NCBI GenBank assembly: GCA_000708835.1 | Contig: DF237245.1 | Coordinates: forward strand, 1-51,468 | Length of the DNA stretch: 51,468 bases | Direction: 5' to 3' | Source of the DNA: Klebsormidium nitens | Lineage: Eukaryota; Plantae; Klebsormidiophyceae | Shown: piece after piece, positions 1-51,468 of the stretch | Numbering within the stretch: position 1 is the first letter of the stretch | Layout: each line of letters opens with the position of its first letter | Position numbers and translations under genes: made by a program | The notes under the pieces: generated by a model | Databases searched by the model: none | The model's input: the letters and a program-made list of their open reading frames with translations, nothing else | What the model was told of the DNA's origin: nothing

Positions 1-1149
1 ATAACTTTTCCTTCGCAGGACAAAACACCATACCCTATGAAGGCGGAAGAAGCTGAGGTGTTTCGCGTGCCAGCTGGCGTCCTCTGCGCAGTACCTACGT
101 AATTGGAGACAGCTAGCAAGCGGCAAGCCAGGTGGACCAAACTTGAACGCCCCAGGTGAATAGGTTGGCAACCTGAACCATGTTCCAGCAGCCAAACGGC
201 TAATTGCCCGGGACAGAAACCTGGTGGGATTGACCCTCCCATACTAGGTAGGGTCACCTTCGAAACCCCAAAGTTTGGTGTTCGGGCAAAGGGGGGGCAA
301 GGCCGCAAAGCGCCGTTTGAAGGAGGAGTACAGGGCCGGTTTACGTAGGTTTTACAGCCAAGAAGCTGATAACCTGCTTCCAACACTCGCTTAACCCTCC
401 CCTCAGACCAACCGAGGACCGCATCGGCCTCGGGACATCCCCAAAATGCAATCTTAACCGTCCAAGCTGGATATTTTCTCATCTAACGGTGTCGATCATG
501 GTTCGGGGCGTTTCGGTAGTGTTTGGTCCCCCTGCGGCAAGCCCCCTCCTTCCGATGATCAATCTACGGTGCGGGTTTCCCGGGCCAGGCCGGGCCGGGC
601 CCGGTTGCATTTCTTTGTGCTATTCTGAACCCGTCCGATGACAGTTTGACGGCCGCGATGAAAACTCTTCGTGTCACATGGTAAGTTGCTCATTGAAGGA
701 TTCAAATTTCAGCTAGAGACTTCGGTCAACTTCGGTTACCTACACCAGGTACCGTACCGTCGTGAGGGAGCTCACGTTGTGACTACCGGTACGCGAGACT
801 GTGACTCGGGACTCTAGGCACGAAGCAAACCTGGTCTAACCCTGTACTGACCTCTACCGGCTAGCAGTGACCGGGGCCCCTATTAAAGCGGCTTACATCG
901 TAGCCATTCTTAAGAAGCACAGCGCTATCCGACGGTGTGGAACATGGTTCTCAGTTTCTGGCCTGGGGTTCCATGATTACGAGCCTTCAAATTCGGAGAA
1001 AACAGTTGGAAAAGCGCTCAGGTGCAAAAAGTCCTTCCACCAGCGGAATTGGAGCTGAAGCTGAAGCCAAAGCCAAAGCAGTTGCTGGAGATCCCCTTGG
1101 ATCGCTTTGCTCTTTGCTTGCAGCTGGGGCGCAGGTTTAGGAAGCAATC

Positions 1150-4100
1150 ATGGCTTTTGGCGGCTATGGAGTGCAGGGGATGCTTAAGGATGGGCACAAG
1201 CTGCTGTCTGGTTTGGATGAGGCCGTGCTCAAGAACATCGAGGCGTGCAAGCAGCTGTCAAAGATTACAAGGTCATCGCTGGGGCCAAATGGTGCGGTTT
1301 CTTCCGCAACCACCCTGATAAGTTAGCTCTGGAAGCAGATGGGTGCAGATTGAATTTGGATTTACTTCATGCATTGATTTGTAAGAAGTGAATGCAGGTG
1401 GTCTTCGTTAGGTTCAGTGATGAAAAGTTGTGCTGTTTTAGGTGGTCGATAAGTTTCTCATGTTTTTCGCTTTAGGCAGATTGGACGGACCTTGTGCGTT
1501 CACATGTTGCTTTAGCAGACAATCCATGTGGTGCTAGCACCCTTGCAGAATGCACTTTCTAGTTTCAGAATGAAGGTTGCTTTGCTCAAAATGAAGGCTG
1601 CTTAACGGCATCGTTATACTCTTTACGGCATCGTTATACTCTTTACGGAGGTGTATGTGCTCTCAAGATATTCATACAATGGAAGCCGCCACAGGGTTCT
1701 GACCAGCACAGCTTAGCAAAATCCTGTCTCCAAGAATGGACGTTAGATAACGTGAAAGTTTCAATTCATTACTTGGTAAAGGTGGTGTAAGATCTTGCGC
1801 TCTACGCTGCTAGTTCCAAAATTCTTCCAGTAGGTACTTTTTGAGCCATCAAGTGCTTTGAACCACACCGTCTTGCATCAACCAATTGCATCAAAATTCA
1901 ACCCCCACCAAAAAGTCAGCCTGGTCTGGCGTAAGTTCAAACAGGTTATGTGCTGTTCAAAAGACTGTTTGTATTGCAATCAGATGATGCACTGTTAGAC
2001 GAGTGGCCATTCATTCTGTGCCTGTAAAGTTTGGAATCAGGTGGTCCCTGAAGCTTAAGACGTCCAACTCTCTGCAGGCATGAACAAGATGGTGATCAAC
2101 CATCTAGACAAGCTCTTTGTCACTAGCGACGCCGCCACGATTGTGAACGAACTAGAGGTGGCACACCCCGCAGCCAAGCTGCTGGTTTTAGCTGGCAAAG
2201 CGCAGCAAGAGGAAATCGGGGATGGCACAAACCTGGTGGTCACATTAGCAGGAGAGCTGCTCCAAGGAGCAGAGGACCTGATAAGAAGCGGCCTGCACCC
2301 TAGTGAAATCCTGGCTGGGTACAACAAGGCATGCCAAAAAGTGAGGCCACCGCTGTGTTCGCCAATGCGAAAGTCTCATTCCAATCAGGCGATGAGATTC
2401 TTGTTCCGTTCGCGCAGAAATGCATCAAATCTGTGTGTCTCTGTCATCTGATGTCCCATCAAGGCGCCGCTTGTGCCCTGCAGTGGTACCACCTCTAGCT
2501 GTCCGCTGTCTCTCAAAAGCAAGAGGAAAATGTCGAGCTCTAATTGAGGCTTTTGCTACATCAACGGCCCATTGCAGCACTCATGCCTGGTGCTCGTCTG
2601 CTTCTGCAGGTGCTGGAATACCTGGAGGCTCTAGTGGAGCCAGGCTCGGACAAGATTGACGTTCGGAACAAGGATGATGTGGCAAAGCGGATGACTGCGG
2701 CAGTGGCAAGCAAGCAGTATGGCCAGGAGGATATTCTCTGCCCCCTGATAGCCGAGGTGAGGCTACCTTGCCTCTTCTTGTTGTTGCTGTGTGTATGGCA
2801 AATCTGGCTGCCGAGACATAGGACAAATTTCCCCTCCGGCCTATGTGCAACCCCTTGAGCTTAGAACAATCTGATGCTGATGTCGCTTGCCTTTAGTAGC
2901 AGATTGGGATCTGGTTGATGATACAGTGAGAGCTGGCAGGTTTCATAGAAGCTTTCAGAGGAGCCTTGCACCCCGGCGGAGCATAGTGAGTCGATGCAAG
3001 CACATACTCCTCAGAATGCAGAGGCTGTTCACACAAGCGCTTCTTCTCCCCAAGGCATTTGTCGTCTTCCTGATCCCATCCTGGTCCTTTCATAGTGACC
3101 GTACAAGAAAGTGAGAGGAGACTTGAGTGAGCCCTCACTGTCTCCAGGTCCGATCATTGTGAAATCACTCCACAGGCGCTGACTACTTAAGCAAGCTCCC
3201 AACTTCCACCTTATTCTCCCCAGGCCTGTATACAAGTGGCCCCCAAGAACCCGGCCAACTTCAACGTGGACAACGTGCGGGTGGCCAAGATCGTGGGAGG
3301 TTCCATCTACGACAGCAACGTGGTGCAGGGGATGGTGATCAAGCGGGACGCAGAAGGAACCATCAAAAGGGCAGAGAAGGCTAAGGTGACCGTTCTTCGT
3401 CCCTCCCACATTCTTTTTCTTGTGCTGCGCAGTAGAGAATTCGGGTGGACTTTTGATCAACACTTAAGTAGTGGGACGCGGGAAGGAGCCAGTACTTGAG
3501 CAGCTTTCCTCTGTTTGGCGGCTGCTTGGACATAACCGCGACGGAGACGGAGGGCATGAATCCAATCAAAGACTCTTAGCAAGGCACCCTCCAACTTTCG
3601 CAGCCCTGAGTTACATCTACAGTGGGTATGCATACCAGCCTTACCAGGTATTGAGACGCTCACCTGTCACCGCTTCCTCGCAGATCGCCGTCTTTGGCGG
3701 CGGTTTGGATACCTCTGCAACCGAGACGAAGGGCACGGTGCTCATTGAGAGCGCGGCGCAGCTAGAGGGGTACACCAAAAGCGAAGAGGACAAGATGGAG
3801 GCGCTGATCAAGGCGATTGCGGACTCGGGCGCCAAGGTGGTCGTCAGCGGGCAGGCGGTGGGGGAGGTCGCAATGCACTTCTGCGAGCGGTACAAGTGAG
3901 CCGGCCCAAGTATCGTTCGTCAGGTGGCTCGAGTGGCTCCTCGGGCAAGCAATTTGAGGAACTACAGTTGCTTACGCGGTCCAAAATACTGCGTTGCAGA
4001 TGCCGTGCACTTCTGCGAGCAGTAGAAGTGCGATTGCGCCAAGGACTTTTGGCGTTGATTTATCTGACTCCTTTTGCGTTCGGTTTCAAGCAAAAAATTC

Positions 4101-7100
4101 TGCTGTGACGATTGAGATAGTTTCACGAATACTCCATGCGCCTTAGCGAGCGTTTCAAGTGAGCAGGCCAGGAATTTGTTACCTGAGCTGTAGTGTGGCA
4201 GACCACAGGGCTCCGTTCGTTTCCAACAGGCGCCCTGCATTGTCTTACACTCGTTGTGCGGACCGTTTCGGAGAGTCTGATTCGTTTGCGACAAAATGTT
4301 CCGACTGCTGTTTTAAGTAGGATTTGGTTTGCCCTAAATTGTCAAGAAGGGTGCACAAACCCTCCAAACGCGAGTGGGGCGAAGAGGATGGGGCATAGAC
4401 TGCCCGTACAAACAAAAGCAGGTGTAGGCCGCGGATGCTTTTGAAGTTGTCAGTGCAGTGAGTATGTAGTTTTGAATCTGTCTTTTCCCCCTGCAGGCTT
4501 ATGGTCCTGAAGATCCTATCCAAGTTCGAGCTGCGTAGATTCTGCAGAGCCACAAACTCGACGTCATTGGTGAGAGCATCTTCCTTGATTGCTTGCCAAA
4601 GCAAACAGATTGATACCGACAAACGTATGATTGAAGTCGCAGTTGCAAAGGTTGCCGAGTGATGCGTTGAGTCCGCTCTCTTTTGCTGGAGCTCTTGCAA
4701 GTCCTGTGTCTTGGTCTCTCTTCCTTCTCATTGCCAGAGCCAAAGGACGGAGAACGTAAACCTCCGTTGTCAAGTCAAGTCCTGGCGCCCCTTGGCTGGA
4801 ATCCCTTCTATGAAAGGCCGGAAGGTACCCTCGTGACTCGTTCCACCATTGACGAAAGGGGTGCTCACCAAGGCGGGGTCAAATCGGCGATGCTAGTCCA
4901 CGTCACTGCTCGCAAGGCCCGGCTGATTGGCTGAGCTCGCTTGGGCTGTCCTGTCACTTGAAGCTTATTTGCGCTGGGCTTTTCGTGCGCAGGTGCAAGT
5001 GGGCAAGCCCGAGGCTGACGAGCTTGGTTACGCTGACATTGTAGAGGCGCAGGAAATCGGGGGGCAACGGGTGAGCTCTCTGCTCGAGGATTCGCATTGT
5101 TCGACTGTAGAAAGGGGCTCAGAGCTGGTACAAAATGGACTTTGTTCTAGTTTCGTGCATGCTGTTTGCAGTGATCCGTCGTAAGCTGTATTCTACGTTC
5201 AGGACATGATTTGCACTCATTTTGTGCTGCCATTCGAAATTGTTTTCCGAATGGTAGTTGTGCTTGGAAGCGGGGTCTGTTCATGAGCTTTTGGACGCTT
5301 TCCCTCTTCTTTTCAAATCCTGGAGCCCGAATCTGGAGAAGTCGAATTTTCCAATTGTGCTAACTCACGCATATTGATACGTCTATTCTATGCATTTTTT
5401 GCTCGTGACGCCTTCCAACCTGAGGTGACTTCGTTCGCCATTGCTACCGTCAACACAGATTCAGATTCAACGACTGTGTTTTCCCCAGCAAATTGACACT
5501 GAATTCTTAACAAGGTTTCGAATTTAAGTACAACATCTGTGTCCGTCAGGTAACAATCGTGAGGAACGAGACTGGCGGCAACCACATCGCCACCGTGGTG
5601 GTCCGAGCTAGTACAGACAACATCGCTGATGACATCGAACGGGCCATCGAGGACGGTGTGAATGCCTACAAGGTGAGGGGCCTCTCTCATTGTTGCCATC
5701 TCTACTTATCATTCCCTTCCTTTGTTGCTCTCGTTTATCCTCCCTTTTTGGCTGCTTCCTGGTTATATTGAGTCAAATGAGCAGTCTAGTTTTTGTGTAT
5801 TTTGAAGCGTGTAAGCATATGTATTGAGGCGGCTCCGAGTAACGGCACAAATTGTCGACTTCCATTGGCTCGAGCTCCCTTCTAAACTGGAAGAGACTTT
5901 CTTTCTCTTCGCTGATTGAAAGACCCGTTTATAGGTGCGCTGGCAAAAAAAGTATTTTTGTGTTTTCACTTCGCTTCGTGGGTTAGCGCCCACCCAAGCT
6001 TGAACCCAGCTGCGGATTCCCCCATGCATCCCCGGACGACGAAAGGAAGTCCATAGAAATCTTTATGGAAACTGGCCTGTGACGGTCGGATTGGAAGTCT
6101 GACGAAAGAATAATACCTCATGCTCGCAGGCGATGGGCAAGGACCCGCGCTTGGTTGCCGGCGCGGGCGCCACCGAGATAGAGCTCGCCAAGAGGCTGAG
6201 GGAGTATGGCAGGAAGGAAACCGGGTGAGCGAGCAGCTCCGCCTTACCTGCCTTTATGCGTTCTTCTGCTGTTGTCCTTGCCTTGTATTCTTGCCCGGTT
6301 ATCCTTGAGTCTGGTCACTAGGACAGTCTTTCCGGATGGTCCAATCACCAGGACATACTTCGTGTTTTCTCTGGTCAACTTTGCAATTCTCTACTGTTTG
6401 GGATTCTGCCAGACCAGATGATTCTGTTTGGTGTAGCGGTCGTGACATTTGTGTGCAGAGACCATGACAGCAATCAAGCCTATGCTATGGCGGCCTTGGT
6501 TCCGGTGAACATCTTCCTGCAATCGTAAATATCCAGAGTGTTGAATCCACTTGCGATGCCATTGAATCTCAATTGGCCTTTCCAGCAAGCTTCCCTGTGC
6601 CAGACAGGAGACCAGCTCACGGCAGGACTGTTTTGTTTCTGCCATCTCAATCAATGCTGTATCCATCGCCGTTTGCCCAGGCTGGACCAATACGCTATCC
6701 ACAAGTTCGCGGACAGCCTGGAGGTGGTCCCCCGGACGCTGTCCGAGAACGCGGGCCTCAACGCGACGGACATCATCAGCGGTCTGTACGCTGCTCACGC
6801 GCGTGGGGAGCACAAGGCCGGGATCAACGTCGACGAGGGGACCATCCAGGATCTGACGACAAAGAGCGTCTGGGACCTGTACGCAACAAAGTGAGGTTCT
6901 GGTCGGGACGCGCGCGAGAATCTTTGGGCACTGAGTTTTTTCGACAGGCTCTGCTTTACCCGTTCCATTGCAACTTCCACGTGTTTCATTTTTGTGATGG
7001 CGATTCTGGTGCTGGACGAAGAGAAACTTAAGTACGACGGCTAAGTGCGGCCTTTACTTTGTGGCAACTCTCTTCGCGACAGAGAGAGTTTGGTGAAGTA

Positions 7101-7952
7101 TTTTTTCATTGCTGCTGCGAGGAACACGGCAATCTTGCGTGGCTCCGCGCGCGAGGCCGGTTCTTTGCAGACGTCCCCTGAATGGACGGACTGATCAAGG
7201 CATGATTATTGACAGAAAGGTCCGAGAGTACCCTTTCTCTGTGTAACAAAGCAAACGGTTTAAACCGACCCACTGCAAGAAAGCGGGCTCTCTTCAGACT
7301 GCCTTCTGAATTACAAGCCTGGTTGCCCGAGAACTCCTAAGACCTGTCTGGACGAACTTGATTTTACACGAAATCAAACATTACGACAAGCATGGGAGGA
7401 AAGCATCCGAGACGAGCTGTGCTAACCTTGTCGATCTTGCTTGCGACTGTGGATAAGGGGGACGTTTGGGACACAACGGCCACATCGCAAAACATGTAGC
7501 AGGCCAACACACAAAGCCGGCAATTTCGACTGCTGACCAACATCATTGTCGCTACAGGTACTGGGCCATCCGCCTCGCCGCTGATGCTGTGGTCACCGTC
7601 CTGCGCGTAGATCAGGTGAGATAAAAACAAGAGAAGCATGCTCTGCCCTTTATCTTCGGTTCCCTCTTGAATCGGGATTGTGGTTGGTGGACCTTCTTTC
7701 ACTTTTCGGCCGTCTAGCTTTGTCTTAGAATCTCCTTGATTTCAAAGGATCTTTTTCCATTTTTCCTGCACCGCTGCTCCTCAAAAATAGAATACGGTAT
7801 TTAATTGCACGCGTTGTTGAATAGGCTCCTTACGTGGTCGGATACTTGTGACATTTGCTCTAAGGACGAATCTTCTGAATCTGCAGATTATCATGGCCAA
7901 GCAAGCTGGCGGGCCAAAGAAACCTGAAGCCGGCGGAATGGACGAAGACTAG
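1150..7952 (+). CDS. CCT8: T-complex protein 1 subunit theta (chaperonin CCT8), 12 exons, 542 aa
   Basis: join(1150-1291,2078-2340,2610-2756,3224-3385,3684-3895,4497-4569,4993-5070,5550-5672,6130-6224,6681-6890,7558-7615,7887-7952) = 1629 nt, all GT-AG, phases consistent. Motifs: MLKDGHK..GLDEAVLKNIEACK, SLGPNGMNKMVINHL.KLFVTSDAATI, QQEEIGDGTNLVV, SKFELRRFC, C-terminal VLRVDQIIMAKQAGGPK. Confidence 0.97.
1605..1648. repeat. Direct tandem duplication, 20-nt unit x2.2, in CCT8 intron 1
   Basis: acggcatcgttatactcttt x2 followed by acgg. Confidence 0.9.
3999..4032 (+). repeat. Decayed intronic copy of the CCT8 exon-5 3' end plus donor
   Basis: tgcacttctgcgagcagtagaa/gtgcg (4006-4032) versus the exon end tgcacttctgcgagcggtacaa/gtgag (3874-3900). 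Preceded by gttgcag. Confidence 0.75.
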
Positions 7953-8877
7953 AATCCGGATGAAGCATTTTCTTTGAAACTCAAAGAGAAAGCTTTCTTG
8001 CTGCAATCTCCAAATACGCGACCTGCCGTCCATGGGGGCATTGACCCAAGAAAGTGCGGGGCAAGTGGGATGATGAACGTTCTGCCAAACGGATTGTCCT
8101 CAAGCCTCATTCTCATTGCCATGCAGCCTTCGCATTACAATCACACGATGTCAGCTCTGCCGCTCTTCTTGGTGCAACTGATTTGGTCGTCAACTTAGAC
8201 CCGCATTGCTGAGATCGGACATGACATGGGCATCATATCGTTAAGGTTGCCTGGCTGCGGTCGTGTGGGGCAGACTCTCCTTTTTGTTCATGATCGAATT
8301 TGGATGGGGCCTAATTTGCGACATACGGTGCCCTCCAGCATCAGTGTGCACTCTGCCTAGGTACAATGATATAGCAGAGTATAATTCATACTATAAAAGT
8401 CGACGGCCGCCGGCCAGGCCGTGAAGGGGATATCGGACAGCTAGTCAGGCATGCCGCCATATGTGCACTACCGCATGCCATGCTTAATTCTACTGAGGGC
8501 GCATGCAACATAGTGAATTAGGTTCATATGCAGCGATGTTTATAGCCCGCCGATCGTGGTGAATGAATCTGGTCAGTGGACCGAGTTTGTAATCCCAGAA
8601 CTCTAGCGTTGTTTTAATGATGCAATCTCCTTCACATCAGATCTGCTCCCCTTAATTGGCCCGGTCATGTTGAGCGCAAACATTCAGACAAGCTCGATTT
8701 AGCCCTATGCAAGGATCGTCAACTGAGCATGTTGTATCATATAGCGGGGGTTCCGCATCGCCATAAGAGATGCAGGAGAATTAATGATAGTCGGGCGGCT
8801 TTGCCGTGATTGCTGCTTTAGAGAAGCAAGACAGAAATCAATTGGGCCCTGGCCTGGCAGGCCCTCTAATGTCCGCA

Positions 8878-11800
8878 CTACTGATAGACGAGGAACGTGT
8901 CAGTTTTGCAATATCTTGCTGCAAAGCGCCTGCCATCCGGGGTCGGTTGAGAAAAAGCACACGTAGATGGCTCCAAAACGCAGCCCGTGACGAAGGATGA
9001 CCTGCAGCACAGGGTCGGTCGTCAATGAAAATGTTCTTTTGGCGCATTAACTTTCGATGACGTTCTTGGAGCTGACAATAGCGCGTTTTCTCAGTACCAG
9101 CTATATCTGCCACGTGTCGTGTGCTCACTTTGAAGTGCCTCCTTAAACGGCGGTCTGCTATAGGAAGCGTTGAGGCTAGGATTTTACCGTTCTTTGATCT
9201 TGTTCGAAGCGGCTGTTTCAAGACTCAGAAAACAACCAAGAACCTCCGCACGCTGACATCCGAGCCGCTCATTGACCGTTCACTGCACCCTTGCTTCAGA
9301 CCGACAGAAAAGCAGGAGGCGATATGTGACGATCCTGTGCAATCAGCTGACCACTTCTGGAAATAACTTCGTCAGCGCCTCAATTGCAGGCAAACTCTCA
9401 TTGTAAACCAAGTTGCAAGGATTCCCGAGAGCCCCTCAGAACCTTCAGCCCGGATCGAGCCAGAACTAGGAGTGCGAGAAAGAAAGATACAATCCAGTCA
9501 GAGTGATACACACCTCATTGCATCCATAAGTGCCGTGGCGACCCCTTTTCGCCGCTCCGCCTTGCGCACCCAAATCGCCCGCACCCCGCACGTCGCTCGC
9601 ACCGCCTCCGTTCGGCACATGAGCGCCTGCGGCTCCCCCACTAACGTCAATTCCTTCACTTCGGACGTCCGCTTTTCGCTCTTCACCCGCTTCCTGCCGG
9701 ACGCTGACATCATCTGGGCGTATAGGGAGGGGCGCCCCTGGAGGGCTCTCGGGCCTTCCGACGGTTTTTTAGGCCGAGCTGATTGTTGGGACGGGAGGGG
9801 TTTTGGGGTTTCGAACTTCGATTCGGTGAATGGTTGAAGCCGCTCTGGTTGTCCGAGGGGCTCGGAAAGTTGTGGAGTTGGGGACGGGAGTTGACAGGGC
9901 TGCTGCAACGCATCCACCGCTGGGCATTCGTGTTGCGTCACAGCCACAGGGTATCTTTCAGGCGCGGCAGCTGATTGGCCGGAGCTCGGTCCCGTGCCTT
10001 GCCGCCCTCTTCGACTTGGACCCGTTTCCGGATCCACTCGCCGCTCCAAACATTCCCCCACGAAGTCCGGATGCCCATCGCCTACGCTACTAACGTCAAA
10101 AGAGTTTGATTCACCTGCGTGCTGTGCCGGTTTACCTGTACCTGTCGGCTGTCCAAACGCTGCTGTCTGTTCGTTCCCTCCATCTAGTTCTTCTTCCCGT
10201 GCTGCCCGCTCGCCAGATCCTATCTCTCCTTCCTTCCCGCCTTCCGCCCGGGCCGTACGACAATGAAATGCTCGCCCAATTTCAGCACCCGCGCGGTCCC
10301 CCTCTCGAGCGCTCCCGGGCTCACCTCTGTTCGTTACGTCAAAGACAGCAGTCGAATCGTCTCGTCCTTGCAAGTCTAAACCTGCCTCCGGAACCCCTGC
10401 TAAACTGTCCCCCCTTCGCCAATCCTCCACGAACCCCTCAACAGGTTCCTCTTCCAACGGCTCAGTCCGGGCCTTTCCCAAACCATCGTCCGCGGTAGCG
10501 ACTGCCCTTTCGACTGTACTCACACCTCCCTTCGCTGAAGTACCGACCTTCTCGACTGGCTGCACTCCTTTCTCGCTCGCTTCCCGGCCGTTGTGTCCCT
10601 CAATCGCCTCCGAAACCTCTCCGCCAACAGAGCCCTCTCTCAAAACGGATCCCGGTGCCCCCTGTGCCACCCCCGAGGCGGCCCCCGGCCCTGGAAAGAC
10701 CCGCCCCGTACTGACGAATGCGTCGCCCTTGCTGACGTCAGCTGCAGGTGTCGCTTCCAGCAGGGCGTCTCTCTGCTCTGCTTCTTGAGGGGGCCGCAGG
10801 AGTATGGTTTTGTAAGCTTGGGAGATGCTCTCGACCATGAGGCAGCCCACGACCTTGGAAGCAGCGATGTACAGATACACCTGGGGGGTTGGAAAGGAGT
10901 GAGAGTATGGGTACTAATTTTCCAACCCGGATTTGCATTCTCAAAGACACAGTGTGGCAATGTCCGTAGCCTAAAGAGAAGCGCTGAGGGGTGTGAAGCA
11001 CAACCAGTCTTCAAACGCCGCTTTACAGGAGGACTAGAGCTGCTCATCCAGGTTTAGTGAAGAATCTCATCTCGGCATTGCGACTCTGATTGGTGGCAAG
11101 TTGCTCCTCTATACCTGCAGTTTAATTGCTAAGCTGCTATCATCCGTTGAGTCACTGTTCTGCCGCTTGTTGTCTCCTAAGAATCTCTGGAAGGGTTGAC
11201 TTGCTGTCAACAAGAGAAGCTCATGAAGACACTGGATGCGCTGGGTTTGTGGCTGAAACTTCTGATTGGTCAAAAGTATCCGTCCAAGTTTTTTTAGTGC
11301 ATCTTGAGCTGGTGAACCAAGTGAAGGTAGACAATGAGTCTGCAGCAAAGATTTGAATGATATAGGGTGCAACCCTCATGCCGTGCGGAGTCCAAGAGTG
11401 GGGCTGCACGGGCCAAACATGATGTACCGCTTGGGTTTTCAGGGCTCACTTTGCAAGGTTTGCTCAGCAGCCACTCCTCTGCCAGTCCGAGGTCCGCCTC
11501 CATCACCGCCGCAACTTCTCTGACCTGCAAACTAATTCAGGTTAGGATGGATAACAAAATTCGGGTTTGCGTAATCAGCCAAACTCACACCTGTGCCACA
11601 GCAAAGTCAGTGTTTGAGTGCCTCGCAAGGTTTACTTGTACAGCAAGATGCTACATAGAAGAAAGGCCACAGCATCCAAAGCGAGAAAAAATAACCCTGG
11701 TTTGTGCGTCGGTGTGCAGTACTTGTGTTCAGAAAGAACGGCAAAGAATGCAGACCCGTGCCTTGCTCAAGGACCGGGTTAGAGCTGCATACGTGCCACC

Positions 11801-12636
11801 GCAAAGAGCCATCACAGTCTTGGGGCAGAGTGTCTCAGTGTGTAGAGCCAAGCTCTGTAAGATCCTCTCCATCCTCTGACAAAGGGTTGGTCTACCTAAT
11901 TGATGCCTAACCTTTCTCTGATGCACTTCGCCGTCTCCCGGCAGGATGAGCACAATCCTCTGATCTGGTCGTCCTGCGACACGAAACGCCCGCTCCTTCT
12001 TCCATCCCTGCACAGCATGAACTTGCGTTTCTGATAAGGCTACCAAATTGCGCACGTCAACGCTCAACGAGTATCTGCAGCTTCTTGCGGAGAGGTGTTT
12101 GACTGGCTCAAACAAGCTGTTTCCGGCAGCGCAATGCAGATTTACTCTCGCTGTCAATGTGGCATGTTCATGTTGCGTTCAACGTTGCAAGCCCAAGCCT
12201 CTCGTGGAGTTGCAGCTACAGAGCTCTTGGCAATTGAAATTTTCCGAAAACCAACAGTCCGCGCTTCGGAAGCCTTCCCTTTAAAGCATTCCGTGAGCCT
12301 TCCAAGCTCACAGCCAGTGAACCCTACCTTGAATGTGATCCCCTGAATATTGAGTGACTCTGCCTGATCCTTGAAATAGTATTGAATATTAAGGGAAATA
12401 GTTTAGGGAAAGGGTTTACTTTATATTAAGCAAATAGTAAAGCTTGTAAGGCCTACCTTGAACGTGATCCCCTCCATAAAGGCCTTGTGGAAGGTCGCGT
12501 GCACCTTGTCGTCCTGCTGCACACCCATTGCATACAGCAGGCCGCACACAGAACACGTGGTGTGCGTGAAATTGGTCTGCCCCAAGTCCAAGAACAGCTG
12601 CTCGTAGTGCCGCTTGGGGCTCGGAGCGCGCCGCAT
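8878..12636 (-). CDS. CTF7: Cohesin acetyltransferase ECO1/CTF7 (C2H2 zinc finger + GNAT domain), at least 5 exons, about 613 aa from ATG 12636; 5' end may extend further
   Basis: complement(join(8878-9001,9514-10880,11450-11524,11912-12007,12457-12636)), GT-AG, phases consistent. Zinc finger QLFLDLGQTNFTHTTCSVCGLLY...DDKVHATFH; GWKKER; VYLYIAASKVVGCLMVE; CGVRAIWVRKAERRKGVATALMD; terminal AFSQPTPDGRRFAARY. An upstream acceptor-like AG exists, so an extra 5' exon cannot be excluded. Confidence 0.93.
12323..12345 (-). repeat. Intronic copy of the ECO1 exon end plus donor, framed as a 15-nt AG..GT micro-exon (GITFK)
   Basis: + strand cctaccttgaatgtgatcccc (12323-12343) versus cctaccttgaacgtgatcccc (12452-12472), one mismatch. 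On the minus strand it reads cag/gggatcacattcaag/gtagg. Confidence 0.8.
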
Positions 12637-14266
12637 GGCCACCCAGGGGCATGCTGTGGAAGCCTGTCAACCAACCTGTTGACCAAGTATCGAAGCAACC
12701 ACGTGCTGTCAAGCCACCTGCCATTGGAAGCGGCCATGCCTTTAATGTGGCCTTATTTGCGTTCTAGACTCTTCTTAGTTGCCTTCATTCGTGTGCTCTG
12801 AAAGTAGATTTACTAAGAAGATTCAGGTTTACTAAGAAGTTTCATACCCTTGCTTTGATGTGGCCAAGCTAAAAGGATATGAAAGCTCTTAGCAGCAGTC
12901 AGGCAGAACTCACATGAATCAGGCAACACCCTAGATGAGTCATCTGGGTGCGATCCAGCATTTTATTGCGAGTCTTTTTGGGTCCCTGTGTCCTCAAGAT
13001 TTGCGTGCCTTCTTGCTGCAACCTTTTTAAGCACGCGGCCCTTAAAATAGCAATTGATAAGAGCAGTGAAAGACTGCAACCCTAAAAGCCATCGCATTTT
13101 ATCAGGGCGTTATCCTTTGCATGAGAGGTGCATTGATAGCACTTCAGGTAATCTGCCCTTGCGCTTACAATCGCATTAGCGCTCCGATGTGCATCCATAA
13201 GCTGCATTATTCCTGATCAGCATTGACTGATGCCCAGCTTACCTTTCTCATTTGTGGCTATTCAGAGATGGTCGAGCATTGGATGCCTGATCTGTCTGCA
13301 CCGCCCCAAGGCTGTACTGCTTGCTGCAAAAAGAAGACAGCGCCCGCGCCTGTCCTTCTTATGCTTTCTCCTGTATTCTTCTTAGGAGTGGCGCTGCTTA
13401 TTCAACTTCACTGACACATTCCAACTTCTATCCTGTTTGTCTCCAAAAGCATATTCCTAGTTCCCATCGCAATCTAAACCTGCTGGTCTCCGCTTCTGAC
13501 GTGATCAGTTCTCGACAGCTACCGTACTACCTACCCTAATGAAAAGTGATCCCTTTAGGCTCCCTCCTAGAATCTTAGCTGTTTGCAGGCGATTGCAAGC
13601 CGCCATAAAACACTGCTTCCCTGCCTCGAGCAGTGAAAAGAGGCGTCGCAGCCACTGCTGCTCTGTCACAGAAGAATTGCGAAGGATTCAGTTTTGAAAT
13701 TTCAAGCGGGGTGGTGAGGCTGGGTCCCCCATCCACGGCAGATAGCACAGCAAATCTCGTATCGACGGTCAAAACAAGAGGGTATATTCACACAAAAATG
13801 TTCAAAACTGCATCATCCAGCCAAACCGCTCATGTTCCTCTTTGCTGAATCGTATTTAATAGTGGCTGGTCAACAGTCACGAACCTGTGTCATTCCCAAA
13901 ATCCAAAAACGTGTGAATGCGTTCGCAGAATGGAACCTTCGTCTGACCTGGCAGATTCATTGGCCTGAGAAGACGACGTGGCTGCATATAACGTGCGTCC
14001 TAGACTGCTTCTCCATCTGCGTCGCGTACCAGCCTTGGTGGCTGCCGCCCTGCTTTGCTATTTGCTTCGAAGCTCTTCTGTTTAGGGCGCATCTTCCCAC
14101 TTCTCTAAGAAAATCTGCTGAAGCTGAACGCCCTTCATCCAAATCAGAGAAGCTGAATCTGAGTTTTCAAGAGTCAACTGCAGCGCCTGCGGCACCCCGG
14201 TGAGGCATCTTGGGCCTCAGTTAATAAGGAGAAGCGAGAAAGGCCGAGAGTGCTTGTATCATAGCA

Positions 14267-17200
14267 ATGGCGGCAGTTTGCACAGCGCCTGGCGCCGCCC
14301 TGGCAGTCCTCAACACTGCCGGGCTGGGCACGAGGCAGAGGGTTTCCAATCGGACAGCAGCAGCCCCCTTGTTGAGCAGCAAGTCTGCTTACCTGGGGAC
14401 CTCAGAATGCTTCGGGTGCACCCTTTTGCAGACCGTGCGCAGGAGGCGGAGCAGGGAAGGAGTTGCAAGAAGCAGTCTCAGGGTGGAGCCATGTGTGGAG
14501 GAAAACGCTTTCCCACAAAAGCACGCAGAGGCTGAGGCCCCCATTGAAAAGAAGCTTAGGGTTGTGGACACCCCCTTGCAGCACTTTTTGCTGCAAAAGG
14601 CAGGGGAGATCTTCAGTTCGGTCCTTAAGGTCGCAAAGCAGCCGGTGCTGGTAGCGGCTCTGGTGGCCATGTTGATGACATCGTTCTCGGGGGATGCTCT
14701 GGCGGCTACTTCTGGGGGCAGGGTTGGCGGGAGCGCCTTTTCGTCGTCGCGCTCTTCATCCTCAGGAGGAGGCAGCTATTCACGAAGTGGAAGTGGGGGC
14801 TACTCATCTGGCAGTTCCTACTCTGCTCCGAGCCTGTAAGTTGATTGTTCAGTGGTCTAACAGTCAACGGGATGCACAAAATTGCAGTCAGCCTACGCTT
14901 TCACTATAGCTGTAGTTTCTGACAAGGTTGCCCTGATTTTTCTCATTTTGGAAGATTCATGAGATTGTCTTCTTGCTGTTTTCTTGAAGGCTAGATCGGT
15001 TGTATCTTGAAGCAGTTCTTGCTCTTCCAATCGAGGATTTAAAAAGAAGGCCGGAGACGAATTGCGAAGAACTCTCTTGAGGAGATTGGTGCTGTTCGCA
15101 GAAGACTACCTTACTTTCCAAAGAGATGGAGACGATCTGTGTACTTTCTAGGGGTCTTATGATGGATCGGCCTTATGCTGGATGGTTTTTTTGGGATAGT
15201 GGCATGTTTTGCCTGATAGTGGCATTGTTTGCCTTGGAGAGCCTGCTTCTCACTTCAGTTAAACTGGTAAGTGCACCAGTTACGCCAAAACTTCTCAAAG
15301 TACTTCTTTTCTTCCTTTGGTGCCTCAGCATTGGACTTGTTTGGGCACTGGCAAGTATACCATCCCATCCTATCTACACCAGCTTTTTATAACAGCTGAG
15401 CACAGAAACAACAGACCAGAGTGAAATAGCACAACGACTATCTGCAAACGCCTACCGTTTTGTCAAACCTAACCCTTAACTTTTCTATCCTTTTCATACC
15501 AATCCTCACACTGATCTTTTCTATCTCACAGCGGCGGAGGCTACGGGTCAGGCATCTACTCGGCCCCCTACGCAGCCCCCTACACCAGCTACTACGGAGG
15601 CTTCTCGCCCTTCGGTTTCTCTCCCTTCAGCTTCTTCGCTCCTAGCATTGGTGTGGGCGTTGGATACGGAGGGAGCAGCATTTTCACTTTCCTACTCTTC
15701 GGCATGCTGGCGCTGTTCCTGGTCCAGACTGTTGGAAGCGCCATTTCGAGCCGCAGCGATGGGGGGATCCTGGGCGGAGGAGACGCTGTGTCAGTCATGA
15801 GACTGCAGGTAAGCTTCATATCTGAGCGCAATGCTTTGCAATGTGTTTGTCTCTCTTGCACAAACATTATCAGCACCATCTGGTGCAAGGAGGCAGATCG
15901 ATGCACCGACACTCATCTCTTGCATCCATTCGCAGTTTCCATACCCTTCCATTTTGCGGCCGTTGTCAACTCATTTCAGTTTTGTATTCTGCCCTGAATG
16001 AGAAGTGGACTTGATTGAGAAGTGGACCTTTGCCCGCGAATTGCAGCATTTTCAGCAGTGTCGCCACTTCCGCTCAACTATGGTACCGTCTGGCCTGACT
16101 TTCGGTTGCTTTTCAAACGAAGTTCTATCATTGGCCCCCTTCTCTACCTTTTCTTGTTGTAGGGAAGGGACTAACATACAAGGAGCATTCCCCTTAAAGT
16201 TCTGTCCTCTTCCGTGGTATTAAAAGGCAACAGATCCATCTCGATGATGCATTTGCTCTTCCGCAAGCAGAGCCGTGTGAATATTGCTTGCAAACCTTGT
16301 CCCATTGAGTCCAACCGCCCCACTGCAGTCCCCTCGAGCAAAAGGCTGCCAGCTAAAGCAGCTGGGTGCAGAACTTCCTTGGAGACCAGACTCCTTGTTT
16401 TTTGTTCACTATTCTTGGCCCTCTCCCTAGGAGGGCCTTCTCTTCGAATCTATTTCGCTACAGGGAGCAGTCTACGTTTCCAATCGTTATGCTTGCAACA
16501 CTTTGATTCTTATCTGCTTCAATTTGAAAAGCAACCAGCAAAATGCTTTATTTGCACACCACTCTTCGCCCTCCTTCCAGGTGGGCCTGCTTGGAAACGC
16601 GCGCACGCTGCAGCGCGACCTGGAGAGGATAGCAGACCGCGCTGACACGTCCACCACCAGCGGCCTGCATTACGTCCTGACTGAGACGGTTCTTTCGCTC
16701 CTGCGGCACCCCGAGTACTGCGTCTACGGCAGAGGGACGGTGAGCTTTCTTGCTGTTTTCTTGCTTCTCCCATGCCTTTTGAGGGAGTTCTCAGGGGCCC
16801 GTGAGCATCTCTGCCGCAGGGAGCATAGAGGCAGTTCCTTCTGCTGTCACGCCACTTCAGTAACTCCACTTCAGACAGACTAAATGACGAAACACTAGCA
16901 GAACGATAGCGAGTATTTCGTCACTTAGTCTGTCTATCCGTTTCGGAGATGTGGTAGAAGTCCAGGTCTAGCTCTGCTTGTTTTGTAAACCACTGGAGAG
17001 GAACTTTGTCATCTTATGGGTGTTGAGTTCCGAGTGTCATTGATGCGCAAGCAGGCTCGTTGGTCTTCCATGCTTCTCGAGGAGGAGTTTGTTTTTGTAG
17101 CGGTCCATTGTGCGTATGAAGCACTTTTTCGTATCTCTTTGTTGTCAGTGTTGTGTATTAACAACCGAGCCGTTCTTTCGTCTGCAGACAGACAAGGCGA

Positions 17201-18604
17201 AGAGTTTCGAGAACGCGGAAGCTTCCTTCAACCAGCTGTCGCTGGTAAGTCTCTCTGCCGGAAAGTCTGACGTAAATTCGCCGCTTGTTATTTTGCCAGG
17301 TCGAGTGATCAGACTGGGCCAAAGAGCGAGAGAATTTTCTCTTGCCACTTGTCTCTTGAGTATAGTCGCCAGCCGATTGTGCAGGACAGCTTATTGCATT
17401 GCGTTTTACAACGGAGCAGCCTGTCATTCAGGTTGGTTCCTGTCATGTTCCTGTTATGTACAGTCTTCTGTTATTGAGGGGCTGAGGTACATCGTTCTGC
17501 AAGCTGTCCCTTCTGAACCACTGTAGTCGTCCGACTTTGATTGTAGACCCGCAGGCAGCCTCTAGCGTGTTTAAAGCCACAGTTTATGAATAACGGTGCG
17601 CTGTTGGTTCCGCTGATCTGTTTTGACGTGTGGAAACTGTTGCCGCTGCCTTGACTCCGATTCTTTCCTGAATTCGTTCTTGTGGTTTCCGCGTCAGTCT
17701 CCGCTTGTTCAACTCTCAGACGTCCCTTTTGCCACGTGGCGTGCAGGAGGAGCGCCGCAAGTTCGAGCAGGAGACGTACGTTAATGTCAACAGCTTGAAA
17801 AAGAAGGGCGGTTTCAATCCAAAGGGCGACGGCTTTGGCAACGAGTACATTGTGGTACGTTATCCTGTCTTCTTCTTGAACCAGAGGAGTTGATGTTGCA
17901 GTCAGTCGGCCTTTTAGAGTTCGTGGGAAGAGGTAATTGGAATGTTTACCGTTTTCTTCCCTGCGTGGTAGTGGCAAGCGGACTGCTTCCTGCGTTTGCG
18001 GATGCATTCGGAAGGCAGTTTGAGCGTACTTGGAGACAGCTGATGAATGTTCTGTACAGCGCGTCAGGCAAATGGGGATGCTTGAGTCTAATCGTCTTGC
18101 TGACGCCCACCTGCTCAATAATGTTTGGAACATCACCCTATCAATCAGCTGTTATCAGATGCTTTGGTGGCCTCTCAACCCCACACCTCTTTGCCAGCGC
18201 TTTGGGCGGAGTATTGGCGGCGCTAGTTCATTGTCTGCAACCTTGTTGTGTGAGGAGGATTGCGTCCGTTCTTATTGGTACTTTCGTAGGGAATTGTTGA
18301 TGATTGCAAGCTCTGTCTCGTTCCGTCGCCTTCGATTCCTTCCGTGCCCCAACTTTGCTGTGGTTTCTCCAACTCACTCCTTTTCTTTCCTCTTCAGGTG
18401 ACAGTGATCGTAGCCGCCGAGGGCAACCTGAAGCTGCCGTCCGTCAGGTCCGCAGAGGACTTGCGGCAAGCGCTGACGACCCTGGGTTCCGTACCGGTGG
18501 ATCAGCTACAAGCGGTGGAGATTCTTTGGACGCCGCAGGACGCCAACGACACGCTGTCGGAAACGGAACTGCTTCACGATTACCCCTCGTTGACTGCCTT
18601 GTAA
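14267..18604 (+). CDS. FLAP1: DUF1517 family chloroplast membrane protein, FLAP1-like, 6 exons, 458 aa
   Basis: join(14267-14835,15532-15808,16581-16739,17188-17244,17747-17854,18398-18604) = 1377 nt. Ser/Ala/Arg-rich transit-peptide-like N-terminus, GGRVGGSAF motif, hydrophobic segment, LQVGLLGNARTLQRDLERIA, ETVLSLLRHPEYC, EERRKFEQET.VNVN, NEYIVVTVIVAAEG, AVEILWTPQ..NDTLSE.ELL.DYP. Confidence 0.92.
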
Positions 18605-19261
18605 ACCTAGTTGGTTGCTTTCGAACATTCGGTGTGCAGCGTTTGTCCGTTCACTTCCCATGTGGAGAAGTCGGTTTGTTGCGTGCCCAGCCTTAGAGAT
18701 TGTACTGCATGTCTTAAGAACACTCTGTCGTGTGTTAGATTAGTCGAGTTGCTCAAAGACATGGACATGTGTCATCGAAGCTTCATTGTACAGGCTTAGC
18801 GAGCTAGCAGTTGCTGACGAAACAATTATTGACAGTGTTGCTTTGCTTTGCCTAGCTCTAGATGACCATCCGTGCGTGTAATGTGCATATTAAGCACAAA
18901 CGGCAATAAGTGCAATTGGATCGAGTGATCAAAGCTAGTTTCCTCAAAGTGACACATGTTCTTGGATTTGAGAGGGTCAACTCAATGAGTAGAATTCGAA
19001 CACGTGGCCCGCCATGCCTGCTGGCAATCAATATAATCCGGCTATTCGGAAGACGTCCATCTGGCATCGGGTTGCATGAGTGGCCGGCCAAGTAATTCTC
19101 GTAAGAGATGCGCGTCGCAATGCAGTTGTTTGCAGCAGCCGCGCCGGCCTGCCATGCAGCCCATGAGTCCCCTGAGCCAGTATGTGTCCGGCACGCATTA
19201 AGTCATATGATGATTGGATCAATGTACGGTGCACACGGGCGCCGGGCCTGCAAGCGGCATT

Positions 19262-19296
19262 GAGTCGATCCTCGTCATGATCGAGTCGATCCTCGT
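19262..19296. repeat. Short intergenic tandem duplication, 21-nt period
   Basis: gagtcgatcctcgtcatgatc followed by gagtcgatcctcgt. Confidence 0.85.
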
Positions 19297-19920
19297 TTGG
19301 CAACGCGGACTAGCTCACCACATATATGGCGCGTGAAATTTCAAAGTCATATCACCGTATGTAGCGTGTCCGCGCATATATAACACATTATCATAGTATA
19401 GCTGCATTGGAAACATATGCCATGAGCTCTATGCATAATTCGACAATTTCTCATGCACACAATTCACATGTGCGACGCTTGCAGCCGGAATATCCGTGCC
19501 ATCCTCTGATAGTCGTCGCAACGTACAAATATTCATGCAACCTTCGATTATGCAAGCGGTTTGCATCCTGCAGCCGATACAGCTTTGATTCAGTGACGGT
19601 TCTATAAGGAAGGCTCAGAGACGGTTGATCCGGATCTTCGTCGTCACTCCAAAGGCGCACCCTAGCTGGTCCTTTCCAGCGGACGTCGAGCTACGGATTC
19701 ATGCAAGGCATGCACGCCAAATCCTACTGCATGGGTGCGGGCCGGGCGGATCAGGTCACCGTGTTAACAGATAGATGAAACCACCGGTGAGTTGCAGTTG
19801 CCCCGTCAGCAGAGCAGCAGCGGCGATTTGGTAGCTGTAATTATGGGTTCCACGGTCGCCCTAGAGACCTTACGCGCGCGTAACGTGAACGCATCATTGG
19901 GCAGGGCAACATTCATTCGT

Positions 19921-19962
19921 CAGGGCACCAAGCATGACGGCAGGGCACCAAGCATGACGTAA
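19921..19962 (+). promoter_or_regulatory. 20-nt tandem duplication carrying two TGACG motifs, about 390 nt upstream of the AKR start codon
   Basis: cagggcaccaagcatgacgg cagggcaccaagcatgacgt aa. The repeat is certain; a regulatory role is only inferred. Confidence 0.35.
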
Positions 19963-20351
19963 GCGCGCGCGCGGCCGCTCGCGCTTGAAGCTCCTGCTCG
20001 CAGTATCGCAGGCTCCATCATGGCATCTGCTTAGGCGCTCGATGAGTTGTTTGTCAAATCGAGCGAAGGTCACAGGTGGCCGCATCTTTTTGCGCATGGC
20101 GGCCTTGACGGTGGGTTCGAACGCGCGCAAACCTGGAAAGCTAGTTACAGAGTCTCTCCTCCTTCCAGAATTATCACGAAGAGCTTCTTGTTTTGCCCCT
20201 TACTGTCTCCTCCTCAGAAACCACTCCCCAACCCACATTTGCGGATCAGCAGGGTCGTTGCGTGCTTCGAGAAACACAGAAGGCAGAGAAGGTCTGCGAA
20301 TCTTTTGAGCAATAGGGATCGCTTTACGTCGCCGTTGTTGCCAAGGCAGAT

Positions 20352-23300
20352 ATGGCAAATGCCAACGAGCCGCCCGGTGGCTATGCGGAGATCGCGAACC
20401 CCCCCCAAAACACCGTGGTCAAGATTCCGCGGCTAGGTTTTGGCACTTATCAGATTCCGCCTGGATATGAGACGGAACAGGCGGTTTCCGCTGCCCTGAA
20501 GGTTGGCTACCGCCACATTGATACAGCGGCGGTCTACCAGAATGAAGAGTCTGTGGGTATGTGCCTCTCTCCTAGGGAGCTATCTCTTGCGCGCACTCCC
20601 TCAATCTTCGTGTGCTTTTTTTCCTTTGCTTGCAAAAAGGATCTTGGACCCAACCGCCAATGAATACCTGTGCGAAGAGCTTTTCCCCTGAGCAGCTAGT
20701 TCCCTCGTTTTATAAGAAACTGCTGAAAGTGGCGACTCGCAGATGGATAAGATTCAAACACAATGGGTGTCGCATGCGGAATCTGCTTGCAGCGCTTCTT
20801 CTGTGCTCCGATCCCTTGCATTTTAGCTTGGCTGACGACTTGAATGCATGCAAAGATTCTATCCTAGATGCGGCTTCTATCCGCGAAAGATATGGAGGCA
20901 GGAGCCCTTACAGAATAGCAAATGGGGCAATGTATGCTTACGTACTATCTCCATGCGGATCATCTTCGAGCTGCAGCCGTTGAAAAGGTCTTCTCATATT
21001 TGCCAGTCAAGACATTTCAATCAGAATGTGTCAGAATGCGAAAATGCTCTTTGGATGTAACCTCATGTACAGCAGTTGCTGTTTGCTCCATCGAGAGTGG
21101 TTGACCGCACAAGATTCATCTGACTGAGTTGATCGACCAGAATTTTTAAAAAAGAAACAGAACCCGCAGGATTACCAATTGAAGAGGCGCAGCTCTCTCA
21201 TTGGTTCTGTATCGACGAACTTTGTCGTTCGATTCGGGTGCGCGATCCAAGGCAGTTGAGGTAAAAAGCACCCATCTTCAGTGTCCCAAAACCGAACAAC
21301 CTATTCGTCGACCGATACCCATCAGCGTCTACTTTCGATTCAGGTGCGGCGATCAAGAAGAGCGGGCTTCCCCGTGAGGAAATCTTCGTGACGACCAAGC
21401 TGTGTAACAGCGACCCCGGCTTTAATTTGTCAAACCAAACAATCTGCATGATGTTTTTCTGCTTCATAATCATCCAACAGTGACTACGGCTTGGACTCAG
21501 GTGCGGCGATCAAGAAGAGCGGGCTTCCCCGCGAGGAGCTCTTCGTGACAACCAAGCTGTGGAACAGCGACCACGGCTTCGAGCGTACGCTGCACGCCTT
21601 TGGGCGGAGCCTGCACAAGCTGGAACTCGACTACGGTAAGAGATGTGCGCCCAAACGTGTGTTGCTTGTCCCGAAAGAGAGTGGAGGATCTGTATTCTAC
21701 TTCGTAAGTTTTTGAGGCTGCCGTTTTTTCTTCATTTCCGCAATGGCAAACATTCTGATTTAGGAGACTTGGATTAAACGAGGGTGTATTTGCTTTCACG
21801 TCTACTTTTCTACCCGCAGTCCCTTTGAACTCAATTTTATGGTTCGTGGCGTTCTCTTGGGTTTACTATAACCGCCTTTCGTCCACTTGGCTGCAATCAA
21901 TTGATCCCGTCAGAAGTGGCTCAGAACGGGGTCTTGGGTCCTTGCGATTTGAGTTCTGATCGAACGGTGTGGAGCCGTCATCAGCTGGTTGCCAATTTTT
22001 ATCGTGATGTTTAAACGCTCTTTAATGATGACCTCGCCTGGTCCCTAAAGATTCTGCAGGACGTTCTTGTTGGTACCCGCTTATGAATCTTTTGAGCCGT
22101 AATTCGGCCCGTTCAACGCAGCCGATGTGTATTAGATCTACCCCTCGCATGCCCCCGCACTTACGACGAGACGTCGTCAGCGTAACTTCGTCCACAATTT
22201 GCTCTTGACTTTCCAACTAAAACCGATTTCCGCAGTTCAGGTAGCGGGATTAGGACCTTGTTGTTACCATCCCTTAACCCGCAGTTGCTCTGTACCTCGT
22301 GCACACGCCCGGCAGCCCGCGCACGCGCCAAGACGTGGCGCGCGCGTTTCAGCTTTCTTCCCATAACCTTTGAAGACAACCTCTAACTAAACAGTTTTCC
22401 GCTCCCTTCTGGTGGCGCAAAGCAACCTCGATTTCCGTAACCCGCAGTCGACCTGTACCTGGTCCACGCGCCCGGCAGCCCGCGCACGCGCGACGAGACG
22501 TGGCGCGCGATGGAGTCCATCCTGGAGGCCGGCAAGGCACGCGCGGTGGGCGTGAGCAATTTCGGCGTGAAGCACCTGGAGCACCTCCTCAAAATCTGCA
22601 ACTACCGCCCCGCCGTCAACCAGGTCCGGACACGTGTGGCTCGTCTGACGTCCGATTTGTCGCCGCCGTTTTTGGAATGTTACCGAGCTTTGCGGATAGT
22701 CTTCGACTACCGCCCCGCTGACAACCAGGTCCGAAATCATTTTGCTTGTCGGACGTCCGAATTCTCCCCCCTTTTTTCGTTGGAAGTAACTCAGCTTTTT
22801 CTGGGGACAGTCTTCAAGTATCGCCCCGCCGACAGAAAAGTTTGAAACGAGACCCTTCTGGAAGATTATGTACGGCTTTGACGGTTTGCAGCTAGATGAT
22901 GAAAGAGTAAGTACCATCGACCGTCCCCCACCGGCCCGCCGCCCTGTTTAAAACATCCAAGCTTTCAAAGCTTTGGCCCGGCTTTCAGCGCGTGCATCTC
23001 ATTTGCCGTGGATGCAAGTGCCTTGTTTCCGGCCTTCACTTAGTCCGCCGGAACGCCTCGCAACCTCTAAAGCGGCACGCAGTTTGGGGGTCACGTTTCC
23101 TCCGTGTTGTCGTCGTTGTTTGTTGCAAGAAACTGCTCTCAGAACTGCCCAAACACCTCGTCTGCAAGGACCGCCAACGCTCAGGGTCCCTCTCCTTCTC
23201 ACGGTTCAAAAATGCGCGCGCGCAGATCGAGCTGCACCCGTACAACCAGCGCAAGGACATCGTGGGCTACTGCCGCGAGAACGGCATCGCGCTCGAGGCA

Positions 23301-25419
23301 TATGCCCCGCTCACGCGCGGCCGCAAGCTCAACGACCCGCCGCTCGTCGAGGTGAGGCCGAAGCCATGAGGATTTTGAAACAGGAAGTTTAACGAGCGTA
23401 AAATTACCCCCAGCCTGGGACGGGATCTTGGATTATTTTGGGGGTTTAGGGAGGGTAAGGGGCAGAGGTAGTTTTTACGAGTTGGGATGGGTTGAGCGAA
23501 GTACTCGAGAAGCTTGCTATTCTTAAAGTGTGGCGACATGTGAGCCGGTATCTTCTGCCGGATGCCCATTTATGTAACATGTTGATTTGAAAGACGCGAT
23601 TTCTCAAAAGACCAAAAGACGCTCTCGTCCTGCTTCTATTGTAGGTGAGTTTACGGAAGGGTTGGTCTGCATTGGACTTGAAATTAGGAAGTATTGAGGC
23701 GGCTTCGTTCGTTGGTGGCCGGCCGAAACTCGGACGGTTTGCTTCTCCCTGCCCGACACATTCTGGTAGCATAAGATGAATTAAAACATGGGCGCACATT
23801 CTTCTCACGAGGTCATCGAAACCTTCTACCCATGTCTTTGCTTCAAACGGCGGGTGCTTTCCAAGTATGAGATTTTAACACCTTTTCGAACCAACATCAA
23901 TCGTAGCCCGGACTACACGTGTAACTCTTTACGCCTGCTCCGCCAGAATGCCAAGGGACTTTGCGAGGCGGCGGCGGCGCAGGTCCTGATTCCGCTAATT
24001 TCGCTGTTCCGTCAACTTCTTCGTTTTGGATCCTCCGCCGGGATGGCAAGCAGTGCCGAAATGAAATGAAATGAAATGTTTACCTGCTGTTTCCGGTCTT
24101 CTGTCTCTCTTCTGATTTCGGTCCTTCCTCATTTCGTCGAACAGTACCGCAACGAAATCTAGCCGCCCAGATGCGAATTTCACTTATTCCGCCGTTCTGT
24201 TCATATATGAAATTCGCTTGTCACCGCCAGATCGCCAAGAAGTACCACAAGGCGACGGCGCAGATCCTGATCCGCTGGGGGCTCCAGAAGGGCTTCATCG
24301 TCATCGCCAAGTCGACCAACCGCGAGCGTATGAAGATGAACCTAGAGGCGAGTTTATCCCAGCTACCTGTTCTGTGAAACTTGCAGTTTTCTCTTCTCGT
24401 ATTTTCGGGTTTGAGAAGCTTCATGGTCGACCAGCGCATGAGATAACCCCTGAAATTCCTGAGCGAGTGTTTGACCGACACGCGTCCTGTCCAGATACGC
24501 TCCTTTCTTGCCTTTAACCCCCCGACAATCGTTTGATCATCCGCTTTTGAGCTGTTTCAGCTATAATGCAATGGTGGACAAGGGATCCATCGATTTGCGT
24601 GCATCTGCGTTTTGTGGCTGCCCTTCGCTATGAAGAAGGTCGTGCAAGGATTTAGGTAACACGGATAGCGAAGAAACTGCCTTCTGCGGTTCAGTCAAGA
24701 CACGATCTTCGAAAACCCGGAAGAGACGCTTCGAGTCTTTGCGAGCAGAAGTACAAGCTAGAAACAATCGGCCTGATATCTGGGCGGAGGTTTGGAGTAG
24801 ACGCAGGAATTGGTTACTTTGACCGCAAATCCAAAAACGGACATTATTGATTCTGCTCTGATGAATGATCGTTCAGCATTCAGAGCTCGTAAAAACATTG
24901 ATCTGATGATCAGGGATATGCCTGGAAGAACAACTTGAAGCCGCTTCCAATTATCGTAGGAGTCGAGTAGCGAAGCTGTTGCTGGCGTAGAAAAAAGATG
25001 TCAAAGGTCTCTTTGAACCGTATCCACAACGGATGAGCTCAAGCGAAGCGCCATGCTTAGGCGGGTCGAACTTAAGTCCCGGTGTCTAGTCCACCCCCCT
25101 TTTGGGTGAGTGGTTCAGTCGGTCGGTACAAATTAGTGATTGGTTTTGTGCCAGTATGTTCAAAATTACAGGGTGTTTTTGGGGCAAAACCCAAGATTTT
25201 GGCCCGGACTCGGAGAAAAGCCGTTACGAATTCCCGGATCGGATCAAGGTCCATCCTTTTCTCGGACACCTTATCTGGTCATGAAACTTTGGAACCAGCC
25301 TCAAGGGCTTTCCTCTTCAGGTCACCGACTTTGAGATCGGTCCCGACGACATGGCGAAGCTCGATGCGCTGGACGAGAAACTCGTCACCGACATCTGGGA
25401 TCCGACGGCGGAGCCGTGA
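20352..25419 (+). CDS. Aldo-keto reductase (AKR5/2,5-diketogluconate-glyoxal reductase-like), 6 exons, 285 aa using terminal exon 6a
   Basis: join(20352-20556,21501-21635,22448-22623,23226-23351,24231-24347,25321-25419) = 858 nt. Catalytic tetrad present: [11 protein letters not shown] (Asp, Tyr), FVTTKLW (Lys), DLYLVHAP (His). Also GVSNF, PAVNQIELHP, AQILIRW, IAKS. Intron 5 begins with GC (AG/GCGAGT). Confidence 0.95.
21228..21423 (+). repeat. Two decayed upstream copies of the AKR exon-2 acceptor and exon start
   Basis: Copy at 21344-21423 (CAG kept) reads [26 protein letters not shown] then diverges, with no donor. An older copy at 21228-21252 has CGG instead of CAG. Confidence 0.85.
22114..22346 (+). 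repeat. Two decayed upstream copies of the AKR exon-3 acceptor and exon start, period 163 nt
   Basis: Acceptor CAGs end at 22121, 22284 and 22447 (functional). The copy at 22285 reads (V)[14 protein letters not shown] then shifts frame. The copy at 22122 is more diverged. Confidence 0.85.
22595..22841 (+). repeat. Tandem array of the AKR exon-3 3' end, donor and intron start (three units, about 105-111 nt)
   Basis: actaccgccccgccgtcaaccag/gtccgg (donor 22624), actaccgccccgctgacaaccag/gtccga (22729), agtatcgccccgccgacagaaaa/gtttga (22840). The intronic parts (gtc.gacgtccga...ttgga...agcttt) are also homologous. Confidence 0.85.
23938..23996 (+). repeat. Decayed upstream copy of the AKR exon-5 acceptor and exon start
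   Basis: ccgccag/aatgccaag...ggcggcgcaggtcctgattccgct versus ccgccag/atcgccaag...gacggcgcagatcctgatccgct at 24224-24276. Confidence 0.7.
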
Positions 25420-25533
25420 CGACAAGGCGGCGATGTGGATTGCCACCTCTTCAGGCCACGTGGACGCTATAGCAACAGGCTTGCCACAGAGTCTTCGGGG
25501 AAGTCTTAGGAACACGTTTAGTTTTCCGTTCAG

Positions 25534-25629
25534 GTAACCAACTTTGAGATCGCACCGGAAGACATGGAGGCTCTCGACTCGCTGGACGAAGGGCTCGTCA
25601 CCGACTGGGATCCGACCAAGGATCCATAG
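25534..25629 (+). CDS. AKR alternative terminal exon 6b: VTNFEIAPEDMEALDSLDEGLVTDWDPTKDP*
   Basis: Pyrimidine tract plus CAG acceptor ending 25533, phase 0 like exon 6a, open to TAG, clearly paralogous to 25321-25419. Confidence 0.85.
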   Translation, partial: VTNFEIAPEDMEALDSLDEGLVTDWDPTKDP

Positions 25630-25745
25630 GCTATTAGCCCATACGCGGCTAGATTTGGCGAGTCTCAGATACGTTGACGTAACCCTATGTAGATGGTTAA
25701 CCAGATGAGCTTGTGTGTTCTTAAGAAGGTTAGCGTTTCTTTCAG

Positions 25746-25883
25746 GTCACAAACTTTGAGCTGAGGCCGGAGGACATGGAGAAGCTGGACTCGCTGGACG
25801 AGGGGCTGGCGACCACCTGGGACCCAGAGAGAGGAGTGAGACCGAGCCGGGCAATCTGTGGTCGCCGGGCAGTTTTAGATTAG
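25746..25883 (+). CDS. AKR alternative terminal exon 6c: VTNFELRPEDMEKLDSLDEGLATTWDPERGVRPSRAICGRRAVLD*
   Basis: TTTCTTTCAG acceptor ending 25745, phase 0, open frame. Paralogous to 6a/6b for 27 codons, then a divergent extended tail. Confidence 0.75.
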   Translation, partial: VTNFELRPEDMEKLDSLDEGLATTWDPERGVRPSRAICGRRAVLD

Positions 25884-27024
25884 GCAGCCTTGGCCGCTGA
25901 CCCAGGAGTTTTGGGTCTTCACTTTGGATGTACTTTATCCTGTGAAAAGAATGAAAAATTGAATGAAGAACAACTCACGGAGTCGCCGTGCTGAAAAGCC
26001 CGGGCCCGTGATTTGTCGCCAATTGCAACTTAGAAAAGGCCGCGACAGATCAGATTCATGCGTCGCAAATTTGTGCACCTAGCATTTTTCAATATGACAT
26101 TTGTATTTTCGGTTCAAGGCTATAGCGATACCTGATTGGATCACTTCTTATAAGGTGCCTTGGAATGAAATTTATTTGGGGTAATCATTGCCTACATCCC
26201 CATATCCTCGTTCACGATGTGCGGGACATACAGTATCATACCATTCCTTGTCACCGTTCATTTTACCGGCGCCCGATCGTGACATAGCACATGGGTACGA
26301 AATGCAGTGGTGCCGGCCGGCGGCAAATACATGCATGCTTGATTCAGCTCTCGAGCAATACATACGATCCATGATACGAACGTGCAACAGCTCATGCAGA
26401 TTCAATTTTGCTCTTCGGTCCTAGTTGGTGGGAAGTCGTAGAATGATCGATACTGGTCGATCGAGCTTCTACCAAGGCCGCGGGCGGCGAGCGCAGCTTC
26501 GCATGTAAACAGTAAAGCTCAGCGACTGATCGTCGATCGCGTGTGCAATGAGGACGGCATGGCATGAGAACACTTGTGCTTGACGTTAGTCGCGCACATG
26601 TATATAGGGTCATGCTCGTATATGCATGATACATCTTACACGAGGCGCAAACTGAGTGCAGTACTTCTCTTAAGCAAGGTTGTGTATTCATGCAGGCAGT
26701 ACGAACCTGAAGAATTGCAGCTAGCTGATGCCAGCATTTGACTGAGCTACACAAGCTTTGACACAAGTTTTCTTTTACCGAAGTCTCACATTGAACTAGC
26801 GCATGATCTCTAGGTCAGCTTGTTCTGGCGATTCCGGGACTCACGCATGTCATCAGATGCCGCACGCTTCTCGATGACGCTCAAGTAGTAGCGTTCTGCT
26901 TCGATCTTTTCTTCCTATCACCCGTGTCACACAGATCTTCGATCTGGCCATCTAGTATCTATTTGCAGCTGTATTTCACCACTTCGATGATCGGTTCATA
27001 CTTATTGTGTATGGAGATTTCTGG

Positions 27025-29969
27025 TTACTTTGTTTTCACGACGGTGGGGAACAGGACCACATCCTCCTCACCCTCGTTCTCCTCCGCTTCGCACTCTCCT
27101 GACGCCACCGCCTTTTTGTACATCTCCACTGCGGCAACAACCTGCGCCATCGTCAGCTTCTCCCGCTCGCACTTCCCGTCCTTCCTGGCCCCATCCTTCG
27201 CCTCGTAAACAAACGTGTAACATTTATCGGTCGCCTTGACAGTCTTCGGGTCTCTCGGCCCCTTCACTACCTTCCCGTTGAACCCCTTCATCCTCCCTTC
27301 CTTCATCCGCCATTTCCTGCGGCCCCACCGCCCCACAAGACTCTCGACGGGAACCGTTGCTTGCGTTTTGGCCTTCTTCCCAAGCTTCGTCTTCGCATCC
27401 GGCCATTGCTTCCCCAGCTGTCCGATGCCCTTCGAAGCAGCTAGGTAGCTCCCTAAAGCCGGCCGTTGCCGCCTCAGCGTGCGCGCCTTCACTCCCACGA
27501 TCCCTTCGGCGCTGTTTCGCTGCTTCCGGCCGCCCGCTTTCTCTCCGCTCTTGGATCGCCTCCGCTCGACTTCGCCGTTTGCTCTCTTCCGCCTCTTCTC
27601 GGTTCGAGTCTCCCCCCCCATCTCGCCATTTCCCGCTTCTGCCCCCTCGACCACTGTCGTTTCCGCATCCCGCTTCGAAGACCCCGCTTCGTCGGATCCG
27701 CCAAGCTTCCGTTTCCGTTCTCCTTCGAGACTGCCGTTCCCTGGCGCGGAACCATTCTCGCACCCCGAAGTCAGCTGACCGGTTTGTCCCCGCTCCTGAA
27801 CTGCCGTTCCGTTCTGCATTCCGTTCTCGTTCCGAGGGTTTTGGCGGGTCTCAAGCTCAGCTTCGTCCGTTAATGGAGGCAGGGTCTGGAGATTGTTAGG
27901 GTCTTCTTCCGTTTGGCTTGGAGGGGTAGGGGGATCAAATCTGCGGCTTTGCGCAGGAATTGCCCGAGGACCACCCGTTGCCTGCTTCTCCCCAGCTCCG
28001 GCATCGTCTTTGGGTGTTCCTGCAGAGACAGCATTTGACTCTGGTTTGACATGGTAACCATACTGCAAGAGATAGTTAGCGGTCAGCTAAACTTATCCGT
28101 CTGCTTCGGACCTTGCTCAATCTGTCCTGAGAGTTCCCTGGCTTTTGAAGATGCGGCAGAGGGAGGATTAAGCGGTCACTCGCAGGTCGTGTGTCTGCGC
28201 TTGCGGTTCCCTACGAACAAATGAGAGTCATATGTATCCCCCTGTGGAGACAGCTCTTTCGACAAGAATTACCCCGGTCTGTCTCTGAGCCTGCATCTCA
28301 TATCAATCGTGCTCGTTCCTCTATAGCGATCCACTTCAGCAAGGTATGTGCTCGAAGTATCCCGCTGGTATCAGAATCGTACATCCAATCTGGAAATAAC
28401 CCACCTCCTTTTTGAAGATGTGACACGCCGCCGATCCCATTCGCCTCCTTGTCTGCAATTTCTTCTGCGTTCTGTTCCCGGTCGTTCGGCTCCCGATGGC
28501 CTTCTTCAGGACGTTGAGTGGAGGTCGCAGGAGGGCCGGTAGCTGCGCAAAAGACACATGACAAGAAGTCGGTCTGTCAGATCTGTAAAGGTTGCAGAGG
28601 AGGAAGGGGAACACTCCTCCAGAGTTCCAAGAAAGTAATATTAAGACGGCCTTTCCCAACTCCAAGCTAGGTGGCTAAAGCAGATAAAGATAGACAATTC
28701 TTGCAGAAGGCATGCAAGAATCTCACTTGTAGAAGGACAACGTGCCTCTGGGGCTGCATGGCAGGAAGATGACAGGTGGTCAATCATACTCTGATTGACA
28801 GAGCGTCACATATTTGTGGTAAAGAAGTCCGAGGTCCGCAATCAAGGACAAAAGGGAAGGGAGTCGTTCTGATTAACATTCAATTCGAAGTGCAAGCTTC
28901 TGTTCCCAGGCCTATGAGAGGAATACAGACCGAACACATCAGCTAAGAGTCACTTTAGAGTGTTTCTCTTTTCTGAATGTATTAGCGGCAAGCTCCTTCT
29001 TAGGAGAATGCAGACTCTCCCAGCTCAGACACTTTTGTACAATACATTCCACCTTCACTTTTTGTGTGATTTTTCTACCTTGATTATCTGCAGCAGGTGA
29101 GAGCACCCCCCACAGTTGCGGCCACGCCTTTCTGTCAGCTGGCCAGGGGCCCTCCTCCAGGATCCACTTTTGCACAACTGTCAGAGGTGTGTTCCCCATG
29201 CACGCAAGCGTGTCACTGTCTGCACCACTGCTTTGAAAGCGCAGCTCAATCTGGTCCTTGAGTTGACGGGTCTTGAGAGGGGCCATCTCCTGCAAGAGCC
29301 GAACGAGATGAGATTGATTTCTTTCGCTTAGATCAGGCAAGGTGTGCTCATCATGACGTTCTATGCTGAAAGCAGACTTCCTATAAGAGAAGTCACAATC
29401 AAAGTGACTCCAGCTCTACATAGATAGATATGGTGGTGGCATTCTAGCTAACTTCTGATTCTCGAATGATGGTGCATTTGAGACCAATCTATGCAGACAC
29501 AGAATATCATTAGGGGCCACTTCTTTTCAGTCCAAACCCAGTGACTACCTTTGACAAGGTGTGCATTGTGACCGCATTAGAAGGAGAAACTCAGCAAGGG
29601 CAGCTGACCGCTGAATTGTGTATCCTGCAACCAATGCACCACTCTGTAAACTTGAAGGCAAGCGGCGCCTGCATGACAACATATAAGCTCCCAAAGTATC
29701 ATAAGTAGCTGGCTTACTGGATGTATACCGTGGTATGACCAATTCAAGCTCACCTGTGCTATCCGCAGAATGTCTGTCACCGTCCTCTTTTCCCAGTTGC
29801 TCAATGGGATGGCGAGACACGTCTTGGAATGCTCCTTGGGTTGAACAGCTGGGATGTGCAGAATCCATAGCAGTGGCTCGTTTGAGCTCTCCCGAGAGTT
29901 TGGAGAGAGCGGATTGGCCGCCATTGTGAATTTGCTTGGTGAACCGGGTGGCCCAGCTCGCATTGCCAT
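27025..29969 (-). CDS. Hypothetical (orphan) protein, about 6 coding exons, about 613 aa, with a charged Lys/Arg/Glu-rich low-complexity C-terminal half
   Basis: Model complement(join(27025-28062,28405-28542,28727-28753,29053-29380,29549-29643,29754-29969)) has canonical GT-AG sites and consistent phases. The last exon is the 347-aa ORF. No family motif recognised. Internal boundaries, especially the donor at 29053 and the 27-nt exon, are uncertain. Confidence 0.6.
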
Positions 29970-30738
29970 GGGCTGCTTGCCAAGCACTGGAGCGGTGCCT
30001 ACCTAGGTCAGGTTCAGGGAGTGGGTCAATTTTGAGGTTAGTAGTTCTCGGGACGGGTTTCGAGTTCGGGTTACCTACACGGTTTTTATGCGTGACCAGG
30101 AACTGTCCGCTTGCATTAACGTTCGAGGGTAAGCGCTAGTAACATGCTCTGGGTTTGGGACTGGACGGTTACTGGGTTTCCAAAGGCCACAGGAATCCCC
30201 TTGACACTGGAAAATCCATTGGCTTGTAAACACGTACAGCTCTGCAGTTGATTTTGACTTGGTCGGTAGTGAAACGTCTCACGTCCAGCTGTTCCATCAT
30301 GTGCTGCTGCAAAGCTTGCGCAGTGTTACTGCACTAGTATCATACATAAGTAGTCAAATGCAGCTAGAGACTCTCCCATGCCATGGATCTTGCATGAGCT
30401 CTCGCCTCAAGTATGCATGCAATTTAATCCCAGGAGTCTGAATTATCTCAGTATATGTGGCAGGTCGATAGTTGGACGTGTCTAGCCGCAGCAAGTCAAA
30501 AGTGCTTCATTGATGGTCGCAAGTACTCAGCCCTTTTGAAGACAGACAGATCCACAGTTTTTGTGCGGAACCATTGAGAAAGAAAGCGCAGGTTTTCCAG
30601 CCAGGAGTCGAGCAACGCACTCATGCATGGCCCGGCCTCGAAACACTTTGGAGCCGCTCCTGGAATCGGTCTAAGTTTCAGATTGGCAGCACAAGCTTGT
30701 GCGCCTTGCCAAACCAGTCCGTACAATCGTGCTCTTCG

Positions 30739-33700
30739 TCAGCTGATACCCCGCGCCCCAGGAACCGAACACAGGCCCGTGCAAGCCTTTTCGCATCTGC
30801 AGCGAGAAAGGACAATGTGCGCTTTCGTTTCTCGACCAATTTGCCGTTTTCTGATTAAAAAGACGAAGCCGCAGATTTCTTATTGTAAGCGAGACACTTA
30901 TTGAGTGGAGACGCTGACGAAAGGTTGCCTGCTGCCTATCCTCACATTCTAGACGAAGTGTGCGGATAATTGTGGGAGAAAGCTCCTCTTCACGGAACCT
31001 GATATTCGAATAATGTAGCTTCGAGAACCTGACAAAAGACGCTGTGATCAGACCTTACCCCCAGGGCGGCAACTCAAACAGGGACGCGTTGATCTCCTCT
31101 TCTGCGTACGTTTCCGTCCGGAAGGTGATCTTTTCATTCGGCTCCTGCACAGAGTAAGATCGTCGTTAGACATCTGCAGACATTCGTTCCCTTTTCGAGA
31201 AAGTGGAAGTTGTCGGAAAAATGCGTCAAGGCAAAGACTGCGCCTCAATTGAAGACGAACATGGTCCTCATATCTATCCTGTCCTGGCGAAACAACTTGA
31301 AGCAAATCAGAAAGTTCGCGGTCAATTACTTAAAGGCCGTTCCCTGAGCGGGTTGCTGTTGACGACGGCACTCCACTCAGGCCTCGACCGCTCAACCGCT
31401 CAACACTACAGGTTTCCCACCACTCTAATATGGCCATTCAAAGCCTCCTTTCGGGCCAGGAAATATACTTCGCACGGACGGGTCACAACAGCATAAGGCG
31501 GCCTGGAGCCTCCTCCGAAACATTGTTGCACGGTGCCCAATCAAAGGTGCAAGATCCGTACCCGTTGTCTTCGGATGGCTATCCTTCGGTTATGCAGAAC
31601 TTGCGATCTGTCTTTGCTCACCATGTAAATCTGGAGCGGGACGCCGTCTAGCGTCTCCCAAAAATAGTTGTTTTGAAGGCCGGCCTGCTTCCTGCACAAG
31701 CAAGAAGGCTCTCTGAAGGCCGGGTAGTCGAGCAAGTACGAAAGCACGCACCTCTTATATCTATTGAAGTGGGCGTTGCAAGCGCGCTTGCAATGGCGAT
31801 CGGACGGCTCGGATCTCCGCGATACGAGACGGCGAGTGCCGTCCTCGCTTTTGATTGGTCAAAAGAGCGACGCCGGGATGCCGCTCCGTCAAACCCCTAC
31901 GCCCTTTAAGGTCGCCATTCTAAACTTCAACAGAAGAAGCGAAACTCTGAGAAGGATACTCATCGGAGCCGGACCCTGGAAGCTTTTGTTCGTCCGACCG
32001 GTTCTAGATTGTATCTCCAGAGAGGAGGGACTTCTTGAAAAACAACGCCTTGACCGCAAGTGCCCCATTTTAATCAAGAGGTTTCTTTGCTACAGACGCA
32101 GCAAAACCATTTCTAGTTTAGCCTTTCAAAGCCTTCAGCCTCCTCCGAGTTCGAGGCTCGTCAATAACGCAAAGTAATGCAAGGCACCATGCAATCAGCA
32201 CCAAACCGGTGCTATCATAATGGAACGGCTGCCAACTCGTCATTTGGGACCAGCTTATTGCGCGCGTTATCAGAGAAAGAAGCCTACTTCCCCTCAAAGC
32301 AATCCCTTCATAGGCTTTTGATACTCCAAATGGAGACCTCTCTCTCCACGTCGTCCCAGCCCACGGAAAGGAAGGCTCCTTGAACTATTTTCAGGACGCT
32401 TTCGAGTTCAGAGTTCCGGACTCTTGAGTGTTTGCACAGCTTTCGAGATCCGAGGTTGGGTGGTTCAAAGACACCCTCACCATTTATTGCACATTTGGCC
32501 TTCGACCTCCTCCTGTCCCAGATATTGCGCACCATGCAGCCAATCCCGGCGGAGGATGCCGCACCCCGCCTCCGCTGAACAGCAGGAGCAGCAGTACTGC
32601 GCGAAGAGAGGCGCCTCGTGAGCTGACAGTCTGCTCGCAAGGGACTTCCCCGAAGAACTTTTATTTCGAAACAGGGGCAAAAGGGATTCGAAATCAGGAA
32701 AAGAAGGGGACAGTCAGAATGAGCATAACACGCTGGTGAAGGGGAAAGCCCAGACAGCATAACATCAGTGCAAAGCCCACATTGGCAAGGAACCATGGAT
32801 GCGATGATTGGGGGCCCTCCCCTGTAGATGTACAGACCTGAAGGTGCAGAACCTTAGAGGATGTACACTCGACAGCAAGATCCCGGAACGCCAGTGTGAA
32901 GGTCAAGTGAAACACTCGAACTAAGAGATTAAAAAGGCGTAGCTTTGAACATGCAAAAGGCATCATAACAAGATATGAATGAGAATTAGGTTCAACAGGC
33001 GTGTGGGTGTGGACGTCATGCAGACATTATCTGTTGACCTGTTAGAGAGGAGGTTTTTTGCTGTTCGACGGAGTGTCATGAACCCACCTTATGCTCCGGG
33101 AAAAAAATGTACCTCATTCCATCGACAACCAGTTGTGTACAGGCCGTATTCCGCAGTGGGTAGATCGTGCTGCAAAGAAAATCACCTTCAGAAGCACGCA
33201 GAGGCATCATCAAGTTCATGGAGGTATCTACAAAAGCACGAAGAGGATGAGCATGATAACACTGTTACACACAGATCATTCGCACCAGGGCAGGCAACAT
33301 TAAAAGTATTAGGCCTTCCCCTCATGTACTTCGACCATCAAAACCGAACTGGCCTCAACCTTGATTGGCGAACTGGCTCACTCCGGAATGAAAAGGCTGA
33401 GACATAGATGTACAATTCCACCGAGAACTCATACTTCTTCTTCAGGCAATGCTCAGCCATACCCCGGAAAACATTTTAGCAGTGAACAGGGTTTTGACGG
33501 AAGAAGAGAAAGACATGGAAGCTTACCCACAATACCTATTCCCCTTCCCATCAACCCTGTCAGTCCTAGAGCGGTTGTGCGCAGCGTCATAGTACATCTT
33601 GCCCGTTGTGGTGATTGAGAAGAAGTACCAAGCTGCCTGCACACCGAGCACCACGACGAACAGATCTCACCGAACCATATTGTCATGTGCACATCAGGCA

Positions 33701-34418
33701 AAATGGTGTTCTTCTATGGTAGGGCACATGCCTCTTTCAAGGCGCCTTATAAACTTGTCCGTAAGTTGCGACTCACCGATCATGGAATCCACGTGGTTGG
33801 GACCATCTCATGATACTGTAAAAAGTTCAGCAGAGGGCCAAGATTATGTAAGGCTTAGAAGGGGCACCTTATGTAAGTTGTCAAACGTTGTCATTGAATT
33901 GCAAAAACAAGATTCTATGTTAAACAGGAGAAAGGGCCAATTTGGGCAAAAGATGAGAATAGTAGGAATAGTAACCAAGCAGCCAGATATCAAACAACAG
34001 CTGGAAATCCTTTTATAGAAATCTACATCAATCTGGCTGCTGATGGAAATTGCACCAACTCACATCCACGGCACAAGGGCTGACCGCAAATGAAGTATGC
34101 CACCAGGCAATCTAGAAAGAGGTTATGAAACGAAGGTGCACAGTTGTCAGGCCGAAATGCAGTCAGTCACTCAAATCGTCCCAAAGCACAATCCAGGGGG
34201 CTGGTATCAACAGTACTTAGAAAACTGAACTGGAGTCAATGTCCTTATCCAGTCAGGAAGACTCCCAGCCGGATTCTCACCTCATGAAACTCCACCTGAA
34301 AGTTTGCCGGCCATTCAGGAGGAAAGAGTGGTGTGGGGCCCAGCTGGCCAACACAACACACTACCTGCAGCAGGAGGAGAAGCACTACCACCGCCATCGG
34401 CGCCAGCACAGCATTCAT
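30739..34418 (-). CDS. Secreted cysteine-rich protein, ependymin-related (EPDR/LolA-fold)-like, 7 exons, 219 aa
   Basis: complement(join(30739-30796,31059-31144,31622-31691,32481-32596,33088-33169,33527-33636,34281-34418)) = 660 nt, all GT-AG, phases consistent. Protein: signal peptide MNAVLAPMAVVVLLLLLQVVCCVG, PPEWPANFQVEF, GKMYYDAAHNRSRTDR, RYCG, YCCSCCSAEAGCGILRRDWLHGAQYLG.EEVEG.MCNKW, FELPPWGCEKAC. The gene model is strong; the family label is from motif recall. Confidence 0.85.
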
Positions 34419-34942
34419 TTTCGCACGCAGAAATGGGACATGGAAGTGAACTCTTGTCAGGACTCAAAGGTCTTTGGACCAGCAGCCAGCCCGCAGCATT
34501 GAAGATGAAGCCCCCATCTCTTGCTGCTTTTACGTAAAGTGCAGAAGCCTTCTTGCAGTGATTAGAGCGAGACTCCAGAAGGCTTGACTTCTTGAAGTTG
34601 AATCGAAGACATGAGCCTTGATGAGGGCAACATTTTGTTAAAGACTGACATTGACAGTGGACACACAGTTGGCATACACGAAAGAAAGCCCTTTGCCAAG
34701 GGCCTATGATGTGTCGCCAATAGAATTTATGAGGAAGTTTAACACTACCTACACAGGTCTTATCGGATACCAAGAAGCCGATTCAGAGTGTCATTGAAAG
34801 GCTTTGTCCTCCGATAAACGAGCCACATATGGAGTTCCAGAAGTCTGGTTTTTGCTCCGTATGCTCTTGCCCGCCGACATGACTTCCTCTCCTCTGAGGA
34901 CTCACTCTGACGAAGAGCCATTGCATTGGCGCACAAGCAGCC

Positions 34943-35155
34943 ATGTCTGCCCTCTTTGATTTCCAGTCCTTCCTGACCGTGGTCCTGCTCTTCATCTGCA
35001 CCTGTACCTACCTGAAGCTTAACTTTCCCAAGCTGTTGGAGGAGAAGACGGGATTCAGGGGTTTCTTTTGGAAGGCTGCACGGATTGGCGAGCGGCTGAG
35101 CCCTTGGATGGCTGCCAGCTGCCTTGTCATGGGCACATACCTGCTTCTCTGGTGA
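34943..35155 (+). CDS. KISH: Protein kish (TMEM167/DUF1242), intronless, 70 aa
   Basis: Single [28 protein letters not shown]...[28 protein letters not shown], matching the characteristic kish consensus (MSALFNF.S.L.V.LL.ICTCTY; [11 protein letters not shown]). Confidence 0.96.
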
Positions 35156-35241
35156 TTGGCGTGCATGGTCAGGAGCTGCGGGGACTCAGGGCGCACGGTT
35201 TGCTAAAGGGTGGTGCAGAAGATAGGAAAGAGGCATGAGCC

Positions 35242-38200
35242 ATGGATGCAACCGAGCTCAAGCGTTTGAAAGAAGAGTAAGCTGCCTACTCCAGATACTG
35301 TGTTCGTCTTATTCATTTACTTCTCTAGTGAAGAATTGGAATCTAAGAATGCCGCTCCATAGAATGTACATTTGAGGTTTATGCAGGCCCCTCTGTGCCG
35401 CGCCGGGGACTTGAAGTTACACTGAGATGCCACAAGTCAAAGTGCTCTTCCAGACACAGGATTCGCAAAACTCGACTTGATTATGCCAGTCAAGCTGAGT
35501 GCGCATGGGCTTCACGAGTTAAGAAGATCAAGCTCCCAAGCTTGTTGTCTTGTTTCGTGCCTTGTTGATGGGCCTTCCAAGGACCAAATGAGCCGCTGTT
35601 TGTGTTGTCTTGTTTGAACACATTGAACTGATTGAACAAGCTTCCTAAGTGCAGAGGGGTGGTGCTCTTGTACGTTTGCAGAATAACCCAAGAATCGGTG
35701 TTGCATGTAGAACTTGTGTTCGGAGTGGGCTGTTCGAAGCTTGTTTGGTTCAGGGTGTCTCTCTTTGTTGCAGGTTTGTGAGCAATCTCGAAGGCACCAC
35801 CATGCTCGAGATCTCAAGCGTGATGGGGCTGACACCGGTAAGTGGACTTATTGACTTCTTGCGTGACTTCAAATGTTCAGGAAGAAGTCTCTGTCAGCCA
35901 AGTTGGAGAATCGTGCTTGTGATCACTCCCCCTGTGGAGCAAACAACCAGGCCAGACAATTATGAAAGCATCTGCGGGAGTTGATGGTTCTGTTTTGTGG
36001 AAAGGTCAAGGAAATAATGCATCCACCCATTTTGAGAGTACATATCTTTCTCAAAGCTTTGCTTTGTCAAGGCTTTGTCGCTTTCTTTGCCTAGTGAAAG
36101 GCTGTTTAAGCAAGTTTGTTCCCCCCTACAATAGAGTACCCTCTAAGCAGACCTGTTGCAGGTGGCTGTCTTCTTCCGACTGGTGCTTGCCGCTTTCCTG
36201 GACCAGAGTAAGCTTCACCTGGCTTCTCCTGTTGATTCAAAGCAGTGCAAACAAAGGATCCTTTCTTTTCAGACCCATTGCCCTTCATGGCCGTCTCATG
36301 TTAACTTAGTGCTACTCTATACATGAAGGAAGAGTTAGCTGCTGCTCGTACACCAAGCTCAGACGTTCTTGTTCGAAGATACTGTGTGGTTACTAAAGGC
36401 TTGAATAAGGATATGTATCATGGAAACGAAGCTCACTAAGAGCATCTACCTTGCAGCTCAAGGAACAAAGAGAAGCCGTACGGGCAAACACCGCGATTCG
36501 ACGAAGGCTGCAGCCTCATCTCAGTCCACGCTCCTGGATTTTCTTGTTATCGTGATGCCCACTCTCTACTGCATGACTGTAAGTCAAGTCACTTCTTGCT
36601 CTGACTGCCAGCATCTCTAAGTCCTCTGCCAGTTGCTGCTTTCCAGTACCAGATACACTCAAGCACTGCTAAAATATACCAGCCTTCGTAAGCTTTGACG
36701 GTGCTTCACATCGCCTGCTTCGAGCTGTGTCGAATGATCAGTGTAGATATACAGGCTTGTGCGTTACGTTAGGCTTCTGACGTGCCTACATTGGACTGCG
36801 GCCGCAATCTGGAGGTCGGTTGAATTAGTTGTTAATGTCAGGAAGCAACAGTCGGGCATTACGGGATCTGCTCTTATTGAAGCGGTGATGTCATCTTAAT
36901 ATGCAGTGAGGCAGATGGCCAGATGTCTTACTCCACCCGAAAGGTTCAGATGTACGTGATTCAGGTCAGCCAGGCTTGGCTTTTGAAATTGTGCCTGCCC
37001 TCAAGACACGTCTTCCAACAGCCTGCCTTCCTGAATACTGTCTTTTTCTTGGTTGCAGCATCCAGAAGCCGTCTGGCCCTCCATTCTCTTCTTCTCCGTG
37101 GCATCCGCCTTTCTGGTCCTCATAGCCAAGAGGTAAGTTCTGCTATCCCCTCGCTTGAACAGTGTTATTGTGCTGTGTTCAGCTTGCAGAGCCGGTGCAG
37201 AGAATTCTTTGAATGCGTGCCAGATGCGCGCCAATCTGCAACACGCCCTGTCGGTGGATCATAGTCTGCAAGTGCCATTTTTCTTGCAGGGGAACAAGTC
37301 TCACATATGCAAACAATCAATTGCTTCGGTCCTTAGCTTCAGGATTCGGGTCCTAAAAGGTTGAGGACGCAAACTCAATATGGCTTCTAAAGATCAGACT
37401 AGCGCACTTCTGGCCGCTTTGAGGCCGTGTGCGGGGGACTTATATCCTCTTTGGCACGAGAGTTTTGCATTGGCTGGATACGTTTAGTCCGAGTCCTTAC
37501 GAGCTCGAGGCAGAATTGAAACCCTATATCGACTTTCCGTTTGTTTGTTTTTTGCCTCTCTATGGAGGTGACCATCATTCGAGCGTTCGTGTCCTTTCCA
37601 CGCATCCTAGACCAGGGCCAAACCGGTTAAGTATGCTGATTCAATATTCCTCTTGCAGGCAGTGGGCGTCTGACATCTTATGCTTTCCCTGCCCCTCAAG
37701 ACATGTCCTAGCGGGTATCGCCTCCCCCAAGAAGCCGTTCCTTTCGAAGTACCGAGCAAGCATGGTCAGTTCTCCAAATATTTGAAATCCGATGTCCAGT
37801 CAGAACACGAATTTGCGCCGCGGGAGGTAATAGATTTGAACAGGCCAGAGACTCTGAGCACTTCCAGGCCGTCTGGGTTTTGACCACTGTTCATCCTGAA
37901 AGAACCAAGTCGAAGCGCTGACTGTTAGCATCGGGTTCCATGGCTACCATGTCTGAACCGTTATGAATCTGTCTGGTGGAAAGGTCTGTGTCATTCCAAC
38001 GTCTCATGATGGTCTCGCGCGTTTGAGTCATTCATTCTGAGAGATGTCCTCGAGTTTTGGTTCAAATGGGATTGAATGCCATTGCCGGTGGTTTTACAGG
38101 GATCAAGTACAGTGTTGGTCATGATATTTCTGTGCGGTCAGGTATTGTTGCCAACACGGTCGCTTCCTGTGCATTCCTTCTCTAGTGTTTGTCGCTTGAG

Positions 38201-41200
38201 TTTACCTCAATGAAGCGGAGTGTCAGGGATCCGTTATACCCCAGTTCCCAACACACCTCCGTCAGCAGTTTCCACCGAGATTACCAGGGTATTTACCCGT
38301 GGCTCTCGGTGCAGATGCTTCTCACTGTTATCGCAATCCTGGCGGTCGACTTCGATATCTTTCCAAGGCGGTTTGGCAAGGCGGAGACTTTCGGGACCGG
38401 CCTGGTAAGTAAATTTTCTGCACGCTCAAGAGGAGTCCTAGAACGGTTCTGTTCCGTACGTTAAAAAACCAAACAATTCTGAAGCGAATCTCGCCCTCTT
38501 ATTCTCTTCTAGTTGGTTTCTACGGCCACCCTTACGCTGACATTGGCCGGAGTTCGTAGCTATGAGGGGCTTGCTTTCTTCTCCCCAGCTTGAACCCACC
38601 TCGTCCTCCTATTGTTGTAAGTTCCAATTTTGCAGTCTCTTCTTTCTTGTACCTTGCAAGCATTGGAGTCGTATCTTGCTTCCTCTCAGTCTCTGATCTT
38701 GAGAGTGGAGTCGGTCAAACCTTGTAAAGAGTGCCAATACAGATGGTCGTGAAGAAGTCTGCTTCGCTATTTCTACTCGGCATGTCTCGATCACGTGTCA
38801 AGAAGAGACCAATTCCTTTGGGTGTCTAGGCATACCTACATGACCTGGTCAAATGTCTATCCGTACTTTCCTCTCCCTGGAGGCTGGACTATTTGAGGAC
38901 AGCAATCCCTCTCTCGACGATCTTTCTGTGTAGCGCAAGTTCGCTCAGAAGTACTGTTCTTTCCAATTCCAGTTGAGTCAGTATTGGATGGTATAACGCC
39001 AATTGAACCAGGCGCAGTTGCTCTGTTGGACGCCTTTGCTTTTGGTTGGTTGAAGGGATGTCGAGGACGGCTACTCCCTGGCCTATGCGGTTCCTGGCCA
39101 GGTCGAGGAGTCTAAGCTGCGGATGACATGCCTCCCATTCTTAAGCCTCAAAGACAAGATTCCAAATGCCGAAAGCTTTGGCATGCTTCTGACGTGCAGT
39201 CCGTCGTTGCTAGATGCTGTGTAAGTGCTCGACCGGTCCGGACTCTTTCTATATCAGAGCACGTGGTCCGATCGTTACATTGAAAACGAAGTCAAGCTGG
39301 GGCTTCTCGAAGCTTTGAGTAATTTCAGCTTCACGAAGTCTAAGGAAGACCTTTTGTCTGCTGGCGTTTGCTCGATCCACTCCTTTCGTCAGGTATCAGG
39401 CAAGCTCTTCTGGCACCTGTCTTTGATACACAGCTTGCATACATTCCGCCGACGAGGCAAGCGCTGAATGTGGCTTCTCCGGGAGCGTCCTTTCTGATGC
39501 TGGATAAATCTTTCCTGTCAGTTTGTTCGTTTTGGCCTTCACCAAGAGTGGCTGAGAGCAGTCTATGAATGAGCCTACTTGCGTCCAGTTCGGTCCGAAG
39601 TGTCGGCTCGTGATCTGGTTGACGGAATCGTGAAAACATCGTCCCGCTTGCTCGCATCCTGTAACTCGTCAATGCTCAGCTGACCTCCGTCAGGTGTTCA
39701 TTTTCAGCACTGATATGATCTGCTTGGCCAAAGCATGGCCACTTACAGTCTTCTGGATGTTACTTAAGACGATCTTGAATGCATGAACGAATCTACCTTG
39801 CATCTTGTGGAGAGATGGTGTGGGTGACTGACCATTGGCTAGTCCTCAGCAATCGCGTATTCTGCCCGGAGTACGTTGCGGTAATGACGATGCCCGTGTG
39901 GCTGATTTGAAATTGGTCACAGCCCAAGCTCTGCAGCGGATGCCGCGGTTGCACTATACTTTCCCCTCGACATAGTCTGGTCAAACGTCGTTATTGCGAA
40001 CTGGAACGTGGACCACTTGAGGGTCAGTTGGTTTGCTGCTCGAATGCAATTTGGAAGCTTCCTTTCGTGACGCCGAAGCTGACAGCTTGCGATATGATCG
40101 CGTCCAATAGAGTGAGACGAAGCGAAAAAATCAGTTCAGCTTCGCCATGATACGAACTGCTCTTCGCTCTCAACATCTCCGCACAGTGGTGCTGATCACT
40201 TGCGACTTCTCGAGAGCCCTTGCCAAGCTTCATGTGCCCCAGTGTTTACAGTACTAGATGTTGTCAGGGAAGGTTAGCGAGCTCGGATGCCTCGGCTTGG
40301 ACTCGTTCAGCTGGGCGATCTGGTGTGGGTGCGCAGCGTCGTTGTACTGTGCTTTACCAGTTAGAGAAAGGCTTGTTGTTTTCGAATTCTTGCAAAAGAT
40401 TGCTTGCTTCCGGACAAACGTCATCACAAGACTGCCAATTTGGAGGGAGCCAAAAGCTGCTCTGTTTGAGCGGTCATCCGTCAAGCTACTGAAAGCCGTT
40501 GGTTTCTGTGAAAAGCTGCAGCCGCCATTTGGAGTTCTCGATCTTTGTAGTATTCAGGTCCTCGTTTCTTCTGATTGACGATAGCAGTCTGGGGATCCGA
40601 TTGAGTTTGTCTCATGCGAAGTATTGCCGGTTCGATGTTCTAGCCCAATCCGTACGATGGCAGCCTGCACTCATTGTAGCTGCGGCATGTAGCTCTTGGT
40701 TTTTACCGAAGCCCGTTGTCGATAATAATCAGGCAATCAGGACTTTATGGTATCACAATACAAAGGCTGTTAGTCCAGAACCCGCATAATAATGGAATTC
40801 ACAGCCAGATCATTCGAAGACTGTGTCAAAGATGAGTCGCACTGTTGGTCTGCGTAGTATGCTCCACCCCGCGCATAACGGTTTCCACCAGGCTCTGATG
40901 ACACAGGTAGTGCCTTTGTCAACCTGATGACATTGAAGGCTTTATGAACATATGTCCCCGGATTCACCTTCTTAAATCTGGCAGTCCCTTAAGATTCTGA
41001 GCTTATGTACGACCACTCAGCTCCGAGGCGGGAGTCTTTCATGTGTTGCGGTAGTGCTATCTCAAGATGTCATATTGGTATGATTTTCTGCTTCGTGTGT
41101 TGATGTCAGCCTTCACGTACTCTCAGAAACACTCTACACGCTTGAGTCTCCCTGCAATCGTCGAAACCGGTATCTGCTAAGCGAGCTGATTGCTGACGTC

Positions 41201-44200
41201 TCCATCTGCTGCAGATGGACGTCGGCGTGGGTTCGTTTGTGGTGGCCAACGGCGTTGTATCGCGAGAGGCGCGCGGTGTGCCCACGTGAGCCTGCTGCCT
41301 ATCTAATCAAAAGGTTTCGTATTTCTGCCTTTCCTTTTCCAGATGACGTCCCTGATGAGGGCAGGTCGTTATCGCTTTCCCTATCCTGAGAGTTGTGCGT
41401 CTGGAAGCGTTCCTTCGATGCCAGCAGCCCGCTACTTACGGTCGAGGAGTTTTCTAAGCCTTAAAACCGTTCGGCAGCCAACACCCTCCCTAGCCGCGCA
41501 GCGCCCTCCAAAGCTGAGCAAGTGATGGCTTGCCGGTTCATACAAGATCGATAGTACTTTTCAGCTTTTGTCCTTTGTTTCTTCGTCAAGAGCGTGTCCT
41601 CGTCCTTGTTCTCGTTGCACATGCGATAGTACCTTGCCTCTGGCAACTTGCTTCCGCTCAATCATATCAAATGCCTTTAAGTTCAGCTATTACCTACTCT
41701 CGTAAGAAAACCCAGCAGAACCCCGAAGATGGCGTGCGCAAAGCCTCCTCTGGGCGGAACCGTTCAGAGCTTAACCTTGACTTCTTTGGCTCTGCACTAC
41801 TCTTACACAGGCCCCCACAACCCTGCCTGCACTAGGCGTCTCCCCTGTCGCTCTCTCGAGTCCAGGTCAATCGGACCTCTTACTTTCAGCGTGCTCGTTT
41901 TTCAACCCGCAGCTCGTTTGACGTCAGAACCATGCGAACCAAATACTGGGTCCCTCGAAAGTGGTCTGCACCAGGATGCAGGCTGGTCAAAATAAGCATA
42001 CCAAATTGCAATGTGTCTCGCAGAATCTCCAGGGGTGGCCTACAGAAGACAACCCCCCTGCTGCTGCTCAGCTTTACGCGCCTGGCTGTCATGCGTGTGC
42101 CCTCGATCAACTTAAGCAAGTTCCTTAGTCAGAGTCAGGTCAGTCAAACCCTGTGATATGTCCTACAGGCCCCCTAGGAGTCGCCTACAGAAGACGCCCC
42201 CCTGCTTGTGCTCAGCTTTGCGCCGCCGGCTGCCATGCGCACTCCAAGTTCAATCAAGTCAAGGAGATTGGTGGTCAGACATAAGTCGAGCAAACCGTGC
42301 AATTTGTCTCGCAGGCCCCAAGGGAGTCGCCTACAAAAGACTTCCCCCGGCTACTGCTCGGCTTTGTGCGGTTGCTGCCACACGCATTCCCTGAATCATA
42401 GTAAGCGAGTTTCGTCATCAAATCAAATCAACTGAACCCTTTAATTTTCCGCACAGGTCCTCCTGGGGTGGTCTACGCCGGACGTCCCCGTAGCTGCTGC
42501 TCGGCTTCGCCAGCCTGGCTGCCGTGCCCGTTCCCCCGTCAATCAAGTCAAGCAAGTTTCTGGTCAGAAGAAAGTTAACCAAACCCTGCACTTTTTCCAC
42601 AGGCCCCCCAGGGGTGGTCTGCGCCGGACGTCCCCCTTACTGCTGCTCGGCTTTGCGCGACTGGCCGCCACCAAGGCGGCGGGGTACCAGGAGCACGTGG
42701 GCGAGTACGGCACGCACTGGAACTTCTTCTTCACGCTCGCGGCCGTGGAGCTGCTGACGTCAGCGGCGCCGATAGGCCCCGGACGGGCGGGCCTGGTCGG
42801 AGCGGTGGTGCTGGCAGGTGGGTCTTTGCTGGGTGGGTGTGGGATTGGGTTAGGAAATGGGTTAGTTAATTATCTGCCTTTCAAAGAAGTTGAGTGCGTC
42901 GAATTACTGGCTGCACATCGGATAAGGTTAATGAATGTAAGATCATGGGCAACAGCAAGTGGTTTTGAAGCTCGTCACGAGATAGAAGAGTCTGATTCTG
43001 AAAACTTCACAAAATGCTAGGGATCATCAGTGAAGTTTTCACTCCATAGGTTCACTGTGTCTGGAAGTCCTACGGGGCATCGCTCCAGGCTCTTATTTTT
43101 CGTTTTTTTCTGTAGAGATTGGAAGCATTAGGGGCCTACAGTAAGAGCAAGGCTCGGGAGTCGACAAAGGCATTGCTGTTCCAATTACTGGCAAACGCTA
43201 ACGTTCCCCGCCAGCATCTTTGACCAAGCAGGGAAGCTAATGGCTCCCGAGCAACCATTTGCCGCCTTGATGCAAGAAAACAAAGTCACAAATTACAAAA
43301 TCGGGTCACTTTTGCTGTGTTCGGCCACGCACAGGTCCGTCAACGCTCTTTACTTCGAGAAGGGAACTCGCAGAAGAGGCCCGCTAAAAGGAGCAGAGCT
43401 CTCGTTGCTGACGGAGCATCTTTTCGCAGGGTATCAGGCGGTGCTTTCCAAGAGCAACCTGAGCGAGGTGCTCATGTCCAACCACAGGGGGGCCTCTTTG
43501 CTGAGCCAGAACAAGGAGGGGGTGGCCAGCGCCTTCGGTGAGTGACGTAAGCGTCACAGCACTCTTGCAAACTCTTCTGTGGGTCGATCTTTTGTACGCT
43601 TCTGCAGCACCCGGCTTGTTTCTGAATTTGAATGGTTTCTCCGTCCGCAAAAGTTGCATGTATTACATGATGACGTCTGGTCTTCTCAAGAGCGCTTTGG
43701 CTGTGCTCTTTGCATCTCTATCAACGCAGCAACAGCGGTACTCGCTATCAACTCCTGGTTAGAGGCTTCCAGACAACTATGTCAGATTCTTTTACTGTCT
43801 GCTATCATTCTCTTGCTTTTTCTCCTTTTTAGGTTACTGGGCGCTGTACCTTCTGAGCGTCCAGCTCGGCCGATTCTTTGCCACGTCAGCAGCACATGCC
43901 GCACAAGAACTCGCCCCGGGGAAGACGGGGGAATCTCGGGAGAGCGACCTGCAAGCGGGGCGGCACTGGTGGCGATTCGCCGGAAAGGTCTGGGGGCTGC
44001 AGCTGGCGCTGTGGTGAGTAACAGAATCGCTGGAAGGGACGACTCTAGCTTACCCAATCTGGGCTCTCGTAGATGACGTGAAGATCATCTGGGCTCGTAT
44101 ATGACGTAAAGATCATCATTTCTTGTAAGGCTCGTTTGAGTTTGCGGAAGCCAGCCACGACGTCTCAAGAGCGTGTCAGGATGTAGAGTCTCGAGTTTGA

Positions 44201-46211
44201 GCAGTCCGCGTCTCCTAGGATGATCCCCACACCTTAGGCTGGCCATCCTCTGTGGGGCATCTCTTTTGGTTGGACGGTCGCCCATCGGGCCAGGTCGGGC
44301 CCTCAGTTTTCGTAGCTTCTGGCGACGAAGAGCCTCTACTTTGAGCTGCAGCACAGATTGAGAGACTACGCTCGCTTGATTTCAAGCCACTTGTTTTCTC
44401 TAGGATTGAAACAGTAGCACAATTGCACGATTGAGGATGCTTACTCCTTGCGAGTCACCGTGGATTTCATTGAGGCTCGTTCCTTTCTTCAGGGTGTGTA
44501 CCAATCTGGCGGATGCCTACATCGAGCGGGTTTCTCGACGATCGGTAAGAAACACTTTTTCTTTCACTCCACTCCGTCCCTTTCTGGTTGGCGCAAGTTC
44601 AGCAACTGTTGAGTCTTATCTGCCGGTCACTTCAGCTTTCCAACGATTCTCTCGTTTGAACAATCCAGTCCTCTCTCTAGAGCGGAAAATGAATGCTTTG
44701 AAGGCCAACCAGTCGTGCTACCCCATCGTTGGCTCGTCGCATTCTCGCCAGAATCTGGCGAACTCTGCTTTGAAGGACAGTCTGGGCTCATGGGTGGACT
44801 AAGCAAGCATCGAGAAAGCCGTTCTCGATGCGTCCGAGGATGCAAAGCCTTAAACGGAAATTGGAGACCGGGAAGTCACGAGCGTCGCAAATACATCATA
44901 CTACGTTCTGACTGCTTCCAGCTGCCCTTCTGCAGTGCAATCTGGCGTACGTGCTGTGGATGCTGGCCTTCAACCTCCAGGTACAGTGTGTATCCCATCT
45001 GTCATTGCGCTCGTATACAAATCTGCTGTGGGCTTAAAATCGCTCATGGCGGTCCTTGCTGGAACTATGATCCTTGCATTCCAAGTCTGTTGTGCTGCCC
45101 AGAAGTACAATTTCTGAGTTTGGAAGCGCCATGAGTTGCTCAAGCTGACTTTGAAGATTCGGCGGCTAGAATTATTGTCGGACGACCGTCTCGCTGAAAA
45201 AGCCCCGTTCTTGTTGTCGAAGTCGAGTGTCCGTAACTTGACTTGCCCATTATCCTGAATACACCACCTCTGATTTATCCAAGACCAGAACCTTATGCTG
45301 TACCAAAGTTTGGGTCCAAGCAGCAACATCGCATACTGCCTCTGCATCGGTACCTGCCCACTGATCCGCCGACCCTTACGCTGGTTTTTCCTCCACTTCG
45401 GCACATGCACCGTGACCTGTACGTTCTAAAGACCATCAAACCGTGTACAGAAAAGCTCTCGTGCCCGTGCAGGCAATCTCCATGTTTGTGACCTTCGACC
45501 TGCTCCTCCCGCCCCGGTCGTACTCCCTCCTGGACGCCATCGACTATAACCTGCTCCCGATCTTTTTGCTGGTAAGATTCCCCCTCTCTTCATCTTTCGC
45601 TTGGCTCTTTAGACTCCGTTTCCCGTCTGTTCCGCCCGCAATCACCGGTTTGTGCGTCGGTCCCGGTCTTCTTCAAATAGAAAGGGTCGTTTGGCGGCTT
45701 CTTCTATAGTCCGCGATTTTCTTCGCGGCCTTTTGGGGCTCCTGCCGCTCCCGTGTTGCATTGTGCTTCTTTTAGCCCCCGCTTTCTGACGTCAGCGTCC
45801 CCAAATTTCCTCGTTCGACGGGTGCTTCGCCTATCCACCTAGACCGCCATGGCTTTTGTTGGAGCCCTCAGCCGCCTGTTGCAGGTCTTGACAGTCACTC
45901 AGAAGTCGAACCTCTCATTTCTTCTCAATTGGTTGGCCCGGTTTTTGCGTCTTTGGTTCGGCGACCATTTCGTGGACTCTGCTGCCTTTCCGTCGCCTTT
46001 AACACGTCCGCCACGCCTGCGTGATTCGTAATTGACACTTTTCGCCCACTTTTTCCAGGGCAATCTTCTCACGGGCCTGGTCAACATGAGCATTGACACT
46101 CTGCACACGCCCCGTGCCCATGCTTTCATCATTCTGACGTTGTACATAGGGGTAGTCTCTTGGACAGCATGGGTATTGCACCGGACGCGAGTACGCTTGG
46201 CATTTTGGTGA
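35242..46211 (+). CDS. PIGW: GPI-anchor inositol acyltransferase PIG-W/GWT1, 15 exons, 486 aa
   Basis: join(35242-35276,35774-35837,36162-36207,36457-36578,37059-37132,37659-37764,38315-38404,41215-41285,42603-42817,43430-43537,43833-44013,44493-44544,44936-44980,45473-45571,46059-46211) = 1461 nt, phases consistent. Motifs: [105 protein letters not shown]. Confidence 0.95.
39063..39942 (-). pseudogene. Possible decayed leucine-rich-repeat coding remnant, antisense inside PIG-W intron 7
   Basis: Minus-strand peptides [21 protein letters not shown] (39063-39125) and [19 protein letters not shown] (39886-39942) resemble RI-like LRR units LxxLxLxxNxI. Frames are interrupted by stops. Confidence 0.3.
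42015..42690 (+). repeat. Five-unit tandem array (about 145-nt period) of the PIG-W exon-9 acceptor and first ~70 nt; only the last unit is coding
   Basis: CAG acceptors end at 42023, 42168, 42314, 42456 and 42602. Each is followed by a version of gcccccc.ggggtggtct.cgccggacgtccccc...ctgctgctcggcttt, and the spacers share tcaatcaagtcaagcaag...ggtcaga...caaaccctg. A fainter sixth copy starts at 41811. Confidence 0.92.
44057..44116. repeat. Imperfect tandem duplication (about 29 nt x2) in PIG-W intron 11
   Basis: atctgggctctcgtagatgacgtgaagatc then atctgggctcgtatatgacgtaaagatc. Confidence 0.85.
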
Positions 46212-48311
46212 GGGCATGGCCAGAACGTTGGTCACCTCCGCTTAACGAAATTCTTGTCATACGCACAAATGGAGGTCTTTCAGGTGGAACCGTGGTTCGT
46301 ATGGATCCAGATCTGGATTCTTGCTTGCGTGGATACAGCTTCCAATAGCCCAACTCTGTATCCTGCTTGTCGGACCAGATCACCTCAATTTCGAGGAGTG
46401 CTCCCTTGCCACATTTCTGCCAAGCAAGCGGATGTCGATGAAGTGCGGTAGACATGTGTGACTCAGCCTGGGACGCTGCGGTTACATCCGAAATTCTTTC
46501 TTGCCGGCTGACGACATATAACAACATTCACGTCGATCGAAATGTCGTTGCAAGGATGAAAATGGTCTGGCCTGCTTGCTTGATGTGATATCCATCTGCT
46601 GTAAAATGTGCGACATATTCAAAGACTGCTGCGCTTGCTTTCTAAAGCTTCCGAACTTTTCTGTATCCATTGACATAAGGCTGACTGAGTCACAAGCACG
46701 TCAAAAGATTATCTGGATCTTTTTCGTTCGCCGCGAAGAGTAGTGCAAAGAACTCTTTTCGCATTACTGTGTGAGCGCCTCATCAGGCGCCAGGACGAGT
46801 ACGTTTTTGTCACAAGCGGATAGTTTTAATCAGCCAGCTACAGGTGCTTACACGAAGTGTTTGCTTTCGGCTGCTGCAAGCCTTGTTTCGACTCCAGTTG
46901 ACGCCTTGAGCAGGCTACTTTATTGTGTTGCAAACGACGCACATCGGCTTCGTTTAAAAAGTCTTCTTTCTTCCATGCGGAAACAACCTGGATCACGTAT
47001 GCTGCCTCGCCTGCCTTCTCAGTTCTGAAACGTTTCGTTCGTTCACTTTTAGACGGAGCGAGGCCGTCCTGTCGTGTGTGCGACTCACTCTATCGTCAAA
47101 CCATGGTCAATTGATTGCATGCCCTTCACGCGTGGAGGCTGTCTCGTCTTGAATTCCAAGACCTGCCCATGCTTTCAGGAGAGATTCCTCTGGCAGCTCT
47201 GCTTGCCACAAGTCACATCACATCACAGCTGCAGTCTCTGCTGGCATCTTAAAGGGACATCTCGAGCCCCATCGCTATATCGAGGGGGCGTCCCCGCAAA
47301 AAATGGCATTTTCTGTCGTCTCATCTGCTGCCGGTTCGCACCTCCCTCTTTTCTGCAGCTCTTTTGTCTTGTTGTTCTGGCACGGATTGAATGCATTCTT
47401 GTCAAGATAGGAGGTGGCAATGAAACGATTCTGATTGAACTTCTCTTGAGCTCACACAAGAGGCTTGACCCTCCGATGCCATGCCCTCTGCAAACCGGAC
47501 CCCTGATATCAACAGACGGACCATCTCACTCGCAACGAACGTCGAATTGGCTCAGGTCCTGAAGTTTGTTGACCCGCCTTCTGGTTTGCAAATGCACCCT
47601 TTTCTCAAATTCCTATTTCAAATTTCAGAAGTAACAAATGTCCTCCGCCACATAGTTCAAGGTCTGGAGAAACATTTGTGTCATCACGTCAGCTCTGAGC
47701 CGAGTTCCATCTGCAAGTCCTTTGTTGAACGTGGTCGACGCCCCTTGTGGCCGTCACCTCCTCGGGCAGCTCTCGTTCGTCGCAATTGCTCGTTATGACA
47801 ATCTGTTGCTCAGGCCCTTTTGCAGCTTTGAGCCGTGTTGTTGCGTGCCGTTACCATTTTCATGCTGGCTGCTAAAGCAGGTTGGTGCTCCAGAAACATG
47901 GTTCCACAATCTGTGAAAATCCCTGTGGCCAATCATCGGCAAATTTGAGCTGGTTCTAGGACCTCTAAGTGGTGTCTTACAGGCCTTGTGGCAATGAGAA
48001 GCCCATTCCTTGAGCGTACACCGAGCTCAAACCCGTGTGGATGCGAGAAATGAAGCCGCACTATTCACTATGTTTGATGATTATCTTGGACAGCGGATGT
48101 GTGCTTGAAGCCGCGTGTCTTTGCAGATTCTTGTCTTTTAAGTTCGTTCAACTGATTGTTCTGATTGCTCAGTACTGTTCCTTCTTTTGCGAGGGGCTCA
48201 GGTATCGTTTCCAGTGATCTATTCAGAGTTGGGTCTTTCTGGAAGTAGCCGGCGCATCAGACCGTCAGGGGTTATTTGGTACATTTGGGCGCGCTTTGTT
48301 TTCAGTTGAGG

Positions 48312-48365
48312 CGTAGTCTCTGTTCCCCTCTTAAGAAACGTAGTCTCTGTTCCCCTCTTTTAGAG
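48312..48365. repeat. Tandem duplication, 27-nt unit x2
   Basis: cgtagtctctgttcccctcttaagaaa then cgtagtctctgttcccctctttagagg. Confidence 0.85.
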
Positions 48366-51300
48366 GCTTCGAAGGGCTGGTGCTTCTCTATCGTCTTCTC
48401 TCCTGGTGCTTGTTGTGTTCTTTTCGGTCAACCTTCGGGGTAACCCCTTCCCCCGATTGAGTGGCCCTGACGAAGACATGCAATTGCGGCCGTTTTGGCG
48501 ATCGCACTCGGAGCACCAAGGTTCACTAGGTCGTACGCCACAGTTCTTCTTTCAATAGTGATACAAAGACAGACCTGTGACGTCGGATGTTAATGGGCTC
48601 GGAAAGAATTTTGCATACAACGTCCGCCGACTCGACTGTCCTTGTTGAAGTCTGCACAACATTTATTGAGGGTCCCGATAATAGTAACTGAGACAATTCT
48701 GGGTCCGTGCTGTGCCACGGCGTCTTTGGCGGATGTTGGAGACCTCGGCCCATGCAGACCTCATCCAAACAGACAAACCCTGTCGATGGTAATAGATGCT
48801 TGAATCTGTCAGCGACCGTGTACAGCCTTGCCTTAATCCCAGCAGTGCCCTTGCAAGCAATCAACGAATGGATTGTTACGACCTTATCTCTCGGACGACA
48901 GTGTAGATGGATCCCTCTGAGAAAGTGGCGCTCAACGACACTTGTGTTTGTTTTTTCTGCTTAATTTCTGACCCGGGCGCGTCTGTCGAGGCTTCCGGTC
49001 GTTTTCCGTGAACAACTAGTGCATGGGATGGCGTTGTGAATCAGTTAACTCAGGACCACCCGCATCGTAAAGCTCTACACCGTAAGACTCAGATCCGTCA
49101 CGGAGGAAAATTGTTTTGTCAAGGACGTGCTTCTTGTCCGCTGGTCACAATGCTAAATGGGCCACGCATATAACCGCTGCGGATCAACAACTCTGCATGC
49201 TGCTATCCGAGTTTTTTCAAAGTCTTACGCGTCATCTCAGCTGCTCTACAAGTTTGGGTGGTCAGCATTGCGAAAAAACTAGTCGTTGATAAAGTGCCAC
49301 CGTTTCGTTTATTGAGCAACAACGTTTAGGATCGTCAAACTTTATTTCAAATGTCGTCGGACTCTTATAAGAAACGCTCAGCTATAAGCTCCGGTTTCCG
49401 TTTACCGTACGACAGCCTTCATAATTTTCGTTAGCGCTGACAACGAACGACCCTGCCCAACATTCGTTGTTGAGAATTTGATCATGATAGGAACAAAAGA
49501 GTAGCAGCGCAATCCTAAACCCATGTATGTACGTGTGAAGCTTTGTCTACGGCGTCCTGCCACGCTTCCGTCAGTTATAATGCACTCGCGTGTCCTTTGA
49601 AATTGCAAGCTGAGGCCTTCCAGACTCTCCCTGGTTCAATTAGCGCAGACTTCTCGAAGATGCCGAAACCACTTGCTTTGCGTCTGGAGGCCAGGTAATT
49701 TTCTCTCGACGAGAGGCGACTTGGATCTTAGGGCAATATCCTAAGCTTCCTTTGCGAAAAGCACGAGGCGCAACAGTTTGGCCTTTCTTTGAACCTCTAG
49801 CCCTAGAGTGGACAGTTGCCATCCGTGTTACCTAATCATTCCGCCGAAGCTACATTTCAAACCGTCTGCTGGTTCAAATAAGCTGGCAAACAGTCGTGCG
49901 TCAGCTTAGTTGACGAAGCACCCCTGCGCTTTTGGGGTGTGATTTGGGACGGCTGTTGTCCCCCTGGAAACGGGGCCTGGCTGAGAGACACCCCTTGGCC
50001 GTGCATACATAAGGCCCTCTTTTGGCCACTCCTTGATGAGTTTTGGGCTCGAAAGCGTTGCAAGTACAAAGAGCTCCGGTAACGTCTGTGAAAGTGTAAA
50101 ACCGCACCAGCTGAGGCCAAACGGGTTACACGAGCGTATGATTTATAGCGAGCGGAAAAAAGGGAAAGTTCTGTGTAATGTCATGGACGACCCAATCGCC
50201 CTGGCGCCCGTAATTAGCTGCCACTGCGAAAGTTGCAATTGCTGACGACGAACTGTTTTGGATTGCGACCCGTGCTGGCGTCATTCTTTCCGCGTAGGCG
50301 GGCTGCTTTTAAATATCGGGATTGTGTCGTCGAGCCGGCTGGCTTTTTGTGGGCTTTCGACAACGGATCCAGGTTGCGAGCGTTTGGTAGCGGTTGACAG
50401 CTGTTTTTTCTGCAAGCAAGGAAAGGAAAGTTGCTTCCCGGTAGTTTGACCATAGCCCTTCTTTGGAACTAGCGGAGACGAATTTTTGCTAAAGTCGGCC
50501 ACTTCCCGTTCTTGAGCACGCTTCAAAACTCCAACGATCGAAATCAGTCTGGTCAGTGCGCACTTATAGAGACCGCGCGTGTCCAGTTATGAAAGTTCTT
50601 TATTGCGAGTGGTCTTTGAGTCAAAATCGGCTGAACATTTGAGCGGACGTAATCTTTCCTTAAGCTCGGCGGACTTCTGCTTCAGGCTAGCTCCTGAAGA
50701 CAAATCTTTTCAACTGCTTTTGTCCGATTGAGTTGGCCACTGCACTACCCAACGGAACGACATTCTACAAACGACCTCTGCCGTTGAGGCGCGGTGTTAT
50801 CCGCCCGTCGTTTGACAAAAAGTGCTTCAGAGGCCCTCCGCTGAGTCGTCGACGCGCCTGTCGTTTCTGGCCAAGTAGACCTGTCGCTCGACGCATATTG
50901 CATTCAAGGATCTAGGTCGTACCTTAGTTTCGTGTCAAAGAAGAGCTGCTGCTGCTTCAGGATCTCCGAGCTTGAGATTGCCTGAGCCTATGGGATACTT
51001 CATACGCGGCCTGGTTGGCACACCTTTTTCAGGCTTGATTCACTTGTAAGTTCTGCCACTGGTGTTACCTCGCACCATCTCGCGGAGTTTTGCAGGACTG
51101 TCCCACGATTGTGCATTTCATCTTGCGGTTCTCTGAACATTTCTTCCGCTCTCTCCCTCTCTCTTCTTACTGGTATATAGTGCGCGCCTAGTCATAACGA
51201 CGCCTTGCGAAAGGCGAAGAGTTTTCACTTTCTCACTTTAGTTGCTCCAGTTCCTTTAGGCTGGTCTCAAGACTTCTTTGCTATCTGTGTTACAATTTCT

Positions 51301-51468
51301 AAGCAAGAGAAAGGTAGTAGGCTTTAATGCCGTGATCAGCGGCGGCACTGGTGGCTCAGTAGGATTTCGGTCGACGCGCAACCTAATAGCCATCATGCAT
51401 CATTGCACCCGCGTACTTAACCCTTTAACAGCGGCTGTTGCCTTTTGTTGCCTTTCGCAACAACATGG

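Follow-up and report, generated by a model that had tools for sequence, protein, structure and literature searches.

The aldo-keto reductase (AKR) gene on the forward strand of a 51,468-nucleotide window of Klebsormidium nitens DNA (contig DF237245.1, the whole stretch analyzed here) carries three homologous last exons in tandem, designated 6a, 6b, and 6c. The best reading of the sequence is that two or three AKR isoforms are specified by alternative choice of the 3′ acceptor and differ in their last ~31 residues, so that one gene probably yields enzymes whose C-terminal ends can be exchanged. We consider it fairly likely that the trio goes back to an old terminal-exon triplication in a YvgN-like AKR gene of the Klebsormidium lineage and that the copies have been kept as alternative protein ends.

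Gene model and the tandem last exons

Exons 1 to 5, when spliced, form a 253-codon core. Exon 1 (20352..20556, with the start codon at 20352) matches the annotated protein P0151 in translation, and its orthologues were located at L001:1181-1385 and L006:1495-1699 in the two orthologous loci that were fetched. Exon 2 (21501..21635; orthologue, L001:2691-2825) and exon 4 (23226..23351; orthologue, L001:4859-4984) were placed by splice signals and translation, and exon 3 (22448..22623) was placed by translation, its junction RPAVNQ|IELHP being backed by homology with the spliced cDNA of a paralogue (L005). Exon 5 (24231..24347), the upstream exon common to 6a, 6b, and 6c, ends in ...NLE on translation; its end falls at the equal junction position in L001, L006, and the paralogue cDNA (NLQ|VTDFEI), and the exon 5/exon 6 junction is supported by that spliced cDNA as well as by a gap-free alignment with YvgN. 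The donor of the last intron is of the GC type (GCGAGT, 24348..24353), with an identical GAG|GCGAGT in L001; the equivalent site reads GAG|GTGACC in L006, and L003, the outgroup, has CAG|GTAAGC.

The public model of this gene is probably wrong in two places and shows only one of the three ends. It takes the first decaying copy of the exon 3 end as a donor, adding 35 amino acids, and the insert VRTRVARL...DYRPADNQ in P0151 aligns twice to one YvgN strand. The second place is the annotated GT donor at 24369, 21 nt downstream of the GC donor, which is unconserved and adds 7 amino acids opposite a gap in YvgN. A protein search using exon 1, the read-through ORFs P0003 and P0002, and the cDNA reference as queries returned no transcript-derived protein for the AKR gene, only P0151 and genomic read-through ORFs.

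P0151 scored 162.6 bits against Pfam PF00248 (Aldo_ket_red; E, 1.4e-47; cut-off, 24 bits), and its best solved relative was Bacillus subtilis YvgN (E, 4e-73). The catalytic tetrad Asp-Tyr-Lys-His could be aligned with YvgN 3D3F at the stretches SIDTAAIY, TSKVW, and LYLIHWP, the last of which lies opposite LYLVHAP, and the tetrad residues are encoded by exons 1 to 3, which are common to all predicted isoforms. In the same alignment, exon 6 corresponds to YvgN IFDFELSQEDMDKIDALNK plus the C-terminal tail, that is, to the last helix and a short tail. The first-pass annotation had equated the swapped segment with the substrate-lining loop C of AKRs, an identification that this alignment refines, as exon 6 does not encode a long AKR1-type loop C. 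The C-terminal segment of AKRs is a recognised specificity element, and it is plausible that the predicted isoform differences affect substrate specificity.

Each of the three last exons is preceded by a pyrimidine tract and a CAG acceptor. These lie at 25298..25320 for 6a (25321..25419, stop TGA), at 25511..25533 for 6b (25534..25629, VTNFEIAPEDMEALDSLDEGLVTDWDPTKDP, stop TAG), and at 25723..25745 for 6c (25746..25883, stop TAG), as read from the sequence and its translation. The three exons are homologous, follow a YAG|G acceptor, continue the 253-codon core in phase 0, and end in their own stops; a repeat search returned the in-register copies 25298-25400, 25511-25613, and 25723-25825, which are 65 to 75% identical and spaced 213 and 212 nt apart. 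In-register identity stays at ~75% only from ~20 nt 5′ of each acceptor to about the stop, and in the spacers it is 20 to 25%, the random level. Within each species, Smith-Waterman scores between paralogous spacers did not differ from those of shuffles, leaving no residual homology. The differences between copies fall at third codon positions in 8/16, 12/20, and 12/22 cases, and within the core of 27 codons there is a single indel, an ATC (Ile) carried by 6a. Thus, the arrangement, spacing, splice signals, phase, single clean indel, and many third-position changes described in the first-pass annotation were all recovered. GC3 of the copies (0.68 to 0.89) is similar to that of the constitutive exons (0.85), and the GC content of the spacers is 0.46 to 0.57. 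Of the three, 6b is most like the paralogue's only last exon, with an identity of 0.74 to 0.78 to the outgroup.

The three exons had also been described as intact, and this stands for 6a and 6b. Exon 6c consists of a 27-codon conserved core, VTNFELRPEDMEKLDSLDEGLATTWDP, and a frameshifted tail specific to K. nitens: a 2-nt loss has put the former TGA (25837-25839) out of frame and created a tail of 16 amino acids, while the 6c relatives end in WDPTKHE* (L001) and WDPTKGE* (L006). As a frameshift product confined to K. nitens, this tail is a weakened candidate for the localisation signal that had been proposed.

Conservation and protein-level constraint

Inspection of the orthologous locus in related species, which had been suggested as a check, revealed all three copies in unchanged order in both L001 and L006. 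The 6b orthologues (L001:6835-6930 and L006:5137-5232) are both intact, the 6c orthologues lie at L001:7052-7147 and L006:5375-5470, and those of 6a lie at L006:4920-5018 (intact) and L001:6651-6748, the latter with a 1-nt deletion in codon 21. The YAG|G acceptor is present in nine of nine copies from K. nitens, L001, and L006, and the trio repeats with a period of 213/212 nt (K. nitens), 184/217 nt (L001), or 217/238 nt (L006). The K. nitens spacers cannot be aligned with those of L006 and are no more alike than shuffles, whereas the exon copies are 79 to 83% identical. The paralogue in K. nitens (L007) and in relatives (L003 and the cDNA L005) has a single last exon, from which all trio copies separate in the tree with 97% support, and a metagenome pattern scan for the conserved last-exon core yielded one contig, the spliced paralogue cDNA.

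Each copy type also keeps residues of its own across species: 6a retains Lys20, the extra Ile, and the AEP end; 6b retains the KDP end; and 6c retains Leu6, a basic residue at position 7, and LATT. Such type-specific retention suggests that the isoforms differ to some degree and are not purely redundant. In K. nitens and L001, though not in L006, 6b is similar to 6c in its 5′ part, and the tree does not recover the b-type copies as monophyletic. This patchy pattern suggests that gene conversion or unequal crossover has occurred among the copies at least once. The copies would hence not be fully independent.

Constraint at the protein level was evaluated by pairwise comparison. Between K. nitens and L006, dN/dS was 0.08 for 6a, 0.13 for 6b, and 0.14 for 6c (dS about 0.6 to 1.0), against 0.11 for exons 1 to 5 (dS, 0.585), and the synonymous excess was significant for each copy at P = 0.0001 (6a), 0.0003 (6b), and 0.002 (6c). 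Variable sites at codon positions 1/2/3 numbered 4/0/16 in 6a, 5/3/13 in 6b, and 3/6/14 in 6c, giving a pooled third-position excess over the three copies of P = 3e-8; these statistics come from small samples of 27 to 32 codons per copy. The low dN/dS values, the third-position excess, and the retention across species indicate that all three copies have been translated.

The comparison with L001 gave a dN/dS of 0.09 for 6a and 0.06 for 6b but 0.71 to 0.83 for 6c, where five nonsynonymous changes stand against one synonymous change in L001. A dN/dS near 1 had been named beforehand as evidence against 6b or 6c: every copy departs from neutrality and behaves like the constitutive exons when compared with L006, and it is only 6c, and only against L001, that approaches it. 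Neutral evolution of 6c, for which the value of 0.83 against L001 could be taken, was dropped as an explanation, since L006 and the polarisation of changes by lineage place the relaxation in L001 only. On the K. nitens lineage alone, the cores of 6a, 6b, and 6c changed at 1, 1, and 3 sites, no faster than the constitutive exons, which changed at 28/759 sites; for the 6c core this amounts to 3/81 sites, a rate equal to that of the constitutive exons. The deletion in L001 6a, which may be a contig error, and the relaxed evolution of L001 6c leave room for some copies being dispensable.

A rival explanation is a collapsing cassette, with all three ends used in the common ancestor and only 6a (as annotated) or 6b (as the ancestral-like copy) spliced in K. 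nitens today, the others being recent relics that have yet to decay. One frameshifted copy in each of the two closest species (the K. nitens 6c tail and L001 6a) fits this explanation, as does the relaxed L001 6c with its elevated ratio against K. nitens. The gene may also be weakly expressed: none of the 24 same-species sequencing runs listed contained the region 20300-26000, and four of them gave no contigs over 20250-26100, exons 1 to 5 included, an outcome that is uninformative rather than negative. However, half the synonymous distance predicts ~12 changes in each copy, and with only the 1, 1, and 3 core changes observed there is no sign of decay in K. nitens. Moreover, L001 6a matches K. 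nitens at all 38 nt 3′ of its deletion, so the lesion is either very recent or an assembly error. We therefore regard a collapsing cassette as unlikely, though worth keeping in view, and retain continued use of the ends as the preferred reading.

It was also considered whether the extra copies function at the RNA level only, as decoy acceptors or 3′ untranslated region (UTR) elements that tune the splicing or mRNA stability of one isoform. The weakness of the GC donor and the nine conserved acceptors are compatible with such a role, and K. nitens and L001 share an almost unchanged block of ~22 nt directly behind the stop of 6b. An RNA element, however, would show neither three-base periodicity in one frame nor, for each copy type, an in-frame stop at a constant codon, and the acceptor tracts are less conserved between K. 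nitens and L001 (55 to 80%) than the coding cores (86 to 95%). The 6b tract reaches 80% identity to L001 over positions −20 to −1. A search for selector or docking RNA structures, conducted as inverted repeats in the three species, found nothing conserved, and thus no conserved pairing partners. These observations make an exclusively RNA-level function very improbable.

Junction copies and the predicted use of the three acceptors

Other splice junctions of the gene are duplicated as well. Intron 1 contains a truncated decoy of the exon 2 acceptor and exon start (21334..21422), 91% identical to the real exon start, and intron 2 contains one of the exon 3 acceptor and exon start (22272..22346), 81% identical to the real exon. 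In intron 3, the repeat search detected the end of exon 3 plus its donor copied twice, both copies decaying (22700..22834, comprising 22700-22777 and 22811-22834). The intron 1 decoy is 83.5% identical to its L001 copy and is without an L006 counterpart; the intron 2 decoy is 69% identical to its L001 copy, and three such decoys occur in L001 and none in L006. The earlier description of the other duplicated junctions as partial copies was thus borne out by four truncated stretches, all absent from L006.

The echoes of the exon 2 and exon 3 junctions resemble the trio in being head-to-tail local copies that span an acceptor and the adjoining exon start. This likeness raises the question of whether the trio consists of dead junction echoes that were never used alternatively, look complete simply because the duplicated unit is longer than the last exon, and owe their similarity to conversion from one real exon. 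The period of 212 to 217 nt, the presence of four other echo families in the gene, and the hints of conversion between neighbouring copies speak for such an origin. Nevertheless, conversion cannot yield a third-position excess, or a dN/dS of ~0.1, between orthologous copies that hold type-specific residues. When the orthologous decoys were used as controls against L001, their identities of 69% and 83.5% contrasted with 93 to 95% for 6a and 6b. The other echoes are truncated and turn over, with a different count in L001 and none in L006, while the trio is complete, in frame, constrained at the protein level, and kept in all three species; it does not share the noncoding, decaying, and turning-over character of junction echoes. 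That the trio is a set of dead echoes is therefore hardly credible.

A related proposal combines an echo origin with present use, in that the trio would be an exapted junction echo: a local duplication copied the whole short last exon, the acceptors came into use, and the copies were fixed as a three-way C-terminal swap cassette whose isoforms differ in substrate range or stability. We hold this scenario as a tentative one, more doubtful than not.

According to the favoured reading of an old triplication kept as alternative ends, the weak GC-type donor (24347|24348) would be joined to any of the three acceptors, located 973, 1,186, or 1,398 nt downstream, and the acceptor used would set the last ~31 residues, which comprise the end of the barrel, the last helix, and a short C-terminal tail, together with the stop codon. 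Copies 3′ of the chosen acceptor would end up in the 3′ UTR, and 5′ copies would leave with the intron; each copy would be translated in part of the transcripts and hence be exposed to purifying selection. We infer that all three acceptors are used and that the handling of substrates, or stability, would vary among the isoforms. For present-day K. nitens, 6a and 6b are the safest candidates, and 6c is probably still used, with an altered tail.

The first-pass annotation had called the copies alternative last exons. With spacers of only 88 to 140 nt and no evident poly(A) site for each copy, a choice of 3′ splice site within one terminal region is likelier than three independent last exons. A TGTAA-type signal, which may not be the signal of this alga, was absent by eye from both K. 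nitens spacers and was present only after L001 6b, L001 6c, and L006 6c.

Comparison with known systems

Few kinds of alternative splicing have a clear functional value, and the swapping of homologous exons that arose by tandem duplication is one of them; the documented cases are, to our knowledge, almost all from animals. A literature search yielded nothing relevant on this AKR locus, on alternative last exons of AKRs, or on junction duplication in Klebsormidium. YvgN and the 2,5-diketo-D-gluconate reductase-type AKRs (PDB 3D3F, 3F7J, and 1A80) share the PF00248 domain and the tetrad with the K. nitens enzyme; the bacterial YvgN-type genes, however, are single-exon with one C-terminus, in contrast to the three candidate ends here, and our literature search found no solved or described AKR with alternative C-terminal exons.

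Alternative exons derived from tandem exon duplication include mutually exclusive terminal exons, such as those of Drosophila pipe and the 3′ variable regions of PGRP-LC (PMC9013439), and substitutions of tandem duplicated exons are described for human genes (PMC9741552 and PMC8373072). As in these systems (PMC9013439), the trio consists of adjacent, head-to-tail homologous exons of equal phase and near-equal length, each with its own 3′ splice site. The known cases, however, come from animals and are backed by RNA evidence, whereas the trio belongs to a streptophyte alga and is predicted from sequence. PGRP-LC relies on a competing RNA-structure mechanism, for which no selector structure was found in the K. 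nitens trio, and the 88 to 140 nt between the copies probably imply one shared 3′ UTR and poly(A) site, unlike in the known cases.

If the proposed reading is true, the mechanism would be extended to the green lineage, in an alga close to land plants, and to a simple enzyme. The locus also sets acceptor copies that the cell disregards beside others that it apparently uses, and it lets one ask whether new coding exons can arise when a junction is duplicated locally; were the exaptation scenario true, junction echoing would be a source of new coding alternative exons, beyond intron growth. With the known tandem-duplicated exons the trio shares conservation across species under purifying selection, the exceptions being the frameshifted 6a and relaxed 6c of L001 and the shifted 6c tail of K. 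nitens, and, as in those systems, its isoforms would differ in one homologous segment.

Three homologous last-exon copies and their predicted donor

The aldo/keto reductase (AKR) gene is a YvgN-like, six-exon gene that lies on the + strand from 20352 to about 25900. Exons 1 to 5 (20352-20556, 21501-21635, 22448-22623, 23226-23351, and 24231-24347) make up a 253-residue core ending in NLE, and the last exon is present in three tandem copies on the same strand, 6a (25321-25419), 6b (25534-25629), and 6c (25746-25883), each preceded by a pyrimidine tract and CAG, read in phase 0 and closed by a stop codon. By alignment to YvgN, exon 6 begins at the conserved FDFEL motif and extends across the last helix into a short C-terminal tail. 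A repeat search of the window placed the copies in a single family with spacings of 213 and 212 nt. In register, they are about 75% identical from about 20 nt upstream of the acceptor to the stop, while identity in the spacers is at the random level (20 to 25%), and local alignment of spacers among the K. nitens copies gave scores no higher than those of shuffled sequences. These data indicated that the three in-frame homologous last exons described in the first-pass annotation are real rather than a product of chance. The partial junction copies it had reported elsewhere in the gene were likewise recovered, as four families located at exon 2 and at either end of exon 3. The decoy at 21334 is preceded, at a distance of about 105 nt, by a second copy of the exon 2 acceptor, older and more degraded (21227-21260; ttcgattcGGGTGCGCGATCCAAGGCAG); the exon 2 array thus holds at least two decoys.

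A search seeded with exon 1 retrieved P0151, the annotated protein of this gene ("aldo/keto reductase family protein [Klebsormidium nitens]", 327 aa), which is identical in sequence to the modelled exons, uses 6a as its last exon, and departs from the exon model at two sites. Insert 1 (35 aa) comes from read-through of the first donor echo 3′ of exon 3 (22624-22728), and insert 2 (ASLSQLP, 7 aa) from the use of a GT donor that lies 21 nt downstream of the GC donor (24348-24368). When P0151 was aligned with Bacillus subtilis YvgN (3D3F; E 4e-73), insert 1 appeared as one strand aligned twice and insert 2 fell in a gap; both are missing from L005, a spliced metatranscriptome cDNA related to the K. 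nitens paralogue. The inserts are probably annotation artefacts, arising from junction echoes and GT-only donor prediction. The exon 5 donor of K. nitens is of the GC type (GAG/GCGAGT, 24348-24353) and is identical in the related locus L001 (L001:6098-6103), while the homologous site is a canonical GT in the second related locus, L006 (GAG/GTGACC, L006:4352-4357), and in the paralogue clade (CAG/GTAAGC, L003 at about 15018). Because of this agreement, and because L005 directly gives the paralogue junctions RPAVNQ/IELHP and NLQ/VTDFEI, we took 24347/24348, by homology, as the predicted donor of the last intron.

Orthologous loci and age of the triplication

The orthologous loci of two related species, L001 (a Logan contig) and L006 (an ENA contig), were reached through read-through open reading frames over exon 1; over exons 1 to 5, dS from K. 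nitens is 0.34 and 0.585, respectively. Both loci carry all three copies in unchanged order (starting at 6651, 6835, and 7052 in L001 and at 4920, 5137, and 5375 in L006), and a YAG/G acceptor precedes every copy in the three species. The L006 copies are intact, with ends AEP, KDP, and KGE before the stop. The K. nitens paralogue (P0235, locus L007) and its relatives L003 and L005 have one last exon each, which most resembles 6b. A tree built on the 81-nt cores separates every trio copy from the paralogue (97% support) and recovers one clade of a-type copies and another of c-type copies (89% and 87%). This grouping, together with the trio in three species, places the triplication after the gene duplication and before the split of the three species.

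P0235 (273 aa; L007:6001-9502, K. nitens DF237204.1) shares 81% identity with the product of the L005 cDNA, and there are no extra last-exon copies near its single last exon. Its annotated start appears to lie 10 residues downstream of an ATG at L007:5974 (tblastn).

Selection, lesions, and exchange among the copies

We considered whether 6a, 6b, and 6c are dead junction echoes (local, partial, apparently unused copies of exon-intron borders), which would be complete simply because the duplication unit is longer than the last coding exon. Samples are small, at about 30 codons per copy. Between K. nitens and L001, dN/dS was 0.14 for exons 1 to 5, 0.09 for 6a (5 synonymous to 2 nonsynonymous changes), 0.06 for 6b (4 to 1), and 0.71 to 0.83 for 6c, varying with the codons compared. 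Polarisation with L006 assigned this high ratio to the L001 lineage, whose 6c has 5 nonsynonymous changes versus 1 synonymous. Between K. nitens and L006, the values were 0.11 for exons 1 to 5, 0.08 for 6a (P = 0.0001), 0.13 for 6b (P = 0.0003), and 0.14 for 6c (P = 0.002), where P tests whether synonymous changes exceed the number expected under neutrality. A model-free tally of the sites that vary at codon positions 1/2/3 gave 4/0/16, 5/3/13, and 3/6/14 for 6a, 6b, and 6c; the bias is significant in each copy singly (pooled P = 3e-8). On the K. nitens branch, 1, 1, and 3 sites changed in the cores of 6a, 6b, and 6c, a rate no higher than that of the constitutive exons (28/759).

The copies also stand out from their surroundings. 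K. nitens and L006 cores are 79 to 83% identical, while their spacers and upstream intron retain no alignable similarity (z about 0). Identity to L001 is 93% (6a), 95% (6b), and 86% (6c), compared with 90% and 93% for exons 2 and 3, 52 to 79% for spacers, and 69% and 83.5% for the two truncated decoys compared. GC3 of the copies (0.68 to 0.89) is like that of coding exons (0.85) and unlike that of spacers (0.46 to 0.57). Moreover, the trio is kept in both related loci while ordinary echoes turn over: in L001, exon 2 is accompanied by two to three decoys and exon 3 by three, along with several donor echoes and a single echo at the acceptor of exon 5 (L001:2224-2767, 3456-3951, 4018-4579, and 5837-5995), and L006:1400-5700 has none of this gene besides the trio. 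Taken together, these data led us to reject the dead-echo reading. The differing echo counts suggest that, for this gene, the echo process seems active in the K. nitens/L001 lineage and not in L006. We reasoned that each copy has very probably spent most of its history being translated in the proposed frame, as the data are otherwise hard to explain. The proposal that one gene may make three enzymes is thereby supported in part, namely in the coding status of all three copies, for which the comparative evidence is strong.

Individual copies carry lesions. The 16-aa tail of 6c noted previously is present, but it is new, since K. nitens has a deletion of 2 nt when compared with L001 and L006, which shifts the frame and leaves the ancestral TGA (25837-25839) out of frame. 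At codon 21, L001 6a lacks 1 nt; given that the next 38 nt are identical to K. nitens, this deletion would be either of very recent origin or an error in the contig. The b-type copies do not form a single clade, and 6b (25534-25629) of K. nitens and L001 looks mosaic when set against 6a (25321-25419) and the core of 6c (25746-25826): Asn3 and Glu12 in its 5′ part are also found in 6c, and codons 21 to 27, its 3′ part, are identical to 6a, while L006 6b has Asp3 and Ala12, as do 6a and the paralogue. Neighbouring copies have thus likely undergone at least one gene conversion or unequal crossover, and the results suggest that this took place once L006 had split off. A 22-nt block that begins with the 6b stop codon (25627-25648; TAGGCTATTAGCCCATACGCGG) matches L001:6928-6949 at 21/22 positions, compared with about 65% identity in the remainder of that spacer, and lacks conservation in L006.

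Putative isoforms and comparison with known systems

The C-terminal segment of AKRs contributes to the shape of the substrate pocket. In the proposed mechanism, the single donor would be joined to any one of three acceptors, the chosen copy encoding the final ~31 residues of the protein along with the stop. The spacers measure just 88 to 140 nt, and no separate poly(A) signals were found by eye in the two K. nitens spacers (TGTAA type, which may not be the host's signal); thus, the copies probably share one 3′ end, and the choice would formally be among 3′ splice sites inside a terminal region. A search of inverted repeats in the three species found no conserved RNA pairing as a possible selector. 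Residues kept across species are specific to 6a (Gly7, Lys20, an extra Ile before WDP, and the AEP end), 6b (the KDP end), and 6c (Leu6, a basic residue at position 7, and LAT-T), which fits modest functional differentiation of the putative isoforms.

We found no description in the literature of such a cassette in any AKR or in Klebsormidium. In animals, tandem exon duplications giving rise to alternative homologous exons are well described (PMC9013439; PMC9741552; PMC8373072), including the mutually exclusive terminal exons of Drosophila pipe and PGRP-LC (PMC9013439). The trio, known here from sequence comparison, resembles these terminal exons. Its geometry agrees with the junction-duplication process, but its age and constraint disagree with dead echoes; of added interest, the trio may go back to the same process that lies behind the dead junction copies of this genome, as an old product that was exapted.

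Follow-up and report, generated by a model that had tools for sequence, protein, structure and literature searches.

Organization of the Kish-PIG-W locus

The window analyzed here, a stretch of 51,468 nt from Klebsormidium nitens (contig DF237245.1 of GenBank assembly GCA_000708835.1), carries on its plus strand a short ORF of the Kish (TMEM167) family, followed closely by a gene for the GPI-anchor enzyme PIG-W (GWT1). Transcription was assessed from assembled short-read contigs of four runs, X1, X2, X6, and X14, which represent four studies and two organism labels. The features of the locus are the following:

34598-34896, no strand assigned: untranscribed region of about 300 bp between the divergent neighbor gene and the Kish 5′ ends (depth 0-1 across 34700-34899)
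34897-34942, plus strand: transcript 5′ UTR, 38-46 nt (contig 5′ ends at 34897 in X1 and at 34905 in X2)
34943-35155, plus strand: Kish ORF (TMEM167 family, DUF1242), ORF 1; 70 aa, intronless, TGA stop included
35156-35241, plus strand: inter-ORF spacer, 86 nt, transcribed and kept in mature RNA (one contig per run, four runs)
35165-35206, plus strand: short spacer ORF of 13 codons, its last sense codon ending at 35203, with TAA at 35204-35206
35235-35237, plus strand: out-of-frame ATG overlapping the PIG-W start (ATGAGCCATGG), with G at -3 and A at +4
35242-35276, plus strand: PIG-W/GWT1 exon 1, start of ORF 2; 35 nt, ATG at 35242, donor GTAAGC
35774-35837, plus strand: PIG-W exon 2; GT..AG joint from 35276 to 35774 in four runs; weak GWT1 match at profile positions 8-27
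36162-36207, plus strand: PIG-W exon 3; joints in four runs, boundaries checked
36457-36578, plus strand: PIG-W exon 4; contig joints, boundaries checked
37059-37132, plus strand: PIG-W exon 5; contig joints, boundaries checked
37659-37764, plus strand: PIG-W exon 6; contig joints, boundaries checked
38315-38404, plus strand: PIG-W exon 7; contig joints; GWT1 core motif, E = 2e-14
41215-41286, plus strand: start of the next PIG-W exon; loose contig end past 38404, the same in all four runs; TGCAG acceptor
42613-42813, plus strand: conserved block of a PIG-W exon region; Pfam GWT1 match, E = 4.8e-21, profile positions 183-248 (the span is that of the match and does not mark exon limits)

The Kish reading frame extends without interruption over 70 codons from the ATG at 34943 to the TGA at 35153-35155. 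A preliminary description of this DNA had proposed an intronless Kish gene ending at 35155, and both the coordinate check and a match to Pfam DUF1242 (PF06842; IPR009653; E = 2e-16, 60.1 bits against a cutoff of 25) bear this out. The product belongs to the Kish/TMEM167 family, since its profile score exceeds the curated cutoff and it has the ~70 aa usual for that family. The protein shares 89% identity with its homolog P0001 and 76-77% with streptophyte Kish proteins; across named Kish proteins the values are 67-89%. The ORF is intact, with all residue classes of the family conserved, and purifying selection on it is strong, dN/dS being 0.03 relative to the best-matching locus, L001, in a comparison where synonymous sites are saturated. 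Two further in-frame ATGs, which the preliminary description did not mention, lie within Kish at 35108 and 35129, the latter with G at both -3 and +4. Neither the Kish protein of this locus nor any protein closer than 89% was found among 5.8 billion proteins, and no further Kish protein from Klebsormidium has been recorded. An exact look-up in the assembly index likewise returned no record of the Kish protein or of the truncated product that would result from a contig start at 34975. Annotation of just the long ORF of the transcript would be expected to leave Kish out of the protein collection in this way.

PIG-W exons 1-7 total 537 nt, or 179 codons, and are followed by an intron of 2.8 kb (38405-41214). 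Exon 2 begins at 35774 behind the acceptor TTGCAG/G, and the split codon GA/G keeps the frame into FVSNLEGTT; the in-frame splice from exon 1 to FVSNLEG had been predicted, and its GT..AG joint is present in the contigs of all four runs. FVSNLEGTT matches positions 8-27 of the GWT1 profile, so the ATG at 35242 fits the N-terminus of the family. Another GWT1 (PF06423) match covers 38284-38404 (profile positions 107-147, E = 2e-14). The profile, which was compared with separate PIG-W exon regions and not with the whole spliced protein, gave colinear matches that include the conserved core blocks, as expected of a member of the family. We estimate the length of the PIG-W protein at about 495 aa.

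The contigs of the upstream neighbor gene end at 34591-34597. Its intron reads CT..AC on the plus strand, which places that gene on the minus strand, divergent from Kish; on the same ground it was rejected as a same-strand gene that could provide a yardstick for 3′-end spacing. The interval between the two genes (34598-34896) is probably a bidirectional promoter, and a TC-rich patch (TTCCTCTCCTCT) immediately precedes 34897. In X2, 25 nt of Illumina adapter stand directly before 34905, and in X1, 25 unplaced letters stand before 34897. These additions at the contig ends suggest that the RNA has a discrete 5′ end ahead of Kish. As true intergenic DNA with essentially no coverage, 34598-34896 also offers a comparison within the locus for the spacer between Kish and PIG-W, which is covered.

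Assembled RNA spanning both ORFs

In every one of the four runs, a single spliced contig of 1837-1940 nt links Kish to PIG-W. It is unbroken from 34975 or 34982 to 35276, then enters PIG-W exons 2-7 by way of six GT..AG joints, and extends further, thus containing Kish codons 12-70, the stop codon, the whole spacer, PIG-W exon 1, and later exons. Depth in the bin 35100-35299 was the spanning contig's own contribution in every run, with no competing contig over the spacer. Depth within PIG-W intron 1 (35300-35699) was 0 in all runs, which indicates that Kish has no unspliced 3′ UTR extending into that intron. Over 35100-35699, none of the four runs contained a further contig, a poly(A) branch, or a form that keeps the intron.

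The first part of the transcript is represented by a 5′ unitig (34897/34905-35004) that overlaps the main contig by at most 30 nt. The depths of unitig and main contig were 68 and 69 in X1, and 106 and 129 in X2. The assembly breaks at 34975-35004, inside Kish, in all four runs. Such a break could stem from an additional 5′ end or from another transcript containing the same stretch. X14 shows 38 foreign letters attached at 34941, directly after an AG. A search of the window and of every fetched locus gave no further copy of these letters or of the 30-mer at the break (34975-35004). The Kish of locus L003 has the first 23 residues in common, but its DNA is not identical, and L003 was rejected as the cause of the break. 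The preliminary description had proposed a dicistronic Kish-PIG-W transcript. Its co-transcription component is supported by spanning contigs in four runs from four studies; its single-molecule component is strongly suggested, although contigs cannot phase molecules and a contig spanning two genes does not by itself show a single transcript.

The spacer and upstream start codons

Two conserved protein ORFs thus lie on the same strand in different frames, non-overlapping and 86 nt apart, which is the layout of a bicistron. The gap (35156-35241) had been given correctly in the preliminary description, as had both start contexts and both spacer ATGs: the Kish start reads gcagccATGt (G at -3, T at +4) and that of PIG-W tgagccATGg (G at both positions); the ATG at 35165 opens a short ORF that ends before PIG-W, leaving 35 nt between its stop and the PIG-W ATG; and the ATG at 35235 is out of frame with PIG-W. 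A Kish-PIG-W fusion protein made by read-through or splicing is ruled out, as the frames differ (the ATGs are 299 nt apart), stops intervene, and no such joint is present. An IRES-like structure in the spacer was likewise rejected, there being no excess of secondary structure (z = +1.36).

Upstream of the PIG-W start (34897-35241), five ATGs were observed and 4.8-5.0 expected, so there is no depletion. The suggestion that the start contexts fit leaky scanning therefore holds in part: the Kish ATG indeed lacks the +4 G, but the five upstream ATGs, about as many as expected, do not fit. The poly(A) motifs AATAAA, ATTAAA, and TGTAA were not found in the spacer. As this alga evidently uses non-canonical poly(A) signals, the absence of these motifs from the spacer proves little.

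One bicistronic mRNA or other arrangements

We consider it probable, at roughly 65%, that Kish and PIG-W are carried on one bicistronic nuclear mRNA; the contigs are continuous over both ORFs, a pattern that overlapping monocistronic mRNAs would also produce. In that unlikely alternative, Kish would be polyadenylated in the spacer or PIG-W exon 1, PIG-W would be capped inside Kish or the spacer (e.g., near 34975), and the assembly would merge the two. A Kish end within 35156-35276 combined with a PIG-W start at least 31 nt upstream would assemble identically, poly(A) tips being clipped, and the uninformative poly(A) motif search is compatible with such a Kish end. The recurrent break inside Kish, where the main contigs begin without extra letters, also favors two mRNAs, as does the AUG-rich leader, which is ill-suited to translating PIG-W from a Kish-containing mRNA. 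However, even with a start at 34975, PIG-W would be preceded by four AUGs, and the translation problem would stay. Furthermore, the 5′ unitig, which would be covered by Kish alone, and the main contig, most of which is PIG-W, are almost equally deep in two unrelated studies, a match that independent genes would achieve only by coincidence, and the single assembled form over 35100-35699 leaves no trace of separate mRNAs. Nor is there a promoter-sized gap before PIG-W; the probable promoter region, which precedes Kish, occupies 300 bp and is uncovered.

It is also conceivable, but quite improbable, that the RNA is dicistronic in sequence and only one ORF matters. Kish would then be a recent intronless retrocopy that inserted into the PIG-W 5′ leader and acts solely as a repressive uORF, with a working Kish elsewhere, or the co-transcript would be a decay-prone read-through by-product. 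Kish is intronless here and contains introns in Closterium (L002), as a retrocopy would suggest, but the L001 Kish is also intronless and has no PIG-W beside it, which makes the intron loss older than the pairing. The 64-nt stretch 34941-35004 seems to be common to another RNA with a different 5′ sequence, seen in X14, and hints at a second Kish-like transcript; against a working copy elsewhere stand the intact, conserved ORF at this locus and the lack of any other Klebsormidium Kish protein on record. Read-through polycistrons in Arabidopsis are suppressed by nonsense-mediated decay (NMD) (PMC9768141), and the Kish-PIG-W pairing was present in no other Kish locus examined. Yet the transcript has a 5′ end upstream of Kish and a normal short leader, and the contig, at a depth of 69-129, is well covered in four studies, unlike a rare by-product.

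Other observations count against one bicistronic mRNA itself. There are five AUGs upstream of PIG-W, including the strong-context AUG at 35129 and the overlapping one at 35235, unlike in published bicistrons. With 70 codons and many introns downstream, ORF 1 should make the transcript a target of NMD. Finally, the pairing showed no conservation in our comparison: we examined 87 Kish loci, 7 from the contigs of five homologs (P0001, P0004, P0044, P0051, and P0098) and 80 from metagenomes, and GWT1 was near Kish in none of them (tblastn with all open frames of 35156-47500); these loci are not necessarily close relatives, synonymous sites being saturated even against the best, L001. The Kish-PIG-W pairing is probably lineage-specific, an additional case of a known kind of bicistron.

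Comparison with known bicistronic mRNAs

Polycistronic nuclear mRNAs have been described in chlorophytes, as the preliminary description rightly stated, with bicistronic loci in Chlamydomonas, Chromochloris, and Auxenochlorella (Gallaher 2021, PMC7896298; Duenas 2025, PMC11892635); the comparison can be widened to the CDC26-TTM3 pair of land plants and to bicistrons in Auxenochlorella that contain Kish itself. Like the chlorophyte loci, Kish-PIG-W has a short ORF 1 before a long ORF 2 (213 nt here; medians of about 290 nt), a short inter-ORF distance (86 nt here; medians of 40-183 nt), and a short 5′ UTR. Its two ORFs also lie in different frames, each having a start and a stop codon of its own, the +4 G of ORF 2 is missing from ORF 1, and no IRES-like structure is present. 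In chlorophyte bicistrons, however, ATGs upstream of ORF 2 are depleted, with median observed/expected ratios of 0.43-0.49, in contrast to a ratio of about 1 here; such depletion is a statistical tendency of these loci and no firm requirement. Kish-PIG-W further differs in its streptophyte host, in being supported by short-read contigs, and in that the pair was not found in the Kish loci of the other species compared.

Two bicistronic loci of Auxenochlorella protothecoides (UTEX250_A03.05485/05490 and UTEX250_A12.36755/36760) include an ORF annotated as "Protein kish" (IPR009653) (PMC11892635, supplement). As in Klebsormidium, a Kish family member is one of the two cistrons, although which one is not fixed, as the supplement rows look partly shifted. 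The partners differ, being a GINS-complex ORF and a COA6-like ORF, and neither GWT1 nor PIG-W is among the Auxenochlorella bicistrons in that supplement.

On the streptophyte side, a bicistronic CDC26-TTM3 transcript occurs in land plants and green algae (Lorenzo-Orts et al., 2019, as cited in PMC11291117). As outlined there, it resembles Kish-PIG-W in being a streptophyte nuclear mRNA with a conserved protein of ~65-70 aa as ORF 1 and an enzyme as ORF 2, and in that an ORF 1 of such length is expected to trigger NMD. Going by the same account, CDC26-TTM3 is conserved throughout the green lineage, whereas Kish-PIG-W has been seen only in this alga, and the proteins are unrelated. Arabidopsis read-through polycistronic transcripts likewise place neighboring same-strand streptophyte genes on one RNA, but they are minor and NMD-suppressed, and their genes also have monocistronic mRNAs (PMC9768141). 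At the Klebsormidium locus, in contrast, the assemblies contained the joint form alone, with no monocistronic one detected.

A model for expression of Kish and PIG-W

Under the bicistronic reading, one RNA polymerase II transcript would start ~40 nt upstream of the Kish ATG, from a promoter region presumably common to the divergent neighbor gene. Splicing would be confined to the part downstream of Kish, yielding an mRNA with two separate out-of-frame coding regions, Kish and then PIG-W. Most scanning ribosomes would initiate at the Kish AUG, with its G at -3 and no +4 G, and a minority would get as far as 35242 and translate PIG-W, presumably an ER enzyme of low abundance. These ribosomes might leak past the Kish AUG. 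Alternatively, they might re-initiate after translating a short ORF, either the 8 codons from the internal Kish AUG at 35129 or the 13 codons of the spacer ORF at 35165. Given the lack of AUG depletion upstream of it, PIG-W is probably produced at a low level, with the Kish ORF acting on it as a large coding uORF.

A broader proposal, which we offer tentatively and with more doubt than confidence, is that exclusively bicistronic mRNAs of the chlorophyte style arise de novo in streptophyte algae too. Kish-PIG-W would then be a lineage-specific case that arose once an intronless Kish had become part of the PIG-W leader, and Kish would be a recurrent "passenger" ORF 1, a tiny membrane protein added time and again to the mRNA of a longer partner, as with other partners in Auxenochlorella. 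PIG-W would be translated without AUG depletion, implying re-initiation over plain leaky scanning.

Implications

The pairing of a secretory-pathway factor (Kish) with an ER GPI-anchor enzyme (PIG-W) is suggestive of a functional link, which is putative. No report of a nuclear bicistron in Klebsormidium was found in the literature searched. So far as is known, polycistronic nuclear mRNAs of streptophytes are documented essentially for one ancient pair, CDC26-TTM3, in addition to NMD-suppressed read-through RNAs.

If confirmed, the bicistronic mRNA would account for the absence of Kish from the protein sets of this alga, and it would carry a lesson for annotation, namely that allowing one CDS per transcript loses small upstream ORFs. 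It would also provide a case that breaks the rule of few upstream AUGs and would thereby test the generality of leaky scanning. Moreover, it would mean that new bicistrons form on the streptophyte side as well, near the base of the land-plant lineage.

Spliced RNA contigs across Kish and PIG-W

The interval 34800-35290 was present in 20 runs from 7 studies, and Logan contigs of four of these runs (X1, X2, X6 and X14; 4 studies, 2 organism labels) were aligned over 33900-39890. These runs are RNA, since one contig in each leaves out six introns with precise GT..AG borders. The spliced contigs (1837-1940 nt, one per run) are unbroken from 34975 (X1: 34982) to 35276, a stretch that contains Kish codons 12-70, the stop, the entire spacer and PIG-W exon 1. 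The gene layout in the preliminary description (Kish at 34943-35155, 86-nt spacer, PIG-W exon 1 from 35242) was right, and its in-frame splice between PIG-W exons 1 and 2 is a GT..AG joint in the contigs of all four runs.

Features of the locus (coordinates, strand, feature; PIG-W introns 1-6 are GT..AG and skipped in 4/4 runs)
33606-34597, minus, upstream neighbour gene, strongly expressed (depth up to 1047 in X2)
33637-34280, minus, neighbour intron, CT..AC on the plus strand
about 34281-34597, minus, neighbour first exon; ATG at 34418 opens signal-peptide-like MNAVLAPMAVVVLLLLLQ
34943-35155, plus, Kish ORF, 70 uninterrupted codons, TGA stop
35242, plus, PIG-W exon 1 ATG, 86 bases past the Kish TGA; 35 nt, GTAAGC donor
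35277-35773, plus, PIG-W intron 1
35773, plus, TTGCAG acceptor into PIG-W exon 2; a split GAG codon keeps the frame from exon 1
35838-36161, plus, PIG-W intron 2
36208-36456, plus, PIG-W intron 3
36579-37058, plus, PIG-W intron 4
37133-37658, plus, PIG-W intron 5
37765-38314, plus, PIG-W intron 6
38284-38404, plus, GWT1 match, E=2e-14, colinear with the profile
38405-41214, plus, PIG-W intron 7, 2.8 kb; contigs of 4/4 runs resume with the same letters at 41215
42613-42813, plus, GWT1 match, E=4.8e-21, colinear with the profile

The shared transcript proposed earlier is supported in that spliced contigs span both ORFs in 4/4 runs, with the reservation that a contig is an assembly rather than a molecule: de Bruijn assembly would also merge two mRNAs, one for Kish with its 3′ end within 35156-35276 and one for PIG-W whose start lies 31 nt or more upstream of this 3′ end. 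Poly(A) tips are usually clipped in assembly. In the bin 35100-35299, mean depth equalled the spliced contig's own contribution to the decimal in each run, so the spacer is covered by no other assembled RNA, and PIG-W intron 1 had depth 0 in 4/4 runs, so no Kish mRNA extends into it as an unspliced 3′ UTR. Against two merged mRNAs stands the depth of a separate short, Kish-only contig (34897/34905-35004; overlap with the spliced contig at most 30 nt, k-1), which is 68 versus 69 for the mostly-PIG-W spliced contig in X1 and 106 versus 129 in X2; such near-equality in two unrelated studies argues, indirectly, for one RNA species. A further RNA with 34941-35004 (64 nt) in common, or else an alternative first exon, is hinted at by the assembly break inside Kish at 34975-35004 in all four runs, whose 30-mer has no second copy in the window, and by an X14 contig in which 38 foreign letters, absent from the window and every fetched locus, abut 34941, immediately behind an AG. 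We put the probability that Kish-PIG-W is a true bicistronic mRNA at roughly 0.65, the co-transcript being well supported at the assembly level.

Upstream of Kish, 25 letters recognisable as the tail of the Illumina TruSeq adapter precede 34905 in the X2 short contig, and 25 unplaced letters precede 34897 in that of X1. Many fragments therefore end there, and we read 34897/34905, 38-46 nt before the Kish ATG, as the RNA 5′ end. The neighbour's CT..AC intron places that gene on the minus strand, divergent from Kish. Between them, 34598-34896 is without coverage; this ~300-bp gap looks like a promoter region common to both genes, and PIG-W has no comparable gap.

The two gene products

Kish matched DUF1242 (Pfam, Kish/TMEM167 family; E=2e-16, 60 bits versus a cutoff of 25). 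In a protein search its identity was 89% with a metagenomic Kish (P0001) and 76-77% with the Kish proteins of Spirogloea, Sphagnum and Closterium, similarities that fit a streptophyte alga as host. No identical protein occurred in the collection searched, and no match was labelled Klebsormidium, which agrees with a small ORF missed upstream of a long one. P0033, a Kish cluster of 84 members that carries the label 'protein kish [Escherichia coli]' and lies on a 334-nt contig, almost certainly reflects eukaryotic DNA contaminating a bacterial assembly.

PIG-W was searched with the GWT1 profile exon by exon, not as a joined protein. Profile positions 8-27 align with a stretch of exon 2, so the ATG at 35242 lies where the family N-terminus is expected; RNA-contig size and the Pfam profile give an estimated ~495 aa. 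Intron 7 is 5-10 times the size of introns 1-6 (249-550 nt), and low-depth contigs within it (X2, 38917-39068; X14, 39142-39319 and 39570-39780) may represent an element nested in the intron or a rarely retained fragment.

Translation of the two ORFs

A Kish-PIG-W fusion protein is excluded, as the ATGs, 299 nt apart, are in different frames with stops in between. An IRES-like element in the spacer is unlikely, as the predicted folding of the spacer and its flanks is not more stable than that of shuffled sequences (z=+1.36). Scanning-based mechanisms therefore remain.

ATGs upstream of PIG-W
34943, plus, Kish start
35108, plus, inside Kish, in frame
35129, plus, inside Kish, in frame; strong start context, Kish stop 8 codons further on
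35165, plus, 13-codon ORF, TAA stop at 35204-35206
35235, plus, other frame, overlaps the PIG-W ATG

Leaky scanning, suggested earlier from the start contexts, is only partly supported. The contexts had been given correctly: at the Kish AUG, -3 is G and +4 is U, and the PIG-W AUG carries G in both places, in keeping with the weak ORF 1 start of chlorophyte bicistrons. The spacer ATGs (35165 and 35235) were also correct, but the in-frame ATGs within Kish (35108 and 35129) had been overlooked. Published chlorophyte bicistrons are depleted in ATGs upstream of ORF 2 (observed/expected 0.43-0.49), in contrast to Kish-PIG-W, with 5 in 34897-35241 versus about 5 expected. Given these undepleted ATGs, PIG-W output would be low, and part of it may arise by re-initiation after short ORFs from 35129 or 35165. 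By analogy, a 70-codon ORF ahead of many exon junctions should attract nonsense-mediated decay, which PMC11291117 describes for such an ORF 1 layout in CDC26-TTM3.

Conservation and known bicistrons

GWT1-like sequence was found in none of 87 Kish loci (7 from contigs of five Kish homologues and 80 from metagenomes). Even L001, the nearest locus, is distantly related (78.6% identity in Kish DNA, synonymous sites saturated; dN/dS 0.03), so all that the synteny result shows is a pairing that is not widespread; it does not address sister species. Kish of L001, a JGI metagenome contig with the closest Kish relative (89% aa identity), is intronless, as in the window; Closterium Kish has introns. 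A consensus GTAAGT donor lies 16 nt past the L001 Kish stop (L001:10211-10240), and this Kish may carry an intron in its 3′ UTR or be joined by splicing to a downstream partner that is not PIG-W. In three Logan runs of one project (L005:204-2732, L006 and L007; SRR32539586-88), an ORF of 477 aa that weakly matches PAP_fibrillin lies ~880 nt downstream of Kish on the same strand and contig; either a further Kish co-transcript or mere compactness of the genomic DNA could explain this arrangement.

Polycistronic nuclear mRNAs are, as the preliminary description held, known in chlorophytes, at hundreds of loci (PMC7896298), and leaky-scanning translation of such loci was tested in Auxenochlorella (PMC11892635, PMC11291117). 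There, 'Protein kish' (IPR009653) appears twice among bicistronic-locus ORFs, beside a GINS-complex ORF and a COA6-like ORF, partners that are not firm because the supplement rows look partly shifted (PMC11892635 supplement). The Kish family is a cistron there too, and GWT1/PIG-W has no entry in that supplement. In streptophytes, the conserved CDC26-TTM3 bicistron is known (PMC11291117), and NMD-suppressed read-through RNAs are described in Arabidopsis (PMC9768141). Our literature search found no paper tying Klebsormidium to nuclear poly- or bicistronic mRNAs and none connecting Kish with PIG-W. Kish-PIG-W is probably a bicistron of a known kind, apparently lineage-specific and not previously described.
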